This document shows, in pieces, positions 1-64,000 of a DNA stretch of 64,000 bases. Positions within the stretch are counted from its first letter, which is position 1; every line of letters begins with the position of its first letter. The stretch is from Chiloscyllium plagiosum (taxonomy: Eukaryota): NCBI RefSeq assembly GCF_004010195.1, contig NC_057719.1, positions 10,030,170-10,094,169 of the forward strand, given 5' to 3'. The position numbers and the translations under genes are program-made. Under the pieces are notes generated by a model, which was given only the letters and a program-made list of their open reading frames with translations, had not been told where the DNA came from and did not search any database.

Positions 1-460
1 GCTTGATACCATTCGGGACAAAGCAGCCCAATTGATTGGTATCACATCCACAAGCATCCATTCCCTCCACCACCGATACTCAGTAGCAGTAGTGTGTACT
101 ATCTACGAGATGCACTACAGAAATTCATGAAAGATCCTTAGACAGCACCTTCCAAACCCACTACCATTTACCTTTAGAAGGACAAGGGCAGCCGATACAT
201 GGAAACATTACCATTTGTGTGCCCCCCTCCAAGCCAATCACCACCATCCTGACTTGGAAATATATTACCGTTCCTTTACTGTGACGGGGTCAGAATCCTG
301 GCATTCTCTCCCTCAAGGCATTGTGGGTCTACCTACAGAACATGGACGGCAGCAGTTCAAGAAGGCAGCTCAACACCACCTTCTTGAGAACAATTAGGGA
401 CAGGCAATAAATGCTGGCCCAGCCAATGGTGCCCATGTTCCATAAATAAATTAAAACAAA
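1..460 (+). mobile_element. 3' end of a degenerate non-LTR retrotransposon (CR1/L2 supergroup), distinct from HER1
   Basis: Broken ORF C-terminus LDTIRDKAAQLIG...SLHHRYSVAVVCTIYEMH...TWKYI, followed by tail gcaataaatgctggcccagcc...aaataaattaaaa. Related copies at ~18800-19340, ~20140-20700 and 45085-45700 (-). Confidence 0.65.
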
Positions 461-899
461 TATTCTTGGCAATTCAGTTGCAATGCAATATGCAATTGTT
501 GCAAGGTGAAATGGGACACACTACGCATAATGATTCTGACCATCTAAGATCATTGAGTAGCAATAATACATCAGATCTCTGAAGTTCTCACTTTTTTTAT
601 AGTGAGTTAGTTGCATGGGCAATGGGCCTGTTCTTGAGGGTTACAGGAAAGATGTTGTTAAATCACCTTATCTTTAGCAATGAAATGGATGTGTAACACA
701 CCAGATCCTTGTTGGTCTAAGAGTGAATCAATGCAATTTTATCAAAGTCTATGGGGAATAATGCAGCTAACATTTTGGAAATCTTGTTAGACACAATAAT
801 ATACCCACGTTTACTTATGGTGAGTGCACCAGTAATCTGAATGGTCCAGTGGAATTTCATATCTGAGTTGCACATTGCACTGGCATTAGATTTCTAAAC

Positions 900-1720
900 T
901 GACCTTTTCAGGTATTAGAAGGTGCACAAAAAGATCTCTAACAGTCTCTGTAAATTTGATTTCTGCTACTTTCATAATTGACCTAGCTGCAGATGTTCAG
1001 GGAATGGCTGACAAGTTCTCACGAGATGCTAGAATTTGGGACAACAAAAGAAGAGGAACTTCAGATAGCAAATCAAAATGCACTTGGGGGAACAGACCAA
1101 GCTCGAGCAGATGCCTCTAGCTCAGATGGATGACATTTAATGCACTTGTGCAAGTCAATGCGAAGTCTAATTACAAACTATGTGGCAACAAATTAAAATC
1201 AATTGCAAACCAAAGGGGTCATAGCATTATTGCCTGTCTCCCAGGTTTTATGATTATTGTTGAGATACTGTAGCCAAACAATTTGGTTAAATAACAGAAG
1301 CATTGAATGCAATTAAACACGCTCTTTGTCTTGGCACTGGTTCTCAGCTAATATGCATTTGAAATATTAAATGCAACTTCAATCTTCTCACTATGTAGGT
1401 GGTTGGGAAGCTTTAGGAAACTTGGACAGAAGGGTCAAGAGAATCATTGTCAACTTTAAAGACCTTAGGTATTCAGAATGACTTGAAAGGTTGGATCTAA
1501 TGCATAGACTTTAGGAATACTAAATAGTTCTTGGACTTGACTACATCTTTCATGGGAGGCTTTTCAACTACATGGATTGGGAAATTGCAGAGATTGTGCA
1601 TGTGTTCTATATCAGGATATAGTTCAATATTGGATTGGGCATCTTTTCCCAATGGACAGCAGGTAGAATGAAATAACTTGTTTTGTCTCATTATGATAGT
1701 GCAAGGCCTTGATGGACGGC
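900..1720 (+). mobile_element. very old, highly degenerate CR1-like LINE RT/3' relic
   Basis: Faint residual motifs (F.IDLAADVQGMADKFS.DARI; WMTFNA; FNIGLGIFSQW) in the order expected for the CR1 RT C-terminus; many stops and frameshifts. Confidence 0.35.
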
Positions 1721-2191
1721 AATGGGAACAGCTCTTAATGGGGAAGAGGTTTGTGAATTACAAAATGTACAGTTAGGCAACACAAAGGTGCTGTATAATG
1801 GCTGGCATGGTCACCTGGCAACGTCGAACACTGAAAGTAACTGGAGAGGAATTCGACATATTCTCAAATTCCCTATGTGGCCATGTGAGTTTTTATTTCT
1901 GGGTTATTGTGCTCTCTTCAGGGATTGCATGATTGATAGTGATAGTGAGATTGGTCTGTGAGCATGTGGAATCAGGTGCCTAACCGTGACGTTTCTCCAA
2001 GCCCTGCTGCTATGTGGGGCAGGTTTGACAAACCATCTGGTATTTTCCTGCCTGTCAACTCTGTGTGTTCATACCCAACATCAACCTACATTTTTGAACA
2101 GATTCCTCTACTTCTGTGATTTTGCCAAATTACTGATCTGTTGCTGTGTATGAATAAAAACATTGTGGTGCATGAGTTCCGCAGTCATCTT

Positions 2192-2230
2192 TCAACACAT
2201 AAACGAAAGCATTTTTTGTGTTATTACAAA
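2192..2230 (-). CDS. possible downstream or terminal exon of the minus-strand gene (FVITQKMLSFMC* if phase 0)
   Basis: Pyrimidine-rich acceptor cttatttctttttaag. Frame ambiguous: phase 1 gives CNNTKNAFVYVLKDDCG... up to a gtaatt donor. Confidence 0.25.
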   Translation of the reverse strand, partial: FVITQKMLSFMC

Positions 2231-3656
2231 CTTAAAAAGAAATAAGCAGCAGCCCTACTGGTATTTAAGATCCCAAACATTTCCGTATTTGCCTGCAGGA
2301 TTTTACTTCCAGCTGATTTTGAACACAAGTTTGCTTCAGTTGAGAAGGTGACAGCTTAATGTAGGTTGTGCAGTGTATTGGAAACTGGCAACCAATCTAC
2401 GTAGACATCAGATACGTTGGTCGAATTGCTAATCTGTGAGCACAACAAAATGACTTTGACATTGGCATCCATACTTCTTAAAGAAGGAAGGACTTTGCTT
2501 AATGCATAGCATACTCAAGTTCAATTTCTCAGCAAAACTACCCACTATTCATAGGAGAAAGTGAGGATGCAGATGCTGGAGATCAGAGTCAAGAATAGGG
2601 TGATGGAAAAGCATCTGAGGAGCAGGCATCCTGCTCCTCGGATGCTGCCTGACCTGCTGTGCTTTTCCAGCACCCCACTCTCAACTCTACCCACTATTCA
2701 TCTCCACACATTTCCAAAGATGCATGCAACCGTCTGCAAACATTGGAATGAATTCTAACCCTCTATTGTGTCCAAACACATAAGGCAGCTTGCTTCCAGG
2801 TGGTGGAGCTCTGGAACCAACTACCTCAGGCAAGCAAGTGGAGTGAACTACAAACCAACAATTTGGAGTTCAAAACTTAGTGGGAGTCGAGCATTTTCAC
2901 TGGCAGAAAATCCATATCCAATCCTCACATGCTGAAAACCAATTGTAAGGTTTGTCATAGACTGTGCAGTGCACCTTCGGTTCGTGACTCCAGAACAAAT
3001 AAAATCCATGTAAAACATCCACCGCACACTGTTCTGCAGGTCTCCTGATCATTATGAAGGCAAGAAGCAGCTGTATATGTAATTACATGACCCAAGAGTT
3101 TTCTTGTCTGGAATGAAATCTGGGATGACACACATTAGGCACATAATAACAGGAGGAAATCATTCAGCCTCCTGTGCCTGTTCTCCCGTTCAGGTAGACC
3201 ATGGCTAATCTGCGCCTTCAACCCATCTACTTGCCATGTTTCCAGAATGCGTCATTCCCTTGCCACCAAATACAACATGAACAAAAACAAAGCACAAATA
3301 TTTTCTGAATCCAGACAGATCTAAAAAAATCCAATCGCACAATGTACTACTCCCTGGTCTTAACAATCGCAAAACTCGATTTTGAGATTGGAATATCGCT
3401 TCATTCAGTTGCTAATTTGACCAAATTTCTTTTCTTTTGTTGCAGCATTGCAAATAGTTTTCATCATCAAGTGCTCGTCAGGGATTAATTAATTTATTTC
3501 AAACAGTCAAAAACATTATATTTAAGAAGCAGACAGTTCAGCAAAAAGAAGATTGATTGCTCTACATGGCCAGCTTGCAAATTCACAGTTGGCAGGCAGG
3601 GTATACCTACATGGAGTTCTAAAAGGTGAACCCTTTTAATAGTAAGGAAGACATAT

Positions 3657-4725
3657 CTGGCTAAGGGCAGAAGACAGAGGGTGGTGGTGGGGAGGGTTGT
3701 TTTTCAGACTGGAGGCCTGTGATCAGTGGAGTGCCACAAGGATCGGCACTGGGTCCTCTACTTTTTGTCATTTATGTAAATGATTTGGATGTGAACATCA
3801 GAGGTACAGTTAGTAAGTTTGCAGGTGACACCAAAATTGGAGATGTAATAGACAGCGAAGAGGGTTACCTCAGATTACAACAGGATCTGGTCCAGATGGG
3901 CCAATGGGCTGACAAGTGGCAGATGGAGTTTAATTCAGATAAAAGCGAGGTGCTGCATTTTGGGAAAGCAAATCTTAGCAGGACTTATACACTTAATGGT
4001 AAGGTCCTAGGGAGTGTTGCTGAACAAAGAGGCCTTGGAGTGCAGGTTCATAGCTCCTTGAAAGTGGAGTTGCAGGTAGATAGGATAGTGAAGAAGGCGT
4101 TTGGTATGCTTTCCTTTATTGGTCAGAATATTGAGTACAGGAGTTGGAAGGTCATGTTGGGCCATACAGGACATTGGTTAGGGCACTTTTGGAATATTGC
4201 GTGCAATTCTGGTCTCCTTCCCATCGGAAAGACGAGAAACATGAAAGAGTTCAGAAAAGATTTACAAGGATGTTGCCAGAGTTGGAGGATCTGAGCTACA
4301 GGGAGAGGCTGAACAGGCTGGGGCTGTTTTCCCTGGAGTGTCGGAGGCTGAGGGGTAACCTTATGGAGGTTTACAAAATTATGAGGGGCATGGATAGGAT
4401 GAATAGACAAAGTCTTTTCCCTGGGGTTGGGGAGTCCAGAACTAGAGGGCATAGGTTTAGGATGAGAGGGAAAAGATATAAAAGAGACCTAAGAGGCAAC
4501 TTTTTCACACAGAGAGTGGTATGTGTATGGAAGGAGGAAGTGGTGGAGGCTAGTACAATTGCAACATTTAAAAGGAATTTGGATGGGTATATGAATAGGA
4601 AGGGTTTGGAGGGATATGGGCCGGGTGCTGGCATGTGGGACTAGGGTTGGGTTGGGATATCTGGTCGGCATGGACGGGTTGGACCAAAGGGTCGATTTCC
4701 ATGCTGCACATCTCTATGACTCTAT
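3657..4725 (+). mobile_element. 5'-truncated CR1-clade LINE (HER1-like), RT C-terminal part and 3' UTR
   Basis: ORFs 3719-4294 (SGVPQGSALGPLLF..Y.NDLD..KFAGDTK) and 4144-4644 (LEYCVQFWSP..RGHRF..NFFTQRVV); frameshifted; ends in ctctatgactctat tail. Confidence 0.95.
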
Positions 4726-4845
4726 AACATGTATCACTAGAAATTCTCTCCAACTTCATTGGTTTCTGTTAGTTCCCCATATTATATGAGTGTATAACCT
4801 AGCCTTACAACAAGGCTCATGATGTGAAAACTGGGTGCTGTCAAT

Positions 4846-5110
4846 TTAGATTAGGTTAGATTCCCTACAGTGGGGAAACAGGCCCTTCAGCCCAACCAGT
4901 CCACACCGATCCTCCGAAGAGTAACCCACCCAGACCCATTTCTCTCTGACTAATGCACCTAACATTATGGGCAATTTAGCATGGCCAATTCACCTGACCT
5001 GCACACCTTTGGACTGGGGGAGGAAACCGGAGCACCCAGAGGAAACCCACGCAGATACGGGGAGAATGTGCAAACTCCACAGAGACAGTCACCTGAGGCT
5101 GGGAGGTGGT
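4846..5110 (-). mobile_element. HE1-type tRNA-derived SINE (5' truncated)
   Basis: ttagattagg tail, ggcaatttagcatggccaattcacc core; homologous to many other copies in the window. Confidence 0.85.
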
Positions 5111-5230
5111 GCGGGGGGAGCTGTTCATAAGTACTCCTGTGAACCATGCTAAGTGGTTTATTTTACATAACATGTTCAACTCAACAAAATACCATTTTTT
5201 CCACTCATTTTTGGTTTTTTTTGTAATGTC

Positions 5231-5376
5231 AATTATGGTTGATTCCAAATTATGGCTGATTCCAAATTATCATGGATTCCAAATTATGGTTGATTTTAAA
5301 TTATGGTTGATTCCAAATTATGATTGATTCAAAATTATGGTTGATTCCAAATTATGATTGATTCCAAATTATGGTG
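5231..5376. repeat. 17-bp minisatellite (aattatggttgattcca)n, about 8.5 copies
   Basis: Direct tandem units visible in the sequence. Confidence 0.95.
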
Positions 5377-5683
5377 GCTACATCCCTTCAGTTGCCTGGG
5401 CCCCAAACTTTGGCGTATCCTTGCTATTAGTTTCCAAATCCTTATCACTTATAGGACATTCCTTTAAACCCTACCTCCTTGATTGAACTTTTCACCACCT
5501 CCCCAATATCTCCTTATGGAGCTGAGTGTCATACAATGTTCTCTAACAGTCCTCTGAAGCACTTGAACAGAATTCATTCCAGTAAAGGTCCTATATAAAT
5601 CTACGCTGTTGCTGTTGTTGTGGTCATTGCTGATATATGTCTTAACACCTTCTACTGCCTCCTACTACATTAAACCTTAATAC

Positions 5684-5784
5684 CTTTTTACTGAACAAAC
5701 ATCCCTGTTTTGAATTGTACAATATATATCCTGTTGAGGCACTTAATGGCTTCATATCTGAAGGTACATGAGCCCTGTCCAAAA
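5684..5784 (-). CDS. internal exon of unidentified minus-strand gene (xLDRAHVPSDMKPLSASTGYILYNSKQGCLFSKK)
   Basis: Strong acceptor ttttttttattgttctcctctttag; donor AAG|gtatta; 101 nt, phase 1->0, open, compatible with the 6037-6164 exon. Confidence 0.65.
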
Positions 5785-6036
5785 CTAAAGAGGAGAACAA
5801 TAAAAAAAAGCTATGTACAGATCTGATCTGATTGATTCCATTTCATGTTTTGTTCCCTTTACACAGTCATCTTTTACTCATCCAGAAAGTACAAATTACA
5901 CAGTGCTTTGGGATAGCAACATCCTAATTATCACTGAACACTGATGGGAACAAAATCATTGCTAGTTGCCGCAAATGACTTCCTGTAATAGATTGTTAGG
6001 CTGTCGAACATCTTCAGATTTTCATTGCCACCTCAC

Positions 6037-6164
6037 GCCATGATTTAAGTGACACCAGTCCATAATTGGCCACTGTTCTCCAGTAAATGCCATCCACAGC
6101 AGGCACAACTAGAAGACAGCTGCTTGTTGCAAGTTCTTCGCATACAAGTGGAGGCATGTCATCT
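6037..6164 (-). CDS. internal exon (DDMPPLVCEELATSSCLLVVPAVDGIYWRTVANYGLVSLKSW)
   Basis: 128 nt, phase 2->1; donor C|gtgagg; weak acceptor (aataaaacag). Phases fit both flanking exons; non-repetitive sequence. Confidence 0.55.
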
Positions 6165-6616
6165 CTGTTTTATTGAACATCTGTAACAGCGGCAATTATT
6201 ATTATGGCTCCTAATTATGGCTGCTTAAAAGGTTCTGCAAGATGGCATAATTAAGTTCAAACATTTGGAGTAATAAATGAGGATCACCAAGAGTGCGGCA
6301 AATTTCTTTCTCTCGGATGAAACAAGTGGCTCAGTACACGAACATTAAAACAACAAGGCATTTATATCTGCTCTGATGAAGTTGGGCTCCCCCACCCACT
6401 AAACCCACCCACCCCCAAGCTACTACACTTTTTCCCATTTGGCAAAAACGAGATCTCTCTTCACGTTCAAACATTGCTATTTCAACTTCTTGTGACAATT
6501 TGAGAGGATGTTTTGATTATCTTAGTGAACAATTATTAGAATAAAAACCAGCACCAGACATTCAAATCTGCTTTGATTCCGTATGATGTGAAGCTCCCTT
6601 CTCTCCTATTCATACA

Positions 6617-6970
6617 TGGGCTGCACAGTGGCTCAGTGGTTAGCACTGCTGCCTCACAGCACCAGGTAATTCCGGCCTCGGGCGACTGTCTGTGTGAAGG
6701 TTGCACATTCTCCCCGTGCCAATGTGGATTTCCTCCAGGTGCTACGGTTTACTCGTCCGGTCCAAAGCTGTGCAGGTTAGGTGAACTGGCCATGCTAAAT
6801 TGTCCCTATTATCCAGGGATGTGCAGACTAGGTAGATTAGCCATTGGGAATACAGGGTCACAGGGGTAGTGTAATGGGGTGGGTGTGGGTGGGATAACCT
6901 TCAGAGGGTCAGTGTGAACTCAATGTACCAAATGGCCTACCTCCACACTGTAGGGATTCTATTTTATGAT
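6617..6970 (+). mobile_element. HE1-type SINE
   Basis: A-box-like tggctcagtggttagcac head, conserved core, cacactgtagggattcta tail. Confidence 0.85.
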
Positions 6971-7094
6971 TCTATCCCTCAAACGACACACGTTTAATTT
7001 CCACTGTCAGTGCACTACTGAACACAGAATGTTTCAGTAACTTCATGCAAGATCATATAGCTTTTCATGCAACCTCTCAGGCAGTGTGTTACCA

Positions 7095-8887
7095 AAGTTA
7101 AATATATTCTATTGTTCGAAATCACAACACACCAGGTTATACTCCAACAGGTTGATTTGGACGCACTAGCTTACAGAGTGCTGCTCCTCCATCAGGTAGT
7201 TTAGATTAGATTACTTACAGTGTGGAAACAGGCCCTTCGGCCCAACAAGTCCACACTTGTCAGGCAGCAGTGCTAACCACTGTGCCACCGTGCCGCCCAC
7301 TAGTTGTGGACACAGAATTTATTGCAAAAGATTACAGCGTCGTACAGTGATATATTAAACAAACCTGGATTGTTGTTAAGTCTTTCATCTTTTAGAATAC
7401 AGGTTTCGGTTCATTAATATGCAAATCCCAGAACTTCGTTTAAATCACTTTCTCAAGATAATTTAAGGTTTTATAACAAAAAGGTGACATCTCAGCTCAG
7501 ACAGTGCATTAAAGGTGTGAGGTCAGAGTCTGTTTCCAAAGTGGAATTTACAAAATATTACATGGACTGGCTGCCTGCATTAATTGTCTATAGATTGTGC
7601 TTTCTTTTGAACAAAATAGAATGTATCAGCAAATATAATTCTGCAAATACAAATTCACTCCATAAACTTGTAAGTGTGTGTGTGTGTGCATGAGAGAGAG
7701 CGTGTGTGCATGTAAGTGTATGCATGTGAGTGTGAGTGCATGTGAGAGAATGCACGTATGTGTGTGAAAGCTTGGTAAAGTGTATGTGTGGGTGTGATGG
7801 AGTATAAGCCTGTGACAGGGTGTGCGCGTGGGTGTGAGTGTGGGAGCTGTATGTATGCACGTATGAGAGACAGCATGTGTATGAAAGAGGGTCTGCATGA
7901 GTGTGTGAGTATGCAAGTGTGTATAGGTGCTTGTGTGTGTGTTGGGGGGGGGGGTGTGATGGGGAAAGAGTGCCTAGTTAGTGGGGTCACCTGTAGTGCG
8001 ACGTGAACCCAAGGTTCCAGTTGAGTCCATCCTCATGAATACCGAACTTGGCTATCAGCCTCTGCTCGGCCACTTTGCATTGTTGACTATCCCAAAGACC
8101 GCCTTGGAGGATGATAACCCGAAGATTCGAAGCCGAATGCCCCAGACTGCTGTAGTGTTCCCCAACTGGGAGGGAACAGCCTTACCTGTTGATTGTTGTG
8201 GCATGCCAATTTTTCCACTGCCATAGCATCTGCTTGGTTTCGCCAATATACCATACCTCAGGGCATCCTTGCCTGCGGCGTATGAGATAGACAATGTTGG
8301 CCGAGTCATATGAGCACCTGTCGCGTACATAGTGGATGGTGTCCCCACATTTAATGGTGATATCTGTGTCGACACCCTGACACATCTTACAATAGTTGAC
8401 ATGACAGGGTTGTACACAATGCACAATCTGCAGGCAGTCAATGCAGACAGTCAATTCATATAATATTTTGTAAATTCCACTTTGGAAATAGAACCAGTCT
8501 GACTCAAGACTGGGATACAGACAGACTCTGACCTCACACCTTTAATACATTGTCTGAGCTTAGATGTCACCTTTTGTTATAAAACCTTAAGTGATCTCGA
8601 GAAGGTGACTTAAAAGAAGTTCTGGGATTTACATATTAATGAATCAAAGCCTGCACTCTAAAACACAAAAGGCTTAACAATCCAGGTTTGTTTAATATAT
8701 CACTGTGTGACACTGTAATCTTTTGCTATAAATTCTGTGTCTTATAATCTTAAACTCCAAAACCAGCTGATAAAGGAGCAGCGCTCCAAAAGCTAGTGCT
8801 TCCAAATAGACCTGTTGGACTATAATCTAGTGTTGTGTCACTTCTAACTTTGTCCACCCCAGTTCAACACCAGCTTCTCCACATCAT
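7095..8887 (-). mobile_element. Penelope-like retroelement (PLE) remnant with GIY-YIG endonuclease relic and inverted terminal (pLTR) repeats
   Basis: Minus ORF 8182-8454 CKMCQ...SANIVYLIR...CPEVWYIGETKQ (VYLI...YIGET GIY-YIG motif with preceding Cys cluster). 7115-7560 is the reverse complement of ~8460-8860. Confidence 0.85.
7673..7960. repeat. degenerate (TG)n/(GA)n microsatellite inside the PLE
   Basis: Direct observation. Confidence 0.9.
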
Positions 8888-9267
8888 AAACTCTATTAAG
8901 CATTCAGTGTGGAGTAGCCATTGAATGCTATGGAATCAGATATTACAGGAAAATGGGTACTATGAATCCTCAGTTGCCATAGAAGTCGACATTATAGCAT
9001 GCAGGAATTATGATTGCATGATATTAAAGTTGAAAAGAAGTGGCTGTTCACAGAACCGGTTTCTGTTAACCTTGATCCAATACTAACCACTTCATTGAAG
9101 CACAGAGACAAAAGTTTCTTTAAATTAGGAAGGTAGCATGGGTTAGCACAGTCTTGGTGGGTCAAAGGGCCTGGTTTTCTACTGTACTGTTGTGTGAAAT
9201 ATCACCAACACTCCTCATTCTGAGTGACCTCTAACTCTCATTTATTTATCTGGATCTACAATAGAGT

Positions 9268-9772
9268 TGTCAATTCAGGTCCAAGTCAATCAGTGAGACA
9301 AAAACGCAGACACCTATCTTCCTAAATAGAGTTTATTAACTACTAGGTTTTACTTTTAAAGCTCTTCTTTTCCTCTTTTTGTCATATCCATAAAGTGCTC
9401 TTGCACACAACTCAACATTTTCTTTTCCCATCACATTTTCTTTTTCACTGATTAACAGGCATCTAGATTGGGACATGAATAGGAAGGGCTCAGAGGAATA
9501 TGGGCCAAAAGCTGGCAAATAGAACTAGATCAGCTCAGGATATCTGATCGGTGCAGGTGAGTTGATCCAAAGGGTCTGTTTCCATTCAACTCTATGACAC
9601 TGTTATGATCACTGTAAATCATTTTCTAATTGATTAATTTACATGCAAAGTCTGTTAAGGGACTGCCAAGCCTTGCTCACACAGCTCTAACCTGTTGAAC
9701 TGTTATATCTACCCAGTTCATTAATTAATAAACTAACCCTAATCACATGCTTAACTATTTGCTTTATAAACA
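9268..9772 (-). repeat. 3' LTR of the copia element (TG...CA, AATAAA), interrupted by a CR1 3' fragment at ~9455-9600
   Basis: Starts TGTTTATAAAG 2 nt after purine tract aagaagaagaggggag; ends ...gaattgACA; AATAAA about 65 nt from the end. Confidence 0.75.
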
Positions 9773-10023
9773 GACTCCCCTCTTCTTCTTAACTAAAATC
9801 TTTTGAAGACATACAAACTAATAAAGGGGAAGCATAATAGGTTTTTTCATGTTCTCCACATCGCATCATAATATAACCAATCAGGAACAAAATTATATTT
9901 TTCTCACATTCCATATAATACAATGAATCTCAAAAATATTTGTTTTCTTTATTTGTACAAAAGTATGACACATTTAATTATCAGGCAACCCGACTAAAAA
10001 TGATTTGTTCTGACGTACACTTC

Positions 10024-10600
10024 TCATATCACCAGGGATTCCACTTTACAGATCTCCAATAATTTCTTGCCGCAAGTATCCATGTTTGTGAAACAATCTG
10101 ACAACGGGCGAATTGTGTCAGTCAAATTTATTTTGGAAATGCCTTTTCTTTCTACGTGTCCTTTATGCGAGCAAGGTTATTTCTCAACAATATCCCTTTG
10201 TTGATTGTACATTATCCCAAACAGAACAGTTATCAACATAACATTCTGTGGGCAAACATTTCTCAGACTGTCAGTTCTATGTGATTTCCTTTGGACTGTT
10301 GGATTAATATACCCCTGTATCTCTAACTTCTACTAGTACCATGGCTTCAGCAGCTAAAGTACTTTTAATGACTTTTTAAAATTTTCTTGAACAGGCAATA
10401 TGTATGACTCTTTCCAAGTAAGAACAGGCTAAATTCTGGTGTGCTCAAACAAATGAAAAGGACTTGCTTTATACCTGCTGCATCATCCCAGGCTGCAAAC
10501 TTGCATTTACATTTTTCTTGAATTTAATTTCTTTCATGTTTATTTACTCTCAAGATTGCCTCAAAATAGCAATAAGGGTATCCCATTTCCACATACCTTA
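10024..10600 (-). pseudogene. copia RT-RNase H tether and RNase H relic
   Basis: EAILRVNK...SRKF*KVIKSTLAAEAMVL...CYVDNCSVWDNVQSTK...RPLSDCFT matches the copia RNase H motifs STLAAE, DN.S and Q/PLAD.LTK; in-frame stops. Confidence 0.85.
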
Positions 10601-10893
10601 AGGGTGGCACAGTGGTTAGCACGGCTGCCTCATAGTACCAGGGTCTCAGGTTCAATCCCAGCCTTGGGAAACTGTCTGTGTGGAGTTTGCACATTCTCCC
10701 TGTGTCTGCGTGGGTTTCCTCTGGGTGCTCCAGTTTCCTCCCACAGCCCAAAGACGTGCAAGCCAGGTGAATTGGTCATGCTAAATTGCCCATTGTGTTA
10801 GGGGCATTAGTTAGAGGGGGAAATGGGTCTGGATGGGTTACTTGTCAGAGAGTCGGTGTGGACTTGTTGGGCCTGCTTCCGGAATCTAATCTA
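10600..10893 (+). mobile_element. HE1-type SINE inserted in the copia pol relic
   Basis: gggtggcacagtggttagcac A-box, ggttcaatccc B-box, aatctaatct tail. Confidence 0.9.
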
Positions 10894-10899
10894 AACAAA

Positions 10900-11090
10900 A
10901 ATTGGTAACAGGCCTCATCTGAGTGCACAACTAATTTAACTGTCCAATTTCTTTGATGTTTGCAAAATCATCGTGATCAACACTTTGCACATAAGACTTT
11001 ATTTAAAGTCACTACTAATTTGTTGTGTTTCATATCTAGTGTGATATATTTGAAGATCACTTAAATCTGACTTCCAAAAGTCCAGGTGCT
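10900..11090 (-). pseudogene. copia RT C-terminal relic
   Basis: FKYITLDMKH...VTLNK...IGQLN*LCTQMRP resembles copia RT FKY(L/I)GL.I.Q...IGQLNW...TRPD. Confidence 0.75.
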
Positions 11091-11580
11091 TCCTGAATGC
11101 TGCTATTGTGTTTGCTTCCATCACCTCTGCTGGCAGTGTGTTCCAGGCACTCACCATCCTTTGTGCGAAAAATGTGCCTCACACATCTCTTTTCAACTTT
11201 TGCCTTCTCACCTTGAACTTGTGTCCCCTAGTAATTGACTCTTCCACCTTGGGAAAAAGCCTCATACGTTCCAGTCTATCCATCCCATTTACAATCTTAT
11301 AAACTTCTATCAGGTCACCCTTCAACCTCCTGCATTCCAGTGAAAACAAACATTTCTTCATAGTTAAAATCCCCATACCAGACAATATCCTAGTAAATGT
11401 TTTTGTACCCTCTGCTAAGCATCCATATCTCTGTATTAAACCCTTTACTCTGTGATAATTCCCTCTGGTCCTAGACTCTCACACAGGGAAACAGACTTTC
11501 TGCATCCACCCTGTCAAGTCCTCTAAGATTCTTGTATGTTTCAATAAGGTCACCTCTCACTCTTCTAAACTCCAATGGCT
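11090..11580 (-). mobile_element. CR1-clade LINE 3' fragments
   Basis: LFSLECRRLKGDLIEVYKI..TRGHKF motif. Confidence 0.85.
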
Positions 11581-11677
11581 TGGCTTACTCACTGTCTCCT
11601 CAAAGTGACCAAATTGTTCATCGCATTGTAGGTGTTGTCTGTCTAGTGCCTTGCATTGTTTTAGTGAGATACTCCTA

Positions 11678-11993
11678 TTTGATTAGATTCCCTACGGTAT
11701 TGAAACAGGCCCTTCGGCCCAACAAGTCCACACCGACCCTCTGAAGAGTAACCCACCCAGAACCTTTCCCCTCTGACTAATGCACCTAACACTATGGGCA
11801 ATTTAGAATGGCCAATCCACCTGACCTGCACATTTCTGGACTATGGGAGGAAACCGGAGCACTCGGAGGAAACCCACACAGACACAGGAAGAATGTGCAA
11901 ACTCCACGCAGACAGTCACCGGAGGCTGGAATCGAACCTGGGACCTTGGTGCTATGAGGCAGCAGTGCTAACCACCGAGCCATTGTGCCACCC
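11678..11993 (-). mobile_element. HE1-type SINE
   Basis: Full head-core-tail homology. Confidence 0.9.
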
Positions 11994-12509
11994 TATTATC
12001 ATACCATTCCCTTTTAAACAAAGGCCAACAGCCTACCTCCCTTCCCTATTAACTGCTGAACCTGTATGTTCACTTTTCCTGTACTAGGACCCCCAAATCC
12101 TTCAGCTTTCTTCAGCCCTTCTCCACTTTAATAATATTCAGCTCTTCTATTCTTCCTGCCAAAGTGCATGGCCGACATTTTCCAACATTTTATTCATCCG
12201 GCAGGCTCTTGGCTTATCACTTGACCTGCTTATATTCCTCTATAGACTTTTTATCATTCTTGCTATTTCTGTTCCCTTCTTTGATAGTACATTCACTTCT
12301 CTCATCCAAGACATTGATACATGCTGTATATTATTGTGGCACCAGCACTGATCCCTGTGACACTCCAAACAGTTACAGGTTGCCATCACGAAATGCTCAC
12401 TTCATTGCAACACTTTGTCTTCTTTTCGTCAAACCCGAGTCCATGTTCATATACCATTTTAATATCATCCTATTAATTAGACTTATGCGCGTCACTTTAT
12501 CAGGCACCT

Positions 12510-12680
12510 TTTGTTTGTGCAATATATCGCATCAGTTGTATGACACTATGATCTTTTGCTATAAATTCTGTGTCCTATGATCCTGCCTCATGAGCCATCC
12601 GACAAAGGAGCAGCACTCTAAAAGCTAGTATTTTGAAATAAACCAATTGGACTATAATCTGGTGTTGTGTGATTTTTAAC
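12510..12680 (+). mobile_element. Penelope pLTR fragment with degenerate hammerhead motif
   Basis: Homologous to 8690-8850 (aaggagcagcactctaaaagctag). Confidence 0.75.
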
Positions 12681-12869
12681 ATGGTTCCAGTTGCCAGAGG
12701 TACTCTCTACCCTCACTCCTTTTAGCTACGTTTCTCTTTTTATTATAACATTTTCAGCCTGTATCTAGGTGGTCCCACATTGTCACTATCATTGAATCCT
12801 CTATTCTTTGTATTAGTGCTGAATGTCCCACTTGAGCTGTGAAGGTTTACTAAGAATAAATGCATTCCA

Positions 12870-13545
12870 AGGAAATTTTTATGACTTCTGGCATCTATTC
12901 CAAAAGTGTGGTACTTTGTGAAAATTTAACTCCAGTCAGCACCGGGGTCTAGCCACGTTTGGTACCTTAGCACAGTCCAACAACTTTAAAGGTGAGCACT
13001 GACTGAGAAATTTCCAAATAAAAATTTTACAACCTTGTATATCGTCTGTTAAATTCTATTATATATTCTCTGTGGAATACCAATCCCATTTTCTAAGTTT
13101 ATTAAAATCTGATCAGGCCTCATATATATATTTCATGTAAAGTTTGTCCATGCATTTTAATAGAATGTTCAATCCTTCTTCAATGCCCAGTTAGATTAGA
13201 TTAGATTACTTACAGTGTGGAAACAGGCCCTTCGGCCCAACAAATCCACACCGATTCGCCGAAGCGCAACCCACCCATACCCCTACATTCCCCCCTTATT
13301 ACCTAACACTACGGGCAATTTAGCAAGGCCAATTCACCTGCCCTGCACATCTCTGGACTGTGGGAGGAAACTGGAGCACCCGGAGGAAACCCCCGCAGGC
13401 ACGGGGAGAATGTGCAAACTCCACACAGACAGATGCCTGAGTCGGGAATTGAACCCGGGTCTCTGGTGCTGTGAGGCAGCAGTGCTAACCACTGTGCCAC
13501 CGTGCCGCCAGTTGTTGAGCTTCTAGCTCTGAGAATGCATCATGG
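12870..13545 (-). pseudogene. copia (GalEa-like) gag relic split by a SINE
   Basis: After excising the SINE at 13190-13509: FSELEAQQLGIEEGLNILLKCMDKLY..YEA*SDFNKLRK..EYIIEFNRRYTRL..LEISQSVLTFK..LDCA..VLTGV. Confidence 0.75.
13190..13509 (-). mobile_element. young-looking full-length HE1-type SINE
   Basis: ggcggcacggtggcacagtgg head, (tctaa)n tail, short flanking duplication (ccagtt). Confidence 0.92.
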
Positions 13546-13791
13546 TTCCAGTGGGCAACCACAATTCCAAGGACATTATTAGATTTTAGTTTTGTTAGTG
13601 GAGACATAGCCCAGGTCCTCATAGCTGCTTCCTCTTCTCATTGATGCTAATTTTCAGCTTCACAAAACATCCATAGGAATGTATATACTGAATCTCTGCA
13701 CATAGGTTCAGTTATTCTTCTTCAAAATAACTCCAATTGCAATCTTCTGTGTGAAAATATCTCTTCATTTCCAATCTTCACCTCTGAGAAG

Positions 13792-13807
13792 CCATTCTCT
13801 GTTCCTA
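13792..13807 (-). other. degenerate primer-binding site complementary to initiator tRNA-Met
   Basis: TAGGAACAGAGAATGG vs TGGTAGCAGAGGATGG, 12/16 identical, 1 nt after the 5' LTR end. Confidence 0.65.
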
Positions 13808-13808
13808 G

Positions 13809-13980
13809 TGTCAATTCTGATCCAGGCAGCTGGTGAAAGAGAAACCAAAATACCTTTCCCTTTGGATACAGTTTATTAACCACTCTCTTACAACTCTTTC
13901 CAGACTTCAAACACATCTAATACACCTTTACATCAACAAAATTCATTAATCAATTAACCTCAGTCATACACATAATCACT
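13809..13980 (-). repeat. 5' LTR of the copia element (internally deleted; 5' boundary uncertain)
   Basis: Shares the gttaataaact...gaattgaca end and the ggtta.tt.attaatgaa motif with the 3' LTR. Confidence 0.7.
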
Positions 13981-14106
13981 TGATAAATTATCAAGTGACC
14001 CGAAATTTATTCAGAATTCATAATAACTATTTAATAATGCAGAAAACGGATGAGCACATTGGAACACCACAGCACGAGATTGTAAAACTTATCTGCATTG
14101 ATCTTA

Positions 14107-14557
14107 TGGAGTTATAGAACCATTCAGCACGGTAACAGAACTTTTGACCCAACTCATTCATGCCGACATGGATTCCTAAACTGAACTAGTCCCATTTGCC
14201 TGTACTTGGCCTGCATCCCTCTGTAGCTTTCCTATCCATGTACTTGTCCAAATTACTTTTAAATGTTGTAATTGCATTCATCTCTACCACTTTGTCTGGC
14301 AGATTGTTCCACATATGCACCACCCCCTGTGTGAAAAAGCTGTCCTTTAGGTGCCTTTTAAATCTTTTCCCTCTCACCTTAAATATTTGACCTCTAGTTT
14401 TGCACTCCTCTATCCTGGGAAAAAGACCTTGGCTATTCACCTTATCCATGCCACTCATGAATTTATAAACCTCAATAAGGTCACCTCTCAGCCTCCAAGG
14501 CTCCCAGGAAAGAAATCCCAGGTTATCCAGCCTCTCCTTACAACTCAAGCCCTCCAG
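14107..14557 (-). mobile_element. CR1-clade LINE 3' fragment
   Basis: ORF 14186-14548 RLRGDLIEVYK...FFTQGVVHMWN. Confidence 0.9.
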
Positions 14558-14746
14558 TTTTGTTTGCTGTCAAATATTCCAAAGATTAGGTAGGATATAA
14601 GGAGAGTGGATAGCATCCCTGCCTCTGAAGTTGCAGCTCTGAATTCAAGTCCCAATACAGATGTTGTGTTGGTCAAGTAAGGTGCCTTCATACTGTAGCC
14701 AACAGTTTGACCACCAGCTTCAAGTTCTTGCTTATGTCATCCATGT

Positions 14747-16243
14747 AGAGTCATAGAGTACAGCGTGGAAGCAGACCCTTCGGTCCACCCGTCCATGCTG
14801 ACCAGATATCCCAACCCAACCTAGTCCATCTGCCAGCACCCGGACCATATCCCGCCAAACCCTTCCTATTCATATACCCATCCAAATTCCTTTTGAATGT
14901 TGCAATTGTACCAGCCTCCACCACTTCCTCTGGCAACTCATTCCATACACGTACCACTCTCTGTGTGAAAACGTTGCCCCTTAGACTCCTTTTATATCTT
15001 TCCCCTCTCACCCTAAACCTATGCCCTCTAGTTCTGGACTCACAGGGAAAAGACTTTGCCTATTTATCCTATCCATGCCCCTCATAATTTTGTAAACCTC
15101 TATAAGGTCACCCCTCAGCCTCCAATGCTCCAGGGAAAACAGCTCCAGCCTGTTCAGCCTCTCCCTATAGCTCAAATCCTCCAACCCTGGCAACATCCTT
15201 GTAAATCTTTTCTGAACCCTTTCAAGTTTCACAACATCTTTCTGATAGGAAGGAGAACGGAATTACATGCAATATTCCAACAGTGGCCTAACCAATGTCC
15301 TGTCAGCCGCAACATGACCTTCCAATTCCTGTACTCAATACTCTGACCAATAAAGGAAAGCATACCAAACGCCTTCTTCACTATCCTATCTACCTGCAAC
15401 TCCACTTTCAAGGAGCTATGAACCTGCATTCCAAGGTCTCTTTGTTCAGCAACAATCTCTAGGACCTTACCATTAAGTGTATAAGTCCTGCTAAGATTTG
15501 CTTTCCCAAAATGCAGCACCTCGCATTTATCTGAATTAAACTCCATCTGCCACTTTTTGGCCCATTGGCCCATCTGGACCAGAACCTGTTGTAATCTGAG
15601 GTAACCATCTTCGCTGTCCACTACACCTCTAATTTTGGTGTAATCTGTAAACTTACTAATTGTACCTCTTATGCTCGCATCCAAATCATTTATGTAAATG
15701 TCAAAAAGTAGAGGGCCCAGCACCGATCCTTGTGGCACTCCACTGGTCACAGGCCTCCAATTTGATTTGCAACCCTCCACCACCACCCTCTATCTTCTAC
15801 CTTTCAGCCAGTTATGTATCCAAGTGGCGAGTTCTCCCTGTATTGCTTGAGATCTAATCTTGCGAACCAGTCTCCCATAGGGAACCTTGTTGAATGCCTT
15901 ACTGAAGTCCATATAGATCACATCTACTGCTCTGTCCTCATCAATCCTCCTTGTTACTTCTTCAAAAAAGCTCAATCAAGTTTGTGAGACATGATTTCCC
16001 ACGCACAAAGCCATGTTGATTATCCTAATCAGGCCTTGCTATTCCAAATACATGTACACCCTGTCCCTCAGGATTCCCTCCAACAACTTGCCCACCACCG
16101 ACGTCAGGCTCACTGGTCTATAGTTCCCTAGCTTGTCCTTACCACCCTTCTTAAACAGCGGCACCACATTAGCCAACCTCCAGTCTTCCGGCACCTCACC
16201 TGTGACTATCGATGATACAAATATCTTAGCAAGAGGCCCAGCA
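14747..16243 (-). mobile_element. CR1-clade LINE (HER1-like), RT domain, frameshifted
   Basis: VPEDWRLANVVPLFKKG, NYRPVSLTS, YMDFSKAF, GVPQGSVLGPLLF, FFTQRVV motifs across ORFs 16039-14751. Confidence 0.96.
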
Positions 16244-17721
16244 ATGTAATTGAAAGAACATTGAAGCATCTGTACTTGAAATCCATAGCTCAAAACTAAA
16301 ATGTGCATAGAATGTACATGTTGTACGAGCAACTCAAACTCCCATCACTACAATCACGTAAGTTATATGGCCCAGTAACTGATCCTTCAATCCAACAACA
16401 CTCATTTGATTGTGCAGTGTCGGACAACAAACCCACATTCACAATGTATAGAATGGATTCATTTTTCTAATCAATCTGTTCAGAGATGTTATTACACACC
16501 TGTGGAGCAAGTGGGACTTGAACCTGGGCCTCTTGGTCTAAGAGTAGGGTCATTACCACTGCACCACAAGAGGGTCACTTAAAATGTTACCAAGGTTCTT
16601 TAAACATTATGGACTGCAATAAGGATAAACAATCAGGTTTGCGGATGGCAATGTGCTAAGATCATGAAAAAGAATGGTGATTCATTGTAAATACATTATT
16701 TTTTTAATATTCACTCTGGGATATGGGCAGTGTTGGCTGGGCCAGCATTTACTCCCTGGCTCTAATTGTGCTTGAGATCTATGCTCTACTGAAACCTCAA
16801 GTTCTTACGAAGAGAAGAGAGGATGAGTTTTACGTCACCTTCCAGCCAATCTTTATCAATGATGATCATGAGTAGACTATCTCGTCATCCTCACACAGTC
16901 CTTTGGAGCCCCTTGCAATTCAGTGCCTGAGGTACTCCATTGTGACTACATTTCAAAAGTACATCATTGCGCTATGTTAAAGCACTTTAGAGCCAAAGTC
17001 ATGAAAAGTACTTTATAAAGGCAAATCCTTAAACTGTGCAGACAATGAGATGTCAGCTTTGATTCCCATTCTATACTTATTTTCAGCTGGGCACCATGAG
17101 GCATGCAGAACTTGTGGAATAAATTGGGCATGGAAAAATATAATGTACAATCAGTAGAAAAAAAAAATCAAAGATTCCTCTTTTTGATCAATAGTTGTCC
17201 TGGAAAATAAGCCAAGTAAGAGCTGGATTGGATTCAACTACATTTTTGCCCTCTACAGCTCCAAAGTCAGCCAAGACCTACATTCCAGGTAAACATTGGA
17301 AGAATACTCCCTCTGGCAATGTAGCAGTCTGGCAATGTAACAGGCTGGCACTGCAGCAGAAGGCCATCAGCACTCATGAAACATTATCTCAGCATGTTTT
17401 CCAGAGAGGTGAGAAAATTGGAAAAAAAATGTAATTTGTAAGAGATAATTTAAAGGGAAAAGTAAATAGGCAGGTCTTTGAGCAATTTGCATGTTGCAGC
17501 ATAAATACACAAACACGTTAATAGATTACAAATGACAAAAGCTCATGTGCAGCCTGCTTGTCCAAGTTCATTACAACCAGATAGCTCTGCATCCGTGTCC
17601 TTATGAGTTCACAAAAGGACTGATATGTACTGAGAGCTCCAATGTACTCTGAATATCCAATACCCTTGTGTCCTGTGCATTTGATGATCTTTAAGCATTG
17701 TAAGACCATGAGACCCTAAGA

Positions 17722-18328
17722 TATTAGGAGTTGGGAGGTCATGTTGCAGGTCTACAGGACATTGGTTAGGCCACTTTTGGAATACTGTGTTCAATTCTGG
17801 TACATATGAGCTACAGGAAGTATGTTGTGAAACATGAAAGGATTTAGAAAAGATTTACAAGGATGTTGCTGAGTTTGGAGGGCGTGAGCTACAGGGAGAG
17901 GCTGAACAGACTGGGGCCATTTTCATTGGAGCGTTGGAGACTGAGGAGCGACCTTATAGAGGTTTATAAAATCATGAAGAACATAGGGTGAATAGCCAAG
18001 ACCTTTTCCCTGGGGTAGGGAAGCCCAGAACTAGAGGGCACAGGTTTAAGGAGAGAGGGGAAAGATTTAAAAGGGACCTAAGGGGCAACCTTTGCACACC
18101 TAGGGTGGTGCTACAATGGAATGAGCTGCCAGAGGAATGGTGGACGTTGGTACAATACAACATTTAAAAAGCATCTGGATGGGTATATGAATAGGAAGGG
18201 TTTAGAGGGATAAGGGCCAAATACTGGTAAATGGGACTAGATTAATTGAGGATGTCTGGTCGGCACGGCTAAGTTGGACACAAGGGTCTGGTTTCGTGCT
18301 ATACTGCTCTGTGACTCGATGATTCTAT
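17722..18328 (+). mobile_element. CR1-clade LINE 3' fragment
   Basis: Homology to 4140-4720. Confidence 0.9.
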
Positions 18329-18914
18329 GTAGGAGCATAATTAGGCCATTCAGCCCATCAGAGCTGCTCTGCTACATTGTTAACCTCTGGCTTTCTCACA
18401 AACTAATAAGTATGAAACACTGCAGAAGTCTGAAATAGAAACAGGAAGCCAAAGGTAAAACAAGCATCTGTGGTGAATGAAACTGTTTCAAGCCGAGTAT
18501 GAGTCTTCATTGGAACTGGTTTGTCATATTGAATTGAGAGCCAATTCCCACTGGAAATGTCTTCTCTCAGAAGCCCTTCAACCATCTGAGTTTTTCAAGC
18601 ACTTTTTGTTTTAGCTTGACAGACTTTGGAGAATACTATGACCTGCACTTGAAGCACCAAACACACAAGTATCAGATTTAAAATTGAAGTGCTCTCCTTA
18701 TGATTGTAAATATAAATGATATATTAGATTTACGTATCGTCATTTTAGTTTCAACAGGGTGATTTAAGGGGTAAGGTGACATAGTTACAGTGGTGCTATA
18801 GCATGTAACCCAGAAGATATGCAGCAAGACTGAGACAGCATTCAGGCCTGGGCTGATAGGCGGCAAGTAACATTTGAGCCACATAACTGCAAGACAATGA
18901 TTGGCTCTGACAGG

Positions 18915-19095
18915 AGAGTGTGTTAAAACACGTGGTGCTGGAAAAGCACAGCCAGTCAGGCAGCATCCGAGGAGCAGGAGAATGGATGTTTCGGGCATAA
19001 GCCCTTCATCAGGAATGTGGAGGGGGGGGAAGGGGCTGTGAGATAAATAGGGGGGTGGCGTGGGCCTGGAGGGAATGTAGGTGGGGTGACGAACG
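18915..19095 (-). mobile_element. short Penelope-derived repeat with hammerhead-like motif (CpG-decayed)
   Basis: Minus strand CTGATGA-A-GGGC-TTAT-GCCC-GAAACATC. Confidence 0.7.
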
Positions 19096-19429
19096 TGGAA
19101 ACTCAATGACATTACCGTCTCTGAATTTGCTGCTATTAGTAGCCAGGGAGTTACCATTGACCGGAAGCTGAATCGGACTAGCCAAGTAAATAATGTGGAC
19201 ATAGAGCAGGTCAGTGGCTGGGAATTCTGTAGCGACCACTTGATTTCTGAACATCAGCTCACTACTTACAAGACACATGCCAGTAGTGTCATGGAATACT
19301 CTCCACTTGATTGGATGGGTAAAAATAATACTTGAGAAACTCAGAAAGCCTGCACGATACAACAGTCCATTTTTCTGGCATTGTTCCACCACTTTCCTTT
19401 CCCCCAACTCTTATATTTATTTCTTGCAA

Positions 19430-20110
19430 GGGGAATTGAATATAAGATGGTTATGTATCAGTTTTACAGGGCAATGATAAGACCACATCTGAAGTTCTGT
19501 GTACATTACTGATTACTACACTTACAGAAGGAGGTTAATGCATTGGAACCAGTTCAAAGGAGGTTTATTAGATTAATACCGAGAATGAGTGGATTGCCTT
19601 ATAGTAAAGGCCAGACAGGCTAGGCCTGTACCTCTCGAGTTTAGAAGAGACAGAGGCAACTTAATTGAAATATCATAAGATCCTGAGAGGACTTGACCAG
19701 GTAGATGTTGAAAGAATGCTTCCTCTTCTGGGAGAATCTCGAACTAGCGATCACAGTTTAAAATTAAGTAGTATCCCATTTAAAACAGAGCAAAGGAAGC
19801 ATTTTTCTTCTCTCAGAGGGTTGTGCGTCTTTGGAATTTCCTTCCTCAAAAGACAGTGGGCACTGAATCTTTAAATATCTGTAAGGCAGAGGTAGATAGA
19901 ACCTTAGTCACAGAGTCCCACAGCAGGGAAACAGACTGTTCGGCCCAAACTGCCCATGCTGCCCAATTTTCACAATTAATCTTGATTACCAAATGGGATG
20001 AAAGATTATCATGGATTTGCAAGAATGTAGAGTTGAAGTTAAAATCAAATCAGCCGTGACCTTATTGAACGGTGAAGCAAATTCGAAGGCCAAGTGGCCT
20101 AGTTTTGATC
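19430..20110 (+). mobile_element. degenerate CR1-clade LINE 3' part
   Basis: KILRGLD.VDVERM.P..ESRT..HSL; LWNFLPQK. Confidence 0.8.
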
Positions 20111-23100
20111 CTTCCTCATGTGACACCAAATGGCAACAATGTGTACCATTTGAAAGATGCACTGCAGGAACTCACCAGGGCTCCTTCCACAATGCCTTTC
20201 AAACCCTTGGCCCTTACACCAAGAACAAGGGCTGTAGATGCATATGAACATTGAGAGTCATGGTTTAACAAATATGGAGATGGGTCTCTGAGGAATGCTG
20301 GGTATAACCGACAATCTGCTAATCACGTGATAGGATTCTGTTAGAAGGTTGGACTTCTCAGACTCAGAGATTGCAACTCCGCAGCCTTACCATCATGCAC
20401 TTACTGGGAACAGGCACTGTTTGAAAGAAATTCAGTAGTTTCTCTTCAGCTTGTGAAAAAACACATACAATAACAAACATCACTAAGTTCTCCTCCAAGC
20501 CACACATGATCCAGATGTGGAAATATATTGCAGTCCCTTGCCTGTCACTGAGTCAAACCTCTTGCACAGCATTCAGGTTATGCCTTCACTAAATGGACTG
20601 CGGTTACATACAAAGCGTGTTCACCACCACCTCCTCAATTAGGGAAGGGAATTAAATGCTGGCCCAGCCAGCAGTGCCACATCCTGTGGACAAATCGACC
20701 AAAATGGAAGGTGAAAACGAGATGCTCGTTTTTGACTGGCACAGACTCAACGGACCAAAGGGCCTTTATCTTGCTGCAGACTGCTTTGGCTCCATGAAAA
20801 TTAGAAAATGAAGGGTCAGCAAATCTTCCTGCCTCTGATCATCATTTGACGGAAGCTGCTGGAAAAGGAGCACAGGTGCGAGCTTCAGAAAAATCTTGTC
20901 CAATGTTGAGGGTGAGCAAGATTGAAGAAAATGAAAATAACTTTGCCTGACTTCTACCTCAGGCGAACACTGCATAAACGGTCATTCTGGAAGAGTGTGG
21001 CATACCCAGGATAGGAGTTTAGCCAATTTCAGAGGAGAAAGGGCTGACCTTTGTTTTTAAGAAAGATCTCAGTGCTGAAAGATGGTTGAAAATAAATCTG
21101 ACCAAATCAAAAATTAGCAAATGTGACGTAAGGAAAATAAAACCTCCACAAGACTTGTAGTTGGGGTCTGGACTGCACCGCCTGGAGGTGTGGGGGAGAC
21201 AGAGTTGATTGAGGCACTCAAGATAATTACTTGAATAGAGTCAGTGTTCAAGGACACAGGGAAAGGAAAGAGATTGGCACTAAGTCATAATGTTCATTGG
21301 TGTTGACACAATGGAATCTGAACCGTAAAGGTGTTTCACTCAGCCGTGTGTGCACTTTTATTCTATCAAAACAGGCACATTAAATTTAAGAAATACAAGC
21401 AAACAAGACCAGAAATTCCAACACAACAGATTGAGGAGCCTGGTAATTGGCAATATCGTACAGTAATTGTCTCCTTCTGAAGTTCCATCACCTTAAGATC
21501 AAATCTAAATGCACACTCCCATTGCACCAAACAGCAATGGGGAAAGTAATTTAATCATCAGTACAATGATTTCTTTATTGTTTCAACAAGATGCAAACAT
21601 TATAACACAATTATTCACATTTGCAGAAACAATCAAAATTTAATGCAACTTATAAATTGACCTATGATTGCATCAAACACTGCTGCAGAGTTTCAGTGAA
21701 CCACCACACACCCTGCAGGGCCAACGTGGGAGAATGTACACTGGAGAGGGGAGAGTAGTCGCTCTGGGGAGCTGGAGGTCTGCACCTGTTAGTGGGGGCT
21801 GGAACCAGTTCACAGGTAGCCACTGGGACTGTCAGCAACAGAGGTAAACTGCGAGGAGGAACCCATCTCGATGCTTGGCATGGGTTGGAATTGTTGACAT
21901 TTGATATAGGGCTACAAAAGAAAACAAAAAATCAATGGGTGGGATCATCCCTTCCCTCAAGGTGGCCACAGAATCTCTTGCCTCCTCATCAAAACAATTC
22001 CCCTTTTGGTGATCAGTTTATAGCTCCTTCCAGGTTTTAGTCCCCCACCACCCTGTACAGCAACCTGGCAAAGTGAGTGACCACCTTCGGGAAACAGAAA
22101 TGAAGGCGAGGGGGTCCCTCTTGCGACACAGTGGCAGTGTCCCTACTGGAAGGTAGGGTTCAAGTCCCACCTGCTCCACAGGGGTATAATAACATATCTG
22201 AACAGGTTGATTTGAAAAACAGGTAAAAGTCTTTTTAAAAAAGAGGAACAAGCGTGACCAACTTATTGCATTGTGATGGCGAGGGAAGGCGGGGACTTCC
22301 ATTTGCCAGAATATGGGGGGAAATGGAGTCAGAGTTTGTTGCGGGGGAAGGCAGGCATGAGGTTGCAGAAAGCTTCTGGCTTGGATCTCCTAGTCCTACA
22401 CTCCTTAATCCATATCGCAGCCAGCAAACTCCTAAAACAAATTCTATCTCATTATTACAGGACAACATGGTTGAGCAGCCTGGGTCTCTGGCAATGATCT
22501 CAAGTTCTCTTATAGGTCAGCAGATTCTGGGCAGAGTGGGACTTCAGTGTCAGGGCCCATGATATTCTGAGAGCCCTGTTGGTCTGTAGGATCTTGTTCT
22601 GTGGGCTTTCCCGCTGCTGGGTTAGGGGGTGTTTGCAGTTACTGAAGACGCCTGATCCAAAATCCAGTGCAGAAAACATTAAATCTCAGCCAATAAATAA
22701 AATAAATGAACCCTAGGCCCCAGCCTCATGTCAGCTCACACACTCCCAGAACCTTTCCATGCCTAACCATGCCACGCTATGCCTCATCCAACATTCCCCA
22801 CAACTCTTCACACTGTCCACATCAACAAATGCCTCTCGACCAACCTCCTCTAGCCTCCATACCACCCTCCAACCCAATTTCTGTTCCTCTATTCAACCCT
22901 CATATATCCTCATACCTGAATGCCAACCTATGCCATTCTAATCACTCTCATGATCTCTTGTAGCTCTATATCAACAGTATCAACACATTCCTAGCCGTGC
23001 CCTAAACCCACCATCCTTTGCCATCACATCTGCCATGTCAACTTATTCAGATTCACTCTGGGTAGACTTTGGGACTCAGACTGTAATAAAATAAAGTTCA

Positions 23101-23512
23101 AAGTGTGGATAATTCACTATTTAAAAACTAAGTCTGATAAAAATCCATTCTATATATAATTAACCATCCTTTAACGATTTGTTTCCTGATTAATAAAAAA
23201 AAAATGCCCTGATTTCGAAGATTTTACAAACCTTTAGAGCTGTGACCTGACAGATATCCCACTGTGATAATGACAGGTTATAAAATCTTTCAGGCAGCAC
23301 AAATCCTAGAAAGACAGCCCCCCTCCTACGTCAACAGAGAGTGAAATAGCAAGCAATTATTTTATTAAAAATTGCTGGCAATATTTGATTTCAAGGCCAA
23401 AAGATACAAATGCATTGACAGCTTGACAGTTACAACAGATTGACAGTCCCTTTGGCTGTTTCATCAATCCTTTGACAACTTGACAGCTTCAATGAGTTCA
23501 TCCCTTACTTAC

Positions 23513-23627
23513 GTATGTTCCTGTCTACTCTCAGCAATCCTAAAGAGTACATGCCCACTTAAAGTTAGTGCTGGATATCTCCCACCCAAAGGTGACCAAC
23601 TTAAAAGGTCCCCCTTCACACCTTCTC
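23513..23627 (-). CDS. internal exon (GEGVKGDLLSWSPLGGRYPALTLSGHVLFRIAESRQEHT)
   Basis: Acceptor ttttgcacttttcag, donor AC|gtaagt; 115 nt; the only open frame is phase 1->2, matching the 35716 exon. Confidence 0.8.
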
Positions 23628-24133
23628 CTGAAAAGTGCAAAACCCACAAGTCGCATTTTGAACATTCCACTGATGAAAAGTGGATCTTCACATTAACATT
23701 TGGCAACCATTTGGCAATGATGTGTAAGCTTTAGAGACGGTGCAGAGGAGATTTACCAGGACTGGTGGGCCTGTCTTATGAAGAAAGGTTGAGGGATCGA
23801 GGACTTTTCACATTGGAACAAAGAAGTATGAGGGATGTTGAGAGGCATACGTAGAGTGGACAGCCAGAGACATTTTTGTCTAAGCCACAGACCCTCTCAG
23901 TCTTTCCAAAAATGCAAGCCTTATATTTATACCTTTAATACTGTTAAATCTTCCAAAGTAAGTCTATTACAGGAAAGAAATGTGCTTGGAGCAGCAATTA
24001 GAAACAGCAGGGGGAATAGATGACCAAAGATAATGTCAAAGAGATAGGCTCCGAGGAGGGTTCGCAGGAAGATTGGAGGAACATAACCATAGAGTTTCAG
24101 AGCACAGATGCATGACAATTGAAAGCTCTGGCA

Positions 24134-24808
24134 TATAGAAACATATAAGATAGGAACAGGAGGAGACCATTCAGCTCTTCAAGCCCGCTCTGCCATTCAT
24201 CATGGTCATGGCTGATTGTCCAACTCATTAGCCTAATCCTGCTTTCTCCCCATAACCTTTAATCCCATTTGCCCCAAGTGCTATATATAGCTGTTTCTTG
24301 AATATTCAATATTCTGGCATCAACTACTTTCACAGGTTCACCAAACTTTGGGTGAAGAAATGTCTTCTCATCTCCATCCTAAATGGTCCACTCCGAATCC
24401 GCAAACTGTGATCCCTAATTCTGGATGCACCTACCATTGGGAACATGCTCCCGGCACCTACCTTGTCTAGTCCTGTTAGAATGTCATAAGTCCCTATGAG
24501 CCCCCTCCCCCCTTCATTCTTCTGAACCCCAGCGAAAACTATCCTAACCTAGTCAATCCCTCCTCATATGTCAGTCACACCATCCCCAGAATCAGCCTGG
24601 TAAACTGTCGCTACACTCCCTCGAGGGCAAGAGCATCCTTCCTCAGAAAAGGAGACAAAAACTGCACATAATATTCTCAGTGTGACCTCACCAAGGCCCT
24701 GTATAACTGCAACAACACATCCCTGCTCCTGTACTCAAACCCTCTCGCAATGAAGGCCGACATACCATTTACCTTCTTTACACCTGCTGCAACTGCATGC
24801 TTACCTTA
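24134..24808 (-). mobile_element. CR1-clade LINE 3' fragment
   Basis: catatagaaacat tail and CR1 C-terminal homology. Confidence 0.85.
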
Positions 24809-25129
24809 TTATCGGACCTGGGAAATAAAGATGAGAATTAAAAGTCATACAGTCACTGACAGTCAAAGGAATAGGGAAAGTAGAATGGTCCAGAGGAACT
24901 TGTTAAAAAAAATGGGCAGATGAGGGGGAAGCCATGGAATACTGAGACTGGAATGGTCGTTTTCACATTTCCCCGTCGGGTTCCATCAATTCTTATTAAA
25001 TCTATAGACTGATTTCATTTCTAATCGCTCCCCCACCCTTCACCCAGGATATGATCAATTAAACGAGCAAAATGAGAAAGATGTGAATATTAATGAGTGG
25101 GACTGGTGGATGTTTGAGTGATGTGGAGT

Positions 25130-25880
25130 GATGAGGCTCTACAAGGCTCTGGAAAGGTTTGTGAGAATCGTCCTAGGAATGAAAAGCTTAACATATGATG
25201 AACATTTCAGCACTCTTGGCTTATACTCAATGAAGTTTAGAAGGATGAGGGGGAGAGTCTAATTGAAACTTTCAGAATACTGAATGGCCTGGTCAGAGCA
25301 GATGTTGGGACGATGTTGGTTCTTAACGCAGAGAGTGGTGGCTGTGTGGAATGCTCTGCCCCTGAGGGCAGTGGAGGCCCAGTCTCTGGATTCATTTAAG
25401 AAAGAGTTGGATAGAGCTCTCAAAGATAGTGGAAACAAGGGTTATGGAGAGAAGGCAGGAAGAGGAAACTGATTAGGAATGATCAGCCATGATCATATTG
25501 AATGGCGGTGCAGGCTCGAAGGGCTGAATGGCCTACTCCTGCACCTATTGTCTATTGACGATGTTTCCATTGGTAGGAGAGACTAGGACCCGAGGGCACA
25601 GCCTAAGAGTAAAGGGAAGACCTTTTGGAATGGAGTTAAGGAGAAACTTCTTTCGCCAGAGAGTGTTGAATCTATGGAATTCATTGCCACAGAAGGCTGT
25701 GGAGGCCAGGTCATTGAATATATTTAAGACTGAAATAGATAGATTCTTGAGTATAGGGGGAATCAATGGTTAGGGGGAGAAAATGGGAGAATGGGGATGA
25801 GAAACTTATCAGCAATGATTCTTGGCACAGCAGACTTGATGGGCTGAATGGTCTAATTTCTGTTCCTTTGTCTTAAGGTG
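25130..25880 (+). mobile_element. nested CR1-clade LINE 3' fragments
   Basis: TQRVVAVWNALP and RNFFRQRVLNLWNSLP motifs; one copy (25315-25556) sits inside another. Confidence 0.85.
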
Positions 25881-26179
25881 TTAAGTTCAGTTTGGACATG
25901 ATTCATGTGTGAGAAAGTGCATTAATGACTATAGGGCAACGTAAGAAATGATGCAAGCAAAGCCAGAGATTGGAAAATAAGCTGATCTTGGAGTTGGATG
26001 GGATGTACAACTTGAAGCTCAGTTCAAGGTAAGCTTGAATGTTGACATTGTACATTGCTGGTTTAAGGTGGAACAAGTGACTTGAAATGGATCCAAGTGT
26101 CCATTCTTGTCAAGCTCAAACTCATCCGCAATTTGACGTTTTACAACAAAGCTGCGAGCGTCGAGCCCAGAGTTGCAAC

Positions 26180-26810
26180 ACAAAGATACTTGGGGATACT
26201 TGGACACAAAACACAGAAAGCTAGCACACAGGAGCAGCAGGTAACTAGGAAGGCTGTTAAAATGTTGGCTCTTATTTCAAGGAGGTTGGAATATAAGAGT
26301 AGGGAAGTCACACTGCAATTGTGCAAGGTCCCCTAATTAAGGAAAAGATATTTTGTTGGAGGTAGTTCATAGAAGGCTCACTAAGATGATCTCCAGAATG
26401 CAGGGATTGTCTTATGAGCAAAGATTAAACAGATTGGGACTCTACTCACCAAATTTTGAAGAATGAAAAGTGATCCCATTGAAACATATAGAATTCATTC
26501 TAGGCTTAACAGATAAAGTTCTGGGAGGATGTTTCCCCTCATGGGACAGTCTAGGACTAGAGGGAATAGCCCCAGAATAAAACGGCACCAAGTTAAGACT
26601 TAAGTGAGGAGGATGAACTCCTTGCGACAGCGAGTTGTGGGGGCAGAGTCCTTGTGTATATTTAACACTGAAGTACATTTCTGATCAGTAGGTGATCGAG
26701 CGTTATCGGGGGAAGGGCAGGAGAGTGGATGTGAGGACTGTCAGATTAGCCAAGATCCTATTGAATGGCAGAGCAAGCTAGAGAGACCAGCTAGCCCACT
26801 CCTGTTCCTG
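26180..26810 (+). mobile_element. degenerate CR1-clade LINE 3' part
   Basis: RKAVKMLALISRRLEYKSREV motif and 3' UTR. Confidence 0.8.
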
Positions 26811-28834
26811 AACCTAAAAGTTTGATCCTTATCCAAGTTTGTAGCACAGGGCTTCATGTACGTAATGCAGATGCTATTCTGGTGCCATGACATTGCCAGA
26901 ATAAACGGGTTTTTATTTACCTCTCCCCTTCAAATTTCAGCATGCCACACTTTGCCAGTGAGTCCTTGAGGGCATCACCGCAGTGCTTCCTCTGGCCACC
27001 TGGGGTTTGTGTGCTATTTCGGAGCTGGGAATTGGGGCAACCATACAACCATGGTTGACGCTCGGCTTCATCACCGCTTTCTCAGCTTTTTCCCACAATT
27101 CTTGGACAGGCCAACACCTGTCTCCCCTCGGCAGACGTTTGGTCTCTCAGCTTTACATAAACTTGATATTTCCATTCAGTTAAAACTATCCCTATGCTTG
27201 TTTCTTCCTCTCTTGAAGGCTGATGAGGAAACTTACAGAATACTGACAGGCCCGGATAGAATGGACTTGAGGTGATGTTTCCACCAGTAGGAGAGATCAG
27301 CACCCAAGGGCCTGGCCTTAGTGAAAGGATGATTCTTTAGCACTGAGATGAGGAGGAATTTCTTCAGCCAGAGGATGATGAGTCTGGCGAACTCGGTGCG
27401 GCAGAAGTGGAGGTCAAGTCATTGAGTGTATTTCAGTCAGAGATAGATAGGTCCTTGATTAGATTTTAGATTAGATTCCCTACAGTTTGGAAACAGGCCC
27501 TTCAGCCCAACAAGTCCACACTGACCTTCCAAAGAGTAACCCACTATGGGCAATTTAGCATGGGCAATTCACCTGACCTGCACATCTTTGGATAGTAATG
27601 GGATCAAAATTTCTGGGGAGAAGGCAGGGATTGAGAAACATATCAGCAATGATTGAATGGTGAGAAGAGTCAAATGGCCTGATTCAGCTCCTGCACCTTA
27701 TAGTCTGAGAGTGATTCTGCTGTGAGGGATATTAACTTACAGGCTCAGGGGTGGTGTGCGAAATGTATCAAATGTTTAACTTAACCTGACAACCGCACCG
27801 GCATACCTCCAAGCATAGGTCAATGCATTTTCAGGAGGAAAGGGAATTTTGAATGAGTTTTTTCTCATGCACAATCAAGAACCATAGATGGCAGATTATG
27901 GTATGGCTACTTTTTGCTGAAGGGATGTCTGAGCTAACTCCTAAACGAGCAAAAGATTAGACAGGACACTTTGTGATCTGTAAAAGCCCAGGTCCACATC
28001 ACTAACAGTACAAATGGTAACCGGACTATCAGATGAACCTGCATAAATACCAGCGGAGCAGATTTAGGTTTCACAATAGTTGTAAAAGCTTTCTGAAGGC
28101 TTTTGTCTGTCCAAAATGAGCTGTATTAATGCATTAATTATGGAAACTTGGTGGCAGAAAGCATGAAACACGAAACCTTTCTGCAATAAATTTAAACTTG
28201 ACATTTCTGCTTCATGAATATTTGGGACTTTTTCCAGGATATGACATTTAATTTACTTTGTATGCAATTGTTTTTTAATGCAAAATTATTAGAATACTCC
28301 TACATTCTGCTGTCATTTTGATAACACTTGCAGCATAAACTGCAAAGCCAGAGAGTGCTATTTACATTGGGTAGGGGGAAGGAATTATAATATTGAGATA
28401 GGAGGGTTATAAACAGGAATATAGGTACAGGAATATTCATTAAGAACTGCACTAATAACAAAGATAGGGAGGGGTGAGGCCACTGATAGATTTGAAAACA
28501 AAGTTGAGGGAATTTTAATGTCAAGATATTGCTTGACTTCGAGCCAATGTAGGTCAGTGAGCTCAGGGGTGATTGGGAAATGGGGCCTTGGTGCTAATTA
28601 AAACACAGAAAGCAGAGATTTGGTTAGCCTCAGAGTAAAGTGGGGGAGAACTGTCGGGGGCAGGGTATTGGAATAGTTAAGCCTAAAGCACTGTAGCAAC
28701 ACACAACTTCACCTCATCTCAGCTCATCTGCTGCTGAAACACTCATACATGCTGCTGTTCACCTCAAGGCTCAACTAGGTCACCTCTAGGTTCTGATTTC
28801 CAGCATCGGCAGTTCTTCAGTTTTTTTAGTGTTT

Positions 28835-30400
28835 CATAGGGATTAGTCCTGGGTCCCTGTTGTTCATAATATACACAAATGATTTGGAGGTAAATGTAGG
28901 TGGCCTGATTAGTAAATTTGCAGATGATACAAAGACTGCAGGAGTTGCTGATAGTGGGGAGGATGCAGATAGGCTGAAAGACTTGGGCAAAGAAATCTCA
29001 GATGGAACTTAGTCTGGACAAATGTGAGGTGATGCATTTTGGGAGATCTAATGCAGGATAGAAGTAAATGCCAGAATCCCGTATTTAGCTATGAGGAGAG
29101 ATTTGACAAACTCAGTATATTTTCACTTAAATGTCGAATGATGAGGGATGACCTGATAGAAGTTTACAAAATTATGAGAGGCCTGGATAGGATGGATAGT
29201 CAGAGTCTTTTTCCCAGGATAATGTCAACTACTAGGCAATGTAGGTTTAAGGTAAAAGGGGGAATGTTTAAAGGAAATATGACAGGGAGGAGTTTTACAC
29301 AGAGGATGGTAAATGCCTGCAATGTACAGTCAGAGGAGGTGGTAAAGGCAGATACCATAGCAGCATTTAAAAGGTATCTTGACAGATACATGAATAGTCA
29401 GGGAATAGAAGGATATGGACAGAATCAATGCAAAAGCTTTTTAGTTTAGAAATGCATCATGTGCCAGTACAGTCTTGATGAGTCAAAGGGCCTGTTCTTC
29501 TTCAGATTAGATTCCTCCAGGCCACTCAGCCCACACCAACCCTCTGAAGAGTAACCCACCCCGACCCATTTCCCTTAACAAATGCATCTAACACTACGGG
29601 CAATTTAGCATGGCCAATTCACCTGACCTGCAGATCTTTGGACTGTGGGAGGAAACTGGAGCACCTGGAGGAAACCCACACAGACACACGGAGAATGTGC
29701 AAACTCCACACAGACAGTTGCTTGAGGCAGGAATTGAACCCAGGTCCCTGATGCTGTGAGACAACAGTGCTAACCACTGAGCCACCATGCCACCCTTTTG
29801 TTAAGAAGGTATATAGTATGCTTACCTTGGTATATTAGCTGAGACATATAGTTAAAGAGTAGAGAATGATGCTGGAATTGTATAACATGTTGGTTAAGCC
29901 ACAGCTAGAGTATTGTGTGCAGTTCTGGAATCCACATTATTAAGAGGATGTGATAGCACTGAAAAAGGTGTAGAGGAAAATTACCAGGATATTGGCTGGG
30001 ATTTCAGTTATGTTGCTTTTATTGAGAAGTCGAGATTAATAGGGATCATGTCTGAAATATATAAAATTATGGGGGGCACAGGCAAGGTAGACCGGAAAAA
30101 ATTACTTCCCTTTGATGGAGAAATCAATAACCGGGGTGCATAGATTTAAAGGCAGTGGCAGAAGGTTGAAAAGAGGTATGATGAGAAACAATTTCACCCA
30201 GAGGGTGGTGGGAATCTGGAACTCGCTGCCTGTAGAGACACTTCATCACTTTGAAGAAGTATTTAGATATGTACTTGCAATACCAAGGTATACAAAGTGA
30301 TGTACCAAGTGCTGGGAAATGGGAAGAGAACCGTTATGTAGTTGATTTTGACTGGTGAGGACATGATGGGCCAAAGCATCTTTTGCTCTGCTGTAGATCT
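28835..30400 (+). mobile_element. CR1-clade LINE fragments with an HE1 SINE (29503-29795, -) between them
   Basis: SKFADDTK, DLIEVYKIMRG and FTQRMV/FTQRVV motifs; SINE head and core. Confidence 0.85.
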
Positions 30401-31819
30401 TGGACACCTTGACTGTCGCTTTCAAAGAAAATAGGTATTCAGTGAACTTTCCCATTTATTAACGAACATACAGTACAACGGTATAAATTGAATTGAAATA
30501 CTTTACTGGAGTGTCTATTTGATGTTAGCCCCAGTATAAGGGGGAGATAATGGAATTCATTATCACAAGTGGCTTATGAAGCCAATTTAATCAAGGTGTT
30601 GAAGAAGGAATTAAATAAAAACATGAAGTGGAAAAATATTAAAAGGATATAGTAAAAATGGGCTTTCAGTTTTGTTATGGAGCTATCTCTGGGTTAGGTA
30701 CCAGGACAGCTGATTTTTGTACTTCCTCGGACTCTACTATTGGCTCCCTGATGCTTGAAGTTATGTATATTGAACATAACCACATCATTACATTTTATGA
30801 CAATTTTAATGAAGGAAAAATATTCCAAGGCAATTGCATTATCAATCAAAATTTGACACCAAGCTTCTCAATAAGACTGATGAAAATAAAATTTAGTCTT
30901 AAGGTTTTAACAAACAAAGTAAAAACTGGGAGAGCAATAGAGAGAGAGAGAGAGAGAGCGAGGTAGGGAGTGGAAAAAAATCAGGGAAAGCGCAGGATCG
31001 TTGCATCTACAAATAATGGAATGATTCCAATCAGGACCAGAACTGCAGCTACTCCAGAGAGATGGAGTATGGGAGAAGATTAGAGATGGTAAGGGAGCAA
31101 GAGATTTGAAATCAAGGATGAGGATTTTATGTAAAAGCCGTCGGGAATGTAACCCTATGGGCCTGTTCAACTGGAACATTAAACTTAAACTGCATCACAC
31201 ACCTTGGTTCCATGACCTTTAATGTCAAGAGCTTTTGCCCAAAACGTTGATTCTCTTGCTCCTTGGATGCTGCCATTCAGTATCCAAGCCTCCTCCACCA
31301 TTTGTTATAATCGTGGCTGATCATCCAGCTCAATGTTAGTGTGGTGCTTGAAAAGTACAGCAGGTCAGGCAGCATCCAAGGAGCAGGAGAGTCAACATTT
31401 TGGGCAAAGCCCTTCATTAGGAATGACGCTAGGAGCCTTGGGGTGGACAGGGAAATGGGAGGGGGAGTGGGGCTGGGGGAGGGTAGCTGAGAGTGCAATA
31501 GGTAGATGGAGGTGGGGGTGAAGGTGATAAGTCAGAGCATCTGTAGTACTCACTTTCATCCAGCTCAATGACCTGTTTCTGTTTTTCCCCCATAACCTTT
31601 GATCCCTTTACACCCAAGTGCGATATTCAACCTCTTCTTGAACTCATACAATGATTTGACCTTGACTGCTTTCCGTGGCAGAGAGTTCCACAGGCTTGCC
31701 ACTCTCTGGGTGAAGAAGCTTCTCCTTGTCCCAGTCCTAAATGGCCTGCCTTGTATTCTTAGTAGACAAACAGGAGACTGGAAAAACACAGCAAGCCAGG
31801 CAGCATCAGGAGGTGGAGA

Positions 31820-31854
31820 AGTCGACGTTTCAGGTGTAACCCTTCTTCAGGACT
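31820..31854 (-). ncRNA. minimal type I hammerhead ribozyme motif in a Penelope-derived repeat
   Basis: AGTC-CTGAAGA-A-GGGT-TAC-ACCT-GAAAC-GTC-GACT: core CUGANGA/GAAA, perfect 4-bp stem I, stem II with a G.U closing pair, ACGT palindrome. Confidence 0.6.
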
Positions 31855-32279
31855 GTAGGGTGTAGGGGGAGCTGCAGATAAAGGGGGTGGGGGGGAAGGG
31901 CAGGTTGGTGATTTGGGGATAGGTGAAGACAGAGTCGAGAGAGTGGTGCTGGAAAAGCACAGCAGGTCAGGCAGCATCCTAGGAACAGGAGAATCGATGT
32001 TTTTCCAGCACCACACTCTCGACTCTGATCTCCAGCATCTGCAGTCCACACTTTCTCCGGGTGTTGGTGTAACCTCAGAGCCACCAGACCTCAAGTGAGA
32101 GGTGAGGTTGAGACTTCCACAGCAATCTCAAGCAATGTAGGAATTGAGCTGATACTGTGCAGTGAAGGCCATCTGTCCTGCCAGCTGAGCTAAACGACTC
32201 CCCAGAACGTCAAAGGGTGTAATGCCACAGTCTGGAGTCTGGAAGGGCAGCAGAAGACAATGAACCAGGAGATTAAGCT

Positions 32280-32750
32280 TTCATAGAGTTATACAGCACG
32301 GCAACAGACCCTTCGGTCCAATCAGTCCATGCTGACCATAACCCCAAACTAAACTTGTCCCACCTGCCCACGCATGGCCCAAATCCCTCCAAACCTTTCC
32401 TATTCATGAACTTATCCAAATATCTTTTAAACATTGCATCCACATTCACCACTTGCTCAGGAAGTTCATTCCACACGTGAATCATTCTGCATATAAAAAA
32501 GGTGCCCTTTATGTCTTTTTAAATCTTTCTCCGTTTACCTTAAATATATGCCGCCTCATCTTGAAATCTCCCACCCTCGGAAAAAGACACTCGACATTCA
32601 ATTTATCTATACTGCCCATGATTTGATAAACCTCTGTAAGGTCATCCCCTCAACTTCCTGTGCTCCAGTGAGAAAAGTCCTAGCTTACCCAGCCTCTCTT
32701 TATACCTCAAACCCTCCATTCCTGGTAATATCCTGAACCCTCTCCAGTTT
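32280..32750 (-). mobile_element. CR1-clade LINE 3' fragment
   Basis: VWNELPE..FKRYLDKFMNRKG motif. Confidence 0.88.
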
Positions 32751-33306
32751 AATTTCCTTTTAGACTGGCCTGCCATTCTACTTTTAGTGAAGTGAAACAC
32801 TCTGGGAATTTTCCTGAGCCTTGTTAATGCAAAAATATTTCAATATGCACCAAGAGCACTTCAGCAATATCTGTGCTTGCTGTGCTCTGTCCACTTCATA
32901 CACCCTTATGCTTTGTGAGTAAGAAGGACCTCGAGAGTGCAATTGTCTAATAGCTCTTAAAAGTATTCTTTTTATGCATGATACTCTAAAATTGCGATTA
33001 TTTTTAGCTAAACTATAAAAATTTTGTTCATTTCACTTTTAAATAATCTGATTTTATTTTCATTTCCTGTTTACTTTGAAAGCAACTCAAGAGGTTTTCT
33101 GTAAGTGGTACTTAATGGAAGCATGCACGGAAGGGAGATTAGTGTATCATGGACCATTCTGTAGTGCTTGAAGCATTAGCCTGTCAATGGCCCCAAGCTT
33201 GCTGCATCACAGTTATTACACAGAGCATTTGGGCAGGATCTTTTAGATGGTGGAGTTTCCTGTGCTACCAGTCAGATACCACTTTCCCTGCAGGCATTTC
33301 CCACTT

Positions 33307-33960
33307 AGAGTCATAGAGATATACAGCACGGAAGCAGACCCTTTTGTCCAACTCGTCCATGCCGAACAGACATCCTAAATAAATCTAGTCTCATTTGCCA
33401 GCATTTGGCACATATCACTCTAAACTCTTCCTATTCATATATCCATCCAGATGCCTTTTAAATGCTGCAATTGTACCAGCCTCCACCACTTCCTCTGGTA
33501 GCTCATACATGCACCATCCTCTGAGTGAAAAAGTTGCCCATAGGTCCTTTTTAAATCTTTCCCTTCTCACCTTAAACCTCTGCCCTCTAGTTTTGGACTC
33601 CCCCACCCCAGGGAAAACGCCTTGTCTATTTACCCTATCCATGCCCCTCATGATTTCATAAATCTCTATAAGATCACCCCTCAGCCTTCAGCACTCCAAG
33701 GAAAACAACCCTGCCTATTCAGATTCTCCCTATAGCTCAAACCCTCCAACCCTGGCAACATCCTTGTAAATCTTTTCTGAACCCTTTCAAGTTTCACAAC
33801 ATCCTTCCAATACCAAGGAGACCAGAACTGGTGCAATATTCCAATAATGGCCTAACCAATGCAGCTGCAACATGGCCTCCCAACTCTTACACTCATTGCA
33901 CTGATCAACAAAGGCAAGCAAGCCACACACCTTCTTGACTATCCTATCTACCTGTGACTT
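33307..33960 (-). mobile_element. CR1-clade LINE 3' fragment
   Basis: ORF 33415-33651 plus ctctatgactct tail. Confidence 0.9.
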
Positions 33961-35715
33961 GGTGGAGCAGTTGTTAACTAAGCATGAGACTTCCATCCAT
34001 CATATGAGTTGGAGTTCCCATGTTAGACAGTTGCCAGCTGATTGAACAGCCAGCAGCTCTGTAGTGGCAGTAGCGTCTGATTTGAGAATTGGCTGAGGCT
34101 TGGATTGTAACCACCACCCCAGAGAAGTCAAGGTATTGGAGTCTCAACTCAAGGTAAGCCCAGGGTGCCAGCATAACTGAAATGTATAAAATTATGAGGG
34201 GCATAGTTAAGGTAGACAGGAAGAAATGTTTCCCATTGGTGGAGGGATCAATGACTCAGGGGCATATATTAAAACTAAGGGGCAGAAGTTTAGAGGGGAT
34301 GAGAGGAAAACGTTCTTCATCCAGAGGCTGTTGGGAATCTGGCACTCACTTCTTTTAACGGTGATGGAGGCAGAAACCCTCATGACATGACAGAAGTACT
34401 TTACTGTGCATGTACAATGTCAAGGCACTCAAGGCTCTGGGCTAGAAAATGGGATGAGAATAGTCGGGCAGTTGTTTTTGATCAGCGCCCACTCAATGGG
34501 CTGTTTCTGTGCTGTTGATCCCTATGGCTATGTCCGAGTTGGCTGAACCCCAGTGAGGGGTTCTGGGTTGACAGCTGAAGGTTGAGCCTCACCCTTGGGC
34601 AAGGGATGTATCTGATGGGCACAGGAGACAACCCAAAGGAGATATATACCCCATTGTGCAACACTAGCCTGTGCATTGCCAGGATACCACTACAAAAATG
34701 ACCCCATGCCACAAATAACATAGTGGCAGTGGACCGGATGTAATCTCCAATTATTAACAAGTCACATGGTGTATTTTACAAGCCCCCTTCTGCCCACTGC
34801 CTTCAACTCCACCAGCTGGGACAACAGACAGGTCACTGCATGAATAGGAAAGGTTTGGAGAGGTATGGGCCAGGAGCAGGCAGAAGAGACCGGTTTAGTC
34901 TGTGATTATGTTTAGCACGGACTGGTTAGACCGAGGCTTTTGCTCAAAACATTGATTTTCCTGCTTCTCCGATGCTGCCTGACCTGCTGGGTTTTCCCAG
35001 CACCATACTCTCAACTCTGGTTAGACCGAAGGGCAACACAAGAACAGGGCAATCTGCTAAGATCAACAATGGGGTAAAAACAATGACTGCAGATGCTGGA
35101 AACCAGATTCTGGATCAGTGGTGCTGGAAGAGCACAGCAGTTCAGGCAGCATCCGAGGAGCAGCACATTGAGTTTGCATTCGTCTTGTCAACTTGCAAAA
35201 TGATATGAATCAACAAGGGGTGCCATGGATTACTGAGCACATCTTTCTCCACTAAACACTATACTCAATGGGAGTTTTCCGTGAGGCACAAGGAGTCACT
35301 GATGGTTAACAAGTGTCTAATTTGGTAGGGAGGGGTTGAGCTTAGTTTCATCATGAATGTATGCTACATTGAAGCCTGCATACATGTGAGAACTTGGCTT
35401 GCTGCAAGCAAAGTGGAGCAGGCTAACAGTCTACGGCTTATAAGATGGGCAAATTAATCAATCTTGTTGGCTTATCATGATTTGGCACATTCCTTAATGC
35501 GGGTCACTTTCTCAAGCAATTGTCTCTGAGTCCTCGAAATAGTTTAATAATGTTGCCACCTCCTCAAAGGACATGGTGCAATTGCCACTAATGATGGTGT
35601 CCCGGATTATCGAACTTCCCAACACCAACCCGGTGCCACAGCAGGAAGTGCAAAAATGGTCCAAAGGCTTGCTTTACATGCAGACACTTTGCAATGTCTG
35701 TTCCTTTTCGCTCAC

Positions 35716-35812
35716 CTGGTAGCTGCTCTCTCTCAACCCATAAAATCCCTTGAGGAAGACGGAAAACTGTTGTGCCTATTTTCAGCCCCTTACGTATAAT
35801 ATAGAGAAGCAC
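35716..35812 (-). CDS. internal exon (VLLYIIRKGLKIGTTVFRLPQGILWVEREQLP)
   Basis: Acceptor ttttgttttccaatggttctcatgacag, donor CAG|gtgagc; 97 nt, phase 0->1. Confidence 0.8.
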
Positions 35813-36513
35813 CTGTCATGAGAACCATTGGAAAACAAAATCTCTGTTTCTGGAAGTCACTGCCACACACAGACCTTGGCAACCTAGTATGGCCAAGAAG
35901 AAAATTAGAGGAAGCACTGGCTGTGGGGGGTCTGCCTTTACACTGTCCTTATCTGATTTTAAAAACTTTTTACATATTCTACTGACAGTGTTTATGCATA
36001 TCAGTATACAGATTACCAAATACAATTCTCTATTGTCATGTCTTAGACTATTCTCATCCAGGAATGAAAACAGAAATTACTGCAAACTCAGCAAGTCTGG
36101 TAGCGTCTGTGCACAGAAAGCAGAGTTAACATTTCAGGTCCATTGACCATTTTTCATTTCTGAAGAAGTTAATGTTAATTCTGCTTTATCTCCACAAATG
36201 CTGCCAGACTTATTGAGTTTTACCAGTAATTTTTGCTTTTGTTTCAGATTGCCAGCATCCGTTTTTTTTTTGTTCTCATATTGGGCTGTCGTCATGCAGT
36301 GGTAATGTCCCTACCTCTGAGCTACAATATCTGGGTACAATTCCCACCTGCTCCAGAGGTGTGTAATAACATCTCTGAATAGGTTGATTTGAAGCGATCT
36401 AAGATGTCTCTGTCAGCTCATTTGGGACAAGTGTCTTCGTCACCTGCTGAGATTAAACTCATGGGATCAGTTTCATATCTCGATTTACATGAATCTCATT
36501 TCACTGCACTCAC

Positions 36514-36560
36514 TAGTTGAATAATCCCTTTTGCACAATCAGATTGTTGCAAAATCGCAT
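36514..36560 (-). CDS. internal exon (DAILQQSDCAKGIIQL)
   Basis: Acceptor gttttcag, donor CTA|gtgagt; 47 nt, phase 1->0. An alternative AG lies 8 nt upstream. Confidence 0.65.
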
Positions 36561-37031
36561 CTGAAAACCTGCTTTGTGAAACAAATACGCAAAATCTGTT
36601 GGCATAGTCAGCTGGGGATTCAATTCCGATAGACTCGATCTCTGTCACATTGGCAAAGAGATAACGTGAGGGAAAGGGAATTTTTTGCAAAAAATGCAAT
36701 TATTTTAAAAGTAAATTATTTCAACGAACTCCGGTCGTCATCCAAAATGGCAGACGAGACAGAATGCCCAGTGATGTCAAGTGAAGAGGAAATATGAAGA
36801 GAAATAAGCCATTCAGCTGTATTGTCAACACCAGATGGCAGCAGTCAATGGGTGCTTCACTGGCATGATGGACTAAGCATCCTGATGATAACACAAACAG
36901 CAGCAATGTCCAAACTATTTTACTTTAGATTGGAGTGGATGTGATCTCCAATCATTCTCACTATCTTGGAACACCAAGCCTGTTCTTAACTGACCGAACC
37001 TTCTCATCGACTGTTTCCAGTGTTGTCTTAC

Positions 37032-37095
37032 CATGGCTTTTCATCAGCATTTGTGAAATTAATTTTTTTGAAACAGCCAGCCTCTGAAGAATTTG
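37032..37095 (-). CDS. internal exon (QILQRLAVSKKLISQMLMKSH)
   Basis: Acceptor tgcttgatacatgttcag, donor ATG|gtaaga; 64 nt, phase 0->1. Confidence 0.65.
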
Positions 37096-37162
37096 CTGAA
37101 CATGTATCAAGCAAACATGATTATTCAGTCAGGAACTGTAGGTTTTGCAAAAGTGTTGCTTT

Positions 37163-37470
37163 ATTAGATTTCCTGTAGTGTTTAACAGGCCCTTCAGCAC
37201 AACCAGTCCACACCAATCCTCCGAAGAGTAGCCCACCCAGACCCATGTCCCTCTGAGTAATGCACCTAACATGATGGGCAATTTAACATGGCCAACTCAA
37301 TTGGCCTGCACATCTTTGGATTGTGGAAGGAAACCAGAGCACCCAGAGGAAACCCACGCAGACACGGGGAGAATGTGCAAACTCCACACAAGCAGTCATC
37401 TGAGGCTGGAATCGAACCTGGGACCCTGGTGCTGTGAAGCAGCAGTGCTAACCACTGTGCCATCGTGCAA
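37163..37470 (-). mobile_element. HE1-type SINE
   Basis: Head, core and tail homology. Confidence 0.9.
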
Positions 37471-39194
37471 CACCAGGTTCCGAGGTCCTTCAAATCCAGT
37501 TAAAAGCATTAAACACTTACTTCAACACTTAAGTGACATCACAGATCATTAAGGTACAAACAAAATCAATTTATAAGGTCATAGGATCACAGTCTGAAGA
37601 TAGGGCTAAGGTGAGGAGAAATATCTTCACACAGAGAGTGGTGAGCCTGTGGAATTCTCTGTCAGAGAAAGTAGTTGTGGTTGAAATACTGAATGTTTTC
37701 AAGAAGGAGCCAGATATAGTTCTTAGGGCTAAAGTAAGAAAGTGGTAATAGGTTACTGAGTTGGATGATCAACCTTGATCATATGAAATGGTGGTACACA
37801 CTGAAAAGGCTGAATGCTACTCCCGCTCCTATTTTCTATGTTTCTATATTGTGTTATTTTGCATAAAACCACGAGACAGCACACACACACCACTAAATGA
37901 TTAGGAAAAGGGAAAGGGTAAAGGCTTTCCCATATTTCTTCACTTAATTGGCATTCAAATTAATGTACATAACACATCCAATGGGTTCCATTGTGCTGCT
38001 CTCTAATGCCTCGTAATTGAAGACTGCAGAGACAATGCAGTGTCTCTGGGAACACAGCAAGGAAAGGTCATTTAGATATAATGTTTGCTCCCTCCAATGA
38101 CCCTGCATGTTTATTCTAGACTGTGGACTTGTCTTCCACTGTGGGATCAATGATCAGATATGGTTATGGTCTCTGATCAGGTCATCAAACTATAAGACAG
38201 CAGAAGCTCACATTATGTTTCACGCTGGATTATACTTGGAGGGAAGGGACAGCATGGAGGGCAGAGAAGGTCATATCAATGGGACAATCTAAAAATGATA
38301 ACACCATTATGGGAGAATACAACGGATGGAGTAAAATATCTGGAAGGAATTGACTGCTTTTGTGCTAACTGGAAAATGAAACTCTAAACTTCCTGTTAAC
38401 TAGTGCAGTATACAGCTCTAAGTTCCATTCCCAAAAAGTCTTGAAAATTAATGCCAGCGACAATTACTCTTAACTTGCAACACTCCATAATCTTGTAAAA
38501 TTAGGTGAAAAGAACTTTCTGCTTTTAAATATCTCTTATTCCAGCCATGTGATTGTTTATCATATTTAATTGGTTTTCAGATGATTGGTTAATAAATAAA
38601 CCCATGAATATGATTTAACTAATGAGATATGGGAATAACAAAGATACATGGGCCTGCATTCCCAATTGGATTTTTTTAAGGATAGTTCAATCAAATAATA
38701 TATAATCTGGATTGAAGTCATAAATAGTGGAATTTAATTGAGAAATGAGAAGAGGGTAAAAGTCAACATTAAATTTAGTTCTTAATTGATCACATGAAGA
38801 AGATAGGTTAGTCCCTGAACTGCACAAATTCACCATACTCCGTCCCAATGGGCAGATTCTACACTACTTATGTAGCACATGACTTAATAAACAAATTATT
38901 TTACTATATGAGAAAAAGTAATCGGGAAGGGTCATTTTGTCTGCCAATAGAGGTGTGAGTCAGGCCACCCAATGTTGGCCTTTTTGTCGGAAAGATAATG
39001 TCCCAATGCATTTTCAACATCAAACAAGATTTTCATGTGATAGCTTGTGGGTCAGGAAGGCCTTGGATGGAAAACTGCACAAGGAGCACTTCCAAGGTCA
39101 GAGTCTCTATTGTAAAACCTCAGGAAAAATAAGTGTATTTCCTCTCGTGCACAATGTTCTTCTGCTGGTGTGGATTTTTGGAATCTCTTTTTAA

Positions 39195-39825
39195 TAGAGA
39201 AGTTGAAAAGACATTTTACATGCTTGCCTTCATTGCTCAGTCCTCTGAGTATAGGAGTTTGGAAGTCAAGTTGACGCTGTGCAGGACATTGGTGAGGCCT
39301 CTTCGGGTACACTGTCTCCAGTTCTGTTCACCCAGTTATAGTAAGGTACTATTAAGTTTGATAGGGTTCAGAGGAGATTTATCAGGATGTTGCCGGGCAT
39401 GGAAGGTTTGAGTTATAAAGAAAGGTTGGGGCCTTTTTCACTGGAACATAGGAAATTGAAATGTGATCTGATAAAAAGTTTATAAAATAATGAGGGATAT
39501 AGACATAGTTAATGGTAGTTGTCTTTTCCCGAGGATAAGGGATATCCAAGACTCCAGCCAAATTTTTAAGTTGAGAGGAGAAAGGTTTAAAAATGACATG
39601 AGGGACAAATTTTTTACATGAGGTTCATGTGTGGAATGAATTGCCAGAGGAAGTGGTGGGTGCAGGTACGATTACACCTTTTAAATACATTTGGTTAAGT
39701 ACATGAATAGGAAAGGTTTGGAGGGATATGGGCCAAATGCAGGCAGGTGGGGCTAGTTTAGTTTGGGATTATGTTCAGCTTGGACTGGTTGGGGTCTGTT
39801 TCCGCGCTTTATGACTTGACTCTAT
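39195..39825 (+). mobile_element. CR1-clade LINE 3' fragment
   Basis: MLAFIAQSSEYRSLEV..LVRP motif and tail. Confidence 0.88.
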
Positions 39826-40829
39826 AAGTACCTGTTTGGAGATTCTGTGATGAATGGGGGAAAGGTAAAGTGTCAGGAGTATTGTGAAAGTTCAGTGAAA
39901 ATGATTTGACAGCTTTGAATGTCACAATTAAATGTTATATTGTAATGTAGGTATGTTTTTAATGAATGATTCATCACATGCATCTGACCTACTCCTGTAG
40001 GCTCTCTTACATTGACTAGCAACAGGTAAGTGTTCGAATACATTTCAATAAATTTTCCATTGAAGAAAGTCGTATAATGTATTTAAAATGCAAACAAAAT
40101 GCCCTGTCAACCTTTTGCTGTCATATTTTGCATTGTCATTTAAGTTGACTGGCAGCTTTTGGTTCTTAAAAACCTCTCTCAAGGAATCTGAAAAATATAA
40201 AGCTGCACCCAATCCTCTCCAATGGTTAGGAGAAAGTGAGGACTGAACACCTAATCTTCCACCTTGGGACCCTTCAACTACACAGAATCAATGTCGATTT
40301 CACCAGTTTCCTCATATCCCCTCTCACCACCTTATCCCAGATCCAACCCTCCAACTCAGCACCACCCTCTTGAACTGTCCATCTTCCTTCCTGCCTATCT
40401 AGTCGACCCCCCCCTCCAACCTATCACCATCACCCCCCCACCTTCATCTACTTATCACATTCACAGCTACCTTCTCCTCAGTCCCACCTTCTTCCCATTT
40501 ACCTCTCAGCTCCCTTGGCCTCCTCATATTCTTCATGAAGGGCTTATGCTTGAAACATCAACACTTCTGCTCCTCGGATGCTGCCTGACCAGCTGTGTTT
40601 TTCCAGCGCCACACTTTTTGACTCCTCTCCAATGGTTGACAGATGTTGAAATAGGAATGGGCCATCTTTACACTCTGTTAGCTGCAGGCAATGTAGCTGG
40701 AGAAGTTTGTGCTGACAGAATTAGCCATTATGAATGTTAAGCCGTTATGAATGTTTGGCTGGGTTTCAAAAGTTCAATCAGGTGGCCCACTAATCCAAAT
40801 ATGATACCCGTTATTCAACATGCACTAAC

Positions 40830-40869
40830 CAAGTATGTTTCAAATCTGGTTTCCTGTTTGTTTATAAAC
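40830..40869 (-). CDS. internal exon (RFINKQETRFETYL)
   Basis: cttatcag acceptor, TTG|gttagt donor; 40 nt; the only open frame is phase 2->0, fitting both neighbours. Confidence 0.62.
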
Positions 40870-41694
40870 CTGATAAGCCTTAAAGTATTATACCTTTCTT
40901 TAAACTTGAGTACATTTGTTTCCTTTCTGGGATCAATTGTTATGGGCTAGACCAGACCCCCTCAAATTATTTAGCCGAGACCCTAACTTCTTTATTTTAC
41001 AGACAAATGTTCTAGATGCAATGTGACTGGTCGAAGTGCTCAACCTTAAACAAAATGGCGCAGTGTCTCAGTGGTTAGCACTGCTGCCTCATAGCACCAG
41101 GGACCCAGGTTCGATTCCTGCCTCAGGCAACTGTCCGAATGGAGTTAGTTCATTCTTCCCTTGTCTGCGTGGGTTCCCTCCAGATGCTCAAGTTTCTTCC
41201 CACAATCCAAAGATATGCAGGTAAGGTGAATTGGCCATGCTAGGGTGTCACGGTGGCTCAGTGGTTATCACTGCTACCTCTCAGTGCCAGGGTCCTAGGT
41301 TTGACTCCAGTCTTGGGCCACTGTCTGTGTGCAGTTTGCACATTCTCCCCGTGTCTGCGTAGGTTTCCTCTGGGTGCTCCAGTTTCCTCCCACAATCCAA
41401 AGATGTGCAGGTCAGGTGAACTGGCCATGCTAAATTACCCATAGTGTTCAAGGAGGTGTAGGCTAGGTGCATAAGTCAGGGATAAATATCGGGTAGGGGA
41501 ATGAATCTGGGTGGCCTACTCTTCAGAGGGTTGGTGTGGACTTGTTGGGCCGAAGGGCCTGTTTCCACAGTGTAGAGATTCTATGAAAATACAATATATT
41601 CAACATTGTAATTAACAACACAACAAAAGAAAAAGGAATTCAACTCTATTGGCATGCTTAACAGAATAATAGATACAGTAACCATTACTAATTA

Positions 41695-41823
41695 GGCAAA
41701 AGTGAGGACTGTATATGCTGGAAATCAGAGTTTAGATTAGAGTGGTTCTGGAAAAGCACATGCGGTCAGGCAGCATCCGAGTAGCAGGAAAATCGACGTT
41801 TCGGGCAAAAGCCCTTCATCAGG
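41695..41823 (-). mobile_element. 129-bp Penelope-derived insert flanked by 8-bp target-site duplication ACTAATTA
   Basis: actaatta at 41687-41694 and 41824-41831. Confidence 0.85.
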
Positions 41824-41826
41824 ACT
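41791..41826 (-). ncRNA. intact minimal type I hammerhead ribozyme motif
   Basis: AGTC-CTGATGA-A-GGGC-TTTT-GCCC-GAAAC-GTC-GATT: canonical core, perfect stem II, GUC triplet, ACGT palindrome, 4-bp stem I with one G.U. Confidence 0.7.
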
Positions 41827-42204
41827 AATTAACTGTTCCAATATAGTAACATGCCATAAACACACCCCTTGACAGAAAGGCAAATTCAGACACAGACTCT
41901 CATATACAGTTCTCCAATCCAGGAGGAAAAAATCATCAAGAGAAAATTCAGTGGGAGTAGCAGCCAGGACACTTTTACTGAACATTCCAACTCTGTATGG
42001 ACCCCAATGGTTTCTGGCACTGCTGAAAAATCAAAATCCAGACACCCTGATGTGTGAGAGATGGCCACATTCATCCAATAAAAATAAAACAAGGCCTCCC
42101 AAGCTGTTTACTCAAGTGTCTTCAGTCGCCAGCTTACTACCTCTCATTTAATCTCGCTCTTAAATGAAACCAGCAGAAAATAACTTCTTAAACTTAACTA
42201 TCTA

Positions 42205-42390
42205 AACCCACAATACACCAGCACCCCCTCCTCACCAATCCCCCATCCACTCCCACAATACAACAGCTCCTCTTCCTCACCCATCCAGCATCCACCCCCA
42301 CAATACACCAGCTCCCCCTCCTCGCCCATTCTCCATCCACCCCCACAATACACCAGCTCCCCCTCATCACCCTTTCCCCCTCCAGCATCT
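42205..42390. repeat. 44-bp minisatellite (cccacaatacaccagctccccctcctc...), about 4 copies
   Basis: Direct tandem units. Confidence 0.9.
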
Positions 42391-42827
42391 ACAGCATCGC
42401 CCATCAGGTGGGTTTGTCTTCAGATTTTTGTTTGATTGTAAGAAAATTCATCAATCATTTTATAATAATGATAATGAAAATGGGGATGGGTGGGGGTAGA
42501 AATAGCATGTGGGAAAATGGGTAATCTGAGAAAGATTGTGCGCGCTAAGGGCTGGGATGGTGAGAGGTCTCAGCAGTGATGTTTAGGGGAACTACAAATG
42601 ATGCTGGAAGCTGGGCAGTTCTGTTGGGGAACTAAGCTGGGTTTCTGTATCAATACTCCTCAAGTCCTCCACTGCAGCTCTCAACCGTGCACCCCAAATG
42701 CTGGGTGAAAGGTCAGAATTCCAGACAATGGGTTTGGTTCACATACCGGAAGTGCCCAGGTCAGGTTTCCCAATGTCTCAGGAAAACCAATCCTGAAGAT
42801 CTGCAACTTTACAGAGAAAACGCCCAC

Positions 42828-42982
42828 CTTTCCTCAGTTGTGAAATACGTCAGGAAACAGAGTACTGCTGTGTATCCTTGAATCCATGTGTCAGCACCGC
42901 GTTGGTGAATATTTTTAATGTACATGTTAGCACAGCATTTCCAGTGTGGAATATGAGCCGGGACTTGCAATTGATACACAGT
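42828..42982 (-). CDS. internal exon (TVYQLQVPAHIPHWKCCANMYIKNIHQRGADTWIQGYTAVLCFLTYFTTEE)
   Basis: Acceptor tttcctacccatcaatttcacag, donor AAG|gtgggc; 155 nt open, phase 0->2. Confidence 0.8.
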
Positions 42983-45084
42983 CTGTGAAATTGATGGGTA
43001 GGAAATTACCAGTTGGTGCATGATGGCTCGAGCATTATGACCAGATGCTACCTCTCCTTCTCATCCCTGCCAAATAATCTCCTAGAAGAAAAGATCTAAA
43101 AACACACAGCAATCCAATTTGAAGTTGGAGTGATTCATTTCGATAGGAAGGAGGCAGAGAAACGAAACAAAATAAGACATACAATTCTAAGGGGGAGCGT
43201 GGGTGGAAGTGGGGGCAGGGGCAGGGGGGGTGGCAATGAAACCATCACGTCCCTACCTCTGAGCCAGGAAGCATGCGGTTTGAATTCCATCTGCCCTACA
43301 CGTGTGGCACAACACATCAGAACAAGTTTATTAAAATAAATGCAATTCTGAAGGGGAAGCAAGATTTGATTTGATTTATTGTAGTCACATGTACCTAAAT
43401 ACAGTGAAAAGCTTTGTTTTGTGAGCAGTACAGGCATGTCATAGCAAAGAAGGACCCATAAATCATAGGCTGCTTAGGCGGAGTGAGGCATACAAGGTTA
43501 AAGCTGCACAGAGGTGTGCAAAGCTAGATCAACATTAGCAAGATCAACATTATTGAAAGTTAGAGACATCCATTTAGCAATCTAATAAGGGCAGGGAAGA
43601 AACTGTTCTTGAATCTGTTGGTGCATGTGTTCAAACTTCTGTACCTTCTGCCATCTCTCAATTCCCATTGCCCTTCAAACCCTCCACTGACTCCCATAGT
43701 CATTCATACAATCAATGCTAAACTATGCCCCCAGGGTCCCTATGCTCTCCAGGGTCCCTCTTATCCATTATGCCAAGCTATTGCACCTGCATGCCCATTC
43801 AACCATAATACATACTGGATTGAACCAATATCATGGCAGCTGGTTGTGATTCTGAGACTTGGCAGAGGGCCAAGTCATCCATTAGACTGTTGAAACAGCT
43901 GAGCCCTCAAGGAAACACTATTTGATAGACAGCTCTGGCTCTCTAATGTCTTCTCTCAATGGTGTGACATTTATTTCCACAAGGTTTCAAGTGTGTGCAG
44001 TCGCTGCTACTGACACTTTAAAAGGATCTGGATAATTGAGTCTTTTGTTGGTCTGCAATGAGAGGAATTTTTTTTCAGAAAGAAGAAATGTATTCTTTTT
44101 AAAGCTTTTTTAAACAAACCACATTCTACGGCTGCAGCGGTTCAATGGGCATGGACATGCAAATCATTAAATGCTTTTAAGGCAGTGATAGATAGGTTCT
44201 TAATTAGTAAGGGACTAAGGGTTACAGGGAGAAGTCAGGAGGATGGGGCAAAGAAATATATCGATCATGATTTAACGATGGATCAGTCTCAATGGACTTA
44301 AATTCTACTCTTATTACTGAAACTATATGAATTCTCTATCTTGCACCAAAGGTAGCCATTAACATTAATAGATTTTGAACAAGTTTGGTTCATGCCATGT
44401 ATTACTCCTTTTTCACAAGGCAGTTAAAACAGCACTTGAACATGACTCCATCATAAAGGACAATGAACTTGAAGTAAGGTATACAGCACTACATTTTTAG
44501 TTCCCTTAATAAAATTTATTGACATGAACAAGTCTCAAAATTACACAATATTTTATCTTAGGTATTCATTCACTGGTTACTTGCCTACACTGAATATAAT
44601 ACTTTTGATCCAACATGTCTAGATGGTAAATCAACTTTGAAGGGTGTGTTTTGATTTTTAAAGCCAACAGCACTTAGTAACACAAATATGACAGATTTCT
44701 AGCTGCTTATATACTGAAGAAAACAAAACAATTAAAAACTACAAAATAAAGACTGGAAGCACTCAGCAGGTTGTACCTGACACATTTAACATTGAACTGG
44801 ATCATTTTCCACACAAATTTCTGACCTGTTTAATGGCTGCAGCATCTTCCTCCTGTGATTTTATATACAGCTGGGGATGTAGTTCTACTTTCGCTCATTC
44901 ACATTTCCTTTGTTTGACTCAGACATTATTTACAAGGATATCCCTCCTATTATTTTCTCCCTGCTCCTCTTCAATGCGAATTGCCAAATAGTGAACATTA
45001 AGAAGATTTTTGTTTAATCCTCTTACTGTGACATGGAGGGAGTTTAATGCCGCCCATTTAAGAGTCCCGTCTCACCCACTATTT

Positions 45085-45700
45085 TTTTTTATTATTCACT
45101 CATGGGATGTGGGCTGATATTTCCTCTCCCTAGTTGCCATTGAGAAGGTGGTGGTGAGCTGCCTTCTTGAACCATTGCAGTCCATGTGCTGCAGGTCAAC
45201 CCACAATGCCCCTAGGGACGGAATTCCAGGATTTTGATCCAGTGACACTGAAGGAACAGCAATATATTTCCAAGTCAGAACAGTGAGTGGCTTGGAGGGG
45301 AACTTCCAGTTATGGTGGCATCCCCATGTATCCGCTGCCCTTGTCCTTCTAAGTGCCACTGGTGGTAGGTTTGGAAGGTTTAGTCTAAAGTGTCTTCATG
45401 AATTTCTGTGGTACACTGCTGCTATGGAGCTTCAGTAGTGGAGAGGAGTGGTTGTGGTGTCACTCAAGCAGGATGTTTTTCTTGGATGGTGTTAAATGTT
45501 TTGAGCATTGGTGGGGCTGGAACTATCCAGGCACATGGGGGATATTTAATTACAATCTTGACTTGTGCATTGTAGATGACAGATAGGATTTGGGGAGTCA
45601 GGTGGTGAGCTATTTGTTGTAGTATTCCTAGTCTCTGACCTGCTCTTGCGGCCACTGTATATAGCGAGTCCAGTTCAGTGTTTGGTCAATGGTAGCAACT
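45085..45700 (-). mobile_element. non-LTR retrotransposon 3' fragment, same family as 1-460
   Basis: RAGQRLGIL...YPPCAW...FNTIQEK and TWKYIAVPSV motifs. Confidence 0.75.
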
Positions 45701-45704
45701 CTTG

Positions 45705-46390
45705 GAATCCCTACAGTGTGGAAGCAGGCTGTTCAGCCCATCAAGTCCTTCCAATGAGCATCCCACCAAGACTCTATCCCTGTAATCCTGAATTTCCCAT
45801 GACTAATCCACCTAGCTGGCATATCTTTGGACTGTGGGAAGAAACCAGAGCACCTGAAGGAAACCTTCCTGAGAGACATGCAAACTCTACACAGACTGTA
45901 ACCCAAGGGTGGAATCGAACCTGGGTCCCTGGTGCTGTGAGGCATCTGTACTAACCACTGAGCCACCATGTTCCTACTCACCAGACCATTTCAAAACGTT
46001 AACCTTTGCTCAGGCTGTAATACTGTACATGGGAAGGAAGTAGGAAGATGGTGGCGTCCCCACCCACTTATCTTATTAAATATCCACCCATTCCTAAAGG
46101 GTGGCACAGCGGCTCAGCAGTTAGCGCTGCTGCCTCACAGCGCAGGGACCCGGGTTCGATTCTGGGTTCGGGCAACTGTCTGTGTGGAGTTTGCATATTC
46201 TCCCTGTGTCTGTGTGGGTGTGCTCCAGTGTCCTCCCACATTCCAAAAAGATGTGCAGGTCAGGTGAATTGGCCATGCTAAATTGCTTATCGTGTTAGGC
46301 GCATGAGTCTGAGTACGTTACTCTTCGGAGGGTCGGTGTGGATTTGTTGGGCCAAAGGGGCTGTTACCACACTGTAGGGAACCTAATCAA
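45705..46390. mobile_element. two divergent HE1-type SINEs (45705-45970 -, 46098-46390 +)
   Basis: Head and core homology. Confidence 0.85.
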
Positions 46391-46987
46391 AGTCACCATG
46401 TGAAAAAGCATCAAATATTACCATTACAGGAAGTGATACTAGCTCAGTTCTGTCTTGACTGAAGTCAGCTCAGTCAGTCAGTATCAAAGATCCCAAGGTA
46501 AGACTCAGTGGGCATGCTCTCTTAAGCACTACACATGCATGTGGTTTGCTGCTGGGATGAATTGGAATGGTCGCAGGGTTATGACCATTGTAAGCTCTGT
46601 GCCCATAACCAGGCCCTGGAAAATAATTCCTCTTCATCTCTTAGCTACCTTTAAATCCCTTAAATTCAAATGGGTCAGAAACAATTAACATGATTGGAGA
46701 GTTTAGCAGAAAAATGGCACATAGCCTGGAGCCTACTTACTGTGGAACAGCAGCACAACCAGTCAAGTTAATTGAAACCAACTGCTGAAGATAACAGCAT
46801 CATTTGAAAGGGCATTAAATGATGAATAAAACAATACAAAACACTACTTTGGTGCCTAGAGGGACCTAGATCCAGCATGAATTTTATTCTAATTTGCATC
46901 AGAACATTTCATTCTCAAGTCTGAAGATATTGCAACATAAGTGAAGATGAAGAGATAAAGATCCCAACATAGCAAACAAAAGGAAGC

Positions 46988-47320
46988 TTGGAGTGGTATT
47001 ATCACTGCACTGTTAATCCAGAGTCTAGATAATGTTCTGGGGACACACATTCAAATCCTGCCATGGCAAGTGGTGGAATTGGAATTCAATAAATATCTGG
47101 AATGCAGAATCTAATGATGACCATGAATCCATTACTGATTGTCAGGAAAAACCCCATCTGGTTCACTAATACCCTTTCGGGAAGGAGTCTGCCATCCTTA
47201 CCTGGTCTGGCCTACACATGACTCCAGGCCCACAGCAATGCAGTTGACTCCTAACTTAGGGATGGATTATAACTGCTGACCCAGCCAGTGACGCCCTCAT
47301 CTCATAAATGAATAAAATGA
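46988..47320 (+). mobile_element. tRNA-derived SINE of a second family (possibly SacSINE1/DeuSINE-like); other copies at ~48025-48360, 50990-51330 (-), 52785-53060, 53515-53750 (-), 61480-61790, 62822-63050
   Basis: Shared core cccatctggttcactaat..ggaagga..ccttacctggtctggcctaca..ttgactcttaactgccctctg; tail matches the 1-460 LINE tail. Family name is from recall only. Confidence 0.7.
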
Positions 47321-47890
47321 AAAGGAACTGCTTCATTGACAGCTTTTCTACAAAACTCAGTGAGTTAAAGTCTCATCACACTGTGGGTTGTGTTCTCACC
47401 TCCAGACCAGGAGCCTCTGGCTTCAAGTCTCACTTCAGGACTGAAAGCTGTGTTCACAGCATGGTCAAATAGTTTGGTTACCAGTTTCTATAATTCCTTC
47501 TGATGGGCCCTTATCAGGAATAGAAGAGTTTCCTGGTCTGTCAGAAACCATGTGGTAGCAGCAGTACAACAGCCTCCCAATGTTAAGAGACTCCTCGTGC
47601 CTGCGATTTTACCCTGAAGTTCAGAATTTATTGGAAACTATTATATGGGAATAAATATTGATGGCATGTGAGTATGTAAAAAGCCTGAACCCATATGCTG
47701 GTGTAATACTCAACACTTTGCAAGCAATGGCCTACTGGCTGGGCTGTTAATCCAGAGACCCAGGTAATGTTCTGGGGACCTGAGTTCAAATCATGGTTTT
47801 AAGTTCCACAAATGATTGCATCAAATCACTGCCAATCTTATTCTCCTCATTAATTTGTACTTGACTGAAGAAAGGTAATAAAATACACAC

Positions 47891-47938
47891 CTTGGAAGAT
47901 TGGAATGGTTTTAAATGTCCGACCACGTTGACAACATC
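47891..47938 (-). CDS. internal exon (DVVNVVGHLKPFQSSK)
   Basis: Acceptor tttccttttggtcggacactgtcag, donor AAG|gtgtgt; 48 nt, phase 0->0. Confidence 0.6.
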
Positions 47939-50239
47939 CTGACAGTGTCCGACCAAAAGGAAACACATTCCACATTTCCATATCAGAAGTGACATTAACA
48001 TTTATTTTACAGTAAGCGAGGCGACGGCCTGGTGGTATTATTGCCAGACTATTAACCCAGAGACACAGGAAATGTTCAAGGGACCTGGGTTTGAATCCTT
48101 CCATGTGAGGTGGTGGAATGTGAATTCAATAAAAAGCACGAAACACAAACCTAATGATGACCATGTTGACTGTTCAGAAGAACCCATTTGGTTCACTAAT
48201 ATCCCTTAGGGAAGGAGATCTGCCAACCTCAACCTGGTCTGGTCACATGTGACTCCAGCAAAGTGTTTGACTCTTAACTGCCCTCTGGGCAATTAAGGAT
48301 TGGCAGTGAAAGCTGGCACTAGCTAGCGATGCTCATATCCTACAAACAAATTTAAAAAAACAGACTTTATCCCTGCATCGGAACCTGCTGTTGAAATTGC
48401 ACATCACCTCATCCTTGAAGACTCTGAATCTCCTCCACAAATCCCCTACTACTCTGTTTCTCTCTCCACAGAGACTGTCTGACCTCCTGAGTATTTCCAG
48501 CATTAAAAACAGAAAGTTCTGGAAAAACTCCTCAGCAAGTCTGGCAAGGTCTGTGAAGAAAGTATCAGCTTTTTGAGGCTGCTACGTTAGCACAGACACC
48601 ATGATACTCCGGCCTGTATAACTGCACGACTCTTCTTCAGAACTCGAGAACTGAAGAGGAGTCGTATCCGACTTGAAACGTTTACTCTGTTTCTCTCCTG
48701 ACCTTCCAGACCTGCTGAGTTTCTCCAGTGTTTACTGTTGTCAATTCAGATTTCCAGCATCCAGTGTTTTAATTCTCGCATTTTCTGATTTTGATCAGGG
48801 GCTATCAGTACAGGTGGTGAAAAGCCTGGTCAAGTAGTTAGGTTTTAAGAGAACCTAAAGGAGTAGGAGAGATGCAGAAAGGTTTGGCCAGGAAATTACT
48901 GAGCTTGAATGTGATTGAAAGGCTCCTGGGGATAGAACCATGTTGCTGAAAATGCTAGAAATAGAGGAACACAGAAACTTCAAAGGTTGGCAGAGTTTAC
49001 AGAAAGGCAAAATTGGAAAATGGGGATGCGAATGTTGAAATTGATATTATTTTCAAACTTTGATTTTGGCTTCCTGAAGTTGGGGTCACGAGCCAACATT
49101 TTTGGGGTTGTGAGATGCGAGGCAGTAATGGCCATCAATAGATAAGGCCAATGCTCTTGCCCTAATGGGCCCTCACTCCCACAGTTCTCTCCGAGGCCTT
49201 GCGACAATTATCCAACCGCGGAATGAGATTGCGGCAGGAAAATGTTTGGGAAGCATTGGTCTCAGCCCTCAGCTCTAAAACTCTCTCCCTAAACACTGCC
49301 ATCTCTTCAAATTTAATTAATCCATTAAAATGCTCCACAAGCTTTTGACCAAGTTGTTGGTCACCTGCCATAACACTCAATGTCAAACTGCATTACATAT
49401 TTGTTGCTTGAAAGACCCTGAGATACTTTAATACATTAACCAAATTGTATTATTTTTCTGGTTCCTTTTTCACTCATCAGACCCTGTGGTACTAACCTAT
49501 CATGAAACAGCAATGCTCATGTTTTTAAAAAATTGTCCATTGAATAAATAAATCAAAGCAGTTTACAAAATTTGCATTCAATTGTTGCATTCTCGTTGTG
49601 GCTCTGATGCACTATCCTTTCAGAATGTTCCGTAAACACATTACACACATCACAGAGTGAGCAATAACAGAAGATCACGAATCACGCTGTGTGCTGTACT
49701 TCTCAAGACGATCAGAAAATTTAGTTTACACAATCATCATCAAATTTCCCTTTCTATTTTTCTCTGTTTCAACATTTGCCACAAGACTAATTAAATAATC
49801 AGAATTCAAATAATCAGGTTTAGAAAGATCAAACAGTAGTCTCGCTTTTATATATTTAGAAGCTTTTCAGCACAGACACATGCATCATCATCATCATCAT
49901 CCAACTCCAAGCTAGCAATCCAGTTTCAGCCCATCAGTGCAGTTGAGGTCTCAATTAATACTCACCACCTCAATACACACGAAATTAACACATTGTAAGA
50001 AAAACAAATCTAAAATTAAACTCAATCAAATCCATGCAATCTTCTAGAACATCAATTCATAGAATCATACAGTACAGATGAGGCCCTTCTGCCTATCAAG
50101 TCTGTACTATCAAAAATACATTGCTACATACACCAGTCTCACTTTCCCATACGAGGCTCATAGCCTTGAATGTTATGACACTTCAAGTGCTTTTTACAAG
50201 TTACGGGGTTTCCCATCTCAGCTACCCTGTCAAGGAGGC

Positions 50240-50465
50240 GAAAGTGAGGACTGCAGATGCTGGAAATCAGATTCAAGATTAGAGTGGTGCTGGAAAAGAA
50301 CAGCAGGTCAGGCAGCATCTGAGGAGCAGGAAAATTGGCATTTCAGGCAGGAGCCCTTCATCAGCCCTTCCTGTGGAAGGGCTGCTGCCTGAAACGTCAA
50401 TCTTCCTGCTCCTCGGATGCTGCCTGACCTGCTGTGCTTGTCCAGCACCACTCTCATCTTGACTC
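50240..50465. repeat. head-to-head inverted pair of Penelope-derived hammerhead-bearing repeats (fold-back)
   Basis: 50279-50365 is the reverse complement of ~50375-50460. Confidence 0.85.
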
Positions 50466-51564
50466 TCTACCCTCGCAGGGAGTCCATTCCATTCTCCCAC
50501 CACCCTCTGGGAGAAATGGTTTTTCCTTAAATCACCTCTAAACTTCCTGCCTTTCATTTTAAAAGATTTACCCCTTGTTTTTAATCTTATAGATTTTTAA
50601 TACATTTTTCTGAAAATACTCGTGTTGTCACCACCAGTACATCTGAATGCTGCTTATCTTTTCATAATCAAGTTGCAAGGTAGGTTCAAGAATTCAGCTC
50701 AGGCAACAGATAATCAAAACCATGATTTGTGCACATGATATTTTAAACTCTAACATTAAATTCATTCCTTCACTAAGGATCAAACTAAATCCGAAACTAT
50801 CTTTTGGAATCTCCAACTACAACTGGCTCCAATGACTACTCATGGCTAGCTTTATGACATGTGAATGCTTTGGTTTTTACTACTGGAATGCTATACGTAA
50901 ATTGCCCTGAACAAATTCAATAAATGTTCACTTGGCATCATGTAATTGGTGTCCTACATAGTGTCAGGAAGGCTTGAACAAACCAATTCCTGCATGATTC
51001 ATTCCTAGTGTCTCGGAAGCAATTATTGCCTGTTTCTCATGGCCCAGAGGGCAGTTAAGAGCCAACCACATTGCTGTGGAGACACATGTAGGCCAGAACA
51101 AATAAAGGCAGCAGTTTCCTTTCCTGAAGGACATTAGTGAATCAGATGGACTTTTCCCTGACAATCAACAAAGGTTTCATGGTTATCATTAAGCACTTAA
51201 TTCCAGAGCTTTTTTTTAAAAAAAGATTGAATTCAAATTCACAAGGAATTGAGCACAGATCACAGAAATATTAAACACCAAACCTCCCTGGGTCCCTGGA
51301 TCAATAGATTAGCGATAATGCCACGATGTTATCCCTTTCCTCCTTAATCTTTGGATTTAGTTGTGCTGACTCTAGGATGGACAAAGTCGGGAACAAACAC
51401 TACCTGAAGGATGGCAGCACTGTCAGGGTGCATCTTCCATACATCTCATAGAAGTTACAACGTTTAAAAGATATTTGGATAAGTAGATTCATAAGAAATG
51501 TTTGGTGGGACAAGTTTAGTGGAAGGATCTATTTCCATGCTATGACTCAACAAGTTATTCTCAC

Positions 51565-51597
51565 ATTGAGATGTCGTACATATAACTGCCTTGCTAA
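51565..51597 (-). CDS. 33-nt internal micro-exon (LARQLYVRHLN)
   Basis: Acceptor tttgatcattgtttctcag, donor AAT|gtgaga; phase 0->0. Confidence 0.5.
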
Positions 51598-52575
51598 CTG
51601 AGAAACAATGATCAAACCAGAGACTTAAAACAAAGATGATACCAGAACTCATGGTGCAACTGCAATAAAACATTCAACTGAATCATAGAGTGATTGAAAG
51701 GCGTTAATTATAGAATGTTATCCGTCTGCTACTGAGGTCGGTGCATTGGGCTAAACTCTCCTAATGTTAGGTAATAGAATTTAGATAAGACAAGAACAGA
51801 GAAAGTAAAAGGACATTGAAAATAAGAGGAAAAGATATCTAGTCAAATAATAATCATTGAAAGTAAATCAGCGCACTTTCAGCCTGTAGTGTAAGCAGTT
51901 GGGAGTTCATTGCAATTTAGTCCTCCAGATTATATTTAAACAATCCTGGAATTCTTGGCACTTGAGGAAGTCTCAAAGAAGTTGGTGAGCCGAAGGGGGA
52001 AACTTCGAGAAATGGCGGTGACCATTCACCGTGAGCCATTCTCTCCTTAGCAATACCAGGATGCAGGGATTGAGGGACACAAAGCTTAACATTCAGAGGA
52101 ATCATTTTATTTTTACCATGGCCACAATAAAGGCTCCAACTCGAGTGTAACACCCAGCAATCTAAGTCTCAGCACACTCGCCGCAAGCAAACCAGATTCA
52201 TTGTGACAAACAGTTTGAATGTTAATTCAATTTTATAGATGGTGTGAACTATAGTTCCCAGTCAAGTGCTTTCTCATTCTTTCAAATAAAAATAAAGCGA
52301 CAGAGAGTCAACTATCATACATACGTGTTCCTCCTGAGTCTGTAAAATGGCTGGTAATATGGGCTATTGCAGCAGTTAATATCAAGCTTCCATTTGTCAT
52401 CATTATGGCTACAGGGTTTTTCTTGAGAGCAGCAGATGCAGTTCAACTGAAGACAAATAAATATGTTTGTTCAATTTTTATTCTGTTCATTTCCTGGCAT
52501 GTGATGTGTAATTATGCCACGAATGCAGGGCAGCCCATCTGTAAAGATCAACAATTGGCTTTTTACATTGCTCAC

Positions 52576-52595
52576 TGATGTGGATCGCTGTCCAA
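52576..52595 (-). CDS. candidate 20-nt micro-exon (xGQRSTS if phase 1->0)
   Basis: Strong acceptor tttttttcttttgactgtggactttctcag, donor CA|gtgagc. Confidence 0.4.
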
Positions 52596-53761
52596 CTGAG
52601 AAAGTCCACAGTCAAAAGAAAAAAATCACCGATATCTTTTTCAACAGCTGCACGTGCAGAGAGACTTGCCCGTTTCCGTCAGTGGTCTGCGCTCCTCTTC
52701 ATTATTGGGTAAATTCAGAGTGTGCATCTCAGCGTGGTGCAAACCACTCCAAATGGAGTGGATGATAACTCAGTAGGTAGGCAAGGTGGTGATGTAATGG
52801 GAATGTCACTGAGTTAGTAATTCACAAAACTATGCTAATATCCTGACGGGGTCAGCTTGAATCCCATCACAACAGAGGGTGAAGTTTGACTAGTGATAGC
52901 CATTGCCAATTTTTGTAAAAACTCCACCTGTTCATTAATGTCCTTTAGCAAAGTTGGCCAGCCCTATGTGTGACTTTGGATCCACAGCAATGTGGTTGAT
53001 TATAAACTGCCCTCTGTGGTATAAGTACTGGTCAAGCCAATGACGCCCACATCCCATGTTAGCTGAGAGATGATTTTTGACCAGGTTATTGAAAGAAAGT
53101 CCTTGGTTTATCTCAATTTAATGCTGTGGGATCACTTGCATCCATTTGAAAAAGACCTTAGATGATAGAAACTGGAGCAGGAACAGACTATTTAGCCCCT
53201 CAAGCCTTCTCCGCCATCCAATACGATAATGGGATATTCCTCATTCCTCATGGGGCATTGCTGATAACCCTCAATTCTTGATCAGTAGGGGAATCAATCT
53301 GTCTTGGCCTTCAATATATATATAAAGGATCTGGCCCCACAGCTCTCTGTGGCAATGAGTTCCAAAAACTCACAACTGTCGGAGAGAAGAAATTCCTCCT
53401 CATCTCAGCCTTAAATTGGCACTCCATTTTGTCTGAGATTACGTCCTCTGGTCCCAGACTCTCCCACGATTCACAGATGGGAACTGCACCCAAAAAAGAA
53501 TGCACCTCATGTTCTTTATTCTTTCATCGGATGCGATTGTTGCTGGCATTTGGACATCAATAGTTGCCCTAAATGCCCTGGAGTGGCAGTGAGAAGGAAG
53601 TTAAGAAACAGCAAGACTGCTGTGGGTCTGCAGTTACATTTGGCCAGACCAGGTAATGATGGTAGGTTTCCTTCCTAAAGGGTATTAATGAACCAGATAG
53701 GCTTTTTTTTAAAACCAAGATCAATGATAGCTTTCACAGTCACCATTATTGAGACAAACTT

Positions 53762-54090
53762 TCATAGAATTGCTACTGTGTGGACCTCGGCCATTTGGCC
53801 CATCAAGTCCACATAGACCTTTTGAATAGCATCCCACCCAGACCCATTCATTTTTCCCATGGCTAACCCACCTAGCCTGCACATCCTTGGACACTACTGG
53901 CAATTTAGCATGGCCAATGCAGCTAACCTGCACAGCTTTAGATTGAGAGGGGAAACCGGCACACCCAGAGGAAACCCACACAGACACGGGGAAAACATGC
54001 ACATTCCACACAATTGCCTGAGGCTGGAATCGAACCCAAATCCCTAGGACTGTGAGGCAATAGTGCTAAACACTGAGCCACCTTGCAGCC
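53762..54090 (-). mobile_element. HE1-type SINE
   Basis: Head, core and tail homology. Confidence 0.88.
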
Positions 54091-54836
54091 CAGTTCCAGA
54101 TTTTATTGCAAACAAAGTGCTGCAGAAACTCAGTACTGTAGAAAGAGTCAAAATTTCAACTTGAATCTCTATGTTCTTTCAAACATATGTTGGAGTGGTA
54201 ACATTAACCTAAATTTCAGTCAGTGAATTGAACATAGAACAGTGCAGGCCCTTCAGCCCACAACATTGTGACGAGCACTTATCTTAATCTAAGATCAACA
54301 CACCCCTCAATTTACTGCCATCCATGTGCTTGTTTCAGCAGTCACATAAACAGTCTTAATGTCTCTGACTCTGCTACCACTATCCCTTTTCCTAACTATG
54401 TCATTGGTATCAATGTGCACCACGACTTCTGGCTGCTCACCCTCCCCCTTCAGAATCTTGCAGACTCAGACTTTCCTAATTGCAGTTGCTGTGGTGGGAT
54501 TTGAGCTTGTGTCTATTATGCACTGGGTGACATTACCACGTCACCATCCCTGCTGTACCATCAGCCTGGATTGTGAGCTCAAGTTAAAGGAATGGGATTT
54601 AAACCCACTCAGCTGGGAATACTTCCCTTATCAAAAATCATCCCTCATCCAACATCACCGTATTATCAATCACTCATTGAAGGAGGATCATGGAGTTGAC
54701 AGACACATTAAAACTGCCTTCATTTTAGTGACACAGCAACAGGGGAAAAATAAATATTTTGACCTATGGAACCACAACATTGAATAACTTAGAATAAAGA
54801 TGCGTAAGACTTTTTAATGGTCATTTTGCAACTTGC

Positions 54837-54969
54837 TGTCCAGTGTTTCCAATGAGCTTGAGAGATATTGAACTTTGCAATACGGAACGGGGCCATCTGT
54901 CTGGTCCAAAAGGTCAGGGTCACCAGTCCATATTTCCAGGACTTGGTCTGTTCCTTTGTAGTTGCAAAT
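54837..54969 (-). CDS. candidate exon (ICNYKGTDQVLEIWT...); donor uncertain (internal G|gtgacc or A|gcaagt at 54836)
   Basis: Open frame in unique sequence; phase 0->1 fits the neighbours; weak acceptor. Confidence 0.3.
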
Positions 54970-55536
54970 CTATTTTTTTTTAATGCAAAAAAGTTTCTAT
55001 TTGAGGGAGAAATTCAAGGAAAGTTCTTCACACAGAAGGTGGGGGGTGTTGGAATGCACTGCCAATGGAAGTGGTTGATGCAGGTATGTTATTAATGTTT
55101 AAGGTATAAGTTGATAGACACATGAACGGAAGGTGAACAGAGGGATAGAAACTGCATATAGGCAATAAGTAGCGGGTGTAAATAAGGATTAGAATTGGTG
55201 AAGATTTGGTGTTCCTTTGCTGTGCTGAATTGAGTAGGTAAAAGCAATGACTGCAGATGCTGGAAACCAGATTCTGGATTAGAGTGGTGCTAGAAAAGCA
55301 CAGCAGTTCAGGCAGCATTCAAGGAGCAGGAAAATCAATGTTTCGGGCAAAAGCCCTTCATCAGAAATAGAGGGAATTGTATTGTATTGTATTTCTAATA
55401 CCCTTTCAGCAGTGAGCTGCAGTCCTCTGGCTTAAACAAAGACTCACCTCCCCCCCACTTTAAATCTGTGAAATCCATGTTACATTTTTATTGAGAAATA
55501 CCCTCTTAGAGGGTAGTGAATCAGGGGCAGTAGATA

Positions 55537-55880
55537 GCATGGTGGCTTAGTGGTTAGCACTGATGCCTCTTAGCACCAGGAACCCAGGTTCAATTCCAGC
55601 CTTGGGCAACTGTGTGTGTAATTTGCACATTCTCCCTGTGTCTGCATGGCTCTCCTCTGGGTGCTCCAGTTTCCTTCCACAGTTCAAAGATATACAGGTT
55701 AGATGGATTGGTCATGCTAAATTGTCCCACAGATGTGCAGGCTAGATGGGTTAGCAATGAGGAAGGCAGGGTTATGGGGATAGAGTGGTGGTCTGGATCT
55801 GGGTGAGATGCCATTCAGAGGGTTGGTGCTGTCTTGATGGGCCAAATGGCCTCTTTTGGCACTGTACGGATTCTACGATC
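55537..55880 (+). mobile_element. HE1-type SINE
   Basis: A/B box head and core. Confidence 0.85.
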
Positions 55881-56442
55881 TGTGGAATTCTTTACCATAG
55901 GTGGTTCCCAAGGCTGGGTCATTAAGTACATTCGTAGCTGAGACAGGCATTGTTAATCAGTGAAGGTTCAAGGGTGATCGGGAATGGGCAGGAAAGTGGT
56001 GTTGAGGATTATCAGATCAGGCATTAGCTCATTGAATAGCAGAGCAGAATTGATGGGCTGAATGGTCTACTTCAGCTCCTACTTATCATGTGACAAAAAA
56101 GAAGTTAGCTTTGGGAAACAAAAGCCCACACTATCTAATGCTGAAGGTCAATGTTGAAGCAAAGATGGTTTAGGCTGACTACCCACTACTTTGACTGATG
56201 AAAATTGATGCATTTATAACGATTCCTGAAATGCCCTATGCTTCGGATTGAAGCACATTTTTTATTCTTCAATGTTAAAGCTACAGGAATACATTGTGAA
56301 TTTATTGAGAATAGAAACAAGCTGCGGGGAAACAAAGTACACTCTAGTAATGGAAGACATCAACAATCCTTCACATTTGAGCAAAGCAATGCATATAAAA
56401 AGAATTCCATTGCTTTGAAACATCTGAAGAGTTATCACTTAC

Positions 56443-56482
56443 ATTCAGTGTCTTTACAATGAACCAGTCATAAATGTCAATA
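56443..56482 (-). CDS. candidate exon (SIDIYDWFIVKTLN)
   Basis: Donor AAT|gtaagt; acceptor cacaatgtag (or an in-frame AG at 56510); phase 2->0. Confidence 0.45.
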
Positions 56483-56759
56483 CTACATTGTGATGGGTAA
56501 CCAAGAATGCTCAGTCCAAGAACAAAAGGTGTAGTTTATGCTTTTATAAGCAGGTCTAAGCGGCATCTTTTGAAATCAAAGAAGACTCACGAGTATAGGA
56601 ATGCAAGTAGTCCATTCAGCCCATCCAATTTGCCTCAGCATTCGATGTGATCATGGCTGATTGAACATCTTGTAGTGATTGGAATCAGGTGGATCTTGTT
56701 GACTACAAGATCCTTGATTGGGGCTGTTAACCTGGGCCAATCTGGAAGCCCTGACTGAC

Positions 56760-57900
56760 CAATAAAAAAAGGGGAAATAAAGATTTGTGCACTTTGTGTC
56801 TTTCACTGTGTCTCACACCTGCACACACACACCATGGGTGCTGGGGAAAAAAAAAAAGAAACAAAAAAAAAATATATAAATAGGGATTCACACAGCACTG
56901 CCCTTTGGTGGGAAAGGCACTGCTGGTCACAGGCCACTTGGGTGTTTGTGCAAGGACTCTCCTTGAAGGTGACTATCCCTAGACAGCTGCCAAAAAAAAA
57001 AGGGGAAATAAAGATTCGTGCACTTTGTGTCTCTCACTGTGTCTCACAGCTGCACACACAAAAAAAGGAGTGTACCATGGGAAAAAAAAAGGGAAAAAAA
57101 AAAAGGGGAAATTGATTAAAGATTTGTACACCTGGTACCTTTCACTGTGTCTCATGCACACAGACGGTGTTGGTGTTGGTGTTGGTGTTGGTCTGCACAC
57201 ACACAACATGGGTGCTGGGGAAAAAAATAAGCACTACTACAGTTAGGTGGTAGCATAGGAAGAAAGAAAAAAAAGAAAAAAGAACAGGGGAAATTGAATA
57301 AAGATTTGTACACCTGGTACCTTTCACTGTGTCTCACGCATACAGACACCATGGGTGCTGGGGAAAATATAAGCACTACTGGAGTTAGGTGGTGGTGTTG
57401 GGGTAAAAATAGAACAGGGGATTGACTCAGCATTGCCCTCTGTCGAGAAGGGCATTGCTTATCACTGACGACTCGGATGTTTCTTTTCTCCCTGGTGGTG
57501 AAATAAAACAAAGATTTATGCACTTGTTCTTCACTGTGTTCTCCATCTGCACAGACACGACACGGATACGGGGGACAAATAAGCAATACCGTTGTTAGGC
57601 AGTAGTGTGGGGGAAAATAAAAAAGGGGTGTCTGGGGTTCTGCTAAAAAATACAAAGATAAAAAGGGGATTCACTCAGCACCGCGCTCTGTTGAGGAGGG
57701 CACTGCTTGTCACTGGCCACTTAGGGGTTTCCTTCCTGGTGGTGAAATATGAATAAAGATTCCTCCAATCATTTTCTCTCACTATGTTCCACACCTGCAC
57801 ACACACAACATGGGTGCTGGGTAATAAATAAGTACAACAGCTGTCTGGTGGTAGTGCAGGGTAAGAAAAAGTATAAACAGGGATTCCAAATCCCCTAAGA
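56760..57900 (+). repeat. irregular tandem array of ~120-250 bp units with A-tracts and conserved hairpins
   Basis: Recurring aataaagatt(t/c)gtgcac..tcactgtgtctcacacctgcacacacac(c/a)atgggtgctggggaaaa, about 6 times. Confidence 0.85.
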
Positions 57901-58599
57901 AAAACGAAAAAGAAAAAAAAATATAAACAGGGGATTCAGAGAATCTCCTGAATTCAGGACTGAATTGTGTGCTGGCTGGCCACAGCCACTATACTGTGGG
58001 GAAGAAATTAATTCCCTGGACTATAAGACATTTCCTAGCATTTTTATTCTTTATTTTTGTGTTCCTGGGTGTCTTTTCTTTAACTGGACTGTATGAAAAA
58101 GAAAAAGGAAAAGAAAAATAAAAACAGGGGATTTTGAACCACCTCAGTTCAGGTGACTGACTCTGAGATGGCTGGCCTCACAGCCAGTGAGTTAGTGTTG
58201 TTTTTTTTTTGGTAAATGGTTTCTGAATTGGCTGATCCAGACAGCCAGCTTGTTACTGTTGTTCCTCCTTGGAGACTGATTTCTGGGCTGGCTGACCACA
58301 CAGTTGTATTTCAGTTCTCGTGGGGAACTGTTGTTTCAGTGGCTGGTTGTAGACTATGTGTTACTCTTTTTGTTGATTTTGATGCAGGTCTTAGCCCTTG
58401 TATTATGGTTTTTAGTGTCTGCACTTTCTTTTTGCATGTGTTTTGACTTTTTGGTGTTTCGACTGAGTCCCTGAGAGTCAACTGCACATTTACAAGTGAA
58501 CTGTGTCTCTGTGAGTGGGCCTGGGCTTCTGTGGATGGACCAGGTCTCCATAGAAACTGAACACCTGTGTGTGTGCTGTGAGGTCTGCATTCGCTGCAT

Positions 58600-58676
58600 A
58601 CTGGTGTGGAATCCACATACTGGCATGGATTCCACATACGGATGTGGACTCCGCATACGGGCATGGACTCCGCATT
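58600..58676. repeat. ~20-bp tandem repeat (tgga[ac/tt]tcc[ag]catac), about 4 copies
   Basis: Direct observation. Confidence 0.8.
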
Positions 58677-58739
58677 ATTGATGGTTGGTTTTATCACCTG
58701 TGCTGTCTTGTGTACCCCTGAGTCTGGCAGGCCTTACTG

Positions 58740-59095
58740 CGAGCCGGAAGGTTCATAGGTCATCCTGAAAGCTGTCACTCAGTGAGCCAGCCAGTGGGTA
58801 GGCCATCCAAATGCTGGTCACCCCGAGAGCTGGAAGATGGGTCGGCCATCCCCATGCCAGTCGCTCTGAGGACCGGAAAGGAAGTGGGGTAGACCATCCC
58901 CATGCCGGTCGCCCTGAGGGCCGGAAGGTGAGGAGGCCACTCCGAGAGCCAGAAGGTGGGTAGGCCACCCCGATGCCAGTCACTCAGAGCCAGAAGGTGG
59001 GTAGGCCATCCCGATGCCAGTCGCTCAGAGCCAGAAGGTTGGTAGGCCATCCCGATGCCAGGCGCTCTGGGAACTGGAAGGTGGGTAGGCCACCT
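58740..59095. repeat. ~41-bp GC-rich minisatellite (gagccagaaggtgggtaggccatcccgatgccagtcgctca), about 8 copies
   Basis: Direct tandem units. Confidence 0.9.
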
Positions 59096-59679
59096 GTGTG
59101 CCATTGTCCTGAGGAAGGAGCTGGACAGGCTGTCCTAGAGGTGGCCGAAGGTTGTGTCAGGGTAAAGCAAAAGCTGGAAGGTGGAGGGGGGTGGGCTGAG
59201 AGCTAGAAGGCATGTGGGCCGTCCTGATCACTATTGTCCCAGGGAGATATAGAACGGGCAGTCCATGGGCCATATAATGCGTCGGGGCAAACTGAGAATA
59301 GGAAAGCGGGTCGGCCGTCCTAAGTGCTGTTGTCCTGGAAAGGTACCTGAACAGATTGTCTGAGTGGTGGCCAGAGGTGTGTTAGGGCAGACCAAGAACT
59401 GGAAGGGACGTAGCTGCCGGCTGCCTTCGAGTGGCCGAGAAGTGGCAGGGGCAGGCCATTCGCTGGTTTACCAGGGCTCTCTGTGTAACATGCATTGTTT
59501 TACTGTTTGGCTGATCAGAGTGTTTTGCATGTTTTTGTGTCTACTGTTTCTTCTTTGGTAAATTAAGGTGGGATTTGGGATCCGTCCACATTTCCCTGTG
59601 AATTGGTTGGACAGTGGGATTTGGGGTTTGGCTTTGCCATCACTTTCCCCTGTAAATTGCTGTCTATTGTTCTCTGTTT

Positions 59680-59887
59680 AAAAATCACATGACACCAGGT
59701 TACACTGCACCAGGTTTATTTGGAAGTACAAGCTTTCACAGCACTGGTCCTTCATCAGCTAGTCCACTTGACGAAGGAGCAGCGCTCCAAAAGCTAGTGC
59801 TTCCAAATAAACCTGTGGGACTATAACCTGGTGTCATGGGATTTTTAACTTTGTCCACCCTAGTCCAACACCAGCACCTCCACATCT
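59680..59887. mobile_element. inverted pair of Penelope pLTR fragments with degenerate hammerhead motifs
   Basis: 59680-59760 is the reverse complement of 59768-59846; homologous to the 7115 and 8760 pLTR ends. Confidence 0.8.
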
Positions 59888-59914
59888 GTTGACTGTTTGT
59901 ATTTTGTATCAAAT

Positions 59915-60192
59915 TCCAACAAGTCCACACCAACCCTCCAAAGACTATCCTACCCAAAATCATTCCCTATTACTCTACCTTTACCCCTGACTAATGCACC
60001 TAATCTACACATCCCTGAACACTAAGGGCAATTTAGCATAGCCAATTCACCTAACCTGTACATCTTTGGACTGCGGGAGGAAACTGGAGCACCCAGAGGA
60101 AACCTACACAGACACAGACAGTCTGTCAGGGGCTAGAATTGAACCCGGGTCCTTGGCACTGTAAGGTAGCAGTGCTAACCACTGGGTCACCA
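59915..60192 (-). mobile_element. HE1-type SINE
   Basis: Core and head homology. Confidence 0.85.
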
Positions 60193-60826
60193 AACAACCA
60201 TACAATTTGATAAAATATTTTTAAAAACACTGCATATCATGGGTACTGGTAATCAGAAATCTAACAATCTTTCCCTTGAACATACTCAAACATTGCGCTG
60301 AGAACTGACTGAGGATTGCAAACGCTCTGAGTAAAAGATATTCTCCTATTCTCAGACCTAAGTGGGATCTCGCTCATCTTTAAATTGTGGCCCTGGTTCT
60401 GGAGACCCCAACCAGGAGAAACATCTTCCCTGCATCTGCCCAAGCTATTCCTTTAAGTTTGACATAGAACACATCAACAAACTTTCAGGAAACTGGGATT
60501 ATAAATCAATGGAAATTTGCCAAATAAAAATTCTCTGCATAGATCCAACCAGAGACTGCTGCACTATTGAGGGCAAAATAAAATACGTCTCACAGTATGT
60601 TCTTGTAAAATTGGCAGCCACACTGCTAAATAAATACCAATCAATCTTCCATAATTTAATGAGTTAAAATGTTAACATTTATCCAGGATTTATCATGCAT
60701 TCAATTAAAAAAACATCAGGTTCACCCAAGCATTCTTGCGCAAAAGACTGACAATTCAAACACAAATATTCCTGGGTGTATTTATTCAATGAAAACAAAC
60801 ATAATTTCAATTCTTTGACTGCACAC

Positions 60827-60895
60827 CTGGGAAAGCCGTATATGTCTGAATCAACTTCACCATGCTGTGATTCCAAGCATGATTCATAGCAATTG
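60827..60895 (-). CDS. candidate exon (SNCYESCLESQHGEVDSDIYGFP)
   Basis: Acceptor cctatttgttctag, donor CAG|gtgtgc; 69 nt; phase 2->2 fits the 56482 exon. Confidence 0.5.
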
Positions 60896-61053
60896 CTAGA
60901 ACAAATAGGTCCACACAATTCTACCACAGTAGGGATGGACATTTAGAAATACTCAATGACATGAGGCCTTTCTTACACTGCTCGCTCTCTCTCTCACTCT
61001 GTCTGTCTGTCTCTCTTTCAGTACAGCAACCAATCATTGATTTGTACATTGAC

Positions 61054-61110
61054 CTATGGTTATGCTTAGCTTGTTCAAATGTTGCCTTGTGCAGATGGCT
61101 GACCATCATT
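61054..61110 (-). CDS. candidate exon (MMVSHLHKATFEQAKHNH)
   Basis: Acceptor tctgtatgtcttaag, weak donor AG|gtcaat; 57 nt; phase-compatible. Confidence 0.35.
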
Positions 61111-63054
61111 CTTAAGACATACAGATGTATTGGTTGTGTTAACTGGCAGGCTTTTGGAAATTGATACTGAACCTATCTGGTTGCATTATGTGTGCGTGCA
61201 TGTGGGACTCCCTCGGAACAAAAAATCGCATTTACTCATGGCTTAACACAGAAGGACAGAATATAAGAGCAGGAGGAGACCTGCTTCACTATCCAATGAC
61301 CTTGCTGATCAGCCAACTCAGTAATATAAAACAAAGAACTGTGGAGGCTGGAAATCCGAAACAAAATCTGAAATTGCTGGAGAAACTCAGCTGGTCTCGT
61401 GAAATGGAGAGAGGAACCGGGTTAATATTTTAGGTCCAGGACCTTTCTTCAGAACACATAGAGCCCCAAGCTGGCGGTTGATGGCCTAGTAGTATTATCA
61501 CTGGGCTATTAATCCAGAGACCCAGGTAATGTTCTGGGGACCTAGGTTCAAATCCTGCCATGCAGATGGTAGAATTTCAATTCAGTAATAGTCTGGAATT
61601 AAAAAGCTTATGATGACCATGAAACAATTGCAAATTGTTGGGGGTGGGGAAACCCATTTGATTCACTAATGCACTTCAGGGAAGGAAATTCGTTATCCTC
61701 ACCTGGTCTGGCCGACACATGACTCCTGACCTCATGTAGTTGACTCTTAACTGCCCTCTGAACTATTAGGGATGGGCAATACATGTTGGCTCTGAGCTAG
61801 CTGAGTCACTGTCATGTACTATGCACGGGTGAATAAAGAGTGACTTGGTGATGGGATACTGGCCTTTCTGGAGTTATTTTAGAAAGCACCATTGGAACTC
61901 TGTTTGAATGAATGAAAAAGGATTCACGCGATTCTCAAGCTCAATTAGGGACGAACAACAAGTGCTGGCCCAACCAGCGACACCCACATCCCCTGAATGA
62001 ATGAATAAAACAAACTCCTGCTGCTTGTTCAGAAAATACAAGCCGACACGCACTTCAGTACCTATCCAGCATTCATTCTGCACCAATTTTCAATGATTAC
62101 AATCTATTCAGGGGCTACTAAGCTGAACAGACAAACAAAGATCAGCTGATCAGCTATGAAGATTAAAGATAGCAACAAGGCAATTTTGTTCCCAAGCAAA
62201 TTTCACTGGGTGCCTGCAGTCTCCTTCACTGATTCACCCTCTTCATTCCGCAACAGCTCTCTGGCAGCAATCAGCCCAAATGTTGTTAGAATATGAATTG
62301 CAAAAATTGATAAAGATATTTGCCTCGAATCCAAAGATATTTGGATATAGTATTTAAAGCCATCAATCACTCTCCTACCTTTGTTATAGAGTATAACACA
62401 TCGATGTTGAGTCAGCAGTACTTTGGCTTTAAAGCCCTCATCCATCTGTCCAAATCCCTCTTGGCCTTGTCCCTCCCTGTCGCCGCCAACTTCCCAACAA
62501 CATTCCCAAATCTCAACACTCCTCTTGTCCCAACTTCCATGCTTTAATCCCTTCATGCTTGGTGGCTGTTCCTTTCAGCAGCTTCAGGCCCACAGCTTTG
62601 GAATTCCTTCACAAAACCTCTCTGCCGTCCATTTCTGTCTTGCTCCTGCAATGAGTGTTGGTTAGCTAAGTTGGCTAGCTAGTCATGTTTGTAATGCAGA
62701 GTGACACAGACAGCATGGGTTTAATTCCAGCTGAGGTGACTATGAAAGATTCTCCTTTTCAACCTCTCCCCTTGCCTGAGGTGTGGTGACCCTCAGTTGT
62801 TACTCACATTGCCTGGGAAGATGATGGCCTGGTGGTATGATCACTGGGCTACTCACCCAGAGACCCACGTAATGTTCTGGGGACCTGGGTTTGAATCCCA
62901 CCATGAATTCAAAAAATAAATTTTGTAAATAAGAGTCTAATGATGATCAATTGTCAGGAAAAACCCATGTGGTTCACTAATGTCCTCTTGGGAAGGAAAC
63001 TACTGTCCTTACCTGGTCCAGTCTGCATGTGATGCCAGACCCACACCAATGTTA

Positions 63055-63268
63055 GCATCAAGGCACTTTACCTGAATGCTCGTAGCATTCATAACAAAGC
63101 AGACGAACTAATGGCACAGATCATTGTGAATGATTATGATGTAGTAGGGATCACAGAGACGTGGTTACAGGGGGGTCAGGACTGGCAGTTAAACATGCAA
63201 GGGTTTTCAACTTATCGAAAAAACAGGGAGGTGGGCAGAGGGGGCGGGGTTGCCTTGTTAGTTAAGAA
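63055..63268 (+). mobile_element. CR1-clade LINE ORF2 APE-endonuclease N-terminus, running into the gap
   Basis: ALYLNARSIHNKADEL..YDVVGITETWL..YRKNREVGRGGGVALLVK, uninterrupted. Confidence 0.92.
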
Positions 63269-63729
63269 NNNNNNNNNNNNNNNNNNNNNNNNNNNNNNNN
63301 NNNNNNNNNNNNNNNNNNNNNNNNNNNNNNNNNNNNNNNNNNNNNNNNNNNNNNNNNNNNNNNNNNNNNNNNNNNNNNNNNNNNNNNNNNNNNNNNNNNN
63401 NNNNNNNNNNNNNNNNNNNNNNNNNNNNNNNNNNNNNNNNNNNNNNNNNNNNNNNNNNNNNNNNNNNNNNNNNNNNNNNNNNNNNNNNNNNNNNNNNNNN
63501 NNNNNNNNNNNNNNNNNNNNNNNNNNNNNNNNNNNNNNNNNNNNNNNNNNNNNNNNNNNNNNNNNNNNNNNNNNNNNNNNNNNNNNNNNNNNNNNNNNNN
63601 NNNNNNNNNNNNNNNNNNNNNNNNNNNNNNNNNNNNNNNNNNNNNNNNNNNNNNNNNNNNNNNNNNNNNNNNNNNNNNNNNNNNNNNNNNNNNNNNNNNN
63701 NNNNNNNNNNNNNNNNNNNNNNNNNNNNN
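63269..63729. other. assembly gap (461 N)
   Basis: Run of N. Confidence 1.
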
Positions 63730-64000
63730 CCCCCCCCACTATCCCCATTGAACACCCACCCCCTCCCTGGGGCAGCCAGACTGTATACCAGCCAGACTGT
63801 ATACCAGCCAGACTGCTGCTACCATCTTTGTGGGCTAAGTCTCCAAATAGCGCGTGCGCGCACACAAACTTTTTACTGCAACATTTTGACAGGTTGCACC
63901 TTTGCCCTGTACAGGACAATGTTAGAGAGATGATCTGGTGAAGGGGGTTTAGGGTACACTCCTGCGGGAAGAGAGGGCAGGAGGTCAGTCATTTGGAGAC

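Follow-up and report, generated by a model that had tools for sequence, protein, structure and literature searches.

We examined a window of 64 kb (the whole stretch of DNA analysed), in which positions 9268 to 13991 hold the remnants of an LTR element interleaved with other repeats. The end of a 5' LTR, a primer-binding site (PBS), gag, late reverse transcriptase (RT), RNase H, a polypurine tract (PPT), and a 3' LTR follow one another in copia order, all on the minus strand; this order, proposed in a first-pass annotation of the same DNA, was recovered with domain HMMs, matching LTR blocks, the PBS, and the PPT. Younger SINE and LINE DNA makes up about half of the 4.7 kb. The features are listed below from the 5' end of the element, with coding relics placed on P0036, the nearest relative found (a single ORF of 1,472 amino acids, from a cluster of 9 on Logan contigs of 2.9 to 5.1 kb).

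13809..13991, minus strand: 5' LTR remnant, two colinear blocks matching the 3' LTR (0/2000 shuffles each)
13792..13807, minus strand: decayed tRNA-Met-type PBS (12/16 to a tRNAi-Met-type 16-mer; 8/12 when compared with the GalEa PBS in the literature)
13510..13690 (upstream edge approximate), minus strand: weak, probable relic of the gag N terminus (aligned to amino acids 1-80 of P0036, local score 35)
13188..13513, minus strand: tRNA-type SINE inside gag, with AACTGG duplicated (6 bp); 13 further copies in the window are on average 79% identical
12877..13190, minus strand: gag relic in two frames (amino acids 65-173 of P0036; tblastn E 1.4e-9)
12513..12681, minus strand: nested dispersed repeat fragment (78% to 8686-8848 and other copies)
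11440..12512, minus strand: nested CR1-like LINE fragments (tblastn with the window's RVT_1-bearing LINE ORFs)
11081..11411, minus strand: CR1-like LINE 3' fragment without its last 140-150 nt, abutting the copia RT
10898..11090, minus strand: late RT relic (amino acids 1182-1260 of P0036; domain HMM E 0.002 and 0.03)
10592..10901, plus strand: nested SINE between RT and RNase H, in opposite orientation to the copia relic
10030..10393, minus strand: RNase H relic in two frames (amino acids 1350-1467 of P0036; HMM E 8.8e-16 and 0.011)
9775..9790, minus strand: PPT, recognised by its sequence, 2 nt before the 3' LTR
9452..9601, plus strand: 3' tail of a CR1-like LINE within the 3' LTR, with CAGTGA duplicated (6 bp); 4 further copies are on average 72% identical
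9268..9772, minus strand: 3' LTR, 505 bp, with TGT at 9772 and ending ...AATTGACA at 9268

The element had been placed in an intron, a claim for which we found no support: a splice-site scan, together with comparison of 23 candidates to Pfam (best result, one weak match with E 0.016), 1 to the Atlas, and 4 to the PDB, identified no exon and named no gene. Word sharing between sequencing runs and the stretch was 0.51 to 0.75 for organism A and 0.23 to 0.26 for organisms B and C; because about half of the stretch consists of common repeats and these are word counts only, such sharing is no evidence of orthology. Among the matches listed, no RNA run shared words with the stretch.

Coding relics and copia identity

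The copia identity of the relic is well supported by comparison of its translated pieces. A phmmer search with the relic (X at stops) against 1.84 billion proteins returned copia proteins, with a best E of 1.7e-9 for RNase H; 13 of the 14 matches aligned to the RNase H relic, and one of the 14 was an unrelated ankyrin protein. Three of seven matches checked contained RVT_2, two of these with an integrase upstream of RT; rve precedes RVT_2 in the relatives P0013 and P0018. All of the RT-bearing matches (3 of the 7 checked) being RVT_2, we rejected Gypsy and BEL/Pao, the groupings named in the first-pass annotation as contrary to its reading. Among superfamily features, RT and RNase H are copia-like through their relatives, and two direct LTRs enclose the PBS and PPT, with the 5' outer edge lost. 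Further, a profile of 76 intact relatives scored 44.7 bits for RNase H and 27.5 and 9.9 bits for gag; nothing else in the 64 kb exceeded 2 bits, and no other copia remnant was found there. Copia Pfam families, a comparison suggested in the first-pass annotation, matched none of the seven frame pieces. Likewise, no match was returned by a word-seeded protein search using the relic, by P0036 alone against metagenome contigs, by alignment against viral contigs, or by Rfam over 8500-15000.

The gag relic claimed earlier is present between 13190 and 12877 (domain HMM E 4.6e-11 and 4.2e-5). The frame of the N-terminal gag relic continues into 13190 across the nested SINE, and the gagN HMM was not detected on 13510-13690. 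A gag ATG inside the PBS was considered and rejected: that ATG belongs to the tRNA complement, and similarity to gag, weak in this part, begins near 13690. The RT and RNase H relics also withstood the domain searches, the former between 11090 and 10898 with the motifs FKY, IGQLN, and TQMRP (in place of TRPD), and the latter between 10393 and 10042 with KSTLAAE and SDCFT (in place of ADCLTK); of the motifs TRPDI, SDAS, and ADxxTK listed for metazoan GalEa, SDAS is not recognisable in the relic. Stops and frame changes occur throughout the coding relics, with 12 stops in 316 codons and stops in six of the seven pieces. That the motifs are chance resemblances in AT-rich DNA of great age, or that the relic is a domesticated gene, is exceedingly improbable: the missing direct Pfam match would agree with it, but the phmmer E value in a search of that size, the colinearity of the seven pieces, the stops in six of them, and the absence of an Rfam match all speak against it, and chance similarity is refuted by phmmer, the 76-relative profile, and the LTR shuffles.

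Domain HMMs found neither protease (best E 1.2) nor integrase (best E 3.6) in the relic, as had been noted, and nothing is left of the gag zinc finger or of the initial two-thirds of RT. The regions that would hold a DTGC/DTAC protease, a DD35E integrase, and the RT motifs KARLVA and YVDD of metazoan GalEa are thus deleted from this copy. The first-pass annotation had described a structurally complete GalEa-like copia element. The copia assignment stands (phmmer, profile, LTRs) and GalEa is likely, but "structurally complete" is wrong because the zinc finger, the protease, the integrase, and most of RT, in all ∼1,000 of ∼1,470 codons, have been lost and neither a 5' edge nor a target-site duplication was found.

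Terminal repeats, priming sites, and the deletion junction

The 3' LTR has the TG..CA ends attributed to it; it consists of the LINE insert, ∼160 bp without a partner in the 5' LTR, and the rest, and measures ∼355 bp without the LINE insert. Homology between the LTRs is confined to two blocks of ∼70% identity, an end block (13885-13809 versus 9345-9268, 53/77 identical) and a second block (13991-13907 versus 9758-9677, 57/80 identical), and each scored better than 2000 of 2000 shuffles. The end block was moreover the top match among 3,189 window tiles (score of 55, against 32 for the best unrelated tile). The 5' LTR ends ...AATTGACA (CA) at 13809, with AATAAA ∼65 nt before this end. The claim of two homologous LTRs therefore held, but the 5' start given as 13980 did not: homology reaches 13991, and register predicts a start at ∼14005, near which there is no TG. 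Two other extents were rejected, a longer 5' LTR register reaching 14100 (634/2000 shuffles as good) and a displaced LTR start at 14557-14746 (1079/2000 as good). The 5' LTR has no defined outer edge, and a 5-bp target-site duplication could have disappeared through decay of ∼20% in each copy.

The published metazoan GalEa PBS is TGGTAGCAGAGC, directly after the 5' LTR. In the relic, the PBS-like sequence TAGGAACAGAGAATGG lies 2 nt from the 5' LTR end, and its 12/16 agreement with the tRNAi-Met 3' complement, as first reported, was confirmed. There are 372 sites of 8/12 quality to the GalEa PBS in the window, so the weight of this site comes from its position and from the extension to the tRNAi-Met 16-mer, for which 12/16 sites number 11 in 128,000 positions. 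The PPT was likewise found as described, at 9790-9775, 2 nt before the TGT of the 3' LTR.

Among the nested repeats, a SINE at 11676-11997 sits within the CR1-like fragments at 11440-12512, and the fragment at 12513-12681 resembles a Penelope-like terminus; Pfam gave no match for the ORF at 8185-8541, which neighbours the repeat copy at 8686-8848. The repeat landscape of the window, with its likeness to the HE1 SINE, suggests that the host is probably a shark. At the junction with RT, position 11094 pairs with 14894 of a LINE copy ending at 14746, and 11081 with 33446 of a copy ending at 33306. To judge from these pairings, the end of the LINE fragment at 11081-11411 is the right break of an internal deletion. 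LINEs insert from their 3' end first, so the loss of the 3' end of this copy should post-date its insertion; because the LINE copy abutting RT is without its own 3' end, the deletion would have occurred in place, after insertion of the element.

We therefore read the minus strand of 9268-13991, with a probability of roughly 0.75, as what is left of a Ty1/copia LTR retrotransposon, now dead and likely a GalEa member, which was probably whole at insertion and decayed in place. On the pattern of established copia biology, the parent would have made a single Gag-Pol protein; minus-strand DNA would have been primed on host initiator tRNA-Met at the PBS and the plus strand at the PPT, with integration giving two identical LTRs. 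The junctions suggest that LINE pieces landed first in the 3' part of gag and that a later deletion of ∼3 kb may have run from inside the CR1-like copy, whose 3' end it removed, into late RT.

Two other origins were weighed against this history. Quite unlikely, in our estimate, is a pair of GalEa-type insertions (5' LTR-PBS-gag and RT-RNase H-PPT-3' LTR) brought together when a larger stretch was deleted or when LINE copies recombined, in which case the LTR divergence would date nothing. LINE DNA does fill the junction, no target-site duplication occurs at 5 candidate 5' LTR starts, and the LTRs match in those two blocks only and differ in length by ∼160 bp beyond the LINE insert. On the other hand, both halves share P0036 as best overall relative (213 bits in total, versus 166 for the next), the 64 kb is otherwise free of copia remnants, and copia is scarce in most sharks, which makes two neighbours on the same strand improbable. 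It is very unlikely that the element belonged to a non-autonomous deletion family, already without protease, integrase, and most of RT at insertion and moved by the proteins of an intact partner. Internally deleted families are common among LTR elements, and what is retained here is what mobilisation requires in cis (LTRs, PBS, and PPT), but the right break within a LINE copy lacking its own 3' end fits a deletion after insertion.

Clade affinity

The GalEa affinity of the relic is likely, judging from the motifs and trees of its relatives. P0036 was 47% identical to the relic over 156 columns and its sister in both trees; in the careful tree of 23 rows (support 97/83), the pair fell inside a group (94/98) holding the porcelain-crab (Petrolisthes) element P0042, the comparison being with unnamed marine elements and without a named GalEa, Hydra, CoMol, CoMar, or Mtanga element. 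The relic, which is dead, has a long branch (1.43); that of P0036, which is intact, measures 0.07 from the common node. The sister link is modest because P0036 ranks first for only two of the seven relic pieces (one gag piece and the main RNase H piece). Grouping with distant 8-kb copia loci of the L027 type, which are without the GalEa PBS, was rejected (p-AU 0.005). STLAAE also occurs in L027-type loci and is therefore not GalEa specific.

The motifs published for metazoan GalEa, namely KARLVA, DIK(S/A)AF, HVDD, TRPD, SDAS, and D(S/T)AC, are present in the closest intact relatives, and a GalEa-type PBS was found in 7 of 14 related loci (exact in 2, a near match in 5). As published (PMC3587641; PMC5445492 and its Additional file 5), metazoan GalEa elements (GalEa1, CoRex1/2, Cico1, Zeco1 of zebrafish, and Olco1) resemble the relic in their TGT...CA ends (seen for the 3' LTR), a purine tract ending GGGGAG-like, and the order gag-RT-RNase H; a tRNA-Met-type PBS right after the LTR and TRPD-like and ADCLTK-like motifs may be shared as well, in the relic as decayed remnants. 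The relic differs in being dead and half deleted, with a PBS of 8/12; its zinc finger, its protease, its integrase, and any 5-bp duplication have been lost, and its 3' LTR (without the LINE insert) exceeds the 133-217 bp given for CoRex1/2. A fungal GalEa was rejected: fungal members have a conserved hairpin site instead of a PBS and the motif CQPEA, whereas the relic has a tRNA-type PBS remnant and TQMRP.

A copia element of another Branch-1 or marine clade is a reading to which we give very little probability. It would fit the trees without a named reference, the more widely shared RNase H motif, and the 8/12 PBS; it is opposed by the GalEa motifs tabulated for metazoans in the nearest relatives, by the exact and near GalEa PBSs of the related loci, and by GalEa being the only clade tabulated for sharks (PMC11889832).

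Prior record, age, and meaning

The first-pass annotation implied that a GalEa element in a chondrichthyan was new. Two sharks, however, already have GalEa clusters on record, 7 in the catshark Scyliorhinus canicula (719 copia copies) and 3 in the white shark Carcharodon carcharias (210 copia copies) (PMC11889832, Additional file 3); three of the five tabulated sharks have only 1-2 copia copies (PMC11889832). If the host is a shark, these clusters would share both clade and host group with the relic. LTRharvest, with which they were identified, favours copies with little damage, whereas the LTRs of the relic are ∼30% diverged, so that it would probably be missed; the animal-wide survey relied on little-damaged copies and by its own statement may miss ancient remnants (PMC11889832). 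Because GalEa is on record in sharks, the relic is an ordinary fossil copy, and it is without present function.

The LTR divergence of ∼0.39 makes the relic old, with a very wide age range. At an assumed shark rate of 2.2e-10 per site per year (PMC4422223), the LTR pair would give an age of ∼880 My, which is impossible and was rejected. We regard as unlikely the more specific proposal that the relic goes back to an entry of GalEa into cartilaginous fishes on the order of 100 million years ago or earlier, from a parent close to the still-intact P0036 family. If this were true and the host of the P0036 family were not a shark, the relic would record an ancient horizontal transfer into sharks that could be dated; with a shark as host, it would show that copia has long been passed on vertically in a lineage in which surveys based on finding LTRs see almost none. 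Nothing here calls for a new mechanism, and a single dead copy of a clade known from sharks has little importance alone and modest value as a time marker. Relics of this kind could nevertheless test inheritance of GalEa in cartilaginous fishes against its sideways arrival.

Layout and coding remnants of the relic

The relic is a real, old, and internally deleted Ty1/copia fossil at positions 9268 to 13991 on the minus strand. No ORF of at least 100 codons lies over it, and subtraction of the nested repeats leaves ∼2.3 kb of its 4.7 kb as copia derived. Contigs with the nearest intact relative are mostly ∼5.07 kb. The repeats of the window suggest that the host is probably a shark, and its SINE presumably resembles HE1. 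HE1 and HER1 are the SINE/LINE pair of sharks and rays (excerpts of PMC3747384).

Features of the relic and its nested repeats (window positions)
From 13991, ending at 13809 (-): LTR remnant ending AATTGACA (sequence reading)
13807-13792 (-): primer binding site (PBS)-like site (sequence reading)
After the PBS-like site (-), in this order: gag pieces, 1.6 kb of other repeats, late RT, SINE, RNase H, AT-rich tail
9790-9775 (-): purine tract, 3' of the AT-rich tail
9772-9268 (-): 3' LTR, TGT...AATTGACA (sequence reading)
13188-13513, 11676-11997, 10592-10901: SINEs (window self-comparison)
11081-11572, 9452-9601: LINE pieces (window self-comparison)
12513-12681: additional repeat (window self-comparison)

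None of the seven frame pieces of the relic matched a copia family in Pfam, the check proposed with the first-pass annotation, and a word-seeded search with the relic gave no match. Searched against 1.84 billion proteins with X at stops, the RNase H piece had 14 matches (best E value, 1.7e-9); 13 align to the piece, and the remaining one is an unrelated ankyrin protein. Among seven matches checked, three contained RVT_2, with an integrase upstream in two of those, and three were short pieces without a family. Starting from the RNase H matches, we gathered 120 longer relatives, of which the 76 that were full length went into a profile. Across the whole window, this profile found RNase H (44.7 bits) and gag (27.5 and 9.9 bits), all in the relic, and nothing above 2 bits elsewhere.

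Domain profiles on positions 9200 to 14100 found mid-gag (E value, 4.6e-11), late RT (0.002 and 0.03), and RNase H (8.8e-16 and 0.011), the copia parts that the first-pass annotation had correctly seen. Its reading that protease and integrase appear deleted agrees with the same profiles, which detected neither of these in that interval, nor the gag N terminus, the zinc-finger region, or early RT (best E values, 1.1 to 5.6). Its description of the element as structurally complete does not hold: the alignment to P0036, an intact, unnamed 1,472-amino-acid single-ORF relative, spans only amino acids 65 to 173 and 1182 to 1467, which leaves about 1,000 codons absent from the relic.

Probable relationship to GalEa

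Excerpts of PMC4350176 list copia among the superfamilies present in chondrichthyans, and PMC11889832 reports it from five sharks, with seven GalEa clusters in Scyliorhinus canicula, three in Carcharodon carcharias, and unassigned copies in Stegostoma (one), Chiloscyllium (one), and Rhincodon (two). The first-pass annotation thus overstated its novelty, since GalEa clusters were already tabulated for two sharks. In the literature searched, we found no published description of this locus, which does not by itself prove that there is none. The features and range of GalEa in fishes are given in PMC3587641, and GalEA is assigned to copia Branch 1 in PMC2774666 (excerpts of both).

Metazoan GalEa features, as listed in PMC5445492, are TGT..CA, the PBS TGGTAGCAGAGC, DTGC/DSGC/DTAC, KARLVA, (Y/H)VDD, TRPDI, SDAS, and ADCLTK. 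The nearest relatives of the relic show these or one-letter variants, and DSAC, DTAC, or DSGC occurs in 68 of the 76 relatives; the STLAAE motif is not specific to GalEa. The GalEa PBS was present with at most one change in its first 11 bases in 7 of 14 related DNA loci (the exact 12-mer in 2), and its exact form followed a CA in none of 52 more distant loci (L027 to L078).

Two trees were built, a quick one of 54 rows and a careful one of 23 rows that kept 22 of 53 relatives. Neither includes a named element from any clade. Both join the relic to P0036 as its sister (97/83 in the careful tree), within a group holding a porcelain-crab element (94/98), and on these sequence comparisons the relic likely belongs to GalEa. 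Grouping the relic with the distant loci was rejected (p-AU, 0.005). The branch of the relic is long (1.43), and P0036 was the top match for only 2 of the 7 pieces, among 348 comparisons.

The distant loci L027, L029 to L033, and most of L036 to L078 form a large group of ∼8-kb copia-type loci on a long, fully supported branch, with the RNase H motif KIQ(R/K)VVTSTL(A/S)AE. The Nymphon striatum database protein P0053, listed as DNA polymerase epsilon subunit 2, has copia integrase and RT domains; its gene model has probably been fused to an element.

Other features of the window

A search for exons in the window identified none and so gave no support to the intron placement in the first-pass annotation. 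An open frame at 17259-17408 (+) lies between fairly strong splice-like sites, and its residues 15 to 38 show a weak likeness to CEL-III, a lectin of sea cucumbers (E value, 0.0023; no stretch passes alone); this likeness is probably due to chance because the segment overlaps a 16-bp tandem repeat and has no Pfam match. Segments 21712-21911 (-), 22034-22152 (+), and 50593-50679 (+) are among the top-scoring exon-like segments in non-repeat DNA; Pfam and PDB gave no name for any of the three, and Atlas gave none for the first. Long inverted repeats (7113-7603 and 8409-8885) surround a decayed ORF at 8182-8541 (-), which we take to be GIY-YIG-like in look and which has no Pfam match; with the TG-rich tract between them, they have the layout of a Penelope-like element. 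Low-complexity and minisatellite arrays with periods of 19 to 48 bp and several internal repeats occupy 56759-57988 and 58596-59094. An assembly gap at 63263-63727 (461 N in the window) lies beside the start of a LINE endonuclease ORF at 63033.

LTRs, decay, and age

The two LTRs pair in an end block covering their final 77 nt, where 53 positions agree, those of AATAAA and the terminus among them, and in an upstream block (57/80 identical), each better than all 2,000 dinucleotide shuffles. Four other pairings did not beat all of the shuffles. By register, the 5' LTR is predicted to start near 14005, where TG is absent; position 13980, the start in the first-pass annotation, falls inside the LTR. 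No target-site duplication was seen at any of five candidate 5' starts. The PBS-like site starts 2 nt beyond the LTR end and matches the published GalEa PBS at 8 of 12 positions, which is weak alone, as the window has 372 such sites; to what we take to be the tRNAi-Met complement, it matches at 12 of 16 (11 such sites). Two stretches of the 3' LTR, 9676-9602 and 9451-9346 (-), ∼160 to 180 bp and partly purine rich, have no partner in the 5' LTR and represent either a further insert or a 5' LTR deletion.

The 12 stops in 316 codons of the relic, together with changes of reading frame between its pieces, fit prolonged neutral decay. A 6-bp duplication accompanies each of two inserts, the SINE within gag and the LINE tail within the 3' LTR, so these arrived later. 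LINEs are copied 3' end first, and the LINE piece adjoining RT lacks its last 140 to 150 nt relative to fuller copies in the window; the simplest reading is that a single deletion after insertion would have run from inside the LINE into late RT.

LTR divergence (K2P, 0.39 ± 0.06; 157 sites) is probably too low, since it was computed on alignable blocks only. It corresponds to 88 My at 2.2e-9 and 194 My at 1e-9; the rate of 2.2e-10, assumed in an excerpt of PMC4422223, was rejected because it gives an impossible 881 My. If the two halves stem from different insertions, the LTR date would be meaningless. Mean identity to other copies is 68 to 72% for the nested LINE pieces and 79% for the SINEs; these values fit an element no younger than the oldest layer of repeats in the window.
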